Below, one piece after another: positions 1 to 64,000 of a DNA stretch of 64,000 bases (its first letter is position 1; each line of letters opens with the position of its first letter). The notes beneath the pieces were generated by a model. That model did not search any database. It was not told the origin of the DNA and worked only from the letters and a program-made list of their open reading frames with translations. The stretch covers positions 24,615 to 88,614 of the forward strand of contig NZIP01000019.1 of the NCBI GenBank assembly GCA_002691645.1, given 5' to 3'. Source of the DNA: Flavobacteriaceae bacterium. Its GTDB lineage: Bacteria; Bacteroidota; Bacteroidia; Flavobacteriales; Flavobacteriaceae. The position numbers and the translations under genes are program-made.

Positions 1-58
1 CGAAATTGACTGCGAGTACAGAATGAAATTCCCAAAAAAGAAGAAAAATAGACGATAA

Positions 59-478
59 ATGAAATTAGATGAGATTATAGCCATTGGTGGCAAGCCAGGC
101 TTGTTCAAATTGTTAACGCAGACAAAATCTGGATTTGTAGCAGAATCTCTTACAGATGGAAAACGCTTAACTGTAAATTTAAGAAATCAGGTAAGTGTAC
201 TTTCTGAAATTTCTGTATTTACCCTTGAGGAAGAAAAACCACTCACAGAGGTTTTTGAATTACTTCGACAAAAAGAAAATGGCAACACTAGTTCGATAAG
301 TCATAAAGCTGATAAATTAACCTTAGAGGAGTATTTTTTTGAAGTTTTACCTAATTACGACGAAGATCGCGTGTATCCGAGTGACATTAAAAAAATCATC
401 AGATGGTACAATATTTTAGTGGACCATAAATTGTTAGAGATCTCTGAAGATACTGAGCAAGACAACGAAGAGGAATAA
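59..478 (+). CDS. DUF5606-family conserved Bacteroidota protein
   Basis: ATG at 59, 139 aa. The N-terminus IIAIGGKPGLFKLL..GFVAESL.DGKR matches my recollection of the flavobacterial DUF5606 family. It has an acidic C-terminal tail and is followed by a hairpin terminator. Confidence 0.55.
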   Translation: MKLDEIIAIGGKPGLFKLLTQTKSGFVAESLTDGKRLTVNLRNQVSVLSEISVFTLEEEKPLTEVFELLRQKENGNTSSISHKADKLTLEEYFFEVLPNYDEDRVYPSDIKKIIRWYNILVDHKLLEISEDTEQDNEEE

Positions 479-510
479 AAAAAGGATCATTCAATAATGA
501 TCCTTTTTTT
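479..510. terminator. bidirectional intrinsic terminator between convergent genes
   Basis: GGATCATT (484-491), loop CAAT, AATGATCC (496-503) form a perfect 8-bp stem. It is flanked by an A-run (479-483) and a T-run (504-510), exactly between the stops at 478 (+) and 512 (-). Confidence 0.8.
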
Positions 511-511
511 G

Positions 512-2107
512 TTACCAGTCTATTTCGGTTGAGCGGTAAAAGTTAATCTCTTGTTTTTCAAGCCAACTTCCATGGGACTTCAGTTTTGTTTTAAAACGTT
601 CCCAGTTGTATTTGTCACTTTGAGTCCACGCTAATTCAGCATAAGCTATTGCCCTTGGAAAGGCGAGATATTCTAAGGAGGCAGAATCGTAGATTGTTTC
701 AGACCACAGCGGAGCTTCGAGCCCCAGAATGACGCTAGGGTCTAAATCACTGAAATAAGTAGAAGGATTCCAGTTGTAGGCGTCTTCTAATTCGATATAC
801 GCCGCCCAGTTCAGTCCGAATTCTGAATCTTCATTATACTTCATATCTAGATAAGCTTTTTTGGCTGGAGACAACAGTATCGGCATGCCTTTTTCAACAC
901 CTACTAGTGCGTTTTCTTCATTGTTCCACAATTGTACTACTGCAGGACCTGAGATATCGGCTTGACTGATTTCATCCCACCCTACGACTACTTTACCGTG
1001 TTTACGGACAAGGGCTTCTACGCGTTCTACAAATTTGATGTAGTCTTTCTTTTTGGTGACATGGCTTTCATCTCCACCAATATGAATGTATTTGGAAGGA
1101 GATATGGCTGCAAATTGTCCAAGAATATCATCTAAAAAGGCATATACCTCTTCGTTGTTTGCATCAAAGGTGCTAAACCCTACGTTTGTGCCGGTGTAAA
1201 CTTCAGGAGTTTTACCGTTTCCATTGAGTTGAGGATAACTTACAATTGCTGCATTGGTATGTCCTGGCATATCAATTTCTGGTATGATTTCGATATGACG
1301 ATGAGCGGCATAATTGATGAGTTCGGTAAATTCTTCTTGGGTGTAAAAACCTCCAGCACCTCCGCCAACTTCTGTAGCAGCTCCAATCTCGGTAAGTGCA
1401 GGCCAGTTTTTCATCTCTACTCGCCATCCTTGATCATCGGTGAGGTGCATGTGAAATGTGTTGAATTTATAAAGTGCTAGTTGATTGATGTATCTTTTAA
1501 CCTCCTCTACCGAAAAGAAATGTCTCGCAACGTCTAACATCGCTGATCGGATTTCCATTTGTGGCATATCTACGATTTTAACGGTAGGTAAGACATAAAC
1601 CTCCTGTTCTCCTTCAGTCATTGATTGGTTTGGAACCAGTTGCAATAAGCTTTGAATTCCTCTGAATAAGCCTTCATCTGTGGCTGCTTTTAACAGGATA
1701 TTTTTTTCAGAAATTTCAAGTATGTAAGCCTCGTTTAATAAAGCTTCGTTTGTTGTATCTACCATCCAAACTTCCTCTTTACTAAGAGGTGCTACACTTA
1801 GCGTAATTTGATAATCACGATTGTTCTCGATGAGCTCAGGGGCAAAGCCTATACGCTCTTCTAAACCACTTATTAGAGCAGTTTGATTTTTTTCTTGACT
1901 CGGATTGGATAAAATACTCAAGGCATCAAAAATGATAAAACTGCTTCCGCCTGCCGCGGTATTCAAAGGTTCAGGGAGAATAGAGATGTTATCTATTGTA
2001 GTTGCTTTAGCCTCTACCGGACTTTTTGGTTGTGGATTGAGTAATTCGCAAGATGAACTGATTAGTGCAATTCCAATCATGCAAATACTTAATTTTAAAA
2101 TCTTCAT
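512..2107 (-). CDS. GH20 beta-N-acetylhexosaminidase (lipoprotein)
   Basis: 531 aa with a lipoprotein-type signal (..ALISSSC). GH20 catalytic-domain motifs are present: MLDVARHF, FHMHLTDDQGWR, IHIGGDE. Last gene of the M14-SGNH-GH20 minus-strand string. Confidence 0.8.
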   Translation of the reverse strand: MKILKLSICMIGIALISSSCELLNPQPKSPVEAKATTIDNISILPEPLNTAAGGSSFIIFDALSILSNPSQEKNQTALISGLEERIGFAPELIENNRDYQITLSVAPLSKEEVWMVDTTNEALLNEAYILEISEKNILLKAATDEGLFRGIQSLLQLVPNQSMTEGEQEVYVLPTVKIVDMPQMEIRSAMLDVARHFFSVEEVKRYINQLALYKFNTFHMHLTDDQGWRVEMKNWPALTEIGAATEVGGGAGGFYTQEEFTELINYAAHRHIEIIPEIDMPGHTNAAIVSYPQLNGNGKTPEVYTGTNVGFSTFDANNEEVYAFLDDILGQFAAISPSKYIHIGGDESHVTKKKDYIKFVERVEALVRKHGKVVVGWDEISQADISGPAVVQLWNNEENALVGVEKGMPILLSPAKKAYLDMKYNEDSEFGLNWAAYIELEDAYNWNPSTYFSDLDPSVILGLEAPLWSETIYDSASLEYLAFPRAIAYAELAWTQSDKYNWERFKTKLKSHGSWLEKQEINFYRSTEIDW

Positions 2108-2119
2108 GGGTTTAGTTAT

Positions 2120-2782
2120 TTAATTTACTAAAGGTTTTATGACTTTAGACCATATTTCATAGCCTTTGGCATTCATATGAAGTCCATCATTAATAAAAAT
2201 AGTTTTGTTTATTTCACCATCGACAAGCATAGGAGTGTCTACATCGGCAAAGCTCAAATACGCTTTCGACCGGGCCATTTTTTCAATTTTTCCATTGAGC
2301 TTCAAAAACTTAGAACGCAGATTCCACCTTGCAATACTTGGTTTGGCTGCAATAAATACAATCGTCGTGTTCTTGTTGTGCTTTCGAATTAGTCTAAATA
2401 CCTTTTTGAGGTGTCGCTTGGATTTTGCCACAGAACGCCCTATCGCTAAATCATTATCCCCTTCGTAAACAAATACTTGCTTTGGATTGTATTGTAGAAC
2501 TAGAGGCTCTATATAATGAATTAAATCAAGGGCTGTCGACCCTCCAAATCCAGTATTTAAGATAGTTTCAGAAGTATTTAGTTCACTTACATTGCGCCAA
2601 AACCGAATGCTTGATGATCCTGTAAAAACAATAGGCGCTTTTTCAGCAATTGCTGTGTTTTGGTACTTGTTAACGATGGCATCGACTTCTTTTTGAAAGC
2701 GAGTAGGCTTCCAATTGTTTTGAGCGATTAGTGTCAGGCTACTGCTTAGCAGTACTAGCAATAAGTAACGATTTTTTTTCAT
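2120..2782 (-). CDS. SGNH/GDSL-family hydrolase (esterase)
   Basis: SGNH blocks are present: FTGSSSI (I), GFGGST (II), EGDNDL (III), DGLHMN (V). I prefer the ATG at 2782 (MKKNRYLLLVLL signal), which lies 1 nt after the upstream M14 stop, over the longer ORF-track start at 2812. Confidence 0.7.
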   Translation of the reverse strand: MKKNRYLLLVLLSSSLTLIAQNNWKPTRFQKEVDAIVNKYQNTAIAEKAPIVFTGSSSIRFWRNVSELNTSETILNTGFGGSTALDLIHYIEPLVLQYNPKQVFVYEGDNDLAIGRSVAKSKRHLKKVFRLIRKHNKNTTIVFIAAKPSIARWNLRSKFLKLNGKIEKMARSKAYLSFADVDTPMLVDGEINKTIFINDGLHMNAKGYEIWSKVIKPLVN

Positions 2783-2783
2783 C

Positions 2784-5225
2784 TTAGTTTTGAAATAAGG
2801 CATTTGCTGCAATTAGTTTTCCATGGTACCAAAAACCTCTAAAAAGAGGATTGTCTACCAAATAAATCACTTGACCTCTTCCTAAACCTTCAGAACCAAA
2901 GAGTAGGGTTTTGGCCGTATTTTTTTGAACTTTTTCTCCTGCAAACCCAGAAATAGCTCTGTGGTTTTTTCCAATGGCTATGGCATTGTTTGAAGAGAGC
3001 AGTTCATAGTTATCCGCATTGAGTTTGAGTGAAAAATAATGAGCATCTAAACCGTATCCTAGAGGATGGGTTTGATCCACTTCAGCCTTAAAAATGGCTC
3101 CAGTTATCTGATATTTCATCATTTCTCGCTCTCTCATGTCGTTTGGTAAACGCTTGTCAATATCGTATTCCATTTTCTTTTTTTCTAGGGAAAGGCCCAG
3201 TTTTTTGGCAAAGGCTAGTGAAGAACCTTGAAGAATTAGTTTTCCTCCAGCTTGAGTCCAAGTTTTGATTTGTTCATTTTGTCGATCAGACAAGCTCGAA
3301 ATTCTTCCGCTTGGTATGATTAAAATGTCATAACTCTCCAAAGAAATACGACTGAGGTAATTTGTATCTATAGCCGTAAATGGCATATTGAGGTCTTGTT
3401 CAAAAAAGTACCACCATTCTCCGAAACTATAGCTCGAAACCCCATCTCCTCTTAATACAGCGATTTGAGGTTGCTTTCTTTGTTGAAAATATGATGATCC
3501 AAAATCTTTACCTCGATCGGTATATCCGGTATTGGTAGAGGTTATTTCAACATGGTAATTATCTTGTAATGCGTTCATTAGACCATTTAAATTGTCAATT
3601 TCTGTGTTATCTCTTTGCAAGACCACCATGGTGCCAGGATCGTAATTGGTATTGTCAAACCCAAAATATCTATTGGCATTACGGAGTTTAACACCTTTTT
3701 GCATTAGAGCAGCTGTTGCTTTTGCACTCTCAAATGAATTCCATTTGATAATGTAGGCATAACTCTTTTGAAGTGCTGTCTTTGATTCTTTTGCAGTGGG
3801 TGCAGTAGATGTTGCAATTCGTTGTTCTGTTTCTATGGCATTGAGACCATAGGCATAAGGCAATGACCATGCTGTGATGTCATAGGTCAATGAATCGGAC
3901 AAATATGCCTTAGGTTCAAGGAGCACCCTTGCTAGTTTCCCTTTGGTTTGTTTGGTAGACACCACCATTGCTTCAGCATCGACGTTTATCATTTTTTCTG
4001 AACCGCTGAGGTAATCAAACCCCTTTACCTTTTGATTGGAGGCTTTTTGAGTTTCTATACCGTGTTTTTCAAGTAGTGTTTGGAGTGCCGCAAGTCTAGC
4101 ACTGTTGCCGTGTATGATATAAGAGGTATTAGCGGTTTCACTGTCTTTGTAATAGCTGTTGAATTGAGTGATGAGTTGCTCTGCATTTCGAGCAGCCACC
4201 TCTACTGTAGAAATCCCGGTTGTAAAGTGATGTGCGATTCGATCCTTGAGCGTTAATAATTCGCCTTCCGCATTGTAAATACCTAGACCGGCTCTGCCGC
4301 TTCCCCCTTGTTCGTAGGTCATTCCAATAGCACCATTATAGGTTGGATAAGTGTCTCCATAACTTGGATATAACAAATCAAATCTCTCGTCCGTAAAAAA
4401 GAGCCATCCATTTTCATCAAAATACTTGGCGTGATTTCGACCTAATTGGTCTTGAAAACTTCGCTGAAAGTCAGTAATTATTTCGTGGTAAGGTTCAACA
4501 GCTGGTGCAAAATAGTACGGACTGTTTACCCCTTGTTCATGAAAATCAACATGAATATGTGGCATCCATTGCTGATAGGCCACAAGGCGTCGTTGTGACT
4601 CCTTTTGCGTTATCCATGCCCAATCTCTGTTTAAATCAAATATATAGTGATTGGTTCTTCCGCTTTGCCAACCCTCATAATGCTCGGCACTATTGCCATC
4701 GGCTTGCAGTAATTTGTGTTTTTTCTGCTTGTATAAATTTACATAGCGATCTCGGCCATCAGGATTGATACAAGGGTCGATAATAACTACGGTATTTTCT
4801 AAAAAATCACTCCTCTGCGTTAGAAGATGATGTGTCGTTTTCATTGAGGCCTCTGTGCTGACACTCTCGTTACCATGAACGTTGTAGCTCAGCCAAACTA
4901 CAGCCGTATTTCCTGTTTCTTCACTTTGAAGACCTTTTAAGTGATTTTCTTGAATGGCTTCTAGGTTTGCCATGTTTTCAGCTGAACTTAGAATTACCAA
5001 TCTTAATTTACGTCCTTCGTTTGTGGTACCGTACTCTACTATTTTAACGCGGTCATTTTCGTTCTCTGCCAAGTAGTTGTAATAATCTACTACTTGATGA
5101 TGTCTACTGAATTGACTTCCGAGTTCATACCCTAAAAATTCATCGGGGCTCATTATTTGTTGGGCAAAAATGATATTGACCAAAAGCACTAAAATCAGTG
5201 TGCTTGAAAATTTCTTATTCTTCAT
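2784..5225 (-). CDS. M14-family zinc carboxypeptidase-like protein, long form (paralog A)
   Basis: 813 aa with a signal peptide. Zn ligands are present: YNVHGNES (HxxE) and HVDFHEQG. The long C-terminal extension ends NPLFRGFWYHG. It is a clear paralog of 32980-35508. Confidence 0.75.
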   Translation of the reverse strand: MKNKKFSSTLILVLLVNIIFAQQIMSPDEFLGYELGSQFSRHHQVVDYYNYLAENENDRVKIVEYGTTNEGRKLRLVILSSAENMANLEAIQENHLKGLQSEETGNTAVVWLSYNVHGNESVSTEASMKTTHHLLTQRSDFLENTVVIIDPCINPDGRDRYVNLYKQKKHKLLQADGNSAEHYEGWQSGRTNHYIFDLNRDWAWITQKESQRRLVAYQQWMPHIHVDFHEQGVNSPYYFAPAVEPYHEIITDFQRSFQDQLGRNHAKYFDENGWLFFTDERFDLLYPSYGDTYPTYNGAIGMTYEQGGSGRAGLGIYNAEGELLTLKDRIAHHFTTGISTVEVAARNAEQLITQFNSYYKDSETANTSYIIHGNSARLAALQTLLEKHGIETQKASNQKVKGFDYLSGSEKMINVDAEAMVVSTKQTKGKLARVLLEPKAYLSDSLTYDITAWSLPYAYGLNAIETEQRIATSTAPTAKESKTALQKSYAYIIKWNSFESAKATAALMQKGVKLRNANRYFGFDNTNYDPGTMVVLQRDNTEIDNLNGLMNALQDNYHVEITSTNTGYTDRGKDFGSSYFQQRKQPQIAVLRGDGVSSYSFGEWWYFFEQDLNMPFTAIDTNYLSRISLESYDILIIPSGRISSLSDRQNEQIKTWTQAGGKLILQGSSLAFAKKLGLSLEKKKMEYDIDKRLPNDMREREMMKYQITGAIFKAEVDQTHPLGYGLDAHYFSLKLNADNYELLSSNNAIAIGKNHRAISGFAGEKVQKNTAKTLLFGSEGLGRGQVIYLVDNPLFRGFWYHGKLIAANALFQN

Positions 5226-5293
5226 TGAAGTTTACATCTTTAGATTACTACGAAAGATATGGCTTATCTTTGAATTCTCTAAGTTTTTTAGCT

Positions 5294-6898
5294 ATGGCCA
5301 GGTATGCTTTTGGTGCAGATGAAAGTTTTAAAATCAATCCTTTGCTCAAGGATTATTTGACTGGTCAATTACCCCAACGGTGGTATAATCGTTTTGCAGA
5401 TCTTGAAAACATCAAAGCGCAAATAGATGAAAAGTCGAGCAGTTATAATCACAATTTTAGAGCATTATTATACAATGAAATAAAGAAAAGCTATGACACT
5501 TTAGCTATTGATTTACAAGAAAGTGTAGTGCTACAAAATCTGGAGTTATTAAAAGAGAAAAACACCTTCACTATAACGACAGGGCATCAGCTTAATCTTT
5601 TTACTGGACCTGTTTTTTTTGTGTATAAAATTCTTCACACTATTGTGTTGTGTGAAAAATTTAAGTCTGAGTATCCTGACTTCAATTTTATACCTGTTTA
5701 TTGGATGGCTTCAGAAGATCATGATTTTGAAGAAATCAATCACTTTCAGTTTAGGGGTAAAAAATTTCAATGGAATAGTGCACAAAAAGGAGCAGTAGGA
5801 CAATTTGATCTGCACGGACTTAATGAGGTGTTCAAAGTATTCAAATCACACTTAGGACGTTCGAAAAACGATACTGAACTCAAATCACTTTTTGAGTCAG
5901 CTTATCTAAAGTTTGATAATCTTGCACAGGCTACTCATCTTCTTGTGCACGAACTCTTTGGGCGCCACGGATTGATTGTTCTAGATGCGGATAGAAGAGC
6001 ACTGAAAGAATTAATGATTCCGCTTTTTAAAGAAGAACTCATTTCAAATCCTTCGCAGACTCTTGTTAAAGATCGTAGTGAAAAAATAGGCGAAAAAGGT
6101 TACAAAGCACAGGTGTTTCCAAGACCGATCAACCTTTTTCATTTGAGTGAACAAGAACGTCAGAGAATTGATATCGATTGTGACTTGTATCAATTGGTAA
6201 ATTCTAAGGTTAATTTTTCTCAAGAGGAAATTTTGAGTGAAGTAGAAGCTCATCCAGAGCGCTTTTCACCAAATGTAATTTTAAGGCCCTTGTATCAAGA
6301 ATACATCTTACCTAATTTAATGTATGTTGGTGGAGCAGGTGAATTGAGTTATTGGTTTCAACTAAAGTCTGTTTTTGAACATTTTCAAGTAGTTTTTCCA
6401 ATGTTGAAATTGAGACATTCTGTCTATGCTGCCGATGAAAAAACATATCGAAAATTGCAAAAATTAAATGTTGTTGATGGTGATTTAAATAATGCCAAAA
6501 ATCAGTTGATCAATAGGTGGGTTCGAAAAGTTTCTAATATTCCATTGGAATTAACCGATTTTAAAGCTTTGTTGGATGAGCAGTTTAATTTATTACAAGA
6601 GCGTTCAAAAAATACAGATCTAAGTTTTGAAGGAGCTGTAAAAGCACAACGTCAAAAACAGATGAACGGTCTTGATAAGCTTGAGAAAAGATTACTGCTT
6701 GCGCAAAAAAGGGTTTTAAAAGACGAGATTCAGCGCATATCAATCTTGTATGAGTTATTTTATCCCTTGGGTAAACCTCAAGAACGCGTTGAAAATTTTA
6801 GCACTTTCTACAGTGATTACGGTTCTCGATTTATCGAAATCGTTTATACCGAATTTCAAAAACAAACAGACTCTTCAGTACTTTTTATCGAACTTTAA
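5294..6898 (+). CDS. bshC: bacillithiol biosynthesis cysteine-adding enzyme BshC
   Basis: BshC/YllA-like hallmarks are present: TGHQLNLFTGP, WMASEDHD, YVGGAGELSYWFQLK. I prefer the ATG at 5294, because the ORF-track start at 5198 would overlap the divergent M14 gene. Confidence 0.7.
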   Translation: MARYAFGADESFKINPLLKDYLTGQLPQRWYNRFADLENIKAQIDEKSSSYNHNFRALLYNEIKKSYDTLAIDLQESVVLQNLELLKEKNTFTITTGHQLNLFTGPVFFVYKILHTIVLCEKFKSEYPDFNFIPVYWMASEDHDFEEINHFQFRGKKFQWNSAQKGAVGQFDLHGLNEVFKVFKSHLGRSKNDTELKSLFESAYLKFDNLAQATHLLVHELFGRHGLIVLDADRRALKELMIPLFKEELISNPSQTLVKDRSEKIGEKGYKAQVFPRPINLFHLSEQERQRIDIDCDLYQLVNSKVNFSQEEILSEVEAHPERFSPNVILRPLYQEYILPNLMYVGGAGELSYWFQLKSVFEHFQVVFPMLKLRHSVYAADEKTYRKLQKLNVVDGDLNNAKNQLINRWVRKVSNIPLELTDFKALLDEQFNLLQERSKNTDLSFEGAVKAQRQKQMNGLDKLEKRLLLAQKRVLKDEIQRISILYELFYPLGKPQERVENFSTFYSDYGSRFIEIVYTEFQKQTDSSVLFIEL

Positions 6899-7097
6899 GG
6901 CGCCATGTGTACTTTAGAATCTTGTGGTTATAGCTTCTCTTCTAGGTCTATTTTTAAAAACAGCATTTATTTGATTTGATGTGGCTATTCGTTTTTCTAA
7001 TATAAGCTTAGGGACTGCTTACAGATGATGCTTAACTATTTTTAGAATTATTCAATTTTTTGAAATAAACTCCTATACAAAGTTGCTATTTTTGTGC

Positions 7098-8630
7098 ATG
7101 CATCAAAAAGTTCTCATTTTAGATTTCGGTTCACAGTACACTCAGCTGATAGCAAGAAGAATCAGAGAGTTAAATATTTATTCTGAAATTACACCGTACA
7201 ACAAGGCTCCTAAATCTTTAGACGCATACAAAGCAGTTATTTTATCAGGTTCTCCGCACTCTGTGCGTGGCGAAAATCCTCCAAAAATTGAATTGTTAAA
7301 TTATCGTCAAAAATTACCTCTATTGGGTATTTGCTACGGAGCCCAATATTTGGCTAGCCAAGCAGGTGGTGAAGTGAAACCTTCAAAAATTAGAGAATAC
7401 GGAAGAGCCAATCTTACTCAAATTGAAATTGATTCTTCATTAATGAATGGGGTAGAACTTAATTCTCAAGTTTGGATGAGTCATTCAGACACCATTAGTG
7501 CATTGCCAGCAACTTGTAAAAAGATAGCTAGTACTGCTGATGTAGAGAATGCAGCCTTTGTGTTTGAAAATGAAGAAACTTTTGGAATTCAATTTCATCC
7601 AGAGGTGTATCACAGTAAGGACGGAATTAAAGTGTTGGAAAATTTTTTAGTTCGAATCGCACATTTTGATCAAGATTGGACGCCAAATGTTTTTGTTGAA
7701 GAGACTGTTGAAGATCTTAAGGCACAAATTAAAGATGATAGTGTAATTTTAGGATTGTCAGGAGGTGTAGACTCTACTGTGGCTGCTGTGCTTTTGCATA
7801 AGGCGATAGGTGATAGATTGCACTGTATATTCGTAAACAATGGACTCTTGCGTAAGAATGAATTTGAACAAGTCCTTGAGCAATACAAAGGTTTTGGCTT
7901 GAATGTTAAAGGTGTGGATGCAGGAGAACGTTTTTTATCTGAATTAAAGGGAATAAGCGAACCTGAACAAAAAAGAAAAACAATCGGCAGGGTTTTTGTT
8001 GATGTTTTTGATAGCGAGTCGAAACTGATTTCAGATGCCAAATGGCTGGCACAAGGAACTATTTATCCTGATGTCATTGAATCGGTATCAGCAACTGGGG
8101 GACCCTCGGCAACCATAAAAAGTCATCACAATGTGGGAGGATTACCTGATTATATGAAACTTAAAGTCGTAGAACCCTTACGGAAATTGTTTAAAGATGA
8201 AGTGAGACGTATAGGAGCCACACTGGGTATAGCACCTTCAATATTAGGAAGGCATCCTTTTCCAGGGCCTGGTTTAGGTATACGTATTTTAGGAGATATC
8301 ACTCCAGATAAAGTCAGAATGTTACAAGAAGTAGATGCCATTTTCATCGATGGATTGAAAAAGTGGGAACTCTATGATAAAGTGTGGCAAGCAGGTGCCA
8401 TGCTCTTACCTGTTCAAAGTGTGGGAGTAATGGGTGATGAACGTACTTATGAAAATTGCGTTGCTTTGAGAGCAGTGGAAAGCACTGATGGTATGACTGC
8501 TGATTGGGTTAATTTTCCGCATGAATTCTTGCAGAGTATTTCCAATGAGATTATCAACAAAGTGAAGGGTGTAAATCGTGTGGTTTATGATATCAGTTCA
8601 AAACCTCCAGCAACAATAGAGTGGGAATGA
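7098..8630 (+). CDS. guaA: GMP synthase (glutamine-hydrolysing)
   Basis: GATase motif GICYGAQ, PP-loop SGGVDSTV, and the conserved C-terminus [11 protein letters not shown] at 7098 ([17 protein letters not shown]). Confidence 0.95.
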
Positions 8631-10726
8631 AAAAAAGAATATACGAGTTAGTTATAGGTGTTTTATGCTCCTTTCAATTGTTAAGTGCTCAGGTTGTTGA
8701 AAACAAAAAACCTGCACGCTTTAAAATGCACAGGGTGCTACAGTCCGAGACCATATATGGGATTTCTAAAAAATATGACATTGAGACCACTGAATTGATT
8801 CTTTTTAACGACTTTTTAAATTCCGAGGTATTGGATGTCAATATGATCTTAAGGATTCCTGTATTCGAAGAAAAAGAAAGCGTTTCTCCAGTAGTAAGTA
8901 TTCCAAGTGGATTCATTAATTACAAGGTCAAGAAAAAAGAAAATATTGACGCTATTGCTTTAAAATTCTCAGTGAATAAAGAGGATATCTTGAAGTATAA
9001 TCCGCGTGCGGCTCGAAAAAAGTTGAAGAGGAAACAACTTTTAAAAATCCCTGTATTCAAAGAAAAAAGTGCATCGCAATCTGAGATTCAAGTCAGTTAC
9101 GACACCTATCAAGTTAAACAAGGAGACACTAGATGGAGTATTGCTTACGGTTATCAAATTAGTTTGGATAGCTTGGCACGTCTCAATCCTCAATTGCCTG
9201 AAAACTCTTCTTCTTTAAGTGTTGGAGATGTCTTGAGTGTACCTTCTAACTCCCTAGAGATTAAAGAGTTCGAGTACGCAAATCAACAGGAGTATACTGA
9301 ATCCACAATAGAAGAAGAGGAAGAGACCGTTTTCGTATATGACGATAGTTTCTTGTTTTACGAGGTTCAACCCAAAGAAACCATTTATGGTATTGTGAAG
9401 AGCCTCGATATTGATATGATTTCTTTATATCGACTTAATCCAAAAATTAAAGAGGGACTTTCTTCAGGAATGATCTTAAAAATACCCAAACCTTTAGGGT
9501 TTAGTCGCACGGTACGTCAAGGGTTTATAAGCCCTGAATTCAGTTTATTAGACAGTATTCAAGTTGGATCTTCTCACCATTTACTTTTTATGCTTCCTTT
9601 TCGTTTAGATCGTGTTGATTCACTGGATGCTCAAATGGCTCAAAAAGAAATTGAGAAAAGGACGGATATGAAGACCTCACTTAGTTTCTATTCAGGTGCC
9701 CTTATGGCGATTGATTCTCTTCGTTCTTATGGTGTTTTTGTCAATCATGAGACTTTTGATACTGAGTTGGACAAAGGCAGAGTGGGAGCATATCTTCAAC
9801 TTACTGAACTAAGTAAATTTGATGCAGTCATTGGCCCTTTGCGCTCTGGTATAATTGAAGAAATTTCAAGAAGTACCTCCTTGGCATCAATTCCTTTTGT
9901 ATTCCCATTATCTACGCCCATAAAAGATGCCAATAGCGATAACGTATTATTTTCTATTACTGATCCCTCAGAAATAAGGAAAGAAATGATTGCTCAACTT
10001 TTGAGAGTAAAAGAAGAAGAGTCTGTTTTAATTATAACAGATATTAGTGAAGATGGGCAAGCTAAACGAGATTTGCAGTTAGCGTTCCCAGGGGCAAAGG
10101 TCACAGAAATAACAGATGAGAGTTCTTTAGATTTACAAGAGTTTAAGTTAAATCAAATTGACTCCACCAGAGTTAATTGGGTATTTTTAGAAACTTCTAA
10201 ACCGAGTTTAGCCTCAGGAGTGACGAGTGTTTTGAACTCTATAAATTCCGAAGAAAATAGAATAATTCAGCTTTTTACTACTAAATATGCTACTCGGGTT
10301 TTTGAAAGTCAGAGTATTTCTTTTGAGCACTTATCGAATTTAAAGTTTGTATATCCTTCGGTTTATAACACTCCTGAATCAGAAAGTGAATTTTCAAAAC
10401 GCTACTTAAATCGTTTTGGCTTTTTCCCGAATGCTTATGCGGCTAGAGGATTTGATCTCGTTTTTGATCTGGTGTTGAGAATGGCTTATGATAAGGATGT
10501 TTTAACAAGTACTTCAGTTATAGACGAAAAAGAATATACGCACAGTAAATTCAATTACAGCCTCTCACAAAATCAAAGGGGATATATCAATCATTCCTTT
10601 TATCTCATGCAATACACTAACTTAGAACGAAATAAAATTGATGAAAACTACCTCAGAAATAATTTACCAAGGTGGACTCAGGACAGCATCAACCCACTTG
10701 AGATCGGGGTCGGTGATCCACAGTGA
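8627..10726 (+). CDS. secreted multi-LysM protein with C-terminal periplasmic-binding-protein-like domain
   Basis: The ATG at 8627 overlaps the guaA stop (ATGA). It has a signal peptide, then four LysM-like modules (..[14 protein letters not shown]; ..LLKIP; ..GDVLSVP; ..MILKIP), then a PBP1-like region of about 400 aa. Confidence 0.65.
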
Positions 10727-11051
10727 TGCCCCAATTGACAATAATGGATTAGGACAAGCTTTTTCACCTACAGATTGTGTGGCCAATGCCTTAGGCAGTT
10801 GCATGATAACAGTAATGGCTATAAAGGCGAATCAAATGGGTATCGAGCTCAAAGACAGTCGTCTTGAAATCAAAAAGCACATGGCCTCTGATCCAAGACG
10901 AATTTCAAGTATTGAGGTTGATTTGTATTTACCAGAAATCTCTGAAAAGGATGCTAAAATATTAGAACGCTTCGGAAATACATGCCCTGTTTTGGAAAGC
11001 CTCCATTCAGACCTAGAAAAGCAAATCAGATTTCACTGGAATAGCCTTTAG
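10641..11051 (+). CDS. OsmC-family peroxiredoxin-like protein
   Basis: [48 protein letters not shown] is a typical OsmC/Ohr-fold N-terminus. The ATG at 10641 lies inside the tail of the preceding ORF. Confidence 0.75.
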   Translation: MKTTSEIIYQGGLRTASTHLRSGSVIHSDAPIDNNGLGQAFSPTDCVANALGSCMITVMAIKANQMGIELKDSRLEIKKHMASDPRRISSIEVDLYLPEISEKDAKILERFGNTCPVLESLHSDLEKQIRFHWNSL

Positions 11052-11923
11052 ATATCACAAATTGTGAAGGCTGCTTGCAAGGACGCTATGGGATCGTCGC
11101 TTATAGGAATAAATTCTTGAGCTACGTGCCCTGTGTATCCAGTTTTCAGAATTTCTTGCATTATAGCTGGATAATACAATTCTTGTTTTTCACCTATTTC
11201 ATTTCTACCGGGAACACCAGCCGTATGGTAATGACCAAAGTATTTATAATACTTTCTAATGCTATTGATGATATCTCCTTCTTGAATTTGCATGTGGTAG
11301 ATATCGAAAAGCAATTTGAAATTATCGCTTCCTAACCTTCTGCATAGTTCAACTCCCCAGATACTCGAATCACACATATAATCTGGATGATTTTGTTGGT
11401 TGAACAATTCCATTTGTAAGACAACTCCATGCTCTTCGGCTAAAGGCATGATTTCAGATAGTCCCCTAACACAATTTTCGATACCGACATAGTCATTCAT
11501 TCCATTTCTATTTCCACTAAAACAGATGAGGTTGGTAAATCCAGCCTCAGCTACTTGAGGAATAACACGTTGGTAATTTTCTATAAGTTGCTTGTGATTT
11601 TTAGGGTCGTTGAATCCTTCTGTTAGGCTTATCTCTGCTCCCTGACACATGCTGCAATGGATATCGTATTGTTTGAGCAAATCAAAATTTTCTGGACTCA
11701 CTAAGTCTATAGATTTGATGCCCATGTTTTTAATTATTTTCAAAAAATCTTCTAAGGGTATATTCCCAAAACACCAATGACAAACGCTGTGATTGATATT
11801 ATTTTTGAGATTTAAAGATTTTAATTCTGTAGGATTTAATTTAAAATTATGAGCTACAGTGTTGGCTGAAAATAGTGCCAATCCTCCCGTACCCGATTTT
11901 TGAATAAAGTCTCTTCTGTTCAT
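11048..11923 (-). CDS. xylose-isomerase-like TIM-barrel protein (hydroxypyruvate isomerase/sugar phosphate isomerase family), Tat-exported
   Basis: Twin-arginine signal MNRRDFIQKSGTGG. It has a 291-aa AP-endonuclease-2/TIM-barrel-like layout with His/Glu/Asp-rich metal-site segments (DIYHMQ, GHYHTAG, AQEF). Confidence 0.6.
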   Translation of the reverse strand: MNRRDFIQKSGTGGLALFSANTVAHNFKLNPTELKSLNLKNNINHSVCHWCFGNIPLEDFLKIIKNMGIKSIDLVSPENFDLLKQYDIHCSMCQGAEISLTEGFNDPKNHKQLIENYQRVIPQVAEAGFTNLICFSGNRNGMNDYVGIENCVRGLSEIMPLAEEHGVVLQMELFNQQNHPDYMCDSSIWGVELCRRLGSDNFKLLFDIYHMQIQEGDIINSIRKYYKYFGHYHTAGVPGRNEIGEKQELYYPAIMQEILKTGYTGHVAQEFIPISDDPIASLQAAFTICDI

Positions 11924-11973
11924 GGTTAGTTTTTTAGACTTTTAAGATATTGAATTTTGCTCAAACCTTTTGA

Positions 11974-13647
<1,674 letters not shown>

Positions 13648-13685
13648 GCATTATCTTTGAATTTAATACGCTATTTTAACGCTTT

Positions 13686-15560
13686 ATGGAAGAAAGAAAA
13701 CTAGATAAAAGCTCGATCATTGGCTTTATTCTCATATTCGCCATTATGATGTTTTGGTTTTACCTAAACCAACCAACCCCTGAGGAATTGGAGGCAGCTA
13801 GAGCAGCAGAGCTTGTGGCCAATCAGGAAAAAGAATCATCTGAAAGCGAGGCGGAAATCAAAATAGATGCTGTTCCTGCTGTGGTTTCTGATTCTATTGT
13901 GAATCAAGCTTACCAAAACGCCGTAGGTTTATTTGCTTTTACACCTCAAGACGAGGGATCAACGATTATTGAAAATGAGTTGTTGCGCATGGAAATTTCC
14001 CATAAGGGAGCCCAAGTAAAAGCACTTGAATTAAAGCAATACTCAGACTATAAGGAAGAGCCGGTACATTTGATTGCCGAGAACAACTCAAATCTTAGGG
14101 TTAATTTTAGAACTACAGATAATAGAATATTAAAAACCACTGATCTGTATTTTATTCCCTCTATCTCCAAAGATGACGGGGGAGTTACGCGTCTATCGAT
14201 GAAAGCGAAAACGTCTGAAAATGCTTATTTAGAAGTGGTATATGTATTAAAACCTGATGAATATTTACTGGATTATACCATAAGAAGTCAAAACTTAAGT
14301 TCCTATTTGGTCGATTCTGACGATCTCAATCTGAGTTGGGATTTTAAGGCGAAGCGATTCGATCAGAGTGTGATGTATGAGAACAGGTATACCCGTTTAA
14401 CTTATCAATACGAAAATAAAAAGGTCAGAAAGTTATCTGCCTCAAGCGACTTTGATGAGGATACAGAAAACAAGGTGAATTGGATTTCATATCGACAACA
14501 CTTTTTTAGCAGTATGCTAGTGGCTGAACAGGCTTTTGATAAGGTTGACATGAATTCTGAAAATTTAGTTGAGGAGGAATCTAAAGACGAAATATACACT
14601 AAAGCCTATGGCTCAAAAGTGAATTTAAAGCTGATGGGAGGAGAGTTATCATCTGCGATGAAACTTTATTTTGGTCCTACAGATTTAGAAGTGCTAAGCG
14701 CATATAAGGATTATGCTTTGGCTGACTCTATTCCTTTTGGATGGGGAATTTTTGGTTGGATCAATAGATATATTTTCAATCCTTTTTACAGCTTTTTAGC
14801 CTCGTTTTTACCTTATGGTATGGCTATTATAGTAATGACCATAGTCGTTCGTTTGGCCATGTCTCCTGTGACCTATAAGTCGTATGTATCCCAAGCGAAG
14901 ATGAAGGTTTTAAGACCAGAAATTACAGCGATCAACGATAAGTACAAAGACAATGCCATGAAAAGGCAGCAAGAAACCATGAAGATATACAACAAAGCGG
15001 GTGTTAGCCCGATGAGTGGTTGTCTACCTGCGTTTTTACAGTTGCCCATTTTCTATGCCCTTTTTAGTTTTTTTCCTACCTCATTCATATTGCGCCAAAA
15101 GTCGTTTTTATGGGTGGATGACTTGTCTTCTTATGACACCATTGTTGAGTTGCCTTTCACTATTCCATTTTACGGTGACCATATTAGCTTGTTTCCTATT
15201 TTGGCCTCTGTAGCTATCTTTTTCTACATGCAGATGACTACTGGTCAGACCATGCAAATGCAACAACAGCCGGGTATGCCTAATATGAAGTTCATCATGT
15301 ATTTGTCTCCAGTAATGATGTTGTTTTTCTTCAATAACTACGCTTCTGGATTGAGTTTATATTACTTCGTTTCTAATTTGCTTACCATAGGTATTATGTT
15401 GGTGATTAAAAACGTAATCTTAGATGAAGAAAAGATTCATGCGCAAATTGAAGAGAATAAAAAAGCGCCTCGTAAGGAAAACAAATTTCAAAAAAGAATG
15501 CGAGAAATGATGGAACAGGCTGAAGCGCAACCTGAGTATAAAAAGAGACTTAAAAAGTAG
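13686..15560 (+). CDS. yidC: membrane protein insertase YidC
   Basis: 624 aa with an N-terminal TM segment, a large periplasmic domain and a C-terminal 5-TM core (..GCLPAFLQLPIFYALF.., ..SGLSLYYFVSNLL..), followed by a basic tail. Confidence 0.9.
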   Translation: MEERKLDKSSIIGFILIFAIMMFWFYLNQPTPEELEAARAAELVANQEKESSESEAEIKIDAVPAVVSDSIVNQAYQNAVGLFAFTPQDEGSTIIENELLRMEISHKGAQVKALELKQYSDYKEEPVHLIAENNSNLRVNFRTTDNRILKTTDLYFIPSISKDDGGVTRLSMKAKTSENAYLEVVYVLKPDEYLLDYTIRSQNLSSYLVDSDDLNLSWDFKAKRFDQSVMYENRYTRLTYQYENKKVRKLSASSDFDEDTENKVNWISYRQHFFSSMLVAEQAFDKVDMNSENLVEEESKDEIYTKAYGSKVNLKLMGGELSSAMKLYFGPTDLEVLSAYKDYALADSIPFGWGIFGWINRYIFNPFYSFLASFLPYGMAIIVMTIVVRLAMSPVTYKSYVSQAKMKVLRPEITAINDKYKDNAMKRQQETMKIYNKAGVSPMSGCLPAFLQLPIFYALFSFFPTSFILRQKSFLWVDDLSSYDTIVELPFTIPFYGDHISLFPILASVAIFFYMQMTTGQTMQMQQQPGMPNMKFIMYLSPVMMLFFFNNYASGLSLYYFVSNLLTIGIMLVIKNVILDEEKIHAQIEENKKAPRKENKFQKRMREMMEQAEAQPEYKKRLKK

Positions 15561-15584
15561 GCGAACTACTTTAATTCCATTGAT

Positions 15585-16769
15585 ATGGCTGAGAACAAAC
15601 CCACAGTTGTCGTAGGTTTATCTGGAGGTGTCGATTCCTCTGTCGCTGCCTATCTTTTGAAAAAAGAGGGTTTCAATGTGATTGCTCTTTTCATGAAGAA
15701 TTGGCATGACGATGAAGTCACCATTTCAGATGAATGTCCATGGCTTGAAGACAGTAATGACGCATTATTGGTCGCAGAAAAACTCAATATTCCATTTCAA
15801 ACAATTGATCTTAGCGAAGTTTACAAAGAGCGTATCGTCAACTATATGTTTGATGAATATCGCAATGGAAGAACTCCAAATCCAGATGTACTCTGTAATC
15901 GAGAAATCAAGTTTGATGTCTTTTTATCCATAGCTCTTGATTTAGGTGCCGATTTTGTAGCTACAGGGCATTATTGCCAAAAAGGAGAGCTATCCCATGG
16001 CGACAAAATCCTATATCAATTGAAGGCTGGAAAAGATTCAAATAAAGACCAATCGTATTTTTTATGTCAGTTAAATCAGCATCAACTCTCTAAAGTTTTG
16101 TTTCCTATAGGTCATCTTCAAAAATCAGAAGTACGGGCAATAGCTGAGCGAGAAGGTTTGGTCACTGCCGGCAAAAAAGATTCTCAGGGTTTGTGTTTTA
16201 TTGGAAAGGTTCGATTGCCGGATTTTTTACAACAACAATTAAAGCCGAAGGAAGGAACTATTATAGAAATAGCAGCCACAAATCCAATTTACAACCTCGA
16301 CAAGGAAGCTATGACGCTTTCAGAGCGAGCATTAGCTCATGACTACTTTAAAGACATGGGTAAGGTCTGTGGGTTACACAAAGGAGCTCACTTTTTTACC
16401 ATTGGACAGCGCAAGGGTTTAGCCGTTGGAGGAACAAAAGAACCACTCTTTGTCATTGGAACAGATACTGTTGAAAATATCATCTATGTAGGAGAAGGAA
16501 ACAAGCATCCTGGTTTATTTCGTTCTGCGCTTAAAATTGAACCGAATGACATTCACTGGTTGAGATCTGATTTGATTTTAGATGATGAGCAGCAAATGAA
16601 AGTGAAGGTGAGAATACGATATCGTCAGCCATTGCAAGAGGCGACCTTAATCAAAAAGTCCGATGGGCTTTATATAGATTTTGAACAATCCCAATCTGCA
16701 ATAACATCGGGTCAATTTGCAGCTTGGTATAGCGAAGATGAATTATTGGGTTCAGGAGTCATTTCATAA
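15585..16769 (+). CDS. mnmA: tRNA 2-thiouridine(34) synthase MnmA
   Basis: PP-loop [21 protein letters not shown], catalytic Cys context DSQGLCFIG, 394 aa. Confidence 0.9.
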
Positions 16770-16771
16770 GT

Positions 16772-17719
16772 ATGAAAATCGATACAAAATTAACGCGCTT
16801 ATTAGGTATTAAGTACCCCATTATTCAAGGAGGAATGGTCTGGACATCAGGTGCTGAATTGGCCTCATCGGTTTCAAATGCTGGAGGTTTAGGAGTTTTA
16901 GGAGCGGGTAGTATGTATCCAAAACAACTCCGAGAAGCCATAGAAAATTGTAAAGCTAAAACTACACTTCCCTTTGGCGTGAACATCCCTTTGATGTACC
17001 CCAATATTGAAGAGCATATAACAACAGTAATTGAGCACAAAGTTCCAGTGGTCATTACTTCAGCAGGTAACCCTAATCTATTTACAGGGCGTTTGAGGTC
17101 CCATGGCATCAAAGTATTGCATGTGGTTAGTTCATTAAAGTTTGCCCTTAAAGCGGAGCAGGCAGAGGTCGATGGAATTATCGCTGAGGGCTTTGAGGCT
17201 GGTGGTCACAATGGACGTGAAGAGAATACGACCCTTGTATTATTGCAATTGTTACATCGACATCCTTTTAAAATACCTGTAGTGGCAGCTGGAGGAATTG
17301 CAACGGGATCTGCTATGCTCGCCTGTTTTCATATGGGTGCATCTGGAGTTCAAATGGGTAGTCGATTTTTAATGACCAAAGAGTCTACTGCGCATCAAAA
17401 TTTTAAAGATCTGGTTAAATCTTTAGGTGAAGGCGATACCATTCTTAGCTTGAAAGAATTAGCTCCTGTTCGACTCATTAAAAATGAATTTTACGCATCT
17501 GTTTTAGAACTTTATCAAAAAGGGGCTTCTTCAGAGGAGCTAAGATCACTGCTAGGTAGGGGAAGAGCTAAAAAAGGAATTTATGAAGGAGATTTAGTTG
17601 AAGGAGAACTCGAAATTGGACAGATTTCAGCCTTACTTGACGATATTCCTTCAGTGGATACGCTTATGAATACTTTTTTAGAAGAATATGAGCTGGCCAC
17701 TCAAAAAAAGAACTTTTAA
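16772..17719 (+). CDS. NAD(P)H-dependent flavin oxidoreductase (nitronate monooxygenase / FabK-like family)
   Basis: YPIIQGGMVWTSGAELASSVSNAGGLGVLG and AEGFEAGGH..., 315-aa TIM-barrel FMN enzyme pattern. Confidence 0.75.
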   Translation: MKIDTKLTRLLGIKYPIIQGGMVWTSGAELASSVSNAGGLGVLGAGSMYPKQLREAIENCKAKTTLPFGVNIPLMYPNIEEHITTVIEHKVPVVITSAGNPNLFTGRLRSHGIKVLHVVSSLKFALKAEQAEVDGIIAEGFEAGGHNGREENTTLVLLQLLHRHPFKIPVVAAGGIATGSAMLACFHMGASGVQMGSRFLMTKESTAHQNFKDLVKSLGEGDTILSLKELAPVRLIKNEFYASVLELYQKGASSEELRSLLGRGRAKKGIYEGDLVEGELEIGQISALLDDIPSVDTLMNTFLEEYELATQKKNF

Positions 17720-18462
17720 AATAAGGTTTGGAAGGCTTGGTACTGTTTAGGTTCGATGGCCTTTGCCGTGTTGCCCAAAGAACTTTTACCTCTTATTTTT
17801 TCAACGCTGTGCGCCTTTAAATTGAGATTATTATCTATTGCAAGTTGAGCAGTGAGCTTATCGATTTCTCTTTTGGTATTTAACCATAGTTCTGCTTGAT
17901 CTGAATTGAGTATTAAAGGCATTCGAGACGCACCGTGCTCAGGCTTATTGTGGATTTCTTTCATAAACGAATTGGCCACCGTCGTTACAATACTAAAAGT
18001 CGAGACACTTTTACTGAATTTTGTATTGGTATCGTATAAGCAAGCAACAATCATGGGTTCTTCATCTGATTTTTGGACGTAAAACGGATAAGCTGCATTA
18101 TTTCTGAAATGATGTTCAAAAAATCCGTCGATATAGAGTATTGCTCTTGAATGCTGAGCTGCTTCATGAAAAGAAGGCTTTTCTTGAATGCTCTCAATAC
18201 GCGCATTTAAGGTAGAATTTTCAATTTTTCGTGCGGCCTTTTCATCTTGAATCCAATATGGAATTAATCCCCATCTGGCGACAATAATTGAAGACTTATC
18301 GTAGAGTATACAATTAGGATGTTCAAAGCCACTCGCCCTATAAATATTCTTTAATTGGTTCTCTTCAATGATAGCTGTAATTTCTTTTTGAGCCGTTTGA
18401 TCTCCCATGCGTTTTGCTCTGGAGAGTTGTGTTTTGAGTTGGGCACTAATATCGTAACACAT
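17716..18462 (-). CDS. SOS-response-associated peptidase (SRAP/YedK, abasic-site DNA-protein crosslink) family
   Basis: I prefer the start giving the N-terminus MCYDIS (catalytic Cys2). A conserved ..SRMPLIL.. segment lies near the C-terminus. The ORF-track start at 18483 adds 7 residues that would bury Cys2. Confidence 0.65.
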   Translation of the reverse strand: MCYDISAQLKTQLSRAKRMGDQTAQKEITAIIEENQLKNIYRASGFEHPNCILYDKSSIIVARWGLIPYWIQDEKAARKIENSTLNARIESIQEKPSFHEAAQHSRAILYIDGFFEHHFRNNAAYPFYVQKSDEEPMIVACLYDTNTKFSKSVSTFSIVTTVANSFMKEIHNKPEHGASRMPLILNSDQAELWLNTKREIDKLTAQLAIDNNLNLKAHSVEKIRGKSSLGNTAKAIEPKQYQAFQTLF

Positions 18463-18466
18463 GGTA

Positions 18467-20503
18467 TTATTGAGGTAGGGCAAAGGCTATAATTTGATCG
18501 CCAGCGACTGTTCCTAGCTTTTCTCCACCGCAGGCGATTACAAGATAGGACCTGTTATTGTACTGGTATAAACTAGGGCTCGCAAAAGCAGGGTAAGGCA
18601 ATTTGTATTTCCAAAGTACTTCGCCTGTATGACGGTCAAAAGCTCTTATAAAACCATCTTTAGTAGCGGCTATAAAGAGCAATCCGTTTTTGGTGACCAG
18701 AGGTCCACCGTAATTTTCTGTTCCTGTTTCACCTATTCCAGGGGTTTCGCCCAAGGGAACACTCCATTTGTATTCTGCCGTATTCAAATCGATGGCGTGT
18801 AATTGTCCCCATGGTGGATTGATAGCTGGGAGCCCATTTTCATCTAAAAACTTTTGATAGCCACTGTGAATATAGGTGGTAATAGGTTCTACTGTATTCA
18901 GTGCTGTATTTCCGTCTTCTAAGCCCATTATGTAACTGCTTATGGCTTTTATTTCTGCTTTAGGTAGCTGTGAAAATCCGGGCATTCGACCCTTTCCATT
19001 GCTTATTAAAAGGTGGAGTTCCTCAGTTGTTAATCGCTCGTTCATGTTTACTAGGCTGGGATACCCGCTCTCGGGAACACCTTGAAAGTTATCTAAGTGA
19101 CAACTCGAACAGTATCTGGTGTACAATCCTTTAGCCGTATTTGCAATTTCTTTTTTCTCAATGCGAAGCTCCCAGGCCATTTCATTTGAATTGACGTAGA
19201 GCAGACCCTCATCTGGAACAGCTGCCGCGCCTCCCCATTCACCTCCGCCATCGTAACCCGGAAATAATAGAACTGTTGAGGTGTCAGGCGGGTGATAGGT
19301 TTTTTTGATCATTGACTTAAATAGCTTTTTGAGTGAATCGCTACGCGAAGAATACATTCCAATTTCAGCCTCTTTAAGTTCGTCTATTTGTCGGGCAAAA
19401 GCTTTGGGTTTACTGGGAATAGGCTGTGTCTGCCATGAAATTTCGTTTGGGATATTCGATTGAGGCACTTGTGTTTCTTCGATTTCATAAATTGGAGTTC
19501 CGTTTGCTCTATCGAATAAAAAAACATAGCCCTGCTTGCTGATTTGAGCCAATGCATCGATTGATTTTCCTTCTTTTTCGATTTGAATGAGGTTTGGTGG
19601 AGCAGGTAAATCTCTATCCCATAAATCGTGATGTACGGTTTGAAAATGCCATATATAATCACCAGTATTTGCGTCTAAAGCTATAATGGAATTTGCGTAT
19701 TCATTTTTCCCTGCACGATTGGCGCCGTAAAAGTCAGGAGAAGCTGAACCTGTGGGTATGTACACCAATTCTTTCTCTTCATCTAAACTCATTCCAGCCC
19801 AATTATTTCCGCCACCAATATTAGGGTTGTCTTTAAAACTTGGAAGGGTTTCAAAGGTCCAAACGACAGCACCTGTATTGGTGTCAAAAGCGATGATATT
19901 TCCTTTAGCAGCACCCTCTGATTCGGATACTCTTAATGGCAAGATGATTAAATCTTTAAAAATGGTACCCGGCGTATTAGAGATTACCCATTTGTCCATA
20001 CTGGGAAGTGCTTTACGAATGTCTACTGCACCATCAACTCCGAAGCCCTTGGCAGGCGTACCACTTATGGCGTCAAGCGCGATAAGCTCATAGTTTCGAG
20101 TGTAAAAAATACGTTGCTTTCCTTTTTTTGATTTCCAATAACTCACTCCTCTGGATGTCGATAGCGCATGATCGAAATTTGCACCGTAACTCCAAATTTC
20201 TTTGCCGCTTTCAGCGTGTAAAGCGTATACTTTTAAACTGGCATCAATGATGTAGACCATACTGTCTACGACAATGGGGTTCATTTGCATTTGTCCTTTG
20301 CTAGAGGTAGTAAAGGTCCAAGCAGGTTCTAGTTGAGCTACATTACTGGGGTTAATTTCATTTATTTCTGAATAGTGGTTTCTGTCTTTTCCACCGTGAT
20401 AACTGCTCCATGTATTTGCCTTTGGAGTGGTGTTCTGACACGAAAAAAAGAAAGCTGTAAGCAGAGCTAAATAAAGTCCTTTCATGACAACGGATTTGAG
20501 CAT
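18467..20503 (-). CDS. PQQ-dependent dehydrogenase (glucose/quinate family beta-propeller) with embedded c-type haem motif; lipoprotein
   Basis: HHDLWDRDLPAPP quinoprotein signature, repeated propeller W-motifs, CSSCH (19097-19111) plus a downstream GRMPGF, and lipoprotein signal ..FFFSC. The start may instead be the ATG at 20485. Confidence 0.7.
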   Translation of the reverse strand: MLKSVVMKGLYLALLTAFFFSCQNTTPKANTWSSYHGGKDRNHYSEINEINPSNVAQLEPAWTFTTSSKGQMQMNPIVVDSMVYIIDASLKVYALHAESGKEIWSYGANFDHALSTSRGVSYWKSKKGKQRIFYTRNYELIALDAISGTPAKGFGVDGAVDIRKALPSMDKWVISNTPGTIFKDLIILPLRVSESEGAAKGNIIAFDTNTGAVVWTFETLPSFKDNPNIGGGNNWAGMSLDEEKELVYIPTGSASPDFYGANRAGKNEYANSIIALDANTGDYIWHFQTVHHDLWDRDLPAPPNLIQIEKEGKSIDALAQISKQGYVFLFDRANGTPIYEIEETQVPQSNIPNEISWQTQPIPSKPKAFARQIDELKEAEIGMYSSRSDSLKKLFKSMIKKTYHPPDTSTVLLFPGYDGGGEWGGAAAVPDEGLLYVNSNEMAWELRIEKKEIANTAKGLYTRYCSSCHLDNFQGVPESGYPSLVNMNERLTTEELHLLISNGKGRMPGFSQLPKAEIKAISSYIMGLEDGNTALNTVEPITTYIHSGYQKFLDENGLPAINPPWGQLHAIDLNTAEYKWSVPLGETPGIGETGTENYGGPLVTKNGLLFIAATKDGFIRAFDRHTGEVLWKYKLPYPAFASPSLYQYNNRSYLVIACGGEKLGTVAGDQIIAFALPQ

Positions 20504-20538
20504 TAAATATCGTTATTTTGTGTTGGATTTTCCAATTT

Positions 20539-22248
20539 ATGCAAAGCATTAGACTTTTTGGCTATTCACTTTCAGGATTTCATGTTTTTTTAAGCCTATG
20601 GACTCTCGCAGCCCTTCTACAGTCTTATTTTATGGATCTCTCAGGAGAAGAAGCGTATTATGTACTTTTTGCGCGAAGTATTGATTTGGGATATTTGGAT
20701 CATCCCCCAATGGTGGCCTTTGCCACTTATCTCGGAGAACTTTTATTTCAAAATGAGCTCGGAGCACGCTTGTTGTTTATACTTATGAGCAGTTGTTCGT
20801 TATATTTAATGTACGATTTGGTCGATCGCAAGAATTTGAAATTGTTTGTGTTTTTGTCAATGGGGCTGCTCGCTGTTCACGCAGGTAGTTTTTTAATCAA
20901 GACTGATGTACCCTTACTCTTTGGAGAGCTTTTGTTTTTCTATTGTTATAAACACTTTCTTGACAAGCCCTCTTTAAAATATTGTGTGGGATTAGCATTT
21001 GCTATTTCATTTATGTTTCTCAGCAAGTATCACGGGGTGCTCATTGTTTTCTTTACGCTTTTATCGAATCCGAGATTATTCACACAAAAGCCTTTTTACA
21101 AGGTGCTTTTTTTGACTGTACTCTTGATGCTTCCCTATGCCTTTTGGCAATACCAAAATGATTGGATGAGTTTAAAATTTCATTTAAGTGATCGCTCAGA
21201 CATTAGTTTTAAATGGAGCAATGTCTTGGGTTACCTCTTTAGTCAACCTTTAGTCTTAGGTCCTTTGGTGAGTATTCCTATGTTTATCGCGGTGGGAAAA
21301 AGAAAAGGCTTGGATTTATATGAAAAGTCTTTGAAATATGTGTTGATTGGTGTCTTGGTCTTTTTCTTTTTACAGTCGTTTAGAGTTTTTATTCACAAAC
21401 ACTGGACTTCAATAGCCTTGGTTCCTTTGTTTTTATTGTCTTATCCCTATTTAGCTGAAAAAGAGAAGTTGCAAAAAACAACCATTTTACTTGGAAAGAT
21501 TACGCTGATTGCCCTTATTCCGGTTCGTCTTTATTTCGCTTTTGATATTCTACCCAAGCAGTTTGTTTATTCTAGTGGCCCCCTTCACCACTGGGAGCGC
21601 TGGTCTGAGCAACTGGACTCACTCTCTTCGGGTCGTCCGATTGTTTTTGTCAACTCCTATGAAAATGCGTCGCGTTATCAGTATTACGCAGCAAAAAAGG
21701 CACACACACTGAGTACATTTTACTTTAACAATACTCAATTTGACTATTGGGACTATGAAGAACACATTCAAGGAAAAGAAGTTTTCCTCATAAATCACAA
21801 GCGCAACAACCCTAACTTTTCAGCACCTTTTGATGCAGACAATAGATCACAAATTCGTTATGCCGTGGTAGCAGACTATCGTTCTTACGCTCAAGTCGAT
21901 ATCGAAATTAATGAGTATACTGAAAATGAGGCTTATGTATTTGGTGTAGGGGAGATCAAAATGGTAGAAGCCACTATCAGCAATAGAGGAAGTTACCCTT
22001 TAAAACTTAATAGTTCAGGTAATATGCCTGTAGTGCTTTCTCAATATTTTCTCAGAGGAGAGCAGCAGCTAGGTTCTAAGGTCGTATTAGATTCTTTGTT
22101 TTTGGAATCAGGTGCTTCTAAAAGAATTAAACTCGAATTGTCGGCCCCAGAGACTTCTGGAAATTATCAGATGCGATTGGGGATTTCCTACGGCTGGATA
22201 CCTGCAACCATAAATAGTAGTCGAATAAAATTAAAGGTCAAAGAATGA
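20539..22248 (+). CDS. GT-C fold polyprenyl-phosphate-sugar-dependent glycosyltransferase (ArnT/PMT-like, GT39/83) with C-terminal Ig-like domain
   Basis: GEEAYYVLFARSIDLGYLDHPPMVAF loop motif, more than 10 TM helices, then a soluble beta-rich tail of about 150 aa. I prefer the ATG at 20539 to the TTG at 20518. Confidence 0.7.
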   Translation: MQSIRLFGYSLSGFHVFLSLWTLAALLQSYFMDLSGEEAYYVLFARSIDLGYLDHPPMVAFATYLGELLFQNELGARLLFILMSSCSLYLMYDLVDRKNLKLFVFLSMGLLAVHAGSFLIKTDVPLLFGELLFFYCYKHFLDKPSLKYCVGLAFAISFMFLSKYHGVLIVFFTLLSNPRLFTQKPFYKVLFLTVLLMLPYAFWQYQNDWMSLKFHLSDRSDISFKWSNVLGYLFSQPLVLGPLVSIPMFIAVGKRKGLDLYEKSLKYVLIGVLVFFFLQSFRVFIHKHWTSIALVPLFLLSYPYLAEKEKLQKTTILLGKITLIALIPVRLYFAFDILPKQFVYSSGPLHHWERWSEQLDSLSSGRPIVFVNSYENASRYQYYAAKKAHTLSTFYFNNTQFDYWDYEEHIQGKEVFLINHKRNNPNFSAPFDADNRSQIRYAVVADYRSYAQVDIEINEYTENEAYVFGVGEIKMVEATISNRGSYPLKLNSSGNMPVVLSQYFLRGEQQLGSKVVLDSLFLESGASKRIKLELSAPETSGNYQMRLGISYGWIPATINSSRIKLKVKE

Positions 22249-23018
22249 ATAAAAGAGCTCAAGAATTAGCCGCTTTTAGCCGCTTGTTAGACATCATGGA
22301 TGATTTGAGATTAAAGTGCCCCTGGGACAAAAAGCAAACCCTTGGGTCTTTAAGACATTTGACCATTGAAGAGACCTATGAATTATCGGATGCCATATTG
22401 ACCATGGATTTGCCCGAAATAGAAAAAGAACTTGGAGATGTTCTACTTCACATTGTATTTTATGCTAAGATAGGCTCAGAGACTGGTGATTTTGACATCA
22501 CATCTGTATGTGAGGCGATTAGTAACAAGCTCATTGAGAGACATCCACATATTTACGGTGATTTAGAATTGAACAGTGAGGAAGAGGTCAAGCACAACTG
22601 GGAAAAATTAAAATTAAAAGAGGGAAAGAAATCTGTTTTAGAAGGGGTGCCAAAATCACTTCCTTCTTTGATTAAAGCCTATCGAATTCAAGACAAGGTT
22701 TCTGGTGTTGGTTTTGATTGGGAAAAAAACGAACAGGTCTTGGATAAGCTCAAAGAAGAACTTCAAGAGTTAAGAGAAGAAATTACATCCAATAATCAAG
22801 ATGCTATGGAGGCTGAGTTTGGAGATGTTTTATTTTCGATGATCAACTACGCTCGTTTTCTTGGTATTAATCCTGATCAGGCTCTTGAACGCACCAATAA
22901 AAAATTTATTCAACGTTTTCAATATCTAGAAGAACAGGCTAACTCACTTGGAAAATCTTTAAAAGACATGAGCTTAGATGAGATGAATGTTTATTGGGAA
23001 CAAGCAAAAAAGTACTGA
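22245..23018 (+). CDS. mazG: nucleoside triphosphate pyrophosphohydrolase MazG
   Basis: Tandem MazG EExxE motifs (IEETYELSDAI, EAEFGDVLFSMINYAR), 257 aa. Its start overlaps the upstream stop (ATGA). Confidence 0.85.
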   Translation: MNKRAQELAAFSRLLDIMDDLRLKCPWDKKQTLGSLRHLTIEETYELSDAILTMDLPEIEKELGDVLLHIVFYAKIGSETGDFDITSVCEAISNKLIERHPHIYGDLELNSEEEVKHNWEKLKLKEGKKSVLEGVPKSLPSLIKAYRIQDKVSGVGFDWEKNEQVLDKLKEELQELREEITSNNQDAMEAEFGDVLFSMINYARFLGINPDQALERTNKKFIQRFQYLEEQANSLGKSLKDMSLDEMNVYWEQAKKY

Positions 23019-24388
23019 TGTATTCCTTAGCGTTTTATAAAAAAGAATTTGCAACCAATTGGAAACTAGCCTTTCCAGTAATCCTTGGGATGTTGGGCCA
23101 CACCTTTGTGGCTTTTGCCGATAACATTATGGTTGGACAACTCGGTGCTGCAGAGCTGGCGGCGGTATCCTTAGGGAACAGTTTCTTTTTTGTGGCCTTT
23201 GCTGTAGGTATTGGAATATCAGCGGCAATTACACCGCTCATCGCTGAGGCGGATGGTTCGGGAAAAAAACTAAATGTTAAAAAGGTCTTCAAACACGGCT
23301 CAGTGATTTGTTTGAGCTCTGGGATTATTTTATTCGGTGTTTTATTGATTTTGGGTCCTTTAATGGAAAGCATGAAACAACCTCCAGAGGTTGTTGCGCT
23401 TGCGGTACCGTATTACCAAATCATTTCACTGTCTCTGATTCCTATAATGGTCTTTCAGGCATTTAGAACCTTGTGTGACGGATTGTCAAGAACCAAAATA
23501 CCGATGTATGCTACGCTGATCTCAAATGCTTTAAATATTCTTTTTAACTATTTGCTGATTTTTGGAAATTGGGGTTTTCCAGCCTTAGGCGTTATAGGCG
23601 CCGGATATGGAACCCTTATTTCTAGAGTGCTCATGGTACTCTTTATCGTTATTGTACTTTATAGGTCTGCCTATTTCAGAGAGTTTATTACCCGATTAAA
23701 CTGGAAGAAGACCAGTTGGGGTTATGTGAAGAAGATTTTAAATCTTGGCTTACCCACATCAGCTCAGGTATTTTTCGAGGTAACGTTATTTACTATGGCC
23801 ATATGGCTAAGTGGAATACTCGGTACCATCGAACAGGCAGCGAATCAAATTGCTTTAAACTTATCATCAATGACCTATATGGTCGGCCAAGGATTAAGTG
23901 TAGCCGCTATGATTAGAGTGGGTAACCAAAAGGGTAAAAAAGATATTGTTCGCTTGAAAGAGGTTGCCTTTTCATTATTTGGAATGACGCTACTTATTGA
24001 AATTGTGTTTGCCTTAGCCTTTCTGATTTTTAGATTTGATTTACCTCTTGTTTATTTAGATACGGAGAGTTCATTGAACCAGGTTGAAAACCTCAAGGTC
24101 ATTTCACTTGCGTCTATGTTGCTGTTATGGTCTGCATTTTTTCAAATTTCTGACGGATTACAAATAGTGATATTAGGAGCGCTCAGAGGAATTCAAGACG
24201 TCAATGTGCCCGCCCTTATCACATTTATTGCCTATTGGGTTATCGCATTTCCGGTTTGCTATATCCTTGCAATTGAATTAGAATGGGGTGGAAATGGTAT
24301 TTGGATTGGTTTACTAGTAGGCTTAACCGCTTCAGCACTTTTGCTCTATTTAAGATTTGTATTTTTGCTTCGTAAACAGCAATTCTAA
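23018..24388 (+). CDS. MATE-family (MOP superfamily) transporter
   Basis: 12-TM protein with NorM-like segments. The ATG at 23018 shares 1 nt with the mazG stop (TGATG). Confidence 0.8.
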   Translation: MYSLAFYKKEFATNWKLAFPVILGMLGHTFVAFADNIMVGQLGAAELAAVSLGNSFFFVAFAVGIGISAAITPLIAEADGSGKKLNVKKVFKHGSVICLSSGIILFGVLLILGPLMESMKQPPEVVALAVPYYQIISLSLIPIMVFQAFRTLCDGLSRTKIPMYATLISNALNILFNYLLIFGNWGFPALGVIGAGYGTLISRVLMVLFIVIVLYRSAYFREFITRLNWKKTSWGYVKKILNLGLPTSAQVFFEVTLFTMAIWLSGILGTIEQAANQIALNLSSMTYMVGQGLSVAAMIRVGNQKGKKDIVRLKEVAFSLFGMTLLIEIVFALAFLIFRFDLPLVYLDTESSLNQVENLKVISLASMLLLWSAFFQISDGLQIVILGALRGIQDVNVPALITFIAYWVIAFPVCYILAIELEWGGNGIWIGLLVGLTASALLLYLRFVFLLRKQQF

Positions 24389-24389
24389 A

Positions 24390-24617
24390 ATGGAGCTTCC
24401 AAAATTTATATTAGGTGATAATTCTGCAATTAAAGATGCGGTATACGTCATTCACACTGAATTTCCTCGATTTATTTTAAACGTCGCTAACGATGATCTC
24501 ATGTGGTTTGAACAATTTTCAAATGAAGATGAAAAAGAAATTGAAGAAATTACAGAAAACTTAGTTCAAGAGGCTTTGACTTTTTACGATGCTGAAGTAG
24601 CAGAATATGATTCTTGA
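24390..24617 (+). CDS. small acidic hypothetical protein (75 aa)
   Basis: The ATG at 24390 is 1 nt after the MATE stop, and its last 11 nt overlap the PAP2 start. It is Glu/Asp-rich with no TM segment, and I do not recognise the family. Confidence 0.45.
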   Translation: MELPKFILGDNSAIKDAVYVIHTEFPRFILNVANDDLMWFEQFSNEDEKEIEEITENLVQEALTFYDAEVAEYDS

Positions 24618-25179
24618 TACTATTCAGCATATTGACGAAACTATACTTTTAAGCGTTCAACAGTGGGGACATTCTAGTCTAGATTTGTTTTGGCAATTCG
24701 TAACTAATAAATGGAATAGCATTCCCTTATACTTGATTATTGTTTTTCTGCTTTTTAAAAAACAATCCTCTAAAGAAGCCTTCTTTTATTTGATTTGTAT
24801 CGCGCTTGTAATTGTAGTTTCAGATCAAATGGCGAATTTGTTTAAAAACGGTTTTGAACGACTAAGACCCTGTCACTTGGAGACTCTAAATGATAGGCTA
24901 AGAGATATTGGCTATCGATGTGGCGGACGTTATGGTTTTTATTCAGCTCATGCCTCTAATGCATTTGCCTTAGTAGTTTTCGTGACCTCGGTCATAAAGT
25001 TCAACCGAAAATATAGCGTGATACTATTGTATATTTGGTCTGCTTTATTGAGCTTTAGTCGAGTATATTTAGGGGCGCATTATCCTTCTGATGTTTTAGT
25101 AGGAGCGCTATTTGGTAGTATTATCGCCTTAATAATTTATAGATTAAGTATTCTTGGATCAAAATATATTCTTGACTAA
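24607..25179 (+). CDS. PAP2-family lipid phosphatase (LpxE/LpxF/undecaprenyl-diphosphatase-like)
   Basis: All three acid-phosphatase motifs are present: KNGFERLRP, YSAHAS, SRVYLGAHYPSDV. It is a multi-TM protein. Confidence 0.8.
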   Translation: MILDTIQHIDETILLSVQQWGHSSLDLFWQFVTNKWNSIPLYLIIVFLLFKKQSSKEAFFYLICIALVIVVSDQMANLFKNGFERLRPCHLETLNDRLRDIGYRCGGRYGFYSAHASNAFALVVFVTSVIKFNRKYSVILLYIWSALLSFSRVYLGAHYPSDVLVGALFGSIIALIIYRLSILGSKYILD

Positions 25180-26842
25180 ATTTCAATTTACTCCGCAGCG
25201 TTTATTGTGGGTTGGCCTGTTTATGGTTTACCTGCTAGGCTTGTTTTCTCCTCTGATCGAAAATGATTCTGCTCAATTTGCTGTGATGGCCATGCGAATG
25301 GCTCAAGAGAACGATTACCTTCATTTGATTAAAGGTTTTGAGCCTTATTTAGATAAACCTCATATGCATTTTTGGTTGAGTGCGCTATCATTTGAACTCT
25401 TCGGATTTCATCACTGGGCTTACAGGCTTCCGAGTTTACTTATGCTGATAGTGGCCACGGTTTCAATTTATCGTTGGTCTAATCTATTTTACAACACCCG
25501 AGTTTCACAATGGGTTGCTTTTCTATTCGCCAGCGCTCAAACCATTATTCTCTCAGGAATAGATGTTCGAACTGATGCTATTCTTGTGGGTTTTGTGAGT
25601 TTGGCTTTATACCAATTTTCTTCATTCATTGAGACCGAAAAAAAGAGTGCGTTAATTCTGGGTAGTGTGGCAGCAGCTTTTGCTTTTTCGACCAAAGGAC
25701 AAATCGCTCTTTTAGTTATTGGAATAGCAATTTTGGTACATCTCGGACTTCGAAAAAAATGGAAATTGTTAGTGTCACATCAATTTTTGTTGGCCTTGTT
25801 CGTCTTTTCACTTTGTATATCTCCAATGCTCTATGCCTATTTCATTCAATTCGACCAGCATCCTGAATTGATTATCCGTGGGCAAGGAGAGCGTACTGGC
25901 CTTAAATTTATTTTTTGGGAGCAAAGTATGGAGCGATTAAGTGGGGAGGGTTTAGGAAAAAACTCCAGCAGTTATTTCTTTTTTGTGCATTCTTTTTTAT
26001 GGGAATTTTTGCCTTGGACAGTGTTGTTTATAGGTGGTCTTATTTTGACAATTAAGCGCAACCAGCAAAGATTCCAAGCAATGGAGCTGTTTCCTTATTT
26101 GGTCTTGCTCATCGTTTTTCCTTTGATTTCAATGGCTCAATTTAAATTACCTCATTATTTAAATGTTTTGATGCCTTTATTCGCTTTGGCTACTGCAAAG
26201 TTTATTACCTATTGTTTTCATCTTGAAAAGACGCCTAAGTATGTGAAACTCTTTCAGCTTTTGATTTTACTTCTGTATTTTACCCTTGGGATGTTGTTGT
26301 TTTTTGGGATTTTCGAAGAAAGAGGAAATAGCGTTCTTTTTGTTTTGCTTTTGGCCATCTCCATATGGAGTTTAAGAGCTGTCATTCATCTTAAGTTTCA
26401 CAGTTTTGAGCGTTTATTAATGTTCAATGCCATAGGACTTATTTTTATAAATCTCATTTTGAATACCTATTTCTATCCTAGGCTCGCTGAATTTCAAGCG
26501 GGTTATATGACGGCAAAAGAATTAAATGCCTCACCTTATTCGCAGTCTCCTGTATATAAATTAACAGCTAAGCACAGTTGGGCCTTGGATTTTTATCATC
26601 AGCGGCCTTTAAAGCTTTTAAAAGTGGCGGATCTTGATTCGTTCGAAGGCTTGTTATACGTAGGTCAAGAAGAATTTGATTCGATTAAGGCAAGTAGAAA
26701 AACCTATGATTTAATTTCCAAAAAAACACAATTTAGTGTCAGTCGTTTGAATGTGAAGTTCCTAAATCCAAAAACTAGGGAGCAGGTGACCTTTTATCGT
26801 TATTTACTTCAGTTGAATCCTTCTGAAACTCAATCGAATTAA
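25154..26842 (+). CDS. GT-C fold ArnT-like glycosyltransferase (second copy)
   Basis: NDSAQFAVMAMRMAQENDYL...YLDKPHMHFW resembles the ArnT periplasmic loop motif, and the protein has many TM segments. It needs a non-ATG start (TTG at 25154 or 25172), because the first ATG would delete TM1. Confidence 0.7.
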   Translation: MDQNIFLTKFQFTPQRLLWVGLFMVYLLGLFSPLIENDSAQFAVMAMRMAQENDYLHLIKGFEPYLDKPHMHFWLSALSFELFGFHHWAYRLPSLLMLIVATVSIYRWSNLFYNTRVSQWVAFLFASAQTIILSGIDVRTDAILVGFVSLALYQFSSFIETEKKSALILGSVAAAFAFSTKGQIALLVIGIAILVHLGLRKKWKLLVSHQFLLALFVFSLCISPMLYAYFIQFDQHPELIIRGQGERTGLKFIFWEQSMERLSGEGLGKNSSSYFFFVHSFLWEFLPWTVLFIGGLILTIKRNQQRFQAMELFPYLVLLIVFPLISMAQFKLPHYLNVLMPLFALATAKFITYCFHLEKTPKYVKLFQLLILLLYFTLGMLLFFGIFEERGNSVLFVLLLAISIWSLRAVIHLKFHSFERLLMFNAIGLIFINLILNTYFYPRLAEFQAGYMTAKELNASPYSQSPVYKLTAKHSWALDFYHQRPLKLLKVADLDSFEGLLYVGQEEFDSIKASRKTYDLISKKTQFSVSRLNVKFLNPKTREQVTFYRYLLQLNPSETQSN

Positions 26843-27704
26843 AGTAAAAGTAAATACCAATTAGTGATACTAGTGCGTTTAGTATAAAAAATAACATACT
26901 TGTACCTAAAGACTTTTCTTCAGATAAATTGAACCATTGAGCCCCATATACAAATGTTAGTTCACGACTTCCTATGCCCCCAATAGTTAAAGGTATTACA
27001 GATACAATGCTCGAGCACAAAAAGACCAATACATAAGGATGTATATCTGTGCTTATGTTTAATCCATTTAATATGAAGAGAATTGAAATTACTTGAAGTC
27101 CTTGAACAAACAAGGAGTATACAATAGTGCTCCAAAAAATGGTTTTTGTATAGGCAAATCCTTTGATAATAACAATCCTATAGCACAGTAGCCCGACGGC
27201 CAAAAGCAAAATACTCCAACCGCTGTTGATGTTATAAATAGAAATTTGTAGACTAGCTAAGACAAAGACACCAATGGTGAAAAGAGCGAATAATCCACTA
27301 ATGCGATCTAATACAAGAACGGCAATTGTTCTTTTACTTGAACTTTGTGGGTTTTGTTTTTTTAGGATGTAGGCTTTATAGGCATCTCCTCCAATTCCGC
27401 CAGGTAAAAATAGGTTGTAAAACATACCTAAAAAGTAAAGTTGAAGATTAGTTTGCGCTTCGATTGGGATTTGAATGACCCTGAAATAACTGAGTAATCT
27501 ATAACTGGCAATAATCTTAGAGAGAAGTACGAGCAGAAAACCTAAAATTAGATTAGTTGGGGAAATAGATTTTAATACACTAAATGTACTTTGGGTATCA
27601 ATTTTTGAAAATACAAATAGAATGAGGCCGATACTGACCACTAGTTTAACTAGGGTCAATAAGAGTTTTTTATACCTCTTTTGAACTTGCTTGTTTTTCG
27701 ACAT
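26775..27704 (-). CDS. UPF0104 / lysyl-PG-synthase-TM-type flippase-like membrane protein
   Basis: 8-TM protein with the family hallmark LPGGIGGDAYKAYIL. Its start overlaps the upstream GT2 gene by 35 nt. Confidence 0.7.
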   Translation of the reverse strand: MSKNKQVQKRYKKLLLTLVKLVVSIGLILFVFSKIDTQSTFSVLKSISPTNLILGFLLVLLSKIIASYRLLSYFRVIQIPIEAQTNLQLYFLGMFYNLFLPGGIGGDAYKAYILKKQNPQSSSKRTIAVLVLDRISGLFALFTIGVFVLASLQISIYNINSGWSILLLAVGLLCYRIVIIKGFAYTKTIFWSTIVYSLFVQGLQVISILFILNGLNISTDIHPYVLVFLCSSIVSVIPLTIGGIGSRELTFVYGAQWFNLSEEKSLGTSMLFFILNALVSLIGIYFYFNSIEFQKDSTEVNNDKRSPAP

Positions 27705-28641
27705 GTACTTTCTTTATGCGATAGGGTCTTTTTTGTTGTGATTCGTAATAGGTGCGAATCAACATTTCCATGACAAGACCTATGGTAAAGACTTGAACTC
27801 CTGCTAAAATGAGCATTAACCCAAAGATGAGTAGTGGTCTTTGACCGATATCTTCTCCAAATCCAAATTTAACAACTAAGAGATAGGCATTGATTAAAAT
27901 TCCTAGACTGATCATTACGAAACCGAATAAACCAAACAGGTGTATAGGGCGTTGAAGGTATTTTCTAATAAATAAGAGTAGTAGCATGTCAGCAATAACT
28001 TTAAACACACGTTCTAGTCCGTATTTGGATTGGCCTGCATGTCTCGCGTGATGTTTTACAGGAACTTGCTTGATTTGTGCTCCCTCAAGAAATGCTAATA
28101 GCGTAATGAAGCGATGCATTTCTCCGTATAAGTTGAGATTTTTAGCGATGTCTTTTGAAAAAACTTTAAGGGCACAGCCATTATCTTTTATATCTAAACT
28201 GGTTATTTTTCGAACTAAGAAATTCGCAATCTTGGATGGAATTTTTTTGAGCCAACTGTCTTTTCTTTTTTGTCTTATTCCAGTGACTAAATCAAAATCT
28301 TCTTCAATTGCCACCTTAAGCATACTTGGAATATCTGAAGGATCGTTTTGTAGATCACCATCCATGGTAATAATGTAGTCTCCATTTGCATAATCAATTC
28401 CTGCAGCTAGCGCCAAACTCTGACCGTAATTTTTTTTCAATTCAATAAGGTGAACCAAAGGATCTTTTAAAGCTTTAATGGCTTTTAAGGTTTGATCTGT
28501 AGAAAAGTCATTAACAAAAATGATTTCATACTTATAACCTTTAAGACTCTCATGAATTTTTTGAGTAAGTAGGGCGACATTGTCCTGTTCATTATAAACT
28601 GGAATTACAACAGATAGTAGTTTGTTTGTGATGGTTGCCAT
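27670..28641 (-). CDS. GT2 polyprenyl-phosphate glycosyltransferase (ArnC/GtrB/DPM1-like)
   Basis: LSVVIPVYNE, MDGDLQNDP (DxD), and two C-terminal TM helices, which is the typical ArnC/GtrB layout. Confidence 0.8.
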   Translation of the reverse strand: MATITNKLLSVVIPVYNEQDNVALLTQKIHESLKGYKYEIIFVNDFSTDQTLKAIKALKDPLVHLIELKKNYGQSLALAAGIDYANGDYIITMDGDLQNDPSDIPSMLKVAIEEDFDLVTGIRQKRKDSWLKKIPSKIANFLVRKITSLDIKDNGCALKVFSKDIAKNLNLYGEMHRFITLLAFLEGAQIKQVPVKHHARHAGQSKYGLERVFKVIADMLLLLFIRKYLQRPIHLFGLFGFVMISLGILINAYLLVVKFGFGEDIGQRPLLIFGLMLILAGVQVFTIGLVMEMLIRTYYESQQKRPYRIKKVHVEKQASSKEV

Positions 28642-28656
28642 ACTTAGGTATAACGA

Positions 28657-29319
28657 TTAATGGTCTTGGTTATTTTCTTTGAGTAATTCTGGAAATAAGC
28701 GTTGGAATCTTTTTAACCTAGGAACAGAGACATTTAAAATGTAACGGTTGTTGGGGTTTTTTAGTTCAAAATCTTGATGATATTCTTCAGCTTCATAAAA
28801 AATCTCAAAAGGAATAACTTCAGTTACTATTGGTTTAGAATATACTCCCGAAGCTTCTAACGCTTTGATGTATTCATTAATTAGTGATTTTTCAACTTCA
28901 TTTTGATAAAAGGCAATAGATCTATATTGGCTTCCATAATCAGGGCCTTGATAGTTTAAGGCTGTAGGATCGTGAGAACCATAATAGACGTCTAGGAGTT
29001 GGAGAAAACTTATTTCTTTGGGATTATAAATCACCTTAACGGCTTCGGCATGTGAGGTACGTCCTGCAGCAACTTGATTATATGTAGGATTTTTCTCTCT
29101 ACCACCTGAATAACCTGAAATAACTTTATCAACACCTTTTACAGATTCAAATACAGCCTCTACACACCAAAAACATCCACTTGCAAAATAGGCCGTACTC
29201 AACTCTGAATTTTGAATTTCAGTTGGGTTTTGAATGCTTTGATCATTGGATTTTTGAACCTCGTAACAGCTAGAGAGCATTGCTATTACTACGATGAGAT
29301 TTATTTTGAAAATATTCAT
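28657..29319 (-). CDS. msrA: peptide-methionine (S)-S-oxide reductase MsrA, lipoprotein form
   Basis: Catalytic GCFWCVE, YHQDF, and signal MNIFKINLIVVIAMLSSC. I prefer the ATG at 29319 to the TTG at 29337. Confidence 0.85.
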   Translation of the reverse strand: MNIFKINLIVVIAMLSSCYEVQKSNDQSIQNPTEIQNSELSTAYFASGCFWCVEAVFESVKGVDKVISGYSGGREKNPTYNQVAAGRTSHAEAVKVIYNPKEISFLQLLDVYYGSHDPTALNYQGPDYGSQYRSIAFYQNEVEKSLINEYIKALEASGVYSKPIVTEVIPFEIFYEAEEYHQDFELKNPNNRYILNVSVPRLKRFQRLFPELLKENNQDH

Positions 29320-29561
29320 TAGCTTAATTTTATACAAACATACAACATCTAATTGGTAGGTAATAATAGAGTAAAAATGCAGTTTTTTCTGATTGAAAAT
29401 TGTATGAATAAACTGACAATATTTTAAGTATTCGTCAATACTTTAATCTCAAATATGTATTTCATCGATTGAATCGCACTTTTTATTGATAAATATTTAA
29501 AATAATTGAAATGTATGTAGGAGACTTCTTCTATCATTGTAGGAAATAAAACTATTTAATC

Positions 29562-31331
29562 ATGAAAAAATTATTTTTTGGAGCGATGGCTCTTTTTGTC
29601 TCAGTGTCAATGGCCCAAGACAATGATTCAGATGTAACTATTACAGATAGTAATAGAAATACGGTTGATGTAACTCAAACAGGAGATACAAACAAATCGG
29701 ATGTAAAGGTTCTGAATTCCTCTAATGCTAACAAAGTTACTGTAGGACAGACGAACTTAAGAAACAATTCTAATGTTAAGGTCACTAAGAATTCTAGTCG
29801 TAACAAGGTTAAAACAACTCAGTTAGGCGAACGCAATAAAAGTAACGTTACGGTACAGCGAAATTCTAGCGGAAATAAAGCTAGAACAAAACAAGTTGGG
29901 GAAAGAAATGACTCAAGAGTTGTGGTTAGCCGTGATGCAGACCGAAATACTGTTCGTACGGTTCAAAGAGGTATGAGTAACGAATCAAAAATCAATATCA
30001 AAGATGACTCTAACGGCAACACAGTCTCAGTTCTTCAAAGAGGTGACAACAACACTTTTGATATGTGGGATAGTGATGGTATTCAAAGAGACTCATCACA
30101 TAACGCCGTGACAGCTGTTCAAAACGGTGATGGTAACGAAGCGGAGGTTGAAATTGAAGACGATTCAGATCGCAATACAGTTATGGTTTCACAAGTAGGT
30201 AATGACAATGATATTGATGATATTGAATTAGATAATAACTCTAACAGAAATACTGTTTCTGTTTCACAAATGGGAGACGAAAATTTCGCTAGTGTAGACA
30301 TTGATGATTCAAATGCTAATACGGTAACTGTAACACAAACAGAAGACGACAAAATTTCTAGAGTATTTGCTACAGGGGATTCAGACAGAAATACAGTAGT
30401 TGTAAACCAAAGTGGAGATACACAAAGATCAAGAGTTGCCTTAAGAATGGGGTCGGATGGTAACAATGTAAAAGTCACGCAAAAATCAGCGGATAATTTC
30501 TCATGGGTTGCTGGTTTTGGAGCAGATGGTAACAAGGTGCGCGTTCGACAAAGAGGAGATGAAAACATCTCAGTTGTGTTATTAGCACCTGGCGCTAACG
30601 GAAACACAGTGAGAGTAAAACAACCTAGAGATAACAATGCTGCCCTATCGTGGAATGGAATGGGTTCTAGCCATAACACCGTATTTATCAGACAAGCTGG
30701 AGAATTCGGTTTAGCGATTTCTGCTAATATCATGGGTGGTTCAGGCAACGATGCTTCTATAAGACAAGGTCGAGGTACTGAAGGAAACCTAGCTGTTGCT
30801 GTTGCTTCAGGTAATAATAATACGGCTACAATATCTCAAAGCAAATTGGTTGCGGGTATTTTGAATGCTGCGGGTATTATTCAAACAGGAAATAGAAATA
30901 CTGCGAGTGTTGACCAAACAGGATCATTAAACCTTGGTATTGTTTTTCAAGGCGGAAATAGAAATTCAGCAACATTAACTCAAATAGGTCCTTTTAACTT
31001 AAATGCTGCAGTACAAACAGGTAACGGCAATACTGCAACAGCATATCAAATGGGAAGTGGAAACTTTGCTTATGTGAATCAAGCAGGAAATGGTAACACT
31101 TCTTCAGCTATGCAAATGGGGCCAGATAATGACTCTGGAACTGTGATGCTTGGAAATCGTGATATGTCAATAGTTATGCAAACTGGTGAGGACAACTTTA
31201 GTAGAGTTCGTTTTGAGGATAGTGCTAGAAATACAGTTACTGTATCTCAAATGGGTATGAGCAATACTTCAAATGTTTCTATAATGAGTGGTAATGCTAA
31301 CACAGTAGGTGTTCACCAATCAGGGATGTAA
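29562..31331 (+). CDS. secreted curlin-like repeat protein (about 23.5 tandem 22-28-aa repeats)
   Basis: Sec signal MKKLFFGAMALFVSVSMAQ, then repeats of the form [SN]xxN[TK]VxVxQxGxxNxSxVxV. The C-terminal units (NGNTATAYQMGSGNFAYVNQAG) look like canonical CsgA QxGxxNxAxxxQ repeats. Confidence 0.75.
   Translation: MKKLFFGAMALFVSVSMAQDNDSDVTITDSNRNTVDVTQTGDTNKSDVKVLNSSNANKVTVGQTNLRNNSNVKVTKNSSRNKVKTTQLGERNKSNVTVQRNSSGNKARTKQVGERNDSRVVVSRDADRNTVRTVQRGMSNESKINIKDDSNGNTVSVLQRGDNNTFDMWDSDGIQRDSSHNAVTAVQNGDGNEAEVEIEDDSDRNTVMVSQVGNDNDIDDIELDNNSNRNTVSVSQMGDENFASVDIDDSNANTVTVTQTEDDKISRVFATGDSDRNTVVVNQSGDTQRSRVALRMGSDGNNVKVTQKSADNFSWVAGFGADGNKVRVRQRGDENISVVLLAPGANGNTVRVKQPRDNNAALSWNGMGSSHNTVFIRQAGEFGLAISANIMGGSGNDASIRQGRGTEGNLAVAVASGNNNTATISQSKLVAGILNAAGIIQTGNRNTASVDQTGSLNLGIVFQGGNRNSATLTQIGPFNLNAAVQTGNGNTATAYQMGSGNFAYVNQAGNGNTSSAMQMGPDNDSGTVMLGNRDMSIVMQTGEDNFSRVRFEDSARNTVTVSQMGMSNTSNVSIMSGNANTVGVHQSGM
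29649..31328 (+). repeat. protein-level tandem repeat array (period about 66-84 nt, diverged at DNA level)
   Basis: I parsed it by hand into 23 full units plus one 12-aa half unit that account for residues 30-589 exactly. The nucleotide copies are imperfect. Confidence 0.8.
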
Positions 31332-31346
31332 ATACCTTTATATATT

Positions 31347-31377
31347 GAAAAAAAAACCAGCCGAAAGGCTGGTTTTT
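31347..31377. terminator. bidirectional intrinsic terminator
   Basis: A9 (31347-55), CCAGCC (31356-61), GAAA loop, GGCTGG (31366-71), T6 (31372-77). It lies between the convergent stops at 31331 and 31391. Confidence 0.85.
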
Positions 31378-31390
31378 TCATTTAAGGTGT

Positions 31391-32983
31391 TTATTCAACA
31401 CCAATTCCTGGTTGTTTGAGTTTATAATTTTGCTGCTCTTTTGCTTCAGTTACCTGTCGGGCAACATCTTGAAGTAATTTCTTTGCATCATAAATAATCC
31501 CATCTTTAATGGTGTATTTGACTCCACCAACTCTCACGACCTCATTTTCGTCTGTTAATTTAATAGCTCCTGTGCCGTAGAGTACTTTAAAATTGGCTAG
31601 TGGATTTTCATCTACAATCACTAAGTCGGCTAATTTACCTATGTCTATGCTTCCTATTTCGTCTTGCATACCGAGAGCTTCAGCACCATTTAAGGTGGCT
31701 GATTGTATAACTTCTAAAGGATGAAACCCGGCTTCGCGTAATAACTCTAATTCGCGTACATAAGCAAATCCGTATAGTTGGAATATAAAACCGGAATCTG
31801 AGCCTGTAGTGACCCTTCCGCCACGGTTTTTATATTCGTTTATAAATTCCATCCACAGTTTATAGTTTTCCTTCCAGGCAACTTCTTGTTCGGTACCCCA
31901 ATCATGCCAATAAGATCCGTGTGAAATTTTACTGGGTTGATAAAACTCCCAAAGTGAAGGCAGTGTATAGGTTTCATGCCATTCTGCTCTTCTTGCACGG
32001 TGTAAATCCCTACTAGCTTCATAGATGTTAAGTGTAGGATCTAAAGTGAAATCTAGGTCAAGTAGCTCATTCATCACAGCATTCCAGTGCGCACTGTGTG
32101 GTTTTGCAGCTTGGGCCCATAGTTTTCCAGCCTGCTCAAATCGATGTTGTTCATTTTGATAGTTGTAATTTGCAGGATAATCTTGTATCGTGCGGTCGTC
32201 AAAAAGTGCTTCAGGTAAACCATACCAGTGTTCCATTGAAGTGAGTCCGGCACGGGCAGAACTCAGAACATTCCATTTTGCCACATCTATTTGAGCGTGA
32301 TGACATGCAGATCTCAGTCCAAGTTTTTTGTTTTCATCCAATGCAGCACTCATTATTTCAGGAGCTGCGCCAAAAAATTTAATACCGTCAGCTCCTCTTT
32401 TCGCATTAGCCCTTACCCATATTCTTGCCTGTTCAGCAGTTGAAATAGGCTGATCGTCTAATGGATTAAATCCTTTTGATTTTTGCCCAAAACCGGTGTA
32501 AATAAAAAGTCGTGGTGCAATTATTTCATTGCGTTGACTCTTTTTCTTGAGGTCTAAGCCAAAATCAATACCCCTTCCACTGGGTTCTCTCACAGTGGTA
32601 ACGCCATGGGCCATCCATAATTTAAATACATAATCGGGTTCAGCACCTTGTGCTATTCCACCAATATGACCGTGCATGTCCACAAAACCTGGTAAGACGT
32701 AGCTTCCATGCGCATCTATTTCTTTACCTCTAGCTTTTAATTGGGGTCTAATTTTGTCATTAATAGGTACTCCTGGGTATCCAACGACCTTGATTTGAGT
32801 AATACGGTTCTTTTCAATTACAATGTCAACGGGTCCTCTGGGGGGAGCTCCTGTTCCGTTAATAAGTGTGGCCCCACGAATAATTAATTGTGAAAATGGT
32901 CCTTCTGACATGGAATCATCATGCTGTGAAACTCCGAGAAAGGAAATTGAACAAAATAAAAGAAGTAAGCTTAATTTTTTCAT
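31391..32983 (-). CDS. secreted metal-dependent amidohydrolase-family protein
   Basis: Signal peptide, HxH motif in GFVDMHGHIGG, a late TGSDSG segment and the ..ADLVIVDENP.. tail typical of the amidohydrolase superfamily. Its start overlaps the M14 paralog stop by 4 nt. Confidence 0.7.
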   Translation of the reverse strand: MKKLSLLLLFCSISFLGVSQHDDSMSEGPFSQLIIRGATLINGTGAPPRGPVDIVIEKNRITQIKVVGYPGVPINDKIRPQLKARGKEIDAHGSYVLPGFVDMHGHIGGIAQGAEPDYVFKLWMAHGVTTVREPSGRGIDFGLDLKKKSQRNEIIAPRLFIYTGFGQKSKGFNPLDDQPISTAEQARIWVRANAKRGADGIKFFGAAPEIMSAALDENKKLGLRSACHHAQIDVAKWNVLSSARAGLTSMEHWYGLPEALFDDRTIQDYPANYNYQNEQHRFEQAGKLWAQAAKPHSAHWNAVMNELLDLDFTLDPTLNIYEASRDLHRARRAEWHETYTLPSLWEFYQPSKISHGSYWHDWGTEQEVAWKENYKLWMEFINEYKNRGGRVTTGSDSGFIFQLYGFAYVRELELLREAGFHPLEVIQSATLNGAEALGMQDEIGSIDIGKLADLVIVDENPLANFKVLYGTGAIKLTDENEVVRVGGVKYTIKDGIIYDAKKLLQDVARQVTEAKEQQNYKLKQPGIGVE

Positions 32984-35508
32984 TGGTCATTGGGTATTTG
33001 AATGAGGTTTCCTAAGAATAAAGCATTTAAGAACAACCTATTGGTACCATACCAAGAGCCTCTAAAGTTTGGATTATCTGCAAATAATACAACACGACCT
33101 CTTCCTTTTTTGGAGGTAATCAATGAGGCAGAGGGTTTTAAATTGTGCTCGTAATTTTCTTGAGATATAAAACCATCGATATGCGGATCTTCTGTGTATT
33201 TCGCAACGGTGGCATAACTATTTTTTGAAGGTTGAAGCCACACTGTATTATTCTTGTAAACGGGGATTTTTTCGTTTCGATATCCAAAACTCAAAGGATG
33301 AGTCAAATCCAATGCCACTTCAAAAATGGCGCCTCCAACAGCTTTTTTACCGTTGTTTTCGTAGGCGTCTATATAGGGTTTTCTGCTTTTTGCTGTTTCA
33401 TCTTTGTATGAGGTTAATGTTTCATCCACTACTTTGGATTTAACTGCCCATTCACTCGCACGGGCAATAGTGATTAAGGTATTTCCCTGAGATATCCAAT
33501 TATCGAGTTTAGCTTTAAACTCTTTAGTGCTTGGATAACTTCCGGAAACCATAACTAGAGTGTTGTATTTGCTTAAGTCACTTCTCGAAAAGTTTCGTTG
33601 AGGTATTTTGGTGATTGGCATATGAACTCTTGTGTCTAATAAATGCCATACTTCTCCTGCTTCGTAAGAACTCGTTCCATCTCCTATAAGCATGGCAACT
33701 CTAGGTGTTCTCAAGGGTTGAACATATCGACTCCCGAGATCAATTCCACTTATGTGATATCCAGTATTTACCGAATAAACAGGAACTTGAAGCTCAGATG
33801 CAGCATTTTTTAATTCAGTATAGATTTCATCTTTACTTCGTTTTTGGTTAGCTACGCTTACCACTAATGTTCCGTTGTCAAAGGACTTTTGTTCCCCATT
33901 AGTCATGGTTTGAAAAGGCTTGAATGAAGAAGCGACTACTATTCCTTTTTGTTGAAGGCGATGGAGTAGTGCAACTGCATTGTAATCGTTGTAATCTATA
34001 AGATAAGCGTAAGAGGAGGATTCAAAAGAAATTTTGCGATCTAATTGATTTAGCGATTTGATTTCATCACCTTGAACAAACTTTTTAACACCTTGGTACT
34101 TTATATTGTAAAAATTAGCAAAGGACCACGCTGAGGCATCGTAAAAAACACTGTCTCGAAATGTCTTATAGGTTTCAAAAGCAGTTTGTACCATTCTGTA
34201 CTGATTTTGACTTGTCGGAACTACAAATCCCTTACCACTTTTGTAAAGTTTTACCCGATGCTTTAGCAGTTTGTCAATGAAAGATTTAACTCTATTCTTA
34301 TCGTGTCTGTCTTCAAAATAATAGGCCTTAACTACATCTTTTTCAGCATTGCTCAAAGCAGACTTAAAGAATGAATTTTGGTAGCGTATTAAGACTTCTT
34401 TTTGTGCTAATGCAGCCTTTAAAGTAGTTATGCTCGAAGTGTACTGGTTTCTAATAGTAAATGCAAAGGTGATTTCTCCATAGGCGGTGGTCTGCTTGTG
34501 TCCTCTAGAAGAAGCTTGTTCAAATAAGATTCCTAGTCCGCCTTGAAGATCTGGATACGAAGATCCGTATCCAGGATAAGTGCCGTCAAAAACTTCTTTG
34601 GTAAAATACAAGGATCCAATACTGTCAAGGGCTTCAGCAAAAAGTTCTCCAAAAGCATTGTTCAGATCAATGTAATTTTCTTTTGGCATTATGGGATCTT
34701 TTGACCCGTTGTCTTTCATGGGTTCAAAGAAATAAGTGCTTTGTGAGCCCATTTCGTGAAAGTCAGTGACCACATTAGGATACCAATTGTGATACCAATC
34801 TAATTTTCCTCTACTTTCAGGATGGATTGCCAATAACCAATCTCGATTGAGATCAAACCAATAATGATTTGTTCTTCCTCTTGGCCAATATTCATTGTGC
34901 TCTGCATCTTGCGGGTCAGCCACTAGTGAATTTGCTCTATATGAATTAGCGTATTGTGTATGTCGATCTCTACCATCTGGATTAATCGTAGGATCGATAA
35001 AAACAACCATATCATTTCTGTATTTTTCAATTTCAGGGTGATTGGAGGCTACTAAAGTGTATGCTGTTAGCAAGGCTGCTTCAGAACTTGAAGGCTCATT
35101 ACCATGTACGTTGTATCCTAAATTTACAATAAGAGGAACATCAAGATCATCTGAGGTAATTTCATGCTCAGGCTTTATCCTTTTCATATGCGCCTGGTGT
35201 ATTTCGTCTAGATTTTCTAGATTTTTTTCACTACTAATAGCCAGTACAACCAGCTTTCTTCCTTCATGAGTTCGACCGTACTCAATTAATTTAGCTCTCT
35301 TAGATTGTCGATCTAAATTTTTCAAGTAGTAAACGATTAAGTCGTGTCTGGTGTGAAATTCTCCAATTGAATATCCCAAAAAAGATTCTGGACTTTCGAT
35401 TTGAGACGAAAAGGGATGGAATTTGCCAAAAAAATAATCTTGTGCTGTTAGAGGTAGATGTATGGTGAGTGCAAGCACACAGCACATCAAAAAAGGTTTA
35501 ATTTTCAT
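32980..35508 (-). CDS. M14-family zinc carboxypeptidase-like protein, long form (paralog B)
   Basis: 842 aa with a signal peptide. Motifs YNVHGNEPSS, VTDFHEMG and C-terminal NPNFRGSWYG are colinear with 2784-5225. Confidence 0.75.
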   Translation of the reverse strand: MKIKPFLMCCVLALTIHLPLTAQDYFFGKFHPFSSQIESPESFLGYSIGEFHTRHDLIVYYLKNLDRQSKRAKLIEYGRTHEGRKLVVLAISSEKNLENLDEIHQAHMKRIKPEHEITSDDLDVPLIVNLGYNVHGNEPSSSEAALLTAYTLVASNHPEIEKYRNDMVVFIDPTINPDGRDRHTQYANSYRANSLVADPQDAEHNEYWPRGRTNHYWFDLNRDWLLAIHPESRGKLDWYHNWYPNVVTDFHEMGSQSTYFFEPMKDNGSKDPIMPKENYIDLNNAFGELFAEALDSIGSLYFTKEVFDGTYPGYGSSYPDLQGGLGILFEQASSRGHKQTTAYGEITFAFTIRNQYTSSITTLKAALAQKEVLIRYQNSFFKSALSNAEKDVVKAYYFEDRHDKNRVKSFIDKLLKHRVKLYKSGKGFVVPTSQNQYRMVQTAFETYKTFRDSVFYDASAWSFANFYNIKYQGVKKFVQGDEIKSLNQLDRKISFESSSYAYLIDYNDYNAVALLHRLQQKGIVVASSFKPFQTMTNGEQKSFDNGTLVVSVANQKRSKDEIYTELKNAASELQVPVYSVNTGYHISGIDLGSRYVQPLRTPRVAMLIGDGTSSYEAGEVWHLLDTRVHMPITKIPQRNFSRSDLSKYNTLVMVSGSYPSTKEFKAKLDNWISQGNTLITIARASEWAVKSKVVDETLTSYKDETAKSRKPYIDAYENNGKKAVGGAIFEVALDLTHPLSFGYRNEKIPVYKNNTVWLQPSKNSYATVAKYTEDPHIDGFISQENYEHNLKPSASLITSKKGRGRVVLFADNPNFRGSWYGTNRLFLNALFLGNLIQIPNDQ

Positions 35509-35563
35509 GTTTGAGTTCTTTGACAGAAAGATACGAAATCGCCAAATTAATCTTAGATCGTAA

Positions 35564-36421
35564 TTATTGATCTTTGAAGGTCAAGGTGTAGTGCGTCCCA
35601 TTTTCTTCTAAATCGAAGCTCTTTTTGATATTACCATTGATTTGTCTTGCCAGACTTTCAATGAGTTTTAGTCCCATAGAGTTTGAAGGTTTATCAGAAT
35701 TATCTTTTGAAAATCCTACACCGTTGTCTCCAATATTAAGTTGATAGGTGTCTTCTGTGTATTGCTCAATTTTAAGATAAATGATGCCCTTTTCTTTTGG
35801 ATTGAAAGCGTACTTAATCGAATTGGTTATGATTTCATTTACAATTAAACCTAATGAAATGATAGTGTCTACCTTTAAATTTACATCTGGAATATTCAAC
35901 TCAAGATTAATGTCTAGGCTGTTTTTTGCATTGCTTGATGCAATTAAAGATTCACTTAATTCTTGCAAGTATGGTGCTAGTGGAACAAGTTCTACATGTT
36001 CGTCTTTTTTGTAGAGCATTTCATGAATCATAGCCATTGTTAACACTCTTCTTTGGCTATTCTTTAGAAGTTTTTTTGTGTTTTCATCATCGACTCCCCT
36101 TGATTGAATGCTGAGCAATGAAGAAACCGTTTGCAGATTATTTTTAACTCGATGATGTACTTCTTTGAGCAACATGTTTTTCTGCTCTAACTGTGTTTTT
36201 AGTTGTGCTACATCTTGTTTGGTGATCCAGCTTTTCTTTATAATGTAGCTGTTGCCGATTAAAATTGCAGTGACAGCGTAATAGAATACGAGTTCATAAA
36301 TAGCATCTGAATAGAAAAGGGTGTAATGAATGCTCATCCCTACAGCTACAATGAGCAATAGGTAGTTTAGACGCAAAACAAAGCCTAAAACTGGATTTTG
36401 TTTGGATTTGTGATTTAACAT
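35564..36421 (-). CDS. HisKA_2-type sensor histidine kinase with minimal membrane anchor
   Basis: Two or three N-terminal TM segments, H-box EVHHRVKNNLQTVSSLLSIQ, and HATPase N and G boxes (NEIITNSIKYAF, DNGVGF, GLKLIESL). No response regulator is adjacent. Confidence 0.75.
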   Translation of the reverse strand: MLNHKSKQNPVLGFVLRLNYLLLIVAVGMSIHYTLFYSDAIYELVFYYAVTAILIGNSYIIKKSWITKQDVAQLKTQLEQKNMLLKEVHHRVKNNLQTVSSLLSIQSRGVDDENTKKLLKNSQRRVLTMAMIHEMLYKKDEHVELVPLAPYLQELSESLIASSNAKNSLDINLELNIPDVNLKVDTIISLGLIVNEIITNSIKYAFNPKEKGIIYLKIEQYTEDTYQLNIGDNGVGFSKDNSDKPSNSMGLKLIESLARQINGNIKKSFDLEENGTHYTLTFKDQ

Positions 36422-36430
36422 GAGCAGACC

Positions 36431-39400
36431 TTATTTCTTATATTCTTGTATAAGCACCCATTCCCCGCTTTGGAGGAGATTTTCGGCTTGTTTGTATTTT
36501 AACACCTTAGTCTCACCGGATAGTAAGTGCTTAATGTTAACACGTTCATTTCTGCCGATTTTAGGTTTGTCTCTTACAATGGTTTCCACTTGTTGATTTG
36601 AGGGTCTAGATGCTGAGCTTCCAACCGTACGATTTTGCTCTGCTAATTGATCAGAATTTAAAACCTCTTCTTTTGAAAGATTGAGTTTTTGTTTAGGTGT
36701 AGCCCTATTTGCCTCTGTAATCGAATTTTGATTCTCTTGTGGAATTACCCCTTTAAACAAGAAAGATATAATCTCTTTGTTGATTGCATCTATCATTGTC
36801 TTGAAGAGTTCAAATGCTTCAAATTTGTAAATCAATAAAGGATCTTTTTGTTCGTGCACTGCGAGTTGTACGGATTGTTTGAGTTCATCCATTTTTCGCA
36901 AATGGGTTTTCCAAGAGTCGTCGATTATCGCTAGTGAAATATTTTTTTCAAAATCATCGATAAGACTTGTTCCTTTTGAATTGTAGGCTTCTTCAAGGTT
37001 AGTAACAACTTGAAGGGTTTTTACACCATCAGAAAAAGGAACTACGATTCTTTTGTATTGCCCCGATTTGGTTTCGTAAACGTTTTTGATTACCGGAAAA
37101 GCCAATGCTGCACTTTCTTCTAAACGCATGCGATATTGAGAAATCATCTCACTGTACATCTGGTCTGTTAAGTCCTCCGGATTTCTAGAGTCAAACTGCT
37201 CTTCATCTATTTTAGGAAGACATGAGAAATATCTAATGCATTCAAATTCAAAATTTTTATAATCGGAATTTGCTTTGTTTAGACCTACGACAGCTTCACT
37301 TGTATCGTAAATCATATTGGCGATATCCACCTTTAGACGTTTACCTTTCAACGCATTTCTACGTCTTTTGTAAACTACTTCACGTTGCGCATTCATTACA
37401 TCATCGTATTCCAATAGTCGCTTTCTGATTCCAAAGTTGTTTTCTTCAACCTTTTTTTGCGCTCTTTCGATAGATTTGGTCATCACTGAATGCTGAATGA
37501 CCTCTCCTTCTTCTAGACCCATTCTGTCCATGATTTTAGCCATTCGCTCAGATCCGAAAAGACGCATAAGATTATCTTCAAGAGAAACATAAAATTGAGA
37601 ACTTCCTGGATCTCCTTGACGTCCAGAACGTCCTCTGAGCTGACGATCTACTCTTCTGGAGTCGTGACGTTCTGTTCCAATGATAGCGAGTCCACCCGCG
37701 TCTTTAACGCCTTGAATAAGCTTGATATCTGTTCCTCTACCGGCCATATTAGTAGCAATAGTGACTACCCCGGGTTTTCCAGCTTCTGCAACGATATCTG
37801 CTTCTTTTTGATGAAGTTTTGCATTTAAGACCTGGTGTTTTATTTTACGAACGTTCAAAAGCTTAGATAGCAATTCAGAAATTTCTACTGAGGTTGTACC
37901 TATGAGTACAGGTCTGTTTTTTTGTGTTAGATCAATGACCTCTTCAATGATGGCATTGTATTTTTCTCTTTTTGTTTTGTAGATTAAATCGTGCTCATCT
38001 TGTCTCGCAATGGGTCTGTTGGTAGGAATCTCGAATACATCGAGTTTGTATATTTCCCAAAACTCTCCAGCTTCTGTAACTGCAGTTCCTGTCATTCCAG
38101 AGAGTTTGCGATACATTCTGAAATAATTTTGCAGGGTGATGGTCGCAAAGGTTTGTGTGAGGGCTTCGATTTTTACATTTTCTTTGGCTTCAATGGCCTG
38201 ATGCAGTCCGTCGGAATACCTGCGGCCGTCCATGATACGCCCGGTTTGCTCATCAACGATTAAAACCTTGTTGTTCATGACCACATATTCAACATCCTTT
38301 TCAAATAGGGTATAGGCCTTAAGTAGTTGTGTAAGAGTATGGATGCGTTCGCTTTTTACACTGAATTCGCTAAACAGTACCTCTTTCTTTTTAGCCTCTT
38401 CTTCTACAGCTAGTTCTTCAGCTTCTATTTTAGCGATTTCACTTCCGATGTCAGGCAGGATAAAGAAGTTCTCATTTTCATCTGAAGAAAGGTGAGAGAC
38501 ACCTTTGTCTGTCAATTCAATCTGATTGTTTTTTTCGTCAATAGTAAAAAAGAGTTCTGCGTCGACTTTAACCATCTCTCGGTTGTTGTCTTGCATATAA
38601 AAGCCTTCAGTTTTTTGCAATAGTTGTTTGACTCCTTCTTCACTTAAAAATTTAATGAGTGTTTTGTTTTTGGGTAATCCTCTATATACTCTTAACAGTA
38701 AGAACCCACCTTCTTTCTCTTCACCAGCTGCAATTAACTTTTTACATTCTGACAATACACTTGTCAACATTTGTCGCTGTTTTTGAACAAGGTCAGATAC
38801 CAGTGGTTTAAGTTCATTAAATTCATGACGTTCTCCTTCGGGAACAGGACCAGAGATAATTAATGGAGTTCTAGCGTCATCAATAAGTACACTGTCTACC
38901 TCATCTACAATGGCAAAATGGTGTGGTTTCTGAACCAAATCAGCAGCACTATGTGCCATGTTATCTCTTAAGTAGTCAAAGCCAAATTCATTATTTGTTC
39001 CGTAAGTGATATCCGCTTCGTATGCTTTCCTTCTAGACTCTGAGTTGGGTTGATGATTGTCAATACAATCTACACTAAGCCCATGGAATTCAAATATAGG
39101 TGCCATCCAAGCGCTATCTCTCTTTGCTAAATAGTTATTCACTGTAACCAGATGCACGCCATTTCCAGTTAGGGCATTCAAATATACTGGTAGGGTAGCT
39201 ACAAGGGTTTTACCTTCTCCAGTTTGCATTTCTGCGATTTTACCTTGATGTATGGCTACACCTCCGATGAGTTGAACATCATAATGAATCATGTCCCAAG
39301 TAACTTCTTTTCCTGCTGCATCCCATGAATTATTCCAGAAGGCCTTGTCGTCTTTAATGCTGATATAATCTTTGTGTTGAGCAAGCTGATAGTCGTAATC

Positions 39401-39802
39401 CAAGGCATTCACTTCGAGTAAAGTCTGATCTGTAAAACGCCTAGCTGTTTCTTTAATAACTGCAAATGCTTCAGGGAGAATTGCATTAAGAGTTTCTTGT
39501 TCCTGAGCGTATTTATCATCTATTAAAGAGTCGATTTCGGTATAGAGATGCTCTTTTTCATCAATATCTTCAATCTCGCTGATTTTAATTTCCAATGCAC
39601 TGATTTCTTCTTGTATCGACTTGCTCTCTTCTTCTAATCGTGCTTTAAAGTCAAAAGTTTTTCTTCTTAGCTCGTCTAGACTAAGATTTTTCATTGCATT
39701 TTCAAAGCCTTTAATTTCATTTACTAGTGGAGTGATGCTTTTGATGTCTTTTTCAGACTTGTCTCCAACAAAGGCTTTTAATATAGTATTGAGTAATGCC
39801 AT
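36431..39802 (-). CDS. secA: preprotein translocase ATPase SecA
   Basis: MQTGEGKTLVATLP (Walker A), DEVDSVLIDDARTPLIIS and TNMAGRGTDI. I prefer the ATG at 39802 (MALLNTILKAFVGDKSEKD). The longer ORF would read through a terminator hairpin. Confidence 0.95.
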   Translation of the reverse strand: MALLNTILKAFVGDKSEKDIKSITPLVNEIKGFENAMKNLSLDELRRKTFDFKARLEEESKSIQEEISALEIKISEIEDIDEKEHLYTEIDSLIDDKYAQEQETLNAILPEAFAVIKETARRFTDQTLLEVNALDYDYQLAQHKDYISIKDDKAFWNNSWDAAGKEVTWDMIHYDVQLIGGVAIHQGKIAEMQTGEGKTLVATLPVYLNALTGNGVHLVTVNNYLAKRDSAWMAPIFEFHGLSVDCIDNHQPNSESRRKAYEADITYGTNNEFGFDYLRDNMAHSAADLVQKPHHFAIVDEVDSVLIDDARTPLIISGPVPEGERHEFNELKPLVSDLVQKQRQMLTSVLSECKKLIAAGEEKEGGFLLLRVYRGLPKNKTLIKFLSEEGVKQLLQKTEGFYMQDNNREMVKVDAELFFTIDEKNNQIELTDKGVSHLSSDENENFFILPDIGSEIAKIEAEELAVEEEAKKKEVLFSEFSVKSERIHTLTQLLKAYTLFEKDVEYVVMNNKVLIVDEQTGRIMDGRRYSDGLHQAIEAKENVKIEALTQTFATITLQNYFRMYRKLSGMTGTAVTEAGEFWEIYKLDVFEIPTNRPIARQDEHDLIYKTKREKYNAIIEEVIDLTQKNRPVLIGTTSVEISELLSKLLNVRKIKHQVLNAKLHQKEADIVAEAGKPGVVTIATNMAGRGTDIKLIQGVKDAGGLAIIGTERHDSRRVDRQLRGRSGRQGDPGSSQFYVSLEDNLMRLFGSERMAKIMDRMGLEEGEVIQHSVMTKSIERAQKKVEENNFGIRKRLLEYDDVMNAQREVVYKRRRNALKGKRLKVDIANMIYDTSEAVVGLNKANSDYKNFEFECIRYFSCLPKIDEEQFDSRNPEDLTDQMYSEMISQYRMRLEESAALAFPVIKNVYETKSGQYKRIVVPFSDGVKTLQVVTNLEEAYNSKGTSLIDDFEKNISLAIIDDSWKTHLRKMDELKQSVQLAVHEQKDPLLIYKFEAFELFKTMIDAINKEIISFLFKGVIPQENQNSITEANRATPKQKLNLSKEEVLNSDQLAEQNRTVGSSASRPSNQQVETIVRDKPKIGRNERVNIKHLLSGETKVLKYKQAENLLQSGEWVLIQEYKK

Positions 39803-39856
39803 TCTTCGAATTGTTTCAATCGGATTGATCACTTTAGCAATCAACCCTAAAATTAA

Positions 39857-39878
39857 CAAAAAAGCCTCTTACGAGACT
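39857..39878 (-). terminator. intrinsic terminator downstream of the DUF2795 gene
   Basis: The minus strand reads AGTCTC-GTAA-GAGGCT followed by TTTTTT: a 6-bp stem with one G-U pair, a GNRA-type loop and a T-run. It sits between the stop at 39911 and the secA start. Confidence 0.5.
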
Positions 39879-39910
39879 TTATTATCAATGCTTATTTCTG
39901 TGAATTAGGT

Positions 39911-40135
39911 TTAGTATTCGTCCTCATTCCAAAGGTAATCTTCGTCCGTTGGATAATCTGGCCAAATTTCTTCAATGGATTCATATACTTCTTCACCTTC
40001 TTCTTCCATAGATTGAAGGTTTTCTACGACTTCAAGTGGTGCTCCTGTTCTAATGGCGTAGTCGATTAATTCATCTTTAGTCGCAGGCCAAGGAGCATCG
40101 CTGAGGTAAGAAGCTAATTCTAAGGTCCAATACAT
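39911..40135 (-). CDS. DUF2795 domain protein
   Basis: 74 aa. LASYLSDAPWPATKDELIDYAIRTGAPLEVVENLQ matches the DUF2795 pattern as I recall it. It has an acidic tail. Confidence 0.6.
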   Translation of the reverse strand: MYWTLELASYLSDAPWPATKDELIDYAIRTGAPLEVVENLQSMEEEGEEVYESIEEIWPDYPTDEDYLWNEDEY

Positions 40136-40154
40136 AGGTCAATTTTTATTTTTG

Positions 40155-40184
40155 CAAAAATAATTTTTTGCATGAATGACGCAA
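40155..40184 (-). promoter_or_regulatory. Bacteroidota sigma-A promoter (TTG-N19-TAttTTTG)
   Basis: The minus strand reads TTG (40184-82), a 19-nt spacer, then TATTTTTG (40162-55). This matches the published Bacteroides/Flavobacterium -33/-7 consensus exactly and ends 20 nt upstream of the ATG at 40135. Confidence 0.5.
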
Positions 40185-40225
40185 CAAATCAAAGGAAATT
40201 ATTTAAAGAATTTAAAAAAAATCGA

Positions 40226-40777
40226 TTACAGGCTATTCCAGGGCGTTTCGGCAACTCCCATTTTATGGTGAATATGTCTAGCAAGAACAAATAAATAATC
40301 TGATAACCTATTGATAATCATTTGTATAAGAGGGTTTAATGTCGCTTCTTTAGCAAATTGTGCTATTTTTCTTTCTGTTCTTCTGCAAATTGCTCTACTC
40401 ACATGAATTCTAGAGATGATAGGATCTCCTGTAGGTAAAATGAACCATTGCAATTCATCTAAGCTTTCAGAAAGTCTATCCATTTCATTTTCCATTTCTT
40501 CAGGAAGTGCGCACCAATTTTTTAAAAACTCATCTGCTTTTTCACTGTCTGGACAGGCAATTGAGGCTCCTAGATTAAAGAGTGCTTTTTGAAGGTGTAT
40601 AATAAACTCTCTTTGCGCAGAGGCCAACCCCTCAGAATTGATAAAACCAAGCCATGAGTTGAGCTCATCTAAATCACCTAATATTTCAATGCGAATGTGA
40701 TCTTTGGAAACGCGTTGTCCATCAAGTAAGGAAGTAGAGCCGTCATCTCCTTTTCTAGTGTATACTTTTTTACTCAT
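40226..40777 (-). CDS. PduO-type ATP:cob(I)alamin adenosyltransferase
   Basis: N-terminal YTRKGDDGSTSL motif and a 183-aa helical-bundle family layout. Confidence 0.8.
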   Translation of the reverse strand: MSKKVYTRKGDDGSTSLLDGQRVSKDHIRIEILGDLDELNSWLGFINSEGLASAQREFIIHLQKALFNLGASIACPDSEKADEFLKNWCALPEEMENEMDRLSESLDELQWFILPTGDPIISRIHVSRAICRRTERKIAQFAKEATLNPLIQMIINRLSDYLFVLARHIHHKMGVAETPWNSL

Positions 40778-40780
40778 TTT

Positions 40781-40912
40781 TTATTCTTCCCTAGAAAGGA
40801 ATTTACGTCTTTTGCGCTTCCTTTGGTTTCTTTTCATTCCAAATAGTAAAACTACGTATACTAGAAGGCAAATCCCCAGTATGATATAAATATTTGACAC
40901 CTCTTTAAGCAT
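40781..40912 (-). CDS. unannotated 43-aa single-pass membrane peptide with polybasic tail
   Basis: My own translation is MLKEVSNIYIILGICLLVYVVLLFGMKRNQRKRKRRKFLSREE*. The ATG directly abuts the upstream stop (40913) and the TAA is 3 nt before the downstream start (40777). It falls below the ORF-track length cutoff. Confidence 0.45.
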   Translation of the reverse strand: MLKEVSNIYIILGICLLVYVVLLFGMKRNQRKRKRRKFLSREE

Positions 40913-41413
40913 TTAAAAAAAATTTCTCAAAATAAAGTCTTGTTTTAGACTTGGATAATTACAAATGAGAATGCCTATCGTCCACATATCCAAAGAAAAA
41001 GTAACTTTCTTAGACTTTCTCAAATGTATGAAAGATTTAAGGTTACTCGAATTTTTGTTTAGACCTAAAATGGCAATGATTTGTGTTTTTTGTGTCTGCA
41101 TTAGTTCTTTATCTAAAAATGATTCAGAATGCACAATTACAAGGTCTGCTGTGTTTTTATGATCTAGTTGCACAGGAATCGAGTCTGGTAGAAGAATTTC
41201 TTTTTCCATGTAAACGGATTGAATTTTGAAACAAGTGATTAGGGCATTTAAAATTCTTTGATTTCGATCTAGGTTTTTCAAAGTATTCTTGAGATGTAGG
41301 TTCAAAAAGTTAAACAAAACAGGCGAGTGAATGCCGTGTTTTCCCTTTGCATTTAGAATATAATTAAGCCCACGAGAGATTCTGAAGAACAGGTTTTCAA
41401 TCATAGAGTTCAA
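40913..41413 (-). CDS. hypothetical protein, possibly a core-deleted relative of a Bacteroidota SAM-methyltransferase-like family
   Basis: 166 aa. The N-terminal AKGKHGIHSPVLFNFL and the C-terminal ..VTFSLDMWTIGILI...DFILRNF resemble the ends of a family of about 210-230 aa that I recall. No GxGxG SAM loop is visible. Confidence 0.35.
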   Translation of the reverse strand: MNSMIENLFFRISRGLNYILNAKGKHGIHSPVLFNFLNLHLKNTLKNLDRNQRILNALITCFKIQSVYMEKEILLPDSIPVQLDHKNTADLVIVHSESFLDKELMQTQKTQIIAILGLNKNSSNLKSFIHLRKSKKVTFSLDMWTIGILICNYPSLKQDFILRNFF

Positions 41414-42650
41414 CGAAGTAATAGTGGTAAAGTAAAAATACTACTCTCAAATAGATCACTACTATTAAGGGTATAAACATTGGACTAAGTTCCTGATATC
41501 CAGAAATCCATATAATAGAATGTGAAAGCATTAAAATTAGAATGACGAATAGTACAATATGATGCCAGTACTTGACAAATTTATGTTTTCCCAAGACAAT
41601 CCCCAGAATTAGAAACAAGGGGTTTATCCAAAATACATTGAAGTTAAATTTTGTCGATTTGTGATCTGTTCCAAACCACATAAAACAAAGGAAAACGCCC
41701 ATTATACCAAAAATGCTAAAAAGAACTTGATCTAAAATCCAAGTTCTCATACCATTTTTAAAATCCATATAGTTGAGCAACAGAATAATTAAGCTAAATA
41801 AACCAATCCAAAACCCCGGAGCCAACAAAAATGGAGTACTTATTTCGTTGTAATTAAAGCGCAGAAGATTGCGTTCTGAGCGCACCAAATTTTCTTGACC
41901 AACTTTCATCTGTTTGATTTGCTCTGCAGTATAATCAGGAAGAAAGGCATATGCGGGATACTTCTCTGTTTTATCCATTACAGACCCTAGGACAAGATCG
42001 ATACCAACTCGATTCCAGCTATTATTTTCGAGATACTCATGAATTAAATTTCTGAATGACTTATTGTAATCTTCTTCATTATAGTTATGTTCTATAGTTT
42101 CACCAAGTTCATTTTGAAGCACATCGATAATCGCAGTAGCGCAATTGTTGTGAACAAAATCGTATAAATAGTACTTGTTTTCAGCAAGCGCATTTATTTC
42201 TAAAAAATTGAAAAGGCGTTGTTTTTCTTCTTGACCTAGATTCAGAATAAGTTCTTTTACCCATCGTTTTTCCATTTGATAAGTGTAAAGAAATTGTACT
42301 GTATTAGTTACAGATAATTCATAGAGCATTTTACCTTTTAAGAATTTGGTGTAAAAATTAGGCATACTAGGGTCAAAAGTGCCATAGTTGAAAACACGGT
42401 CGATATTTTTTTTATTGTCTATGATTCTAATGGCCGCATGACCAAATTTTGAATAGAGTTCTTGACCTGGACCGCAGACGAGCACACTTATTTGAGATTG
42501 TTCGCTCAGTAAAGTTTGATTGAATTTTGAATATGAATTTGAGGTGCTTTCTTCGAATCCATATTTAAGTTGCTGTCCACTTAATTTGGCGCTAAAAAAA
42601 AACGTTATAAGTATGTAAAACAGTGAATAGTTAAAGAAATACTTCATCTT
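41397..42650 (-). CDS. DUF4105 (Lnb N-terminal domain)-containing membrane protein, candidate lipoprotein N-acyltransferase
   Basis: The periplasmic domain carries the ELYSKFGHAAIRI motif (DUF4105 SxFGHxxLR type), followed by about 6 C-terminal TM helices. I prefer the ATG at 42650 to the GTG at 42695. Confidence 0.55.
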   Translation of the reverse strand, partial: KMKYFFNYSLFYILITFFFSAKLSGQQLKYGFEESTSNSYSKFNQTLLSEQSQISVLVCGPGQELYSKFGHAAIRIIDNKKNIDRVFNYGTFDPSMPNFYTKFLKGKMLYELSVTNTVQFLYTYQMEKRWVKELILNLGQEEKQRLFNFLEINALAENKYYLYDFVHNNCATAIIDVLQNELGETIEHNYNEEDYNKSFRNLIHEYLENNSWNRVGIDLVLGSVMDKTEKYPAYAFLPDYTAEQIKQMKVGQENLVRSERNLLRFNYNEISTPFLLAPGFWIGLFSLIILLLNYMDFKNGMRTWILDQVLFSIFGIMGVFLCFMWFGTDHKSTKFNFNVFWINPLFLILGIVLGKHKFVKYWHHIVLFVILILMLSHSIIWISGYQELSPMFIPLIVVIYLRVVFLLYHYYFVELYD

Positions 42651-42701
42651 GGCACAAATATACGTTGCTATTTTATTAATGTTTTCTAACTTCACGACCC
42701 G

Positions 42702-43385
42702 ATGACAATAAAACGTAATATTCCTAACATTATTAGTGTTCTAAATCTAGTTGTGGGATTTATGGCAATCTGGTTTGTGGCACATGGGTTTTTTTCAGAA
42801 GCCTTTTATCTGCTTTGTACCTGCTTAATTCTTGATTTTCTAGATGGATTTTTTGCCCGTTTGCTCAATGCTAAGACTAGTTTTGGAGCCCAATTTGATT
42901 CCTTTGCAGATCTCGTTAGTTTTGGAGTACTTCCTGGTTTTTTTTTGATGAATTATTTGCACAACTTAAATGCTCAATTTATTTTGATTTTACTCAGTGC
43001 TATTTATCCTGTAACTGCGGCAATTCGCCTAGTGCGTTTTAATTTGGAAGAGAAGGGTTCAAACGAGTATTTTACTGGTATACCTACTCCTATAAGTGCC
43101 TTATTGATAATGTCTTTGACTCACCTAAACCTTGAATTGCATATCGAAAGCACTGAATTCCATGCCATGGTTGTTTCTTGCTTAACCGTCTTGGTGTCGT
43201 TGTTGATGATTTCTAAATTGAAAATAATAAACCTTAAGTTTCAGGGGCTTGAATATAGAACCAATAAATGGAGATATCTTTTCATTGTACTAGCTGCTAT
43301 TACCTTTACTTTAGTACCTTCTTATACTATTGCCTTGATTTACGTTGAACTTATTCTTCTTTCACTACTTAGATTTAAAATCTAG
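42702..43385 (+). CDS. pssA: CDP-diacylglycerol--serine O-phosphatidyltransferase (CDP-alcohol phosphatidyltransferase family)
   Basis: [25 protein letters not shown] fits the DGx2ARx8Gx3Dx3D motif. It is a 227-aa multi-TM protein. Confidence 0.75.
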
Positions 43386-44114
43386 TTGTTTTTTTCGAAG
43401 TTCGAAATTTTGCCCTAAATACACCTTTCTTACCATTTCGTCTTTGGCAAGTTCCTCGGGTGGACCTGCTTTAAGAATGCCCCCTTCGAACATGAGATAC
43501 GATCTTTCCGTAATGGCTAAAGTTTCTTGAACGTTGTGATCTGTGATGAGTATACCAATATTTTTATTCTTTAATTGAGCCACGATGCGCTGAATGTCCT
43601 CTACTGCTACAGGATCAACTCCGGCGAATGGCTCGTCTAATAAAATGAATTTTGGATCTGTAGCTAGGGCTCTTGCAATCTCTGTTCTTCGACGTTCACC
43701 ACCTGACAATAAATCTCCGCGATTTTTTCGGATGTGACCTAAAGAAAACTCTTCTATTAAAGACTCCAATTTTTTAAGTTGTTCCTTTTTGCTTAGAGTT
43801 GTGGTTTGCAATACGCTAAGAATGTTATCTTCTATACTTAGTTTACGAAAAACTGAAGCTTCTTGAGCTAAGTATCCTACACCGTATTGTGCTCTCTTAT
43901 ACATGGGGAATTTTGTAATCTCTGTTGAATCTAAGAAAATTTGACCTCCATTGGGTTTGACTAGACCCACAATCATATAAAATGAGGTTGTTTTTCCGGC
44001 ACCATTGGGTCCGAGTAGGCCAACAATTTCACCTTGACTTACTTCAATTGAAATTTCTTTGACAACTTGTCGACCACTGTATTTTTTGGAGAGATTTACA
44101 GCTCTTAGCTTCAT
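43365..44114 (-). CDS. lptB: LPS export ABC transporter ATP-binding protein LptB
   Basis: Walker [10 protein letters not shown], signature LSGGERRR, Walker [14 protein letters not shown], 249 aa. Confidence 0.9.
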
Positions 44115-44126
44115 ATTATTCTTCTC

Positions 44127-44489
44127 TTATTGTTGTTTGCTTTCTAAAGCATCCCAGTACTCATAGGCTCTTCTCAAGTGCGGAACTACAATTGTTCCAC
44201 CTACTAAGGTAGCGATTCCTAAGGTTTCCATAACCTCTTCTTTGGTAGCTTGATTGTCTCTAGCACCCTCTAAATGGTATTTAATACAATCGTCACATCT
44301 AAGAACGGCTGAGGCCACAAGTCCTAGTAGCTCTTTGGTTTTTTTATCTAAAGCACCTTCTTGATAGGCGTTGTGATCTAAGTTGAATATTCTTTTGATG
44401 AGTTTATGATCTCCTGACAATAACTTTTCGTTCATTTTTGAACGGTATTGATTAAAGTCTCCTACAAGATTAGGTTCTTTTTGGCTCAT
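44127..44489 (-). CDS. carboxymuconolactone decarboxylase (AhpD-like) family protein
   Basis: 120 aa with the CxxC-containing segment LRCDDCIKYH typical of AhpD/CMD-fold proteins. Confidence 0.65.
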   Translation of the reverse strand: MSQKEPNLVGDFNQYRSKMNEKLLSGDHKLIKRIFNLDHNAYQEGALDKKTKELLGLVASAVLRCDDCIKYHLEGARDNQATKEEVMETLGIATLVGGTIVVPHLRRAYEYWDALESKQQ

Positions 44490-45297
44490 TTTGTTTTTCT
44501 TTTTTCAATACGATTTTTGAAATATGTATACTTATTTGATATAGAAATACAACAGGAATTGCAACGATGATTTGACTCGCTATATCTGGTGGGGTAATCA
44601 CGGCGGATAACAACAAAACGAGTACGATTGCAATTTTTCGATATTTTCTTAATATTTCTGGAGTGACTAAACCAATTTTTGTCAAGAAGTAGATTAAAAT
44701 AGGGAGCTCAAACATGATACCGCAAGCAATTACTGAGGCTCTAACGGTAGATATGAACGAACTTATATCGATTTCATTACTGACCTCTTGGCTCACAGTG
44801 TAAGTTCCTAAAAAGTTAATTGACAATGGTGAAACAATGTAATATCCGAAAAGAACGCCCATAAAAAATAAAAGGGAAGCCACGAAAATAAACCCTTTAG
44901 AATACTTTCGTTCATTCTCATAGAGGCCAGGAGAGATAAACCGCCATAATTCAAAGAGTAAATAAGGAAAACCTAAAATAAACCCTGCCCAAATGGATGT
45001 CCAGATATGGGCTGAAAATTGTCCTGCCATAGTCCTATTTTGAATAGTAAATGGCAAGGAATCCGCACAAAATTCAGATTCGATTCCTATAAATTGACCA
45101 ATGTTGCAGAAAAAACGATAGGTCGGGAAACTCATTTTTTTTGGACCAAAAATAACTGTGTCAAATACGAAGTCTTTCATTACAAATGCCACTATTCCAA
45201 CGCATAATATGGCAATTATAGAGCGAATGAGATGCCATCTCAATTCTTCGAGATGATCCAAAAATGACATTTCTTTTTCTTCAAAAGTAGTACTCAT
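44470..45297 (-). CDS. tatC: twin-arginine translocase subunit TatC
   Basis: MSFLDHLEELRWHLIRS, a 6-TM TatC layout, and a start that overlaps the kdsD stop (ATGA). Confidence 0.9.
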   Translation of the reverse strand: MSTTFEEKEMSFLDHLEELRWHLIRSIIAILCVGIVAFVMKDFVFDTVIFGPKKMSFPTYRFFCNIGQFIGIESEFCADSLPFTIQNRTMAGQFSAHIWTSIWAGFILGFPYLLFELWRFISPGLYENERKYSKGFIFVASLLFFMGVLFGYYIVSPLSINFLGTYTVSQEVSNEIDISSFISTVRASVIACGIMFELPILIYFLTKIGLVTPEILRKYRKIAIVLVLLLSAVITPPDIASQIIVAIPVVFLYQISIHISKIVLKKEKQNEPKRT

Positions 45298-46265
45298 ATC
45301 AAGCCTTCATTTATCAGATTGTGAATATGTAAAACCCCTTTATAATTATTGTTTTTATCAATTACGACGAGCTGAGAAATTTCATTTTGTCTTATTTTTT
45401 GAAGTGCTTCACTAGCCATTTCATCTTCTGAAACGGTAATTGGATTAGTACTCATGATTTGATTTAGATGCATCGAATTTAAATCGATCACATCTTCGGA
45501 ATTCAACATTCTTCGGATATCTCCATCTGTAATGATTCCAGCTATATTACCTTTTTCGAGAACAACGGTACATCCGAGCATATTTTCTGTTATGCTTATA
45601 ATAGCCTCTCTTATGTTCTGATGTGTTTCAATTGTAGGACATTTATTTACCTTAATCAAATCCCCTACGCGCAGATAGAGTTTTCCCAATGAACCTCCAG
45701 GATGGAATTTGGCAAAGTCTTTTTCTTGAAAATTTTTGCATTCCAAAAGGGCAATTGCTATGGCATCTCCAATAATTAATTGAAGGGTAGTACTTGTAGT
45801 AGGAGCCAAGTTATGAGGACATGCTTCTTTAGCGTATCGATAAATAATACGTCGTTGGGCTGTATTGACTAAATGGGATGAAGGGTTTGAACTTATTGCA
45901 ATTAAAGTATTGTTATCTCGAATTAGATGAGGAACGAGTGTTTTGATTTCTGGAGTATTGCCACTATTTGAGATACAAACAATCACGTCGTGTTCTTGAA
46001 TAATTCCTAAATCGCCGTGAATAGCGTCCGCAGCATGCATGTAAACAGCAGGTGAGCCTGTTGAATTTAGGGTAGCCACAATTTTAGACGCGATAATTGC
46101 TGATTTACCGATACCTGTCACTATAATTTTACCTTTGCAATTTAATAGTGCTTCGATGGCTTTTGCAAAGTCATCTGGATCAATTTTTTCTAACGTATTA
46201 ACTCCTTGTTTTGTGATTTTTAAGGTGTTAAGAACGCTCTCTGTTATTTTTTGATTCAAGTCCAA
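45294..46265 (-). CDS. kdsD: KpsF/GutQ-family arabinose-5-phosphate isomerase
   Basis: SIS domain VTGIGKSAIIASKI plus two C-terminal CBS repeats, 323 aa. Confidence 0.85.
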   Translation of the reverse strand: MDLNQKITESVLNTLKITKQGVNTLEKIDPDDFAKAIEALLNCKGKIIVTGIGKSAIIASKIVATLNSTGSPAVYMHAADAIHGDLGIIQEHDVIVCISNSGNTPEIKTLVPHLIRDNNTLIAISSNPSSHLVNTAQRRIIYRYAKEACPHNLAPTTSTTLQLIIGDAIAIALLECKNFQEKDFAKFHPGGSLGKLYLRVGDLIKVNKCPTIETHQNIREAIISITENMLGCTVVLEKGNIAGIITDGDIRRMLNSEDVIDLNSMHLNQIMSTNPITVSEDEMASEALQKIRQNEISQLVVIDKNNNYKGVLHIHNLINEGLI

Positions 46266-46340
46266 TAGGGAGAAATTGATAAAAATAAATTAATTTTAGA
46301 CTTCAAAGTTAATCAAATGAAGGTCTAATTCCTTACATAA

Positions 46341-46348
46341 TAAGTTTG
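46341..46348 (+). promoter_or_regulatory. possible -7 promoter element (TAagTTTG) for recQ
   Basis: Exact TAnnTTTG match 42 nt upstream of the recQ ATG. There is no TTG at the expected -33 position. Confidence 0.3.
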
Positions 46349-46389
46349 AGTTTATTTAGGTATAATCATAGTCTTAGTTTTATTGCCGA

Positions 46390-48591
46390 ATGAAATTTGA
46401 AATTTCTGATGATTCATTAGAAAAGGCATTGTTTTCTTTTTTTGGATTTTCAACGTTTAAGGGATTACAAAAACCCGTAATAGAGAGTATTTTAGGTGGG
46501 CAGGATACATTTGTCATTATGCCTACCGGTGGTGGAAAATCACTGTGCTATCAGTTGCCAGCTTTGCTTTCAGAAGGTACAGCAATTGTTGTTTCTCCTT
46601 TAATTGCTTTGATGAAAAATCAAGTAGATGCTATACGCTCTTATTCCGACGATTTTGCTGTAGCTCACGTTTTGAATTCTTCTTTGACCAAAGGCGAATT
46701 AAATACAGTAATCGACGATTTAAAGAATGCTCGAACAAAATTACTTTATGTTGCCCCTGAATCTTTAACAAGGCAACATAACATAAATCTTCTAAGTCAA
46801 TTAAAAATTTCCTTTGTAGCTGTTGACGAGGCGCATTGTATTTCTGAATGGGGTCATGATTTTAGACCTGAATATCGAAATTTAAAAACTATCATTGGTC
46901 AAATAGATGTTAAAATACCAATTATCGGCCTTACTGCGACGGCTACTCCGAAGGTTCAAGAGGATATTATCAAAAACCTGGGAATGACTAATGCCAAAAC
47001 ATTTAAGGCTTCGTTTAATCGTCCCAATCTTTACTATGAGGTGCGTCCAAAGACAAAAGACGTAGATAAGGATATTATTAAGTTTATTTCCTCACAAAAA
47101 GGGAAATCCGGAATTATTTATTGTCTTAGTCGTAAAACGGTAGAACAATTAGCCCAAACGCTACAGGTAAATTCTATTAGTGCTGTTCCTTATCACGCTG
47201 GATTTGATAATAAGACAAGAGCGAAATATCAAGATATGTTTTTGATGGAAGAGGTAGATGTTGTGGTAGCGACAATTGCATTTGGTATGGGTATTGACAA
47301 ACCCGATGTGCGATTTGTAATTCACTACGATATGCCAAAGAGTATCGAAAGTTATTATCAGGAAACAGGCAGGGCTGGTCGAGACGGGGGTGAGGGTCAA
47401 TGTATCTCCTTTTATGCTCCTCAAGATATCGAAAAGCTTGAAAAATTTATGGCCAATAAGCCAGTAGCGGAACAAGAAATTGGATTAGCCCTTTTAAACG
47501 ATATTATGGCTTATGCGGAAACTTCGATTTCACGCCGAAAATTTATTCTCAATTACTTTGGAGAAGATTTTGATGAAAATACAGGAGAGGGAGCACAAAT
47601 GGATGATAATACCCGTTTTCCTAAAGAAAGGTTCGAAGCAAAAAAGGAGCTTCTTAGCCTGCTTGAAGTAGTTCGTGATACAGCTCAAAAACTTAAAACT
47701 AAAGAGGTCGTATTGGTGATGCGTGGAGAAAAAAATAGTATTCTTTCGAGTCACAAAACACATGAAAGAACTTTTTTTGGCTGCGGATCAGATCAATCGG
47801 ATAATTTTTGGAACTCCTTGATTAGACAATCTATTATCGAAGGATTACTCTCTAAAGATGTGGAAGCATACGGTGTTCTGAAATTGACTGCAAAAGGAAT
47901 GAATTACATACAAAATCCCATCTCTTTTATGATGAGTCTAAATCGAGATTTTGATAAAATCTTATTTGCTCAAACACAGGTTAACGCAGTTAAAGGTGTA
48001 CTTGATGATAAACTTTTAAATCAGCTCAAGGCACTGCGCAAAACGGAATCAAAAAAGCGAAACTTACCTCCATATGTCATATTTCAGGATCCTTCTTTGG
48101 AAGATATGGTCAGTAAATATCCAGTTTCTATAGACGAGCTTTCTCATGTTCACGGTGTGAGTGAGACAAAAGCTAAGAAATATGGTGAACCTTTTCTTAA
48201 ATTGATTTCGTCTTATGTTGAAGAAAATAATATTATCCGACCCGATGATATGGTCATTCGCTCAACAGGATTGAATTCTGCATTAAAACTGTACGTTATT
48301 CAAAGCGTAGACCGAAAGTTACCATTAGACGATATTGCCGATGCGAAAGGGATGGAAATGGATGAATTGATTCAATTGATGGAACAAATCGTTTATTCGG
48401 GCACGAAATTGAATATTGAATATTGGATAGATGAAATTCTTGATGAAGATCAGCAAGAAGAATTACATGACTATTTTATTGAAGCAGAAACTGATTCATT
48501 AGATGCCGCAATGGAAGAATTTGATGGAGATTTTGACTATGAGGAGCTGAATCTTTTTAGGCTTTCTTTCTTGAGTAAGTTGGCGAATTAA
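46390..48591 (+). CDS. recQ: ATP-dependent DNA helicase RecQ
   Basis: PTGGGKSLCYQLPA, VAVDEAHCISEWGHDFRPEY, QETGRAGRDG, then RQC and HRDC regions and an acidic C-terminal extension. 733 aa. Confidence 0.95.
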   Translation: MKFEISDDSLEKALFSFFGFSTFKGLQKPVIESILGGQDTFVIMPTGGGKSLCYQLPALLSEGTAIVVSPLIALMKNQVDAIRSYSDDFAVAHVLNSSLTKGELNTVIDDLKNARTKLLYVAPESLTRQHNINLLSQLKISFVAVDEAHCISEWGHDFRPEYRNLKTIIGQIDVKIPIIGLTATATPKVQEDIIKNLGMTNAKTFKASFNRPNLYYEVRPKTKDVDKDIIKFISSQKGKSGIIYCLSRKTVEQLAQTLQVNSISAVPYHAGFDNKTRAKYQDMFLMEEVDVVVATIAFGMGIDKPDVRFVIHYDMPKSIESYYQETGRAGRDGGEGQCISFYAPQDIEKLEKFMANKPVAEQEIGLALLNDIMAYAETSISRRKFILNYFGEDFDENTGEGAQMDDNTRFPKERFEAKKELLSLLEVVRDTAQKLKTKEVVLVMRGEKNSILSSHKTHERTFFGCGSDQSDNFWNSLIRQSIIEGLLSKDVEAYGVLKLTAKGMNYIQNPISFMMSLNRDFDKILFAQTQVNAVKGVLDDKLLNQLKALRKTESKKRNLPPYVIFQDPSLEDMVSKYPVSIDELSHVHGVSETKAKKYGEPFLKLISSYVEENNIIRPDDMVIRSTGLNSALKLYVIQSVDRKLPLDDIADAKGMEMDELIQLMEQIVYSGTKLNIEYWIDEILDEDQQEELHDYFIEAETDSLDAAMEEFDGDFDYEELNLFRLSFLSKLAN

Positions 48592-48594
48592 GGT

Positions 48595-48924
48595 TTAGAG
48601 CTCAAAATTTTCGTAGAGTTCGGTTTGCTGTTCAATATACATGTCCCAACCCCCAGCTTCGATTATTGCATTGACTACTAGTAAGGTTGCGACCACACTT
48701 AATAACAGCGCGATAACACTTATTACTCTTGTTACTTTTAAAGTGCTGTGATTAGAATATTGTTCAGGATTGGCACTATATAATTGTTGATCTTTACGAA
48801 TTAAGATAAGTGCACTAGCTGAAAGTATAATTCCACCAATTCCAGCGCTAAAACAACAGCATATATAAGAAATTAGAGCTAAGGCTAAAGCTACATTGAC
48901 ATTGGGAAGTTTGATTTGTGACAT
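48595..48924 (-). CDS. CCC-motif small membrane protein
   Basis: 109 aa, two or three TM segments, and the SYICCCFSAGIGG motif characteristic of a flavobacterial family as I recall it. Confidence 0.45.
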   Translation of the reverse strand: MSQIKLPNVNVALALALISYICCCFSAGIGGIILSASALILIRKDQQLYSANPEQYSNHSTLKVTRVISVIALLLSVVATLLVVNAIIEAGGWDMYIEQQTELYENFEL

Positions 48925-48926
48925 GC

Positions 48927-49232
48927 TTAAAAAAAGTGAGTTACTACCTTATAAATATAACTAATGACTACTAAGATACCACTTAAATTCCCGGTTATTT
49001 GAGTCAAATGTAAAAGGCGTTGGTTTGAAAAAACAAGAGAACTTGTAAGTAAACTAAAAAAGAGTAGAAGTGGAATTAATGCCGGATAAAGCTGAAGACT
49101 CACTAATAAATCTCCTTTTAAAAGGGCGATAAAAGCTCTTTGAATGCCACATCCAGGACAATCAAATCCCAACCAATACTTTGTTGTACACGGTAGCATT
49201 TTTGACTCCAAAAAAGGGATGATATCATTCAT
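48927..49232 (-). CDS. DUF2752 membrane protein
   Basis: CPGCGIQRAF motif followed by TM helices, 101 aa. Confidence 0.55.
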   Translation of the reverse strand: MNDIIPFLESKMLPCTTKYWLGFDCPGCGIQRAFIALLKGDLLVSLQLYPALIPLLLFFSLLTSSLVFSNQRLLHLTQITGNLSGILVVISYIYKVVTHFF

Positions 49233-49290
49233 AAAACTCTGATGTAATCAAGTATTCGTCAAAAATAACAAACATCGTATTTTCGCACAA

Positions 49291-49821
49291 ATGAATCAAG
49301 ATTTTAAAATAGGAGATAAGGTATCATTAATCGATGAAAACCTCAACGGTACTATTAAAGCTATAACAGATAATCGTGTTTTAGTCGCTATTGAAGATGG
49401 TTTTGATTTAGAGGTCAATGTGTTGCAACTTGTTCCATATCATGAACTCAATTTCTCTATACCCAATATCAATCATATAAAACGAGAAAAAAACGATAAT
49501 CCTAAGCCCAAAAAGGCGTCGAAATCTCCAAAGAAAAAAACGTATATCGAGTTTGATTTACACATTGATAAACTTCATCCCAATTGGAAAACTCTGGATA
49601 AATCAAATTATTTGAATTATCAAATTAGCGCAGCACAGGGAAAGCTTGATTTTGCCATTAAAAAAAGAATCCCTCATTTTGTATTTATTCATGGAGTGGG
49701 TGAGGGTGTTTTAAAACAAGAGCTTCACACTATTTTAGGTAGATATGATTTTCTGGTATTTGAAGATGCACCTTATTACAAATACGGACTTGGTGCAACA
49801 TTAGTGAGCTACAAACTCTAA
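49291..49821 (+). CDS. Smr-domain protein
   Basis: C-terminal Smr-like module EFDLHIDKL...FVFIHGVGEGVLKQELHTIL, 176 aa. Confidence 0.6.
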   Translation: MNQDFKIGDKVSLIDENLNGTIKAITDNRVLVAIEDGFDLEVNVLQLVPYHELNFSIPNINHIKREKNDNPKPKKASKSPKKKTYIEFDLHIDKLHPNWKTLDKSNYLNYQISAAQGKLDFAIKKRIPHFVFIHGVGEGVLKQELHTILGRYDFLVFEDAPYYKYGLGATLVSYKL

Positions 49822-50321
49822 TTTGCATTGAAGCTGAGGGCACCAAACTCTTCAATACTTAGATTGGTTATTCGCTCGTTTTCATTAAGTGCAAAACTAA
49901 CCTCTTGCAATTCTATCGTGTAATCGTATTGATCAGTTTCCGAATTCAATGTGCTTGTTACCAATAACTTTCCTCCCACAGCATCATAAGAATTAACCAC
50001 TTTTGGGTTAATTTCTGGTATAAGAGAACAGAAATATGTAGATGTTACTTTGTCGTCAAAAACTCGATAGGTTAATTGAGCAGCAGAAGGTATAGTGTAT
50101 TCTCTGTTTTTTTCTTCAAGCGTAAAAAAAGCATTAGGAAGTTCAAGGATTAACGTTTCTCGATCATTTAATTTAAAAAGGAGTTCTTCTTCCAGGTCTA
50201 ATATTCCACAATATGAAATATTGATGCCGTTAAAATCAATATTCTCTACCTCTAACCCTCCATCATTACAGGCGATGAAACTTGCAAATGAAATAAAAAG
50301 TGCAGCTGTTTTTTTAAGCAT
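49818..50321 (-). CDS. hypothetical lipoprotein
   Basis: Lipobox FASFIAC after a signal peptide, 167 aa, beta-rich. I do not recognise the family. Confidence 0.5.
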   Translation of the reverse strand: MLKKTAALFISFASFIACNDGGLEVENIDFNGINISYCGILDLEEELLFKLNDRETLILELPNAFFTLEEKNREYTIPSAAQLTYRVFDDKVTSTYFCSLIPEINPKVVNSYDAVGGKLLVTSTLNSETDQYDYTIELQEVSFALNENERITNLSIEEFGALSFNAN

Positions 50322-50479
50322 GATAAGGAGTTTACAAAGAAAAACAGATTCGGATTCTAACTGTTTTAGATTCGCTAATTACAGCTTCAAAGATATTAAA
50401 TGTCATTAATTTTTAACAAGATATTTTAGCTTAATACTTTAAATACTTAGCTTAGCAAGGCACTGTTAATTGTGAATTT

Positions 50480-51628
50480 ATGAAAACCGTTTATCTCGAT
50501 AATGCGGCGACCACTCCATTAAGAAAAGAAGTCATTTCAGAAATGATGACTGTTTTAGATAGTGATTTTGGAAACCCTTCATCAACGCATAGTTTTGGTA
50601 GAAAAGCAAGATCTCATATCGAGTTAGCGCGAAAACAGATAGCAAGTCTTATTGGTGCAAGCCCTAACGAAATTATTTTTACTTCTGGGGGTACAGAGGC
50701 AGACAATTTAATTATTAAGTCTTCTTGTGAATCTTTGGGGGTTAAGCGTATTATTAGTTCTGAAATTGAACATCACGCTGTTTTGGACACTGTTCTAAAA
50801 ATGAAATCCCAAGGAATCGAGGTTTGTTTTGTTCGTATTCTTTCAGATGGGTCTATTGATTATGAACATCTTGAAACTTTGTTAGATGAAGGATCTTCTA
50901 AGAAACAACTGGTGACCTTAATGCATGTAAACAATGAAATTGGAAATTTTCTGGATGTTCAAAGGGTAGGGGATTTGTGTGCTAAATATCAAGCATTATT
51001 TCATTCTGACACTGTGCAATCAGTTGGTCATTACAAATGGGATGTTTCTAAAGTCAAAATTGATTTTCTCAATGCAGCTGCCCATAAATTCCATGGACCA
51101 AAAGGAGTTGGTTTTGCCTACATGAACAAGAATTGTAAGCTATGCCCTCAGATTATTGGTGGAGGTCAAGAAAAAGGTATACGCGCTGGAACTGAAATGA
51201 CACATAATATTGTGGGTATGGCAAAAGCCTTTGAAATTTCAAATGCTCATCTTGAAAATGAAAAACAATACGTTTTAACACTGAAAAAGAGATTCATTGC
51301 TGGTTTGACTTCAAAAATTAAGGGAGTTGCTTTTAATGGTCTTTCTGCCGATACAGAAAGTAGTACTTATACACTGGTTAACTGCAGATTGCCATTGACT
51401 CAATCTAAAGCGATAATGCTCTTATTTCATATGGATTTAAAGGGTATTGCCTGTTCTCAAGGAAGTGCTTGTCAGTCAGGCAGTCAAAAAGGGTCACATG
51501 TTTTATCAGCTGTACTAACCACAGAACAAATGCAATATCCTTCATTGCGCTTTTCTTTTTCGATTTTTAATTCCGAAGAAGATATAGACTATGTGGTGGA
51601 GGTGTTGAGTGAGTTTTGCAACGAATAA
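50480..51628 (+). CDS. cysteine desulfurase (NifS/IscS class V aminotransferase family)
   Basis: YLDNAATTP, TSGGTEADN, PLP-lysine context AAHKFHGPKGVG, and active-site Cys loop SQGSACQSGS. Confidence 0.85.
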   Translation: MKTVYLDNAATTPLRKEVISEMMTVLDSDFGNPSSTHSFGRKARSHIELARKQIASLIGASPNEIIFTSGGTEADNLIIKSSCESLGVKRIISSEIEHHAVLDTVLKMKSQGIEVCFVRILSDGSIDYEHLETLLDEGSSKKQLVTLMHVNNEIGNFLDVQRVGDLCAKYQALFHSDTVQSVGHYKWDVSKVKIDFLNAAAHKFHGPKGVGFAYMNKNCKLCPQIIGGGQEKGIRAGTEMTHNIVGMAKAFEISNAHLENEKQYVLTLKKRFIAGLTSKIKGVAFNGLSADTESSTYTLVNCRLPLTQSKAIMLLFHMDLKGIACSQGSACQSGSQKGSHVLSAVLTTEQMQYPSLRFSFSIFNSEEDIDYVVEVLSEFCNE

Positions 51629-51632
51629 AGGC

Positions 51633-52262
51633 TCAATTTCTGTCGTAGGGAAAATTTCGAGAAGCTTTTTTCATCATGCTGTCTATGAATTCAATGGTGT
51701 TTTTGCCTCCTTTTCGGGTAATTGCTTTGTCGTATTTCCACAATAATTTTCCTGTCATACCATCACTTATTTTTACAGCGATTCGGCCAAAATCTGAATC
51801 AAAGAAAAGAAAATCTCCAAGACCTGAATCTTTTTCTATTCCTTGTGAAAGCAACACGTTTAACTGTATAGATCCAGAGATAATTCCATCTACTCCTAAA
51901 ATTCTAGCGAGGTCTTTAGAAGAATAGAGGCCAATGTCTTCGTAATTGATTTTTTGTTCTTCTAGAATTTGATTTGTGGTTTTAATTTCTTGAAATTCAA
52001 CAGTAAACTTTTTTCTTTTTTTTCGCTGGTTAAAATAATTCTCCAAACCCGTTTGTACAGCCTTTCCTTCAATTTCTTCGCTGTCAGCTTTTTGTGTGGT
52101 GTGTAAATCAAGAACTGATTTAAATGGCATGATCGCCAATACTTTATGCTTTTTAGTGAGCTCATTGAATTTAGGGCTGAGAAATATGTCTTTTTGAGCG
52201 AATACAGCAAAAGGAATGCACCAAAGAGCTATGAAAATTAAAAGCAATCGTTTCATTGACAA
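51633..52262 (-). CDS. secreted hypothetical protein (LpoB/CsgG-like small alpha/beta fold suspected)
   Basis: Signal peptide ..FAVFAQ. The pattern VLAIMPF...LGVDGIISGSI resembles LpoB/DUF799-type envelope proteins. The assignment is weak. Confidence 0.35.
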   Translation of the reverse strand: MSMKRLLLIFIALWCIPFAVFAQKDIFLSPKFNELTKKHKVLAIMPFKSVLDLHTTQKADSEEIEGKAVQTGLENYFNQRKKRKKFTVEFQEIKTTNQILEEQKINYEDIGLYSSKDLARILGVDGIISGSIQLNVLLSQGIEKDSGLGDFLFFDSDFGRIAVKISDGMTGKLLWKYDKAITRKGGKNTIEFIDSMMKKASRNFPYDRN

Positions 52263-52301
52263 TTTTTTTCAAAAGTAATTGAATTATAACGATTTACGAG
52301 C

Positions 52302-54014
52302 TTATTTTTTGATATTTAGAATCAGTTCTTGTTTGTTTTTTTTAAAATCTTCAACAATGACCTTCAGTTCTTGCTGAGGTTCTATAAAATTCAATTCGTC
52401 GGTGTCAATTGTTAATGTACTTGTTTTAGGTTCGTAGGACATTAAAATCCAATTACCATTGAAGTAGGCGTTGTAAGATTTAATTCCCGTTTGACTGTCT
52501 GAGGTTTTTAGTTTGAGAAGTTTGTAATTTCGGATGGATTGATCTTTCTTAAAATTAACAGTTCTGAGCTTGGGTTTAATGGTATCAACACTTATACCGT
52601 ATACGCCTAAGATTGAGCTCTCAGCTACAATAGCACCATTCACTTCTCTTGTCATTACTGGATATTCTCTATTGTTTTTAGCCTTTCTAAAAAAGTACTT
52701 TTTTCCTCTTAAGCTATCCTTTTCATCGCCATACTTCAAGATTTTAAATCGCTGTTTTAAATACCTACTTTCTCGATCTATTTCAATGACATCCTCCTTT
52801 AAATTTAAGTTTAGATAGGTATCTTTTACAAAACTATTTGGCTTAAAACGAACTTCAAAATCATTTTTTTTCCAATTGAATGCCTTTTGATAATCTACAA
52901 AGTAGGGTGTTAATTCTATTTTAGGTTTTGGAATACTGACTTCTTGTATCATTCCTTTATATGGAATTCGAATTGTAGTTTTATTTTTATTAAAATCAAT
53001 AAGTTCAATTTTAATAATCCCTTTTTCACCATTTTTGATTTCTATGTTCCCGTTATTGTTTTGTTTTTTAATTATACTAGAGCCTGTAAACTCCTTTGAG
53101 GTGAATAGTTTTAAAACGCGTTCTCTAGTATTAATTAAACGATCATAGTCGATGAGTTCGTTGATTTTTTTAGTTTCTGAAAACGTAAAAGATTCGAATA
53201 AATAATGTTGAATAAGTCTCTCCTTGTGCCACACCTTGATTTGATGAAGACCATTTTTATTGTAGGTTAAATCTTGGCGGTCGAAGCTATTCAGACCTAG
53301 TCCAAGACTATTAGAAACCAAAATACTATCTGTACTAAAATGGTTATTGTCAGTTCTTTTGATCGGTATTTTAACAGGTACTTGGCTTTTGTTAATTATG
53401 CTATAGCTTTTAACAGGATAGGCGTATAAACTTCGAACACTGGGAGGTGTTTTATCTTGAACATGAATTCCATATTTTAAAGGATTCACTGGAATTTGCC
53501 CTGCTGTCTTTCTTATCTCAAAATGTAAATGTGGCGCGTAAGATCCTCCCGTATTTCCAGAATAGGCGATTACCTCGTTTTGTTCTATTTGCATTTCATC
53601 TCGTTTGGGGAATAATTCAACCTCGTATTTTTTTACTTTGTATTGATGTTTTCGAATGAGTTCTTCAATCTTGTCACTATAACGGCTTAGATGCGCATAT
53701 ACAGTAGTGAGACCATTAGGGTGCTCTATGTAAAGTGCTTTACCATAGCCTCCAGTAGAGATTTTAATTCTACTGACAAAACCGTTATCTGCTGCATAAA
53801 CGGACAGCCCTTCTATTCCATTTGTTTTAATATCTACTCCAGTATGAAAATGGTTTGAACGAAGTTCACCAAAGGTTCCTGCTAGAAGTAATTCTTTATT
53901 TATAGGATTATGGAGTTGAAAACTATTTTCATTGTGTTGAGCAAATACACATGTTAACTGTAGTGTGTATAACCATAGAAAAAAATAAATGCTATTGTAA
54001 GTTTTAAGGTTCAA
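52302..54014 (-). CDS. M23-family metallopeptidase with long C-terminal extension
   Basis: HTGVDI, GNTGGSYAPHLHFEIR (LytM motifs HxxxD and HxH), and a signal peptide. 570 aa. Confidence 0.8.
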   Translation of the reverse strand: MNLKTYNSIYFFLWLYTLQLTCVFAQHNENSFQLHNPINKELLLAGTFGELRSNHFHTGVDIKTNGIEGLSVYAADNGFVSRIKISTGGYGKALYIEHPNGLTTVYAHLSRYSDKIEELIRKHQYKVKKYEVELFPKRDEMQIEQNEVIAYSGNTGGSYAPHLHFEIRKTAGQIPVNPLKYGIHVQDKTPPSVRSLYAYPVKSYSIINKSQVPVKIPIKRTDNNHFSTDSILVSNSLGLGLNSFDRQDLTYNKNGLHQIKVWHKERLIQHYLFESFTFSETKKINELIDYDRLINTRERVLKLFTSKEFTGSSIIKKQNNNGNIEIKNGEKGIIKIELIDFNKNKTTIRIPYKGMIQEVSIPKPKIELTPYFVDYQKAFNWKKNDFEVRFKPNSFVKDTYLNLNLKEDVIEIDRESRYLKQRFKILKYGDEKDSLRGKKYFFRKAKNNREYPVMTREVNGAIVAESSILGVYGISVDTIKPKLRTVNFKKDQSIRNYKLLKLKTSDSQTGIKSYNAYFNGNWILMSYEPKTSTLTIDTDELNFIEPQQELKVIVEDFKKNKQELILNIKK

Positions 54015-54073
54015 TTGAAAGCGGTTTTAGGTTAAAGTGTTTTTAAACAGAGTTTTCGTATTTTTGATATGTT

Positions 54074-54355
54074 TTGAAAGAGCTTTTTGAATCAATCACG
54101 TATTTAGAGTCTAAGTTAATATCGCTTACTGAACATCTTAAACAATTAAAAGATACGAACAACAGGCTGATATTAGACAATAAGAGACTCACTAATGACA
54201 ATGCGAATTTAAAGAATGAATTGCGTGAATTGAAAGAAGACCTCGAACAAAGCAAATTGAACAAGGGAAATATAAATTCGAGCAGCCCTGTAATCAATAG
54301 AATTGATCAAATGCTAATTGAGTTAGAGTGGTGTATTGATCACATGGATGCTTAG
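54074..54355 (+). CDS. coiled-coil protein upstream of zapA (ZapB-like in character)
   Basis: 93 aa with heptad-rich sequence (LESKLISLTEHLKQLKDTNNRL...). The only in-frame start near the 5' end is the TTG at 54074. Confidence 0.45.
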   Translation: MKELFESITYLESKLISLTEHLKQLKDTNNRLILDNKRLTNDNANLKNELRELKEDLEQSKLNKGNINSSSPVINRIDQMLIELEWCIDHMDA

Positions 54356-54359
54356 GTTA

Positions 54360-54647
54360 ATGACTGAAAAAATTAAAATAAAATTGAATGTTGCTGGAAG
54401 GGTTTACCCTCTGACAGTAGATGCTGATCGTGAAGAAGTTATACAGAGAGCAGCGCGTAAGGCGCAAGAGGTGATAAAAAGCCTTGAACAAAATTATGCT
54501 GTATCTGATAAGCAAGATGTTCTAGCTATGAGTTTGCTCCAATTTGCGACACGATTAGAAGATTCGAAATTTGATTCGAGACAATACGATGATAGTCTCG
54601 AGAAATTAAAGTTGATGACAACAATAGTAGAGAAGGAGTTACAATAG
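54360..54647 (+). CDS. zapA: cell division protein ZapA
   Basis: MTEKIKIKLNVAGRVYPLTVDADREE is a typical ZapA N-terminus. Length is 95 aa from the ATG at 54360. Confidence 0.7.
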   Translation: MTEKIKIKLNVAGRVYPLTVDADREEVIQRAARKAQEVIKSLEQNYAVSDKQDVLAMSLLQFATRLEDSKFDSRQYDDSLEKLKLMTTIVEKELQ

Positions 54648-54664
54648 AATTGACGACTCTTTCT

Positions 54665-54835
54665 TAAAATTTCCCACATTGGTCATAGTTTGACAAACTC
54701 AACGAAAGTTCAATTAAAAAGGGTGAGTTTCGATTGTGCGAACAAGCTCAACTAGATTGAGATTTTTAAGCAGTTGGTTAGCCCTAAACCTGATAAAATG
54801 GAGTTTGTACAAAACCCCTCCAATGTGGGTTTTAA
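54665..54835 (+). ncRNA. candidate structured RNA (6S-like rod with internal loops) or structured rny leader
   Basis: CCCACATTGG (54673-82) pairs perfectly with CCAATGTGGG (54820-29), and ACAAACTC (54693-700) pairs with GAGTTTGT (54801-08). Together they enclose about 100 nt that contain local hairpins. A T-run follows. The 197-nt gap has no ORF. Confidence 0.4.
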
Positions 54836-54844
54836 TTATATAAT

Positions 54845-56416
54845 ATGGAAGCAAATACACTACTTATTATCGCAGCAGTTGTAGGCCTCGGAGTGGGTTT
54901 TCTGATTGCACAAATTGCGGGTAAAAATAAAGGTAACGGATTGATAAGTCAAGCCAAACATGAGGCTCAAAGAATTTTGAACAGCGCCAAAAAAGATGGA
55001 GAACAAATCAAGAAGGACAAAATATTTCAGGCTAAAGAAAAATTTCTGGAATTGAAATCTGAACACGAAAAATTTATTTTGTCTAAAGAAAAGAAAATAG
55101 GAGAGGTTGAAAAGCGGACAAGAGATAAAGAAAATGAAGTCAATTCACTTTTGAAGTCCAATAAAAATCTTAACTCACAATTAGAAAACCAAATTGAGTC
55201 ATTAAGTCATAAAAATAAATTAGTAGACAAAAAGACGCAAGAAATTGAAAAACTTCACGAAAGTCATGTGCAACAGCTCGAGGTAATTTCAGGTCTATCT
55301 GCTGAGGAGGCCAAATCACAGTTGGTAGAATCCCTAAAAGAGAAGGCTAAGGCGGATGCGCTCTCATTTGCGCAAAACGCTTTAGAAGAGGCTAAATTAA
55401 CAGCTCAACAAGAGGCGAAAAAAATTATAATCAATACAATTCAACGGATCGGAACCGAAGAGGCTATTGAAAATTGTGTTTCTGTCTTTAATTTGGAATC
55501 TGATGATGTTAAAGGACGTATTATTGGCCGAGAAGGACGCAATATTAGAACTATTGAATCTGCAACAGGAGTAGAAATAATTGTTGATGATACTCCTGAA
55601 GCGATTATTCTATCTTCATTTGATGCGGTGAGAAGAGAAGTTGCAAGATTGAGTTTGCATCGATTGGTTACGGATGGTAGAATTCATCCTGCCAGAATAG
55701 AAGAAGTTGTAAAAAAGACTCAAAAGCAAATTGATGAAGAAATTATTCAGGTTGGGAAAAGAACAATAATCGACTTGGGTATACACGGTTTACACCCTGA
55801 ACTCATCAAGGCCGTAGGTAGAATGAAATATCGATCATCTTATGGTCAAAATTTGCTTCAGCACTCTAGAGAGGTAGCTAAGCTCTGCGGTATAATGGCT
55901 GCAGAACTTGGTTTGAATTCCAAGTTGGCTAAGCGAGCAGGTTTATTGCACGATATAGGAAAGGTTCCTATGGCAGAGATTGAAATTGAGACGCCTCACG
56001 CTATATTAGGTATGCAATGGGCTCAAAAATACAAGGAGAATAAAGAAGTCTGTAATGCTATTGGAGCGCATCATGACGAAATTGAGATGACCTCCCTTAT
56101 TTCACCAATTGTTCAAGTTTGTGATGCAATTAGTGGAGCTAGACCAGGAGCAAGAAGACAGGTTGTGGATTCTTATATTCAGCGCCTCAAGGAAATGGAA
56201 GATATCGCGTTAGGATTTAAAGGTGTTGATAAGGCATATGCTATTCAAGCAGGTAGAGAATTAAGAGTAATTGTATCTAGTGATGAAGTAAGTGACGATA
56301 AAGCTAACCAGATTTCATTTGAAATTTCACAAAAAATCCAAACAGATATGACTTACCCTGGTCAAGTTAAGGTTACGGTTATTAGAGAAACGAGGTCTGT
56401 AAATATCGCTAAATAA
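54845..56416 (+). CDS. rny: ribonuclease Y
   Basis: N-terminal TM segment, coiled coil, KH domain [12 protein letters not shown] and HD domain LLHDIGK. 523 aa. Confidence 0.95.
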
Positions 56417-58294
56417 TTAAGCGTCACTTGAATCTTCAGGTGGTTGTTGATCTTCTTGCGCTTTAGATATTTTATTAATCAATATGTTGAGTTGTTTAGA
56501 TTTTTCATTCCATCCTTGGATAACTTCATTATGATTTTTTATATCATTTAAAACATTTACTACAAGTGGATTATCATCTTTTGCGTTAGCGAAAAACTGC
56601 AAATTATTTTCCAATTGACGAGTTTGATCTTTGAGTTCATTGACTTTCTCTCTTATACGCATTCGTTCTTTTTGAATACTGTTTACATCTTCATGCTGGG
56701 TTAACAATTCAAATTTCTGATCAAAAGACAGGAATTCTGCCTGTTCAGAGGTCAGTCCCATTTTTGCATAACATTTCTCAATCAACTGTTGATAGTTTGA
56801 AAGCTGCTTCATTTTTTGACGAGGGACAAAACCAATAGAATCCCACTTCATTATTAATGAATTAACAAACTTTAAATTCTCTTTTTCTTCTTTACCTGGC
56901 GCAAATTTCTTTAACTCTTCTAGTATGTTCTTTTTCGCTTTGAAGTTTTTGTCTTCCTCTCTTTGAACTTGATTTTTTTCTTTGTTGATTCGATCAAAGT
57001 AATGATTACAAGCTGTTTTGAATTCTTGCCATAAAGTTTCGGATTTATTTCTTGGTATATGACCTATTTTTTTCCAATCATTCTGAATCTTGATCATTTC
57101 TGGAGTAACAGTTTTAAAATCATCACTGTCTTTTAAGGCATTTGCCTTTTCTACAAGTTCTTTTTTTAGTTTTAAATTTTCTTGTTGATTCTTTTTTTGA
57201 ATTTTATAGAATTGATTCTTTTTGGAATTGAAATCTTTAGTTAAACTTTTTAGTCGATTTATAATTTCTTTCTGACTTTTATTTGGTACTCTACCTATTT
57301 TATAAAACTGATCTCGCAATTGTTCAAACTCTTTTATTTGATTCTGAACCTTATTGTGATTATTGGCCAGATTACTCACCAAATGAGTAATCTGGTCTAA
57401 GATTTTATTTTTTTGAGTTAAATTTTCTTCGAATTCTAAATCAAGAACCTTTTGAAACTCTTGTTTTTTATTGTGCATTACCTTGGTGGCTGCACTAAAT
57501 CGCCCCCAGATTTCTTCTCTTTGTTCTTTGGCTACTGGTCCTAAGTCTTCCTTCCAAATTTTGTGCAGAATTTGCAATTCTGAATAAGCGCGTCTAAAAT
57601 CGACTTCTTCACTCAACTGCTCTGCTTTCTCTACAATTTTGAGTTTCTCTTGATAATTTTGTTTAAAGTCTTTATCTCTCAGTTCCTTATTCAAATAAAC
57701 AAAATCATAAAAACGTTCGACGTGATGATGATAGGTTTTCCAAAGGTCATCATTCATGTTTTTTGGAACAGGTCCTGTAGATTTCCATTGCTCTTGAAGT
57801 TCTTTAAAGTTTTTGAATGTAGAGTTTAGGTTTTCGTCTGCATCAATTAAAGCCTTAATTTGATTTATGATTTCTTTTTTAACAATTAAATTTTCTTCTA
57901 ATTGTTTTTCAAACTGACGATTATATATCCTTTTCTCATTTCTATATTTTTTGTGAAGCTTTTCAAATTCTTTTGATAACGGTGATTCGAATCTAAAGTT
58001 TGTTTCATCCTGTCCCTCAGAAATAAATTGTTCTAGCGCAATTTTTCGCTCTTTTCTCAATTCAAAGTCAAATGCATCCTTAATGTCTCTAACGTGTTTA
58101 GTTATCTTCTGAATTTCATAATTTTCGATAAGATATTGTAGCTTTTCGACTAGAGCTTCAAGGCTTAATGTGTTGTAATCGACTTCTTGCAGCTCCTCTG
58201 CTTGAGTTGTGGTGTCTTTACTATCGTTTTCTTGGACGTTTTCTGGAAGTAATTCTTGTGATTCAGCCGTTGATTGGGTTTCAGATGTATTCAT
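56417..58294 (-). CDS. DUF349 repeat protein
   Basis: 625 aa, acidic N-terminus, and repeated helical units of about 75 aa that each end ..W(K/E)xIGxVP (WKSTGPVP, WKEDLGPV, FYKIGRVP, WKKIGHIP, WDSIGFVP). Confidence 0.7.
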   Translation of the reverse strand: MNTSETQSTAESQELLPENVQENDSKDTTTQAEELQEVDYNTLSLEALVEKLQYLIENYEIQKITKHVRDIKDAFDFELRKERKIALEQFISEGQDETNFRFESPLSKEFEKLHKKYRNEKRIYNRQFEKQLEENLIVKKEIINQIKALIDADENLNSTFKNFKELQEQWKSTGPVPKNMNDDLWKTYHHHVERFYDFVYLNKELRDKDFKQNYQEKLKIVEKAEQLSEEVDFRRAYSELQILHKIWKEDLGPVAKEQREEIWGRFSAATKVMHNKKQEFQKVLDLEFEENLTQKNKILDQITHLVSNLANNHNKVQNQIKEFEQLRDQFYKIGRVPNKSQKEIINRLKSLTKDFNSKKNQFYKIQKKNQQENLKLKKELVEKANALKDSDDFKTVTPEMIKIQNDWKKIGHIPRNKSETLWQEFKTACNHYFDRINKEKNQVQREEDKNFKAKKNILEELKKFAPGKEEKENLKFVNSLIMKWDSIGFVPRQKMKQLSNYQQLIEKCYAKMGLTSEQAEFLSFDQKFELLTQHEDVNSIQKERMRIREKVNELKDQTRQLENNLQFFANAKDDNPLVVNVLNDIKNHNEVIQGWNEKSKQLNILINKISKAQEDQQPPEDSSDA

Positions 58295-58353
58295 CAGTAA
58301 TAGGTTCAGGTCTGGTGTTGTAATACTTTGGAAACAAAAATAATCAAAGTTAT

Positions 58354-59106
58354 TTATCTGTTGTTATTCCATATCTCCCATGACCTTTCAGCCTGTAAAA
58401 TCAGCATTTCATAGCCATTTTTAAATCGACCTCCTTTAGTTTTTCCTTCTTTTAAGAAGGAACTAAGTTCTGGGTTATAAACTAAATCATACAAATAGTG
58501 CTTATTAGAAATGGCGTGGTATGGAATAGGCGGTTTTAAACTAATATTAGGACTTGTTCCTAATGGTGTGCAGTTGATTATAATTTGAGTGTCTTTGATA
58601 TCCTCTTCGCTTAAGTTTTCATAAGTGATTACCCCGGTTTTGGATGTTCGAGAGACTTTTTTGTATTCGATTCCTAATTTATCTAAGCAATATCCTACTG
58701 CAAGTGAAGCTCCTCCAGTACCTAGAATTAGTGCCCTATGGTCGTTTTTAAACAGCTGTTTTTCTAGACTTTTTTGAAACCCGTATACATCTGTGTTGTA
58801 ACCTATTTTTCTGCCATTCTTGAAATCAATACAATTAACGGCTCCGATTTTCTGTGCTCCTTCATCTAATTCATCTAAAAAAGGTATTATTCGTTGTTTG
58901 TAAGGAACAGTTACATTACAGCCTTTTAAATAAGTAGTATCAAATACTTTTGAGCAGGAAGAGACTTCATTGATATCAAAGTTTACATATTGATGGCCAG
59001 AAAGTCCCTCTTTTTTAAATCGCTGATTGAAATAATTTCTTGAAAACGAATATTCAATATTTCTTCCGATTAATCCGTAAACTGATTTTTCTTTTAATGC
59101 CTGCAT
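58354..59106 (-). CDS. aroE: shikimate dehydrogenase
   Basis: YGLIGRNIEYSFS, NVTVPYK, GTGGAS Rossmann loop. 250 aa. Confidence 0.85.
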   Translation of the reverse strand: MQALKEKSVYGLIGRNIEYSFSRNYFNQRFKKEGLSGHQYVNFDINEVSSCSKVFDTTYLKGCNVTVPYKQRIIPFLDELDEGAQKIGAVNCIDFKNGRKIGYNTDVYGFQKSLEKQLFKNDHRALILGTGGASLAVGYCLDKLGIEYKKVSRTSKTGVITYENLSEEDIKDTQIIINCTPLGTSPNISLKPPIPYHAISNKHYLYDLVYNPELSSFLKEGKTKGGRFKNGYEMLILQAERSWEIWNNNR

Positions 59107-60094
59107 TTTTCTCTAAAATTAAAACGATTGAAATTCCTAGGAAAATAGTGAAGATAGCTGTCCAATTCTCACTGAGATTTAAATTTGGTAAGTAATCTAG
59201 GTAATTCGAAACAATGAGATGTTGGTCAGAATCCATGGCAAAACGGTTCTCTTTTAATTGGAAAATTTCAATTTTCCAAGGCCAAAGCATCTGGAGTGAT
59301 CCAATAATAAATCCAAGTATCAGCAGTTCCGTTTGATTTTGATATCGCTTGTAAATGAACTTTATCATATGTGAAAAGGCTACCAAACCTGTAACACTAC
59401 CCATCAAAAAAACCAATAGAACAGTGTTTGTAGATCTAATTTTGTCATCTGTCCATAGGATGTTTATGTCTCCTTGTAATACAATTTTAAGAGCCTCAAA
59501 TAGTATATTCACTGAGTCTACTAATAATAACACATAATTACCCATGAGGATAAGCAGAAAAGATCCAGATAGGCCTGGAAGAGTCATTCCTGAAACACTT
59601 ACAATCCCACAAAGGAATATATACCATAGATTGTCATTTTGACTTGCTTGAGTAAGGTTGACAAGCACATAACCTATGCATAACCCCAAGAGCAATAGTA
59701 AAAAGGCGTTGATGTTAGGATACTTAATTTGTTTTGAGATGTGATAAATAGACCCTAAAACAAGACCAAAGAATAAACTCCATACATGCAATTCATAAAA
59801 GTTTAAGAGGTAGTCTAAAATTTTAGCCAGACTAAAATAACTTACCAATACACCTAGGAACAAAAAAAACAAAAAATGAAGTTGAACATAGTTAAAAAAA
59901 CTTCGAAATCGACCTCTAAAAAGTAGGCTAAAACTCTTGATGTTTAAGCGGCTCAATGAGAGAATAAATTTTTCGTAAAATCCAAGAACGAAGGCCACTA
60001 AGCCTCCTGATACTCCTGGGATTTTATTTGCAATGCCCATAATCATTCCATGAATGAATACGGTTAAAAAATTGTCTTCTGCTCTTTGTTGCAT
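59054..60094 (-). CDS. DUF368-family membrane protein (undecaprenyl-phosphate translocase PopT family), copy 2
   Basis: Has IPGVSGG and LPGLSGSFLLILMG motifs and a 346-aa polytopic layout. Its 3' end overlaps the aroE start by 53 nt. Confidence 0.7.
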   Translation of the reverse strand: MQQRAEDNFLTVFIHGMIMGIANKIPGVSGGLVAFVLGFYEKFILSLSRLNIKSFSLLFRGRFRSFFNYVQLHFLFFLFLGVLVSYFSLAKILDYLLNFYELHVWSLFFGLVLGSIYHISKQIKYPNINAFLLLLLGLCIGYVLVNLTQASQNDNLWYIFLCGIVSVSGMTLPGLSGSFLLILMGNYVLLLVDSVNILFEALKIVLQGDINILWTDDKIRSTNTVLLVFLMGSVTGLVAFSHMIKFIYKRYQNQTELLILGFIIGSLQMLWPWKIEIFQLKENRFAMDSDQHLIVSNYLDYLPNLNLSENWTAIFTIFLGISIVLILEKNAGIKRKISLRINRKKY

Positions 60095-60099
60095 CCCCT

Positions 60100-60978
60100 T
60101 TAAACTTTGTTCATGGTAGATCTTCCGATTCGTTCAACCAAAATCACAGCTAAAAAACCAACAAGGCAAAAACCGATTGCATATTCTAAGTCTTGCATTT
60201 GCTCAAAGTTGTAAATGTTTTGTTGATTTAAATCTTTCCAAGGCCAAATCTTCACTAAAGAACCAATAATAAACCCTAACATTATAGCCATTGTTTGAGC
60301 TCTAAATTTTCGGAATAAAAATTTTAAAATTCGAGCAAAGCTCAAAATTCCAAAAATACATCCGAAGGCAACTACTAGGATAACCTCAAAATCTCGCTGA
60401 TCAACAGCATTTAAGACACTTTCGTAACTGCCTAGAATAATCAAAATAAACGAGCCTGATATACCTGGAAGAATCATCGCGCAGATTGCTATCGCCCCTG
60501 AAAAAAACAGATACATAAGAGAGTTGCTTTCCTCAGCAGGAGTAAATTGAGTAATGAAATAAGCCAAAATTACTCCTATAAGAAGTAGTGAAATTGTACT
60601 CCAATCCCATTTTTTAATTTCTTTTGAAACTACCGAAGTTGAGGCGATAACTAATCCAAAAAAGAAAGACCAAGTGCTAACAGCTTGTTCACTCAACAAG
60701 TAACTAAGAACTTTTGAAATGCTAAAGATGCTCGTTAGAACTCCAGCTATAAGGGCTACCAAAAAAGGTCCATTTACTTTTTTAAAAACAGCTATTGTTC
60801 CAGAGGACTTCCACACTTGGATTAATCCAAATGAAAAGGAATTAATCGAATTGATCAAGGTTTCATAGATGCCAGTGATAAGAGCAATTGTGCCGCCAGA
60901 GACCCCGGGTACAACGTCTGCTGCTCCCATTAAAAGTCCTTTTAAATAGGTAAAGATTAGTTTTTTGTCAATTTTCAT
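60100..60978 (-). CDS. DUF368-family membrane protein (PopT family), copy 1
   Basis: Has VPGVSGGTIALITG and LPGISGSFILIILG motifs. 292 aa, lying 5 nt upstream of copy 2. Confidence 0.7.
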   Translation of the reverse strand: MKIDKKLIFTYLKGLLMGAADVVPGVSGGTIALITGIYETLINSINSFSFGLIQVWKSSGTIAVFKKVNGPFLVALIAGVLTSIFSISKVLSYLLSEQAVSTWSFFFGLVIASTSVVSKEIKKWDWSTISLLLIGVILAYFITQFTPAEESNSLMYLFFSGAIAICAMILPGISGSFILIILGSYESVLNAVDQRDFEVILVVAFGCIFGILSFARILKFLFRKFRAQTMAIMLGFIIGSLVKIWPWKDLNQQNIYNFEQMQDLEYAIGFCLVGFLAVILVERIGRSTMNKV

Positions 60979-61010
60979 AACCTCAATTCAATGAGGTAAA
61001 GATACTATAA

Positions 61011-62411
61011 CTATTGATGGCTATTATCGAATGGAATGAAATAGGGTTGTGCCCAAGCGTTATTTAAAATTTCGGGAAAATACTCTAATACGATTGATTT
61101 CTTCTGGGGGTCAGTATTCCAAGCCTTCTCAAATGTATGTTTTGATTTAGTCATATGCCCTGTCTTACTTAGTACTCCAGCCTGTAAATAGGTAAAATCT
61201 ACTTCGTTAGGGTATAAATCAATGGCCCTCTCAAGTACGCTTATAAGTTCGTAATAATCTTTTAAATGTAATAGGACTAATATCCAATTGAACCAATTTT
61301 CCTTGTTCAAGTCTCCTAAATCTATACACCTTCTAAATGCGAAATCGGCCTGATGCCAATCTTTGTTTTCGATATAAATTACTGCGGCATTCTTCCAATA
61401 CTCAGGATTGTTATTATCAATGTTTAGAGCCTTATGGATATATTCTTCGGCCTTGACAAGATTTTTTTGTTCAAAATATAATTGTGTTAAGGCGATCCAC
61501 CCTTTGTCTAGCAACGGATCTTCGTGAATGGTTTTGTAATAATATTGTTTTGCTAAAACAAGGTTGTTCAGTTTTTGGTGACATTGTCCCATACGCAAGT
61601 AAGCGAATGCTGTGGGTTGATCAATTTCGAGTGTGGTTTCGTAGCAAATTATGGCCTCATTGTACTTGTGTAGTTTTTCAAGCACTCTGCCTTTTTCAAA
61701 ATAAGCACCCACGAATCGATCGTCAGAAATAATTGCAAAATCAAAGGCCACTAGGGCTTCTTTGAGCATAGAGGTGTCTAGGTACATTTTACCCAGCTGA
61801 TGCCAGGCAACTTCACAATAAGGATTTTGTTCCACAAATTCATTTAAAAATCGAATCGCTCCTTTTTGGTCGTTTAAAAATTCAAAACAGTATACCAAGT
61901 TGTATAGGGAACCGTAATCAGTCGGATCGATTTCGACACATTTTAAAAAGTGAATTTTTGCGTGATAGTAATCGTCAATGAATAAATACTCCATTCCAAT
62001 TAGTGCATGTATGTCGAAATTATTATCGTCTATTTGGAGTGCTTTTTCTAAGAGTTTAACAGCCTCTTCGTGTTGATCCTGTTTGGAACAAATATTTGCT
62101 TTTTGAATATATAAATCCTCGTTCAAAGGTTCTAATGATTCTAATTCCTCTAATAATTGGAGTGCCTTTTCAAATTCATCCTCAAAAACGTGTAACTCAA
62201 CTTGGAGCAGTTTAAGTTCTATAGAATGAGGGTGTTGTTCGAGGCCTAACTTAACAGCTTTTTTGGAGAGTAAAATTTTGCCATTATTTAAATAGTGGTG
62301 AACAATGTCTTCAAAATCCTCCGCGTCAAAAAAATAAACGTCATCCGTTTTGAGCATGGATTCGAATTTATGAATCGTATTTTGAGGTGATTTATTTGAC
62401 TCAGAATGCAT
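61011..62411 (-). CDS. tetratricopeptide repeat protein
   Basis: 466 aa, with recurring 34-aa TPR pattern (A..YY..A......P....A...LG) throughout. Confidence 0.7.
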   Translation of the reverse strand: MHSESNKSPQNTIHKFESMLKTDDVYFFDAEDFEDIVHHYLNNGKILLSKKAVKLGLEQHPHSIELKLLQVELHVFEDEFEKALQLLEELESLEPLNEDLYIQKANICSKQDQHEEAVKLLEKALQIDDNNFDIHALIGMEYLFIDDYYHAKIHFLKCVEIDPTDYGSLYNLVYCFEFLNDQKGAIRFLNEFVEQNPYCEVAWHQLGKMYLDTSMLKEALVAFDFAIISDDRFVGAYFEKGRVLEKLHKYNEAIICYETTLEIDQPTAFAYLRMGQCHQKLNNLVLAKQYYYKTIHEDPLLDKGWIALTQLYFEQKNLVKAEEYIHKALNIDNNNPEYWKNAAVIYIENKDWHQADFAFRRCIDLGDLNKENWFNWILVLLHLKDYYELISVLERAIDLYPNEVDFTYLQAGVLSKTGHMTKSKHTFEKAWNTDPQKKSIVLEYFPEILNNAWAQPYFIPFDNSHQ

Positions 62412-62503
62412 TAAGTAAAATTTATTCCTTCTCTATTGTTAGGTTTAAATTTAAACTATGTCATATCTGATATATTTTCGAACCCTCTTATGTTATTAAC
62501 ATT

Positions 62504-63694
62504 TTAGTCAACATTTGCTTGTAGCTCATCTAAAATGGAGATGATGATTTGACATCCTTTTTTAATTTCTTTTTCGGACACAGTTAGGGGAGGGGTTATT
62601 CTTACAGCTCGTTTTTCAAATAAAAGCCAAAACAGTATTAATTTTTGTTCTTTCGCCTTGATAACCAAATCATTAGCGACTGAATTGTTTTGCATAATAA
62701 GGGCCAACATTAAGCCCTTTCCTCTTATTTCTTCAATTAATGGATGTTTTAATTCAGTCCGAAAAAGCTGTTCCTTGTCCTTGACCTTAGCAGGGAGTTT
62801 TTTTCGGGTTATTTCATTTAAAGTGGCCAAAGCTGCATTTGCAATAAGAGGATTACCACCAAAAGTTGTTATATGTCCTAAAGGAATTTTTTGACTAAAA
62901 GTTTTCATAACCTCCTGACTGCTTGTAAGGGCTCCAGAAGGGAGTCCACCAGCCATTGCTTTACCAATAACTAAAATGTCCGGTTTTATATTGTAATGCT
63001 CGAATGCGAACCATTTTCCAGTTCTACCAAAACCTGGTTGAATTTCATCTAATATCAGCAGGGTATTGGTTTGTTTGCATCTAGTAGCGATTTTTTTTAG
63101 ATAATCAGGGTTTGGACAAATAAAACCTGCACCGCCTTGAATGGTTTCAAATACCACTGCAGCTGTTTTGTCGTCTATAGTCGAGATGTCTTCTTCGTTG
63201 TTAAATCGTATATGTGAGATGTCTGGAATTAGAGGCTCAAAAGGGGTCATTCGCTCCTTAAAACTCATCAAACTAAGACTTCCCATAGTATTACCGTGAT
63301 AGGCGTCTTGGGCTGCGATAATCTTGGTTCTCCCGGTATATGCCCTCGCTAACTTAATAGCTGCTTCGATAGCTTCTGTGCCAGAATTTACAAGATAAGT
63401 GCTGTTCAAAGGTTCAGGAAGCACTTCTGAAAGCTTTTTACAGTATTCAACAGCAGGACTGAGTGCGAACTCTCCATAGACCATAACGTGTAAATAGGAT
63501 CTTGCTTGTGACTTAATTGCACGAATAATTTTTCTGTTTGAATGGCCGAGAACGTTCGCTGAGACCCCGGCTACAAAATCCAAATACTTGTTTCCTTTAT
63601 TGTCGTAAATGTAACAACCCTTTGCCTTTTTAATTACAAGGCCTAAAGGATTTTCAGTGGTCTGTGCTTGATATTTTTTAAAGACCTCTAGCAT
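62504..63694 (-). CDS. class-III PLP-dependent aminotransferase (acetylornithine/ornithine aminotransferase family)
   Basis: NSGTEAIEAAIKLAR, LILDEIQPGFGRTGKWF, PLP-lysine context GKAMAGGLP, TFGGNP. Confidence 0.8.
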   Translation of the reverse strand: MLEVFKKYQAQTTENPLGLVIKKAKGCYIYDNKGNKYLDFVAGVSANVLGHSNRKIIRAIKSQARSYLHVMVYGEFALSPAVEYCKKLSEVLPEPLNSTYLVNSGTEAIEAAIKLARAYTGRTKIIAAQDAYHGNTMGSLSLMSFKERMTPFEPLIPDISHIRFNNEEDISTIDDKTAAVVFETIQGGAGFICPNPDYLKKIATRCKQTNTLLILDEIQPGFGRTGKWFAFEHYNIKPDILVIGKAMAGGLPSGALTSSQEVMKTFSQKIPLGHITTFGGNPLIANAALATLNEITRKKLPAKVKDKEQLFRTELKHPLIEEIRGKGLMLALIMQNNSVANDLVIKAKEQKLILFWLLFEKRAVRITPPLTVSEKEIKKGCQIIISILDELQANVD

Positions 63695-64000
63695 TTAGTT
63701 CGCGGAATCAATAATTAAATCATCCAAACTGTAAATTCTTTCCTCTTCTCGCCAAATAAATCCTTCAAGCTTTTTCATTTCCTCAGGAAATTGTTCTATT
63801 GGATAGATTGTGCCATCAGTATTTACCCTGAATATGATGTCTGTGATATCACCATTTTCGAGCTGAAGCTCAATTTCACTACAAATTGTTTTGTTTACTC
63901 CGAATAATTCTTGATTCTCGTCGTACATGTAGTAAATCAATTCAGTGTTTTTGTGTAGCTTAATTTGATTTAGGGCGTTATCAATGAATTTGCCTCCTAA
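63695..64000 (-). CDS. 3' end of a larger gene running off the window (possibly an OstA/LptA-like envelope protein)
   Basis: The reading frame stays open from 63940 to the window edge (..LGGKFIDNALNQIKLHKNTE-LIYYMYDENQ..), so the ORF-track TTG start is an artefact. The functional guess comes only from remembered flavobacterial synteny. Confidence 0.3.
   Translation of the reverse strand, partial: LGGKFIDNALNQIKLHKNTELIYYMYDENQELFGVNKTICSEIELQLENGDITDIIFRVNTDGTIYPIEQFPEEMKKLEGFIWREEERIYSLDDLIIDSAN

Follow-up and report, generated by a model that had tools for sequence, protein, structure and literature searches.

An uncultured planktonic marine member of the Flavobacteriaceae carries, within the 64-kb window (the whole stretch of DNA that was analysed), a gene (ORF 29562..31331, forward strand, ATG start) whose 589-aa, secreted-type product fits the curlin family of CsgA/CsgB-type repeat proteins, and within it the 'degenerate' class. 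We consider it probable, on the sequence and model evidence below, that this protein is a degenerate-class curlin solenoid which stacks head to tail into a curli-like fibre exported through CsgG. After Sec export, the chain would fold into a beta-solenoid with two sheets and a length of about 24 x 4.8 Å (11.5 nm), in which the two strands of each unit, motif a (N-x-V-x-V-x-Q) and motif b (N-x-S/A-x-V-x-V/I/Q), would turn N, V, A, S and Q inward and leave the charges on the surface. The subunits would then join head to tail, with the outer membrane crossed via a CsgG/CsgE/CsgF channel whose genes would lie in another part of the genome. The coding region was divided as follows:
29562..29615, forward strand: Sec leader of the signal peptidase I type, MKKLFFGAMALFVSVSMA followed by QD, residues 1-18, read from the sequence
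29616..29645, forward strand: N-terminal half unit b0 (QDNDSDVTIT), residues 19-28, a motif-b strand
29646..30005, forward strand: units R1-R5, residues 29-148, including the basic block; net charges -1, +4, +5, +4, +1
30006..30377, forward strand: units R6-R10, residues 149-272, the acidic block; net charges -3, -7, -7, -3, -2
30378..30806, forward strand: units R11-R16, residues 273-415, near-neutral degenerate units with a motif b that lacks the terminal Q
30807..31148, forward strand: units R17-R21, residues 416-529, classical 22-23-aa curlin units, with motif b ending in Q in R17-R20
31149..31328, forward strand: units R22-R23 and the C-terminal motif-a half unit R24, residues 530-589, from the segmentation

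The repeat array described in the initial annotation, 23 units plus a half unit running to the C-terminus, was borne out by the segmentation. After b0, the mature chain consists of R1-R23, 23 units of 22-28 aa that span residues 29-575, and a half unit of 14 aa (residues 576-589), where the 12 aa given earlier reflects a different choice of boundary, and the repeats extend to the last residue. The re-derived consensus, dSNrNTVtVxQxxGdxNxSxxV, agrees with the one proposed before, and the two units quoted there are present at residues 444-465 and 488-509. The periodicity far exceeds what chance would give: the BLOSUM autocorrelation of the protein peaks at lag 24, with further peaks at 48 and 72, and pairwise unit identity in fixed register averages 30%, against 8.0 +/- 0.4% in shuffled sequence (z about 60). 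At the DNA level the copies are well diverged, as had been stated, with a mean in-register identity of 44% and a maximum of 62%, and Tandem Repeats Finder detected no array in the DNA. Motif a carries N and Q in 23 of its 24 copies and most units have the arc G; N is kept in 20 of the 24 motif-b strands (b0-b23), with a terminal Q in R17-R20 only. The composition is of low complexity and rich in N, S, G and T (N, Q, S, T and G together make up 48%). Of the positions assigned as inward, 97% carry uncharged residues (V, N, Q, A, S, I), and of those assigned as outward, 29% are charged, a pattern that agrees with the published N-$-Psi-$-Psi-$-Q motif (PMC10192328). One unit, R6, holds a 4-aa insertion in arc 2.

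The leader comprises an MKK basic n-region, a hydrophobic core and the small-x-small motif SMA, with the predicted cut between SMA and QD; it is conserved in four orthologues and has an AF2 pLDDT below 50 (residues 1-18). Since Cys is absent, there is no lipobox. The following residues had been taken for a 9-aa linker, and this part of the initial annotation has to be given up because the segment (residues 19-28) matches motif b and forms a strand in both AF2 models: its motif NDSDVTI, with core N, S, V, I, can be compared with NKSDVKV in R1, and the strand was predicted at residues 21-27 in the full-length model and at 20-27 (fragment residues 2-9) in the model of the N-terminal fragment, where the block that holds it has a pLDDT of about 76.

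The AlphaFold prediction proposed by the initial annotation gave regular, all-beta models of moderate confidence (pTM 0.57-0.59). The full-length model contains 48 strands (1 + 23x2 + 1) in strand-arc-strand order at a mean pLDDT of 71, rising to about 80-90 in the C-terminal part that includes R17-R21, and the fragment, modelled independently, contains 23 strands (1 + 11x2) at a pLDDT of 70. The sole low-confidence loop lies within R6-R10, at residues 173-178 of the full-length model and 171-178 (fragment residues 153-160) of the fragment. A Foldseek search of both models against the PDB gave no significant match, the best being generic beta-helices (E 0.03-0.1), and never retrieved 8c50 or another curlin; we treat this outcome as uninformative on the fold and not as counter-evidence.

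Membership of the curlin family is supported by profile searches as well as by the all-beta models. The Pfam repeat model Curlin_rpt (PF07012) scored 143.1 bits over the whole protein (E 2.2e-42, 11 stretches), and each of five non-overlapping segments alone exceeded the gathering cut-off of 20.7 bits: 28.8 for residues 19-148, 52.6 for R6-R10, 35.4 for R11-R16, 68.6 for R17-R21 and 27.6 for R22-R24. By sequence search, PDB entry 8c50, a 'curlin associated repeat-containing protein', matched residues 297-588 with E 1.6e-26, best in the R17-R21 region, while the N-terminal half alone found neither 8c50 nor another curlin in a pairwise search of PDB sequences. The NCBIfam models for CsgA (NF007470, 90 bits) and CsgB (NF007506, 114 bits) both align to residues 415-523, and since both scores stay under the equivalog cut-offs of 160 and 165 bits, respectively, the protein is placed in the wider repeat family and not as an orthologue of enterobacterial CsgA or CsgB. 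Two other assignments were rejected. For a T9SS cargo or a lipoprotein, no C-terminal sorting domain of any Pfam or NCBIfam CTD family was found even at E up to 10, and there is no Cys; for an ice-binding or antifreeze solenoid, a flavobacterial ice-binding protein came up in Foldseek only as a non-significant match (E 0.12), and no TxT-type surface ladder was seen in the units.

The label "giant" holds against E. coli, whose CsgA has 5 repeats, but not against the family, because the repeat number of curlin proteins surveyed by Sleutel et al. 2023 (PMC10192328) ranges from 4 to 62, and its distribution has secondary maxima close to 15 and to 22. Half-repeat endings and the 'degenerate' class are also described there, up to 22 repeats had been reported earlier (Dueholm et al. 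2012, PMC3521004), and the curlin-like proteins in our library search reached 1632 aa. On flavobacterial or marine curlins, the literature search yielded general surveys only.

Among known proteins, the degenerate-class A0A0S1S4K2 from Sediminicola sp. YIK13, also of the Flavobacteriaceae, is similar by its published description: in both proteins motif b often lacks the flanking Q, arc 2 holds insertions, the N/Q columns show hydrophobic substitutions, and the AF2 confidence is in the 70s (PMC10192328). However, it is described as a '10-stranded' solenoid, as compared with about 24 layers here, and the present protein joins a degenerate N-terminal two-thirds to the classical block R17-R20 and adds ordered basic and acidic blocks. 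The best match of solved structure is the many-repeat Bacteroidota curlin R15.5, the CsgA of Pontibacter korlensis (A0A0E3UX01; 8c50), which likewise has a motif-a half repeat at its end, no N22-like targeting segment, and charged ladders on its surface; R15.5 alone is centrosymmetric, with Q in both motifs, 15.5 repeats and a uniformly acidic character (PMC10192328). With E. coli CsgA and CsgB the protein shares the repeat family, the Sec leader, the strand-arc-strand units and the logic of the N/Q ladders, but these have 5 repeats rather than about 24 layers, and the present gene lies outside a csgBAC/csgDEFG locus and encodes no N22. Closest in unit type (DxSDxNTVxVxQ...NxSxVxIx) are the P0058-type curlins of Bacteroidota-like and Vibrio csg clusters (L017, L018), whose first element is likewise a motif-b strand and whose last is a motif-a half unit. 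Unlike the present gene, they encode only 219-300 aa (about 8-11 units) and stand beside csgE-csgF-csgG and a second curlin gene; P0058 itself, which is 39-42% identical to the N-terminal part of our protein and lacks its classical Q-Q block, heads a curlin-curlin-csgE-csgF-csgG cluster.

Head-to-tail stacking is suggested by the two ends of the array, because the cores of the last layer (b23 NSVI, a24 NVVQ) equal those of the first (b0 NSVI, a1 NVVQ). The identities are 4/4 and 4/4, compared with intramolecular means of 2.1/4 and 3.3/4, and among the 24 motif-b strands the core NSVI occurs solely in b0 and b23. This junction match is kept in four orthologues and in a 45% homologue at locus L019. 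Read in the b-to-a frame, the chain gives 24 complete layers (b0, the 23 full units and a24), and its terminal repeats are regular rather than degenerate. In R15.5 the first and last strands belong to one sheet, which gives a 2(1) screw axis, whereas our chain opens with motif b and closes with motif a, so that pure translation would continue the arcade. We infer fibre and amyloid behaviour for the protein on these grounds. More speculatively, the basic R2-R4 and acidic R6-R10 blocks would give the fibre surface bands at a spacing of 11.5 nm, and such banding could drive lateral staggered packing of fibres or the binding of anionic matrix polymers.

Conservation indicates that the gene is functional, as judged from its dN/dS of 0.21-0.25 and from its intact, syntenic state in relatives. 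Four genomes contain the 1.77-kb ORF unbroken, and it is found whole and in the same gene order in three MAGs and on metagenome contigs. MAG assemblies of this lineage are NZIQ01, CBFIGE01 and JBMYMD01. The gene diverges faster than its flanks. The survey of repeat number gave 22.5 or 23.5 units in the four orthologues, whose only indel is one in-frame unit: exactly R18 is missing in L007. The charge pattern, basic in R2-R4 and then acidic in R6-R10, is kept in all four and absent in 17 distant relatives. The L019 homologue, 45-53% identical, has about 50 units encoded by 72-nt DNA repeats that are 84-94% identical, and its locus seems to carry tandem paralogues of that size. A scan of metagenome contigs added two loci, one where the gene runs off the end of the stretch, which left about 0.9 kb of it, and the other at 36% identity. 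When the N-terminal half was used as query in a word-indexed homologue search, the chimeric P0001 was the only protein retrieved. The earlier view of an old and stable array therefore needs qualification: the diverged DNA copies fit an old array, but units are still gained and lost in the lineage, as the R18 loss and the homologue of about 50 units illustrate. The family thus offers both cases: the array here is old and diverged, whereas that of the L019 relative expanded recently.

The genes around the curlin gene are housekeeping and envelope genes, and its neighbours on both sides lie on the opposite strand. Its flanking elements are:
29338..29561, forward strand: upstream intergenic region of 224 bp, common to the gene and the divergently transcribed msrA
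31348..31378, no strand assigned: bidirectional intrinsic terminator, A9-CCAGCC-GAAA-GGCTGG-T6, read from the sequence

The upstream region, 85-90% conserved across the three MAG orthologous loci, presumably contains the promoter; within it, a sigma-70 scan gave weak matches only, not above shuffles, the full Bacteroidetes TAnnTTTG (-7) box was not found, and an Rfam scan of the 5' region matched no family. The terminator sits between the convergent curlin and amidohydrolase genes and was missed by a simple scanner, probably because its A and T runs pair and lengthen the stem. PADLOC defence models gave no match. An antisense ORF at 30119..30748 (209 aa) is unsupported as a gene and is a usual by-product of a repetitive frame.

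Pfam scans, called genes and a scan with the unit HMM found no csgG, csgE, csgF or csgB and no second curlin gene in the 64-kb window plus 10 kb on each side, a span of about 84 kb of the 98.8-kb contig. It is conceivable, though unlikely, that the protein is a curlin-fold solenoid which does not polymerise and needs no CsgG, namely a monomeric 11.5-nm rod in the periplasm or envelope that serves, for example, as a charged spacer or scaffold. The stand-alone gene, with neither a csg gene nor a CsgB-like partner in that span, would suit such a rod, as would the missing T9SS C-terminal domain and lipobox, and other long curlin genes (P0012, P0006) also stand outside csg clusters. The heavy surface charge on about half of the units could oppose amyloid growth, with charged surface ladders acting as gatekeepers that hinder polymerisation. 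However, identical cores in the first and last layers, maintained down to 45% identity, would be needless in a capped monomer, the highly acidic R15.5 still forms fibres, and genomes commonly have several curlin genes outside the operon (PMC10192328). Relatives of the same unit type, moreover, occur in csgEFG operons, and it is for this reason that the favoured head-to-tail fibre would require a CsgG/E/F channel; P0165 (Vibrio maritimus), P0010 and P0018 also adjoin csgF/csgG. Of CsgA-containing RefSeq genomes, about 98% have CsgG and about 2% do not (PMC10192328).

A role like that of CsgB, as a minor subunit that nucleates the fibre or anchors it to the cell rather than building it, is suggested by the higher NCBIfam score for CsgB than for CsgA, but we consider it very unlikely. 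Both scores are under their cut-offs, and the repeats at the ends of the array are regular. As a rule, a nucleator is short and its gene adjoins that of the major subunit, and no such neighbour is present here. In addition, CsgA and CsgB can be distinguished only within the Gammaproteobacteria (PMC3521004). Finally, a decaying, non-functional repeat ORF or a low-complexity artefact, which the composition and the fast divergence might recall, is effectively refuted by the intact ORF under the low dN/dS, by a sole indel that is in frame, and by the conserved leader, charge blocks and termini.

Rather improbable in our view, and offered as speculation, is either a lineage that lacks CsgG/E/F and has an undescribed route of curlin export or use, or a staggered fibre assembly registered by charge blocks. 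Streamlined marine Flavobacteriaceae without CsgG/E/F may keep this stand-alone 24-layer curlin by such a route, and the basic-then-acidic blocks may programme an electrostatic lateral register with an 11.5-nm period, a collagen-like D-stagger made from amyloid subunits. If this were true, the expansion of the acidic block to about 50 units in the relative would tune the stagger period.

Because long curlin proteins are already documented, a known family gains a member and not a new kind. With CsgG encoded elsewhere in the genome, this would be an additional curlin gene of the ordinary sort; in a genome that lacks CsgG, it would belong with the roughly 2% of unexplained 'orphan' cases. The protein adds a well-conserved curlin of about 24 layers to the known range of curli-type functional amyloids. 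Its b-to-a frame with identical end-layer cores, its ordered basic and acidic blocks and the distance of its gene from csg genes may be of interest for the study and engineering of curli.

The curlin gene and its immediate surroundings comprise the following features.

28657-29337, minus strand, divergently transcribed neighbour encoding MsrA (PMSR, E 5e-59)
29562-31331, plus strand, curlin-repeat ORF encoding 589 aa
31348-31378, clear bidirectional terminator downstream of the curlin gene

Residues 1-18 (MKKLFFGAMALFVSVSMA, followed by QD) contain no Cys and look like a signal-peptidase-I leader. Throughout the protein, the N-x-V-x-V-x-Q strand (motif a) recurs at a spacing of 22-28 residues, and segmentation at this motif gave 23 units (R1-R23, residues 29-575) plus a half unit of 14 aa. 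The BLOSUM autocorrelation was maximal at lag 24 and peaked again at 48 and 72, and inter-unit identity in a fixed register was 30 %, compared to 8.0 ± 0.4 % in the shuffled sequence (z about 60). The ORF and the array behind a leader proposed in the initial annotation were thus reproduced at the exact coordinates, while its "9-aa linker" (QDNDSDVTIT) proved instead to be a motif-b strand (N-x-S/A-x-V-x-V/I/Q), termed b0. The DNA copies of the units are well diverged, as had been claimed (mean identity 44 %, maximum 62 %), and Tandem Repeats Finder detected no array in the gene. An antisense ORF of 209 aa inside the gene (30119-30748, minus strand) has no support as a gene and is probably a by-product of repetitive composition.

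Membership of the curlin family is near certain. The Pfam model Curlin_rpt, which the initial annotation had proposed as a check, matched significantly with 143 bits (E 2.2e-42, 11 stretches) against a cut-off of 20.7 bits. When the mature chain was cut into five pieces (b0 with R1-R5, acidic R6-R10, R11-R16, R17-R21 and R22-R24), the scores from N to C were 28.8, 52.6, 35.4, 68.6 and 27.6 bits; since each piece passes the cut-off by itself, the whole mature chain is curlin repeat, and the curlin character pointed out in the C-terminal units is real but not confined to them. The NCBIfam equivalogs CsgB (114 bits, cut-off 165) and CsgA (90 bits, cut-off 160), both aligned to residues 415-523, remained below threshold. 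The closest solved relative is the Pontibacter korlensis curlin fibre (PDB 8c50; E 1.6e-26, residues 297-588), which the N-terminal half alone did not reach in a pairwise search.

A full-length AF2 model, built on an 18-sequence alignment, had a mean pLDDT of 71 and a pTM of 0.59, with pLDDT 80-90 for residues 420-589 and roughly 60-78 across most other residues. The predicted strand pattern was regular, with 48 strands (one N-terminal, 23 pairs and one C-terminal). A separate run on residues 19-296 gave 23 strands (1 + 11x2) at pLDDT 70, in which the sole weak loop was the 4-aa insertion of R6. Foldseek returned no significant PDB match for either model, so the fold is assigned from homology at the sequence level together with the strand pattern. 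Of the residues predicted to face inward, 97 % carry no charge (V, N, Q, A, S, I), and of those facing outward 29 % are charged, in agreement with the published N-$-Psi-$-Psi-$-Q rule (PMC10192328).

The chain order is b0, (a1-b1) ... (a23-b23), a24. Because b0 is a motif-b strand, the permuted frame holds 24 complete layers, which at the layer spacing of 4.8 A given in PMC10192328 would stack to a length of about 11.5 nm. The b0 core (N,S,V,I) equals that of b23 and is absent from all other motif-b strands, and the a24 core equals that of a1 (N,V,V,Q). An inter-subunit junction would therefore match 4/4 and 4/4, compared with intramolecular means of 2.1/4 and 3.3/4, and this match is kept in 4/4 orthologues and one 45 % homologue. 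Such matched terminal cores are a requirement of head-to-tail stacking, for which they are indirect evidence. Charge is also ordered along the chain: a basic block (R2 +4, R3 +5, R4 +4) precedes an acidic one (R6-R10: -3, -7, -7, -3, -2), and the charges of all other units fall within -2 to +2. This order is kept in four orthologues and the homologue on contig L019, and none of 17 distant relatives, nearly all acidic or neutral throughout, has a comparable basic-unit run. Motif b lacks its terminal Q in all units but R17-R20, so the protein fits the published "degenerate" class, exemplified in PMC10192328 by a protein from Sediminicola, also of the Flavobacteriaceae.

An identical protein is encoded on a 98.8-kb contig from an ENA metagenome and on a Tara scaffold, and orthologues with common msrA / amidohydrolase synteny were found in the Flavobacteriaceae MAGs MED603, Co_bin_772 and ME_XS_2108_bin27 (92, 89 and 83 % best-segment identity). 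A dN/dS of 0.21-0.25 indicates purifying selection. In one MAG locus, L007 (10001-11704), precisely one unit is missing, R18, a loss of 22 aa that keeps the register; it has the nearest flanks among the MAGs (msrA 98.2 %, amidohydrolase 97.0 % nucleotide identity) yet the most divergent curlin gene (89 %), while in the other two the flanks reach 93-95 % and the curlin gene 91-93 %. The curlin gene thus evolves faster than its flanks, which is common among surface proteins, and the contrast at L007 points to accelerated evolution of the gene or to recombination there. On the low-coverage long-read contig L019 (ENA ERZ26859011 ctg110599, 7.9 kb, 1.64x coverage; 410-7870), two homologues of the window protein apparently lie in tandem. 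They are 45-53 % identical to it and share its leader, b0, basic, acidic and classical blocks and C-terminus, but their acidic block is hugely expanded. The first has about 1266 aa and about 50 units, and its acidic block contains 72-nt DNA repeats matching at 84-94 %; the second runs past the contig end. Frameshifts, probably long-read errors, interrupt these ORFs, so their unit and repeat details are provisional. Repeat number, whose survey the initial annotation had called for, is thus 22.5, 23.5 and about 50 units within the lineage. Judged from sequence, the window array is old and that of L019 recently expanded; the idea of an old array fits the diverged window copies, but the loss of R18 and the L019 expansion show that units are still gained and lost in the lineage.

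A hairpin-like contig, L016 (JGI 3300037841 Ga0311393_1321670, 1250-1564; protein P0001), was also observed. Each arm opens with the leader of the window gene followed by the QDNDSEVTITDSN segment (nucleotide identity to 29544-29780 of 86-96 %), and both then share one unrelated body that matches no Pfam family. Either the contig is a chimera of the assembly, or a real protein shares the curlin leader and first repeats.

Dueholm et al. 2012 (PMC3521004) described Bacteroidetes curli systems, CsgA homologues reaching 529 aa and 22 repeats, and up to six csgA/B copies per genome. In the survey of Sleutel et al. 2023 (PMC10192328), repeat number ranges over 4-62 and has secondary maxima near 15 and 22, and units measure 23 ± 5 aa. 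That paper distinguishes centrosymmetric, non-centrosymmetric and degenerate classes and also reports half-repeat endings, rare N22-like targeting segments, fibre packing mediated by charged surface patches, as many as 30 copies in a genome, and CsgG absent from about 2 % of genomes. Our exhaustive search for relatives gave 1292 at E <= 1e-3 (longest 1632 aa) and none at E <= 1e-30. The protein is thus isolated in sequence, though typical in architecture. Neither a motif-b start with matched terminal cores nor ordered basic and acidic blocks appear in the available text of the two papers; these are variations of a known scheme.

The curlin gene is flanked on both sides by opposite-strand genes, with an upstream spacer of 224 bp, and together with the terminator this makes it monocistronic. 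Upstream lie MsrA, a GT2 glycosyltransferase, an LPG_synthase_TM protein, a PMT_2 glycosyltransferase, PAP2 and MatE; downstream are an amidohydrolase, an M14 peptidase, a histidine kinase and SecA. Since the N-terminal extension of MsrA terminates in a lipobox-like LSSC, this methionine sulfoxide reductase may be anchored in the envelope. The mature curlin protein has 17 Met, several within Q-M-G arcs; a functional link between the two is pure speculation. The stretch 20518-28641 is an envelope-modification cluster with two PMT_2/ArnT-like glycosyltransferases (the first assigned from called genes of locus L001), the PAP2 phosphatase, the LPG_synthase_TM protein and the GT2 enzyme, interspersed with MazG and the MatE exporter, and resembles a lipid or undecaprenyl-phosphate sugar modification locus.

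Pfam scans of 30 window ORFs (including all those next to the curlin gene and each one the size of CsgE, CsgF or CsgG) and the called genes 10 kb past each window end revealed no CsgG, CsgE or CsgF, and an HMM of the repeat units found no second curlin ORF in roughly 84 kb, whereas classical loci hold two or three. The main alternative, a solenoid that does not polymerise and is independent of CsgG, would suit this setting, and among the four long but distant relatives of known context, two (P0012, P0006) likewise do not adjoin csgF-csgG. The other two (P0010, P0018) do; P0058, with the divergent unit type of the window protein, is first in a curlin-curlin-csgE-csgF-csgG cluster, and P0165 (Vibrio maritimus) also adjoins csgEFG, so that this unit type is a CsgG-pathway substrate elsewhere. 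We consider the alternative improbable. The CsgG homologue in the P0058 cluster (L017, 12701-14062) has 453 aa and an extra weak OMP_b-brl match, much longer than the CsgG of loci L003, L015 and L018 (278-332 aa).

Our preferred model, in which the protein would be exported by Sec, secreted through a CsgG-type channel encoded at a distant locus and assembled head to tail into a fibre of curlin subunits, is moderately probable when its steps are taken jointly. In uncultured marine Flavobacteriaceae, the protein is a genuine and conserved member of the curlin family with about 24 layers, and it is probably functional.
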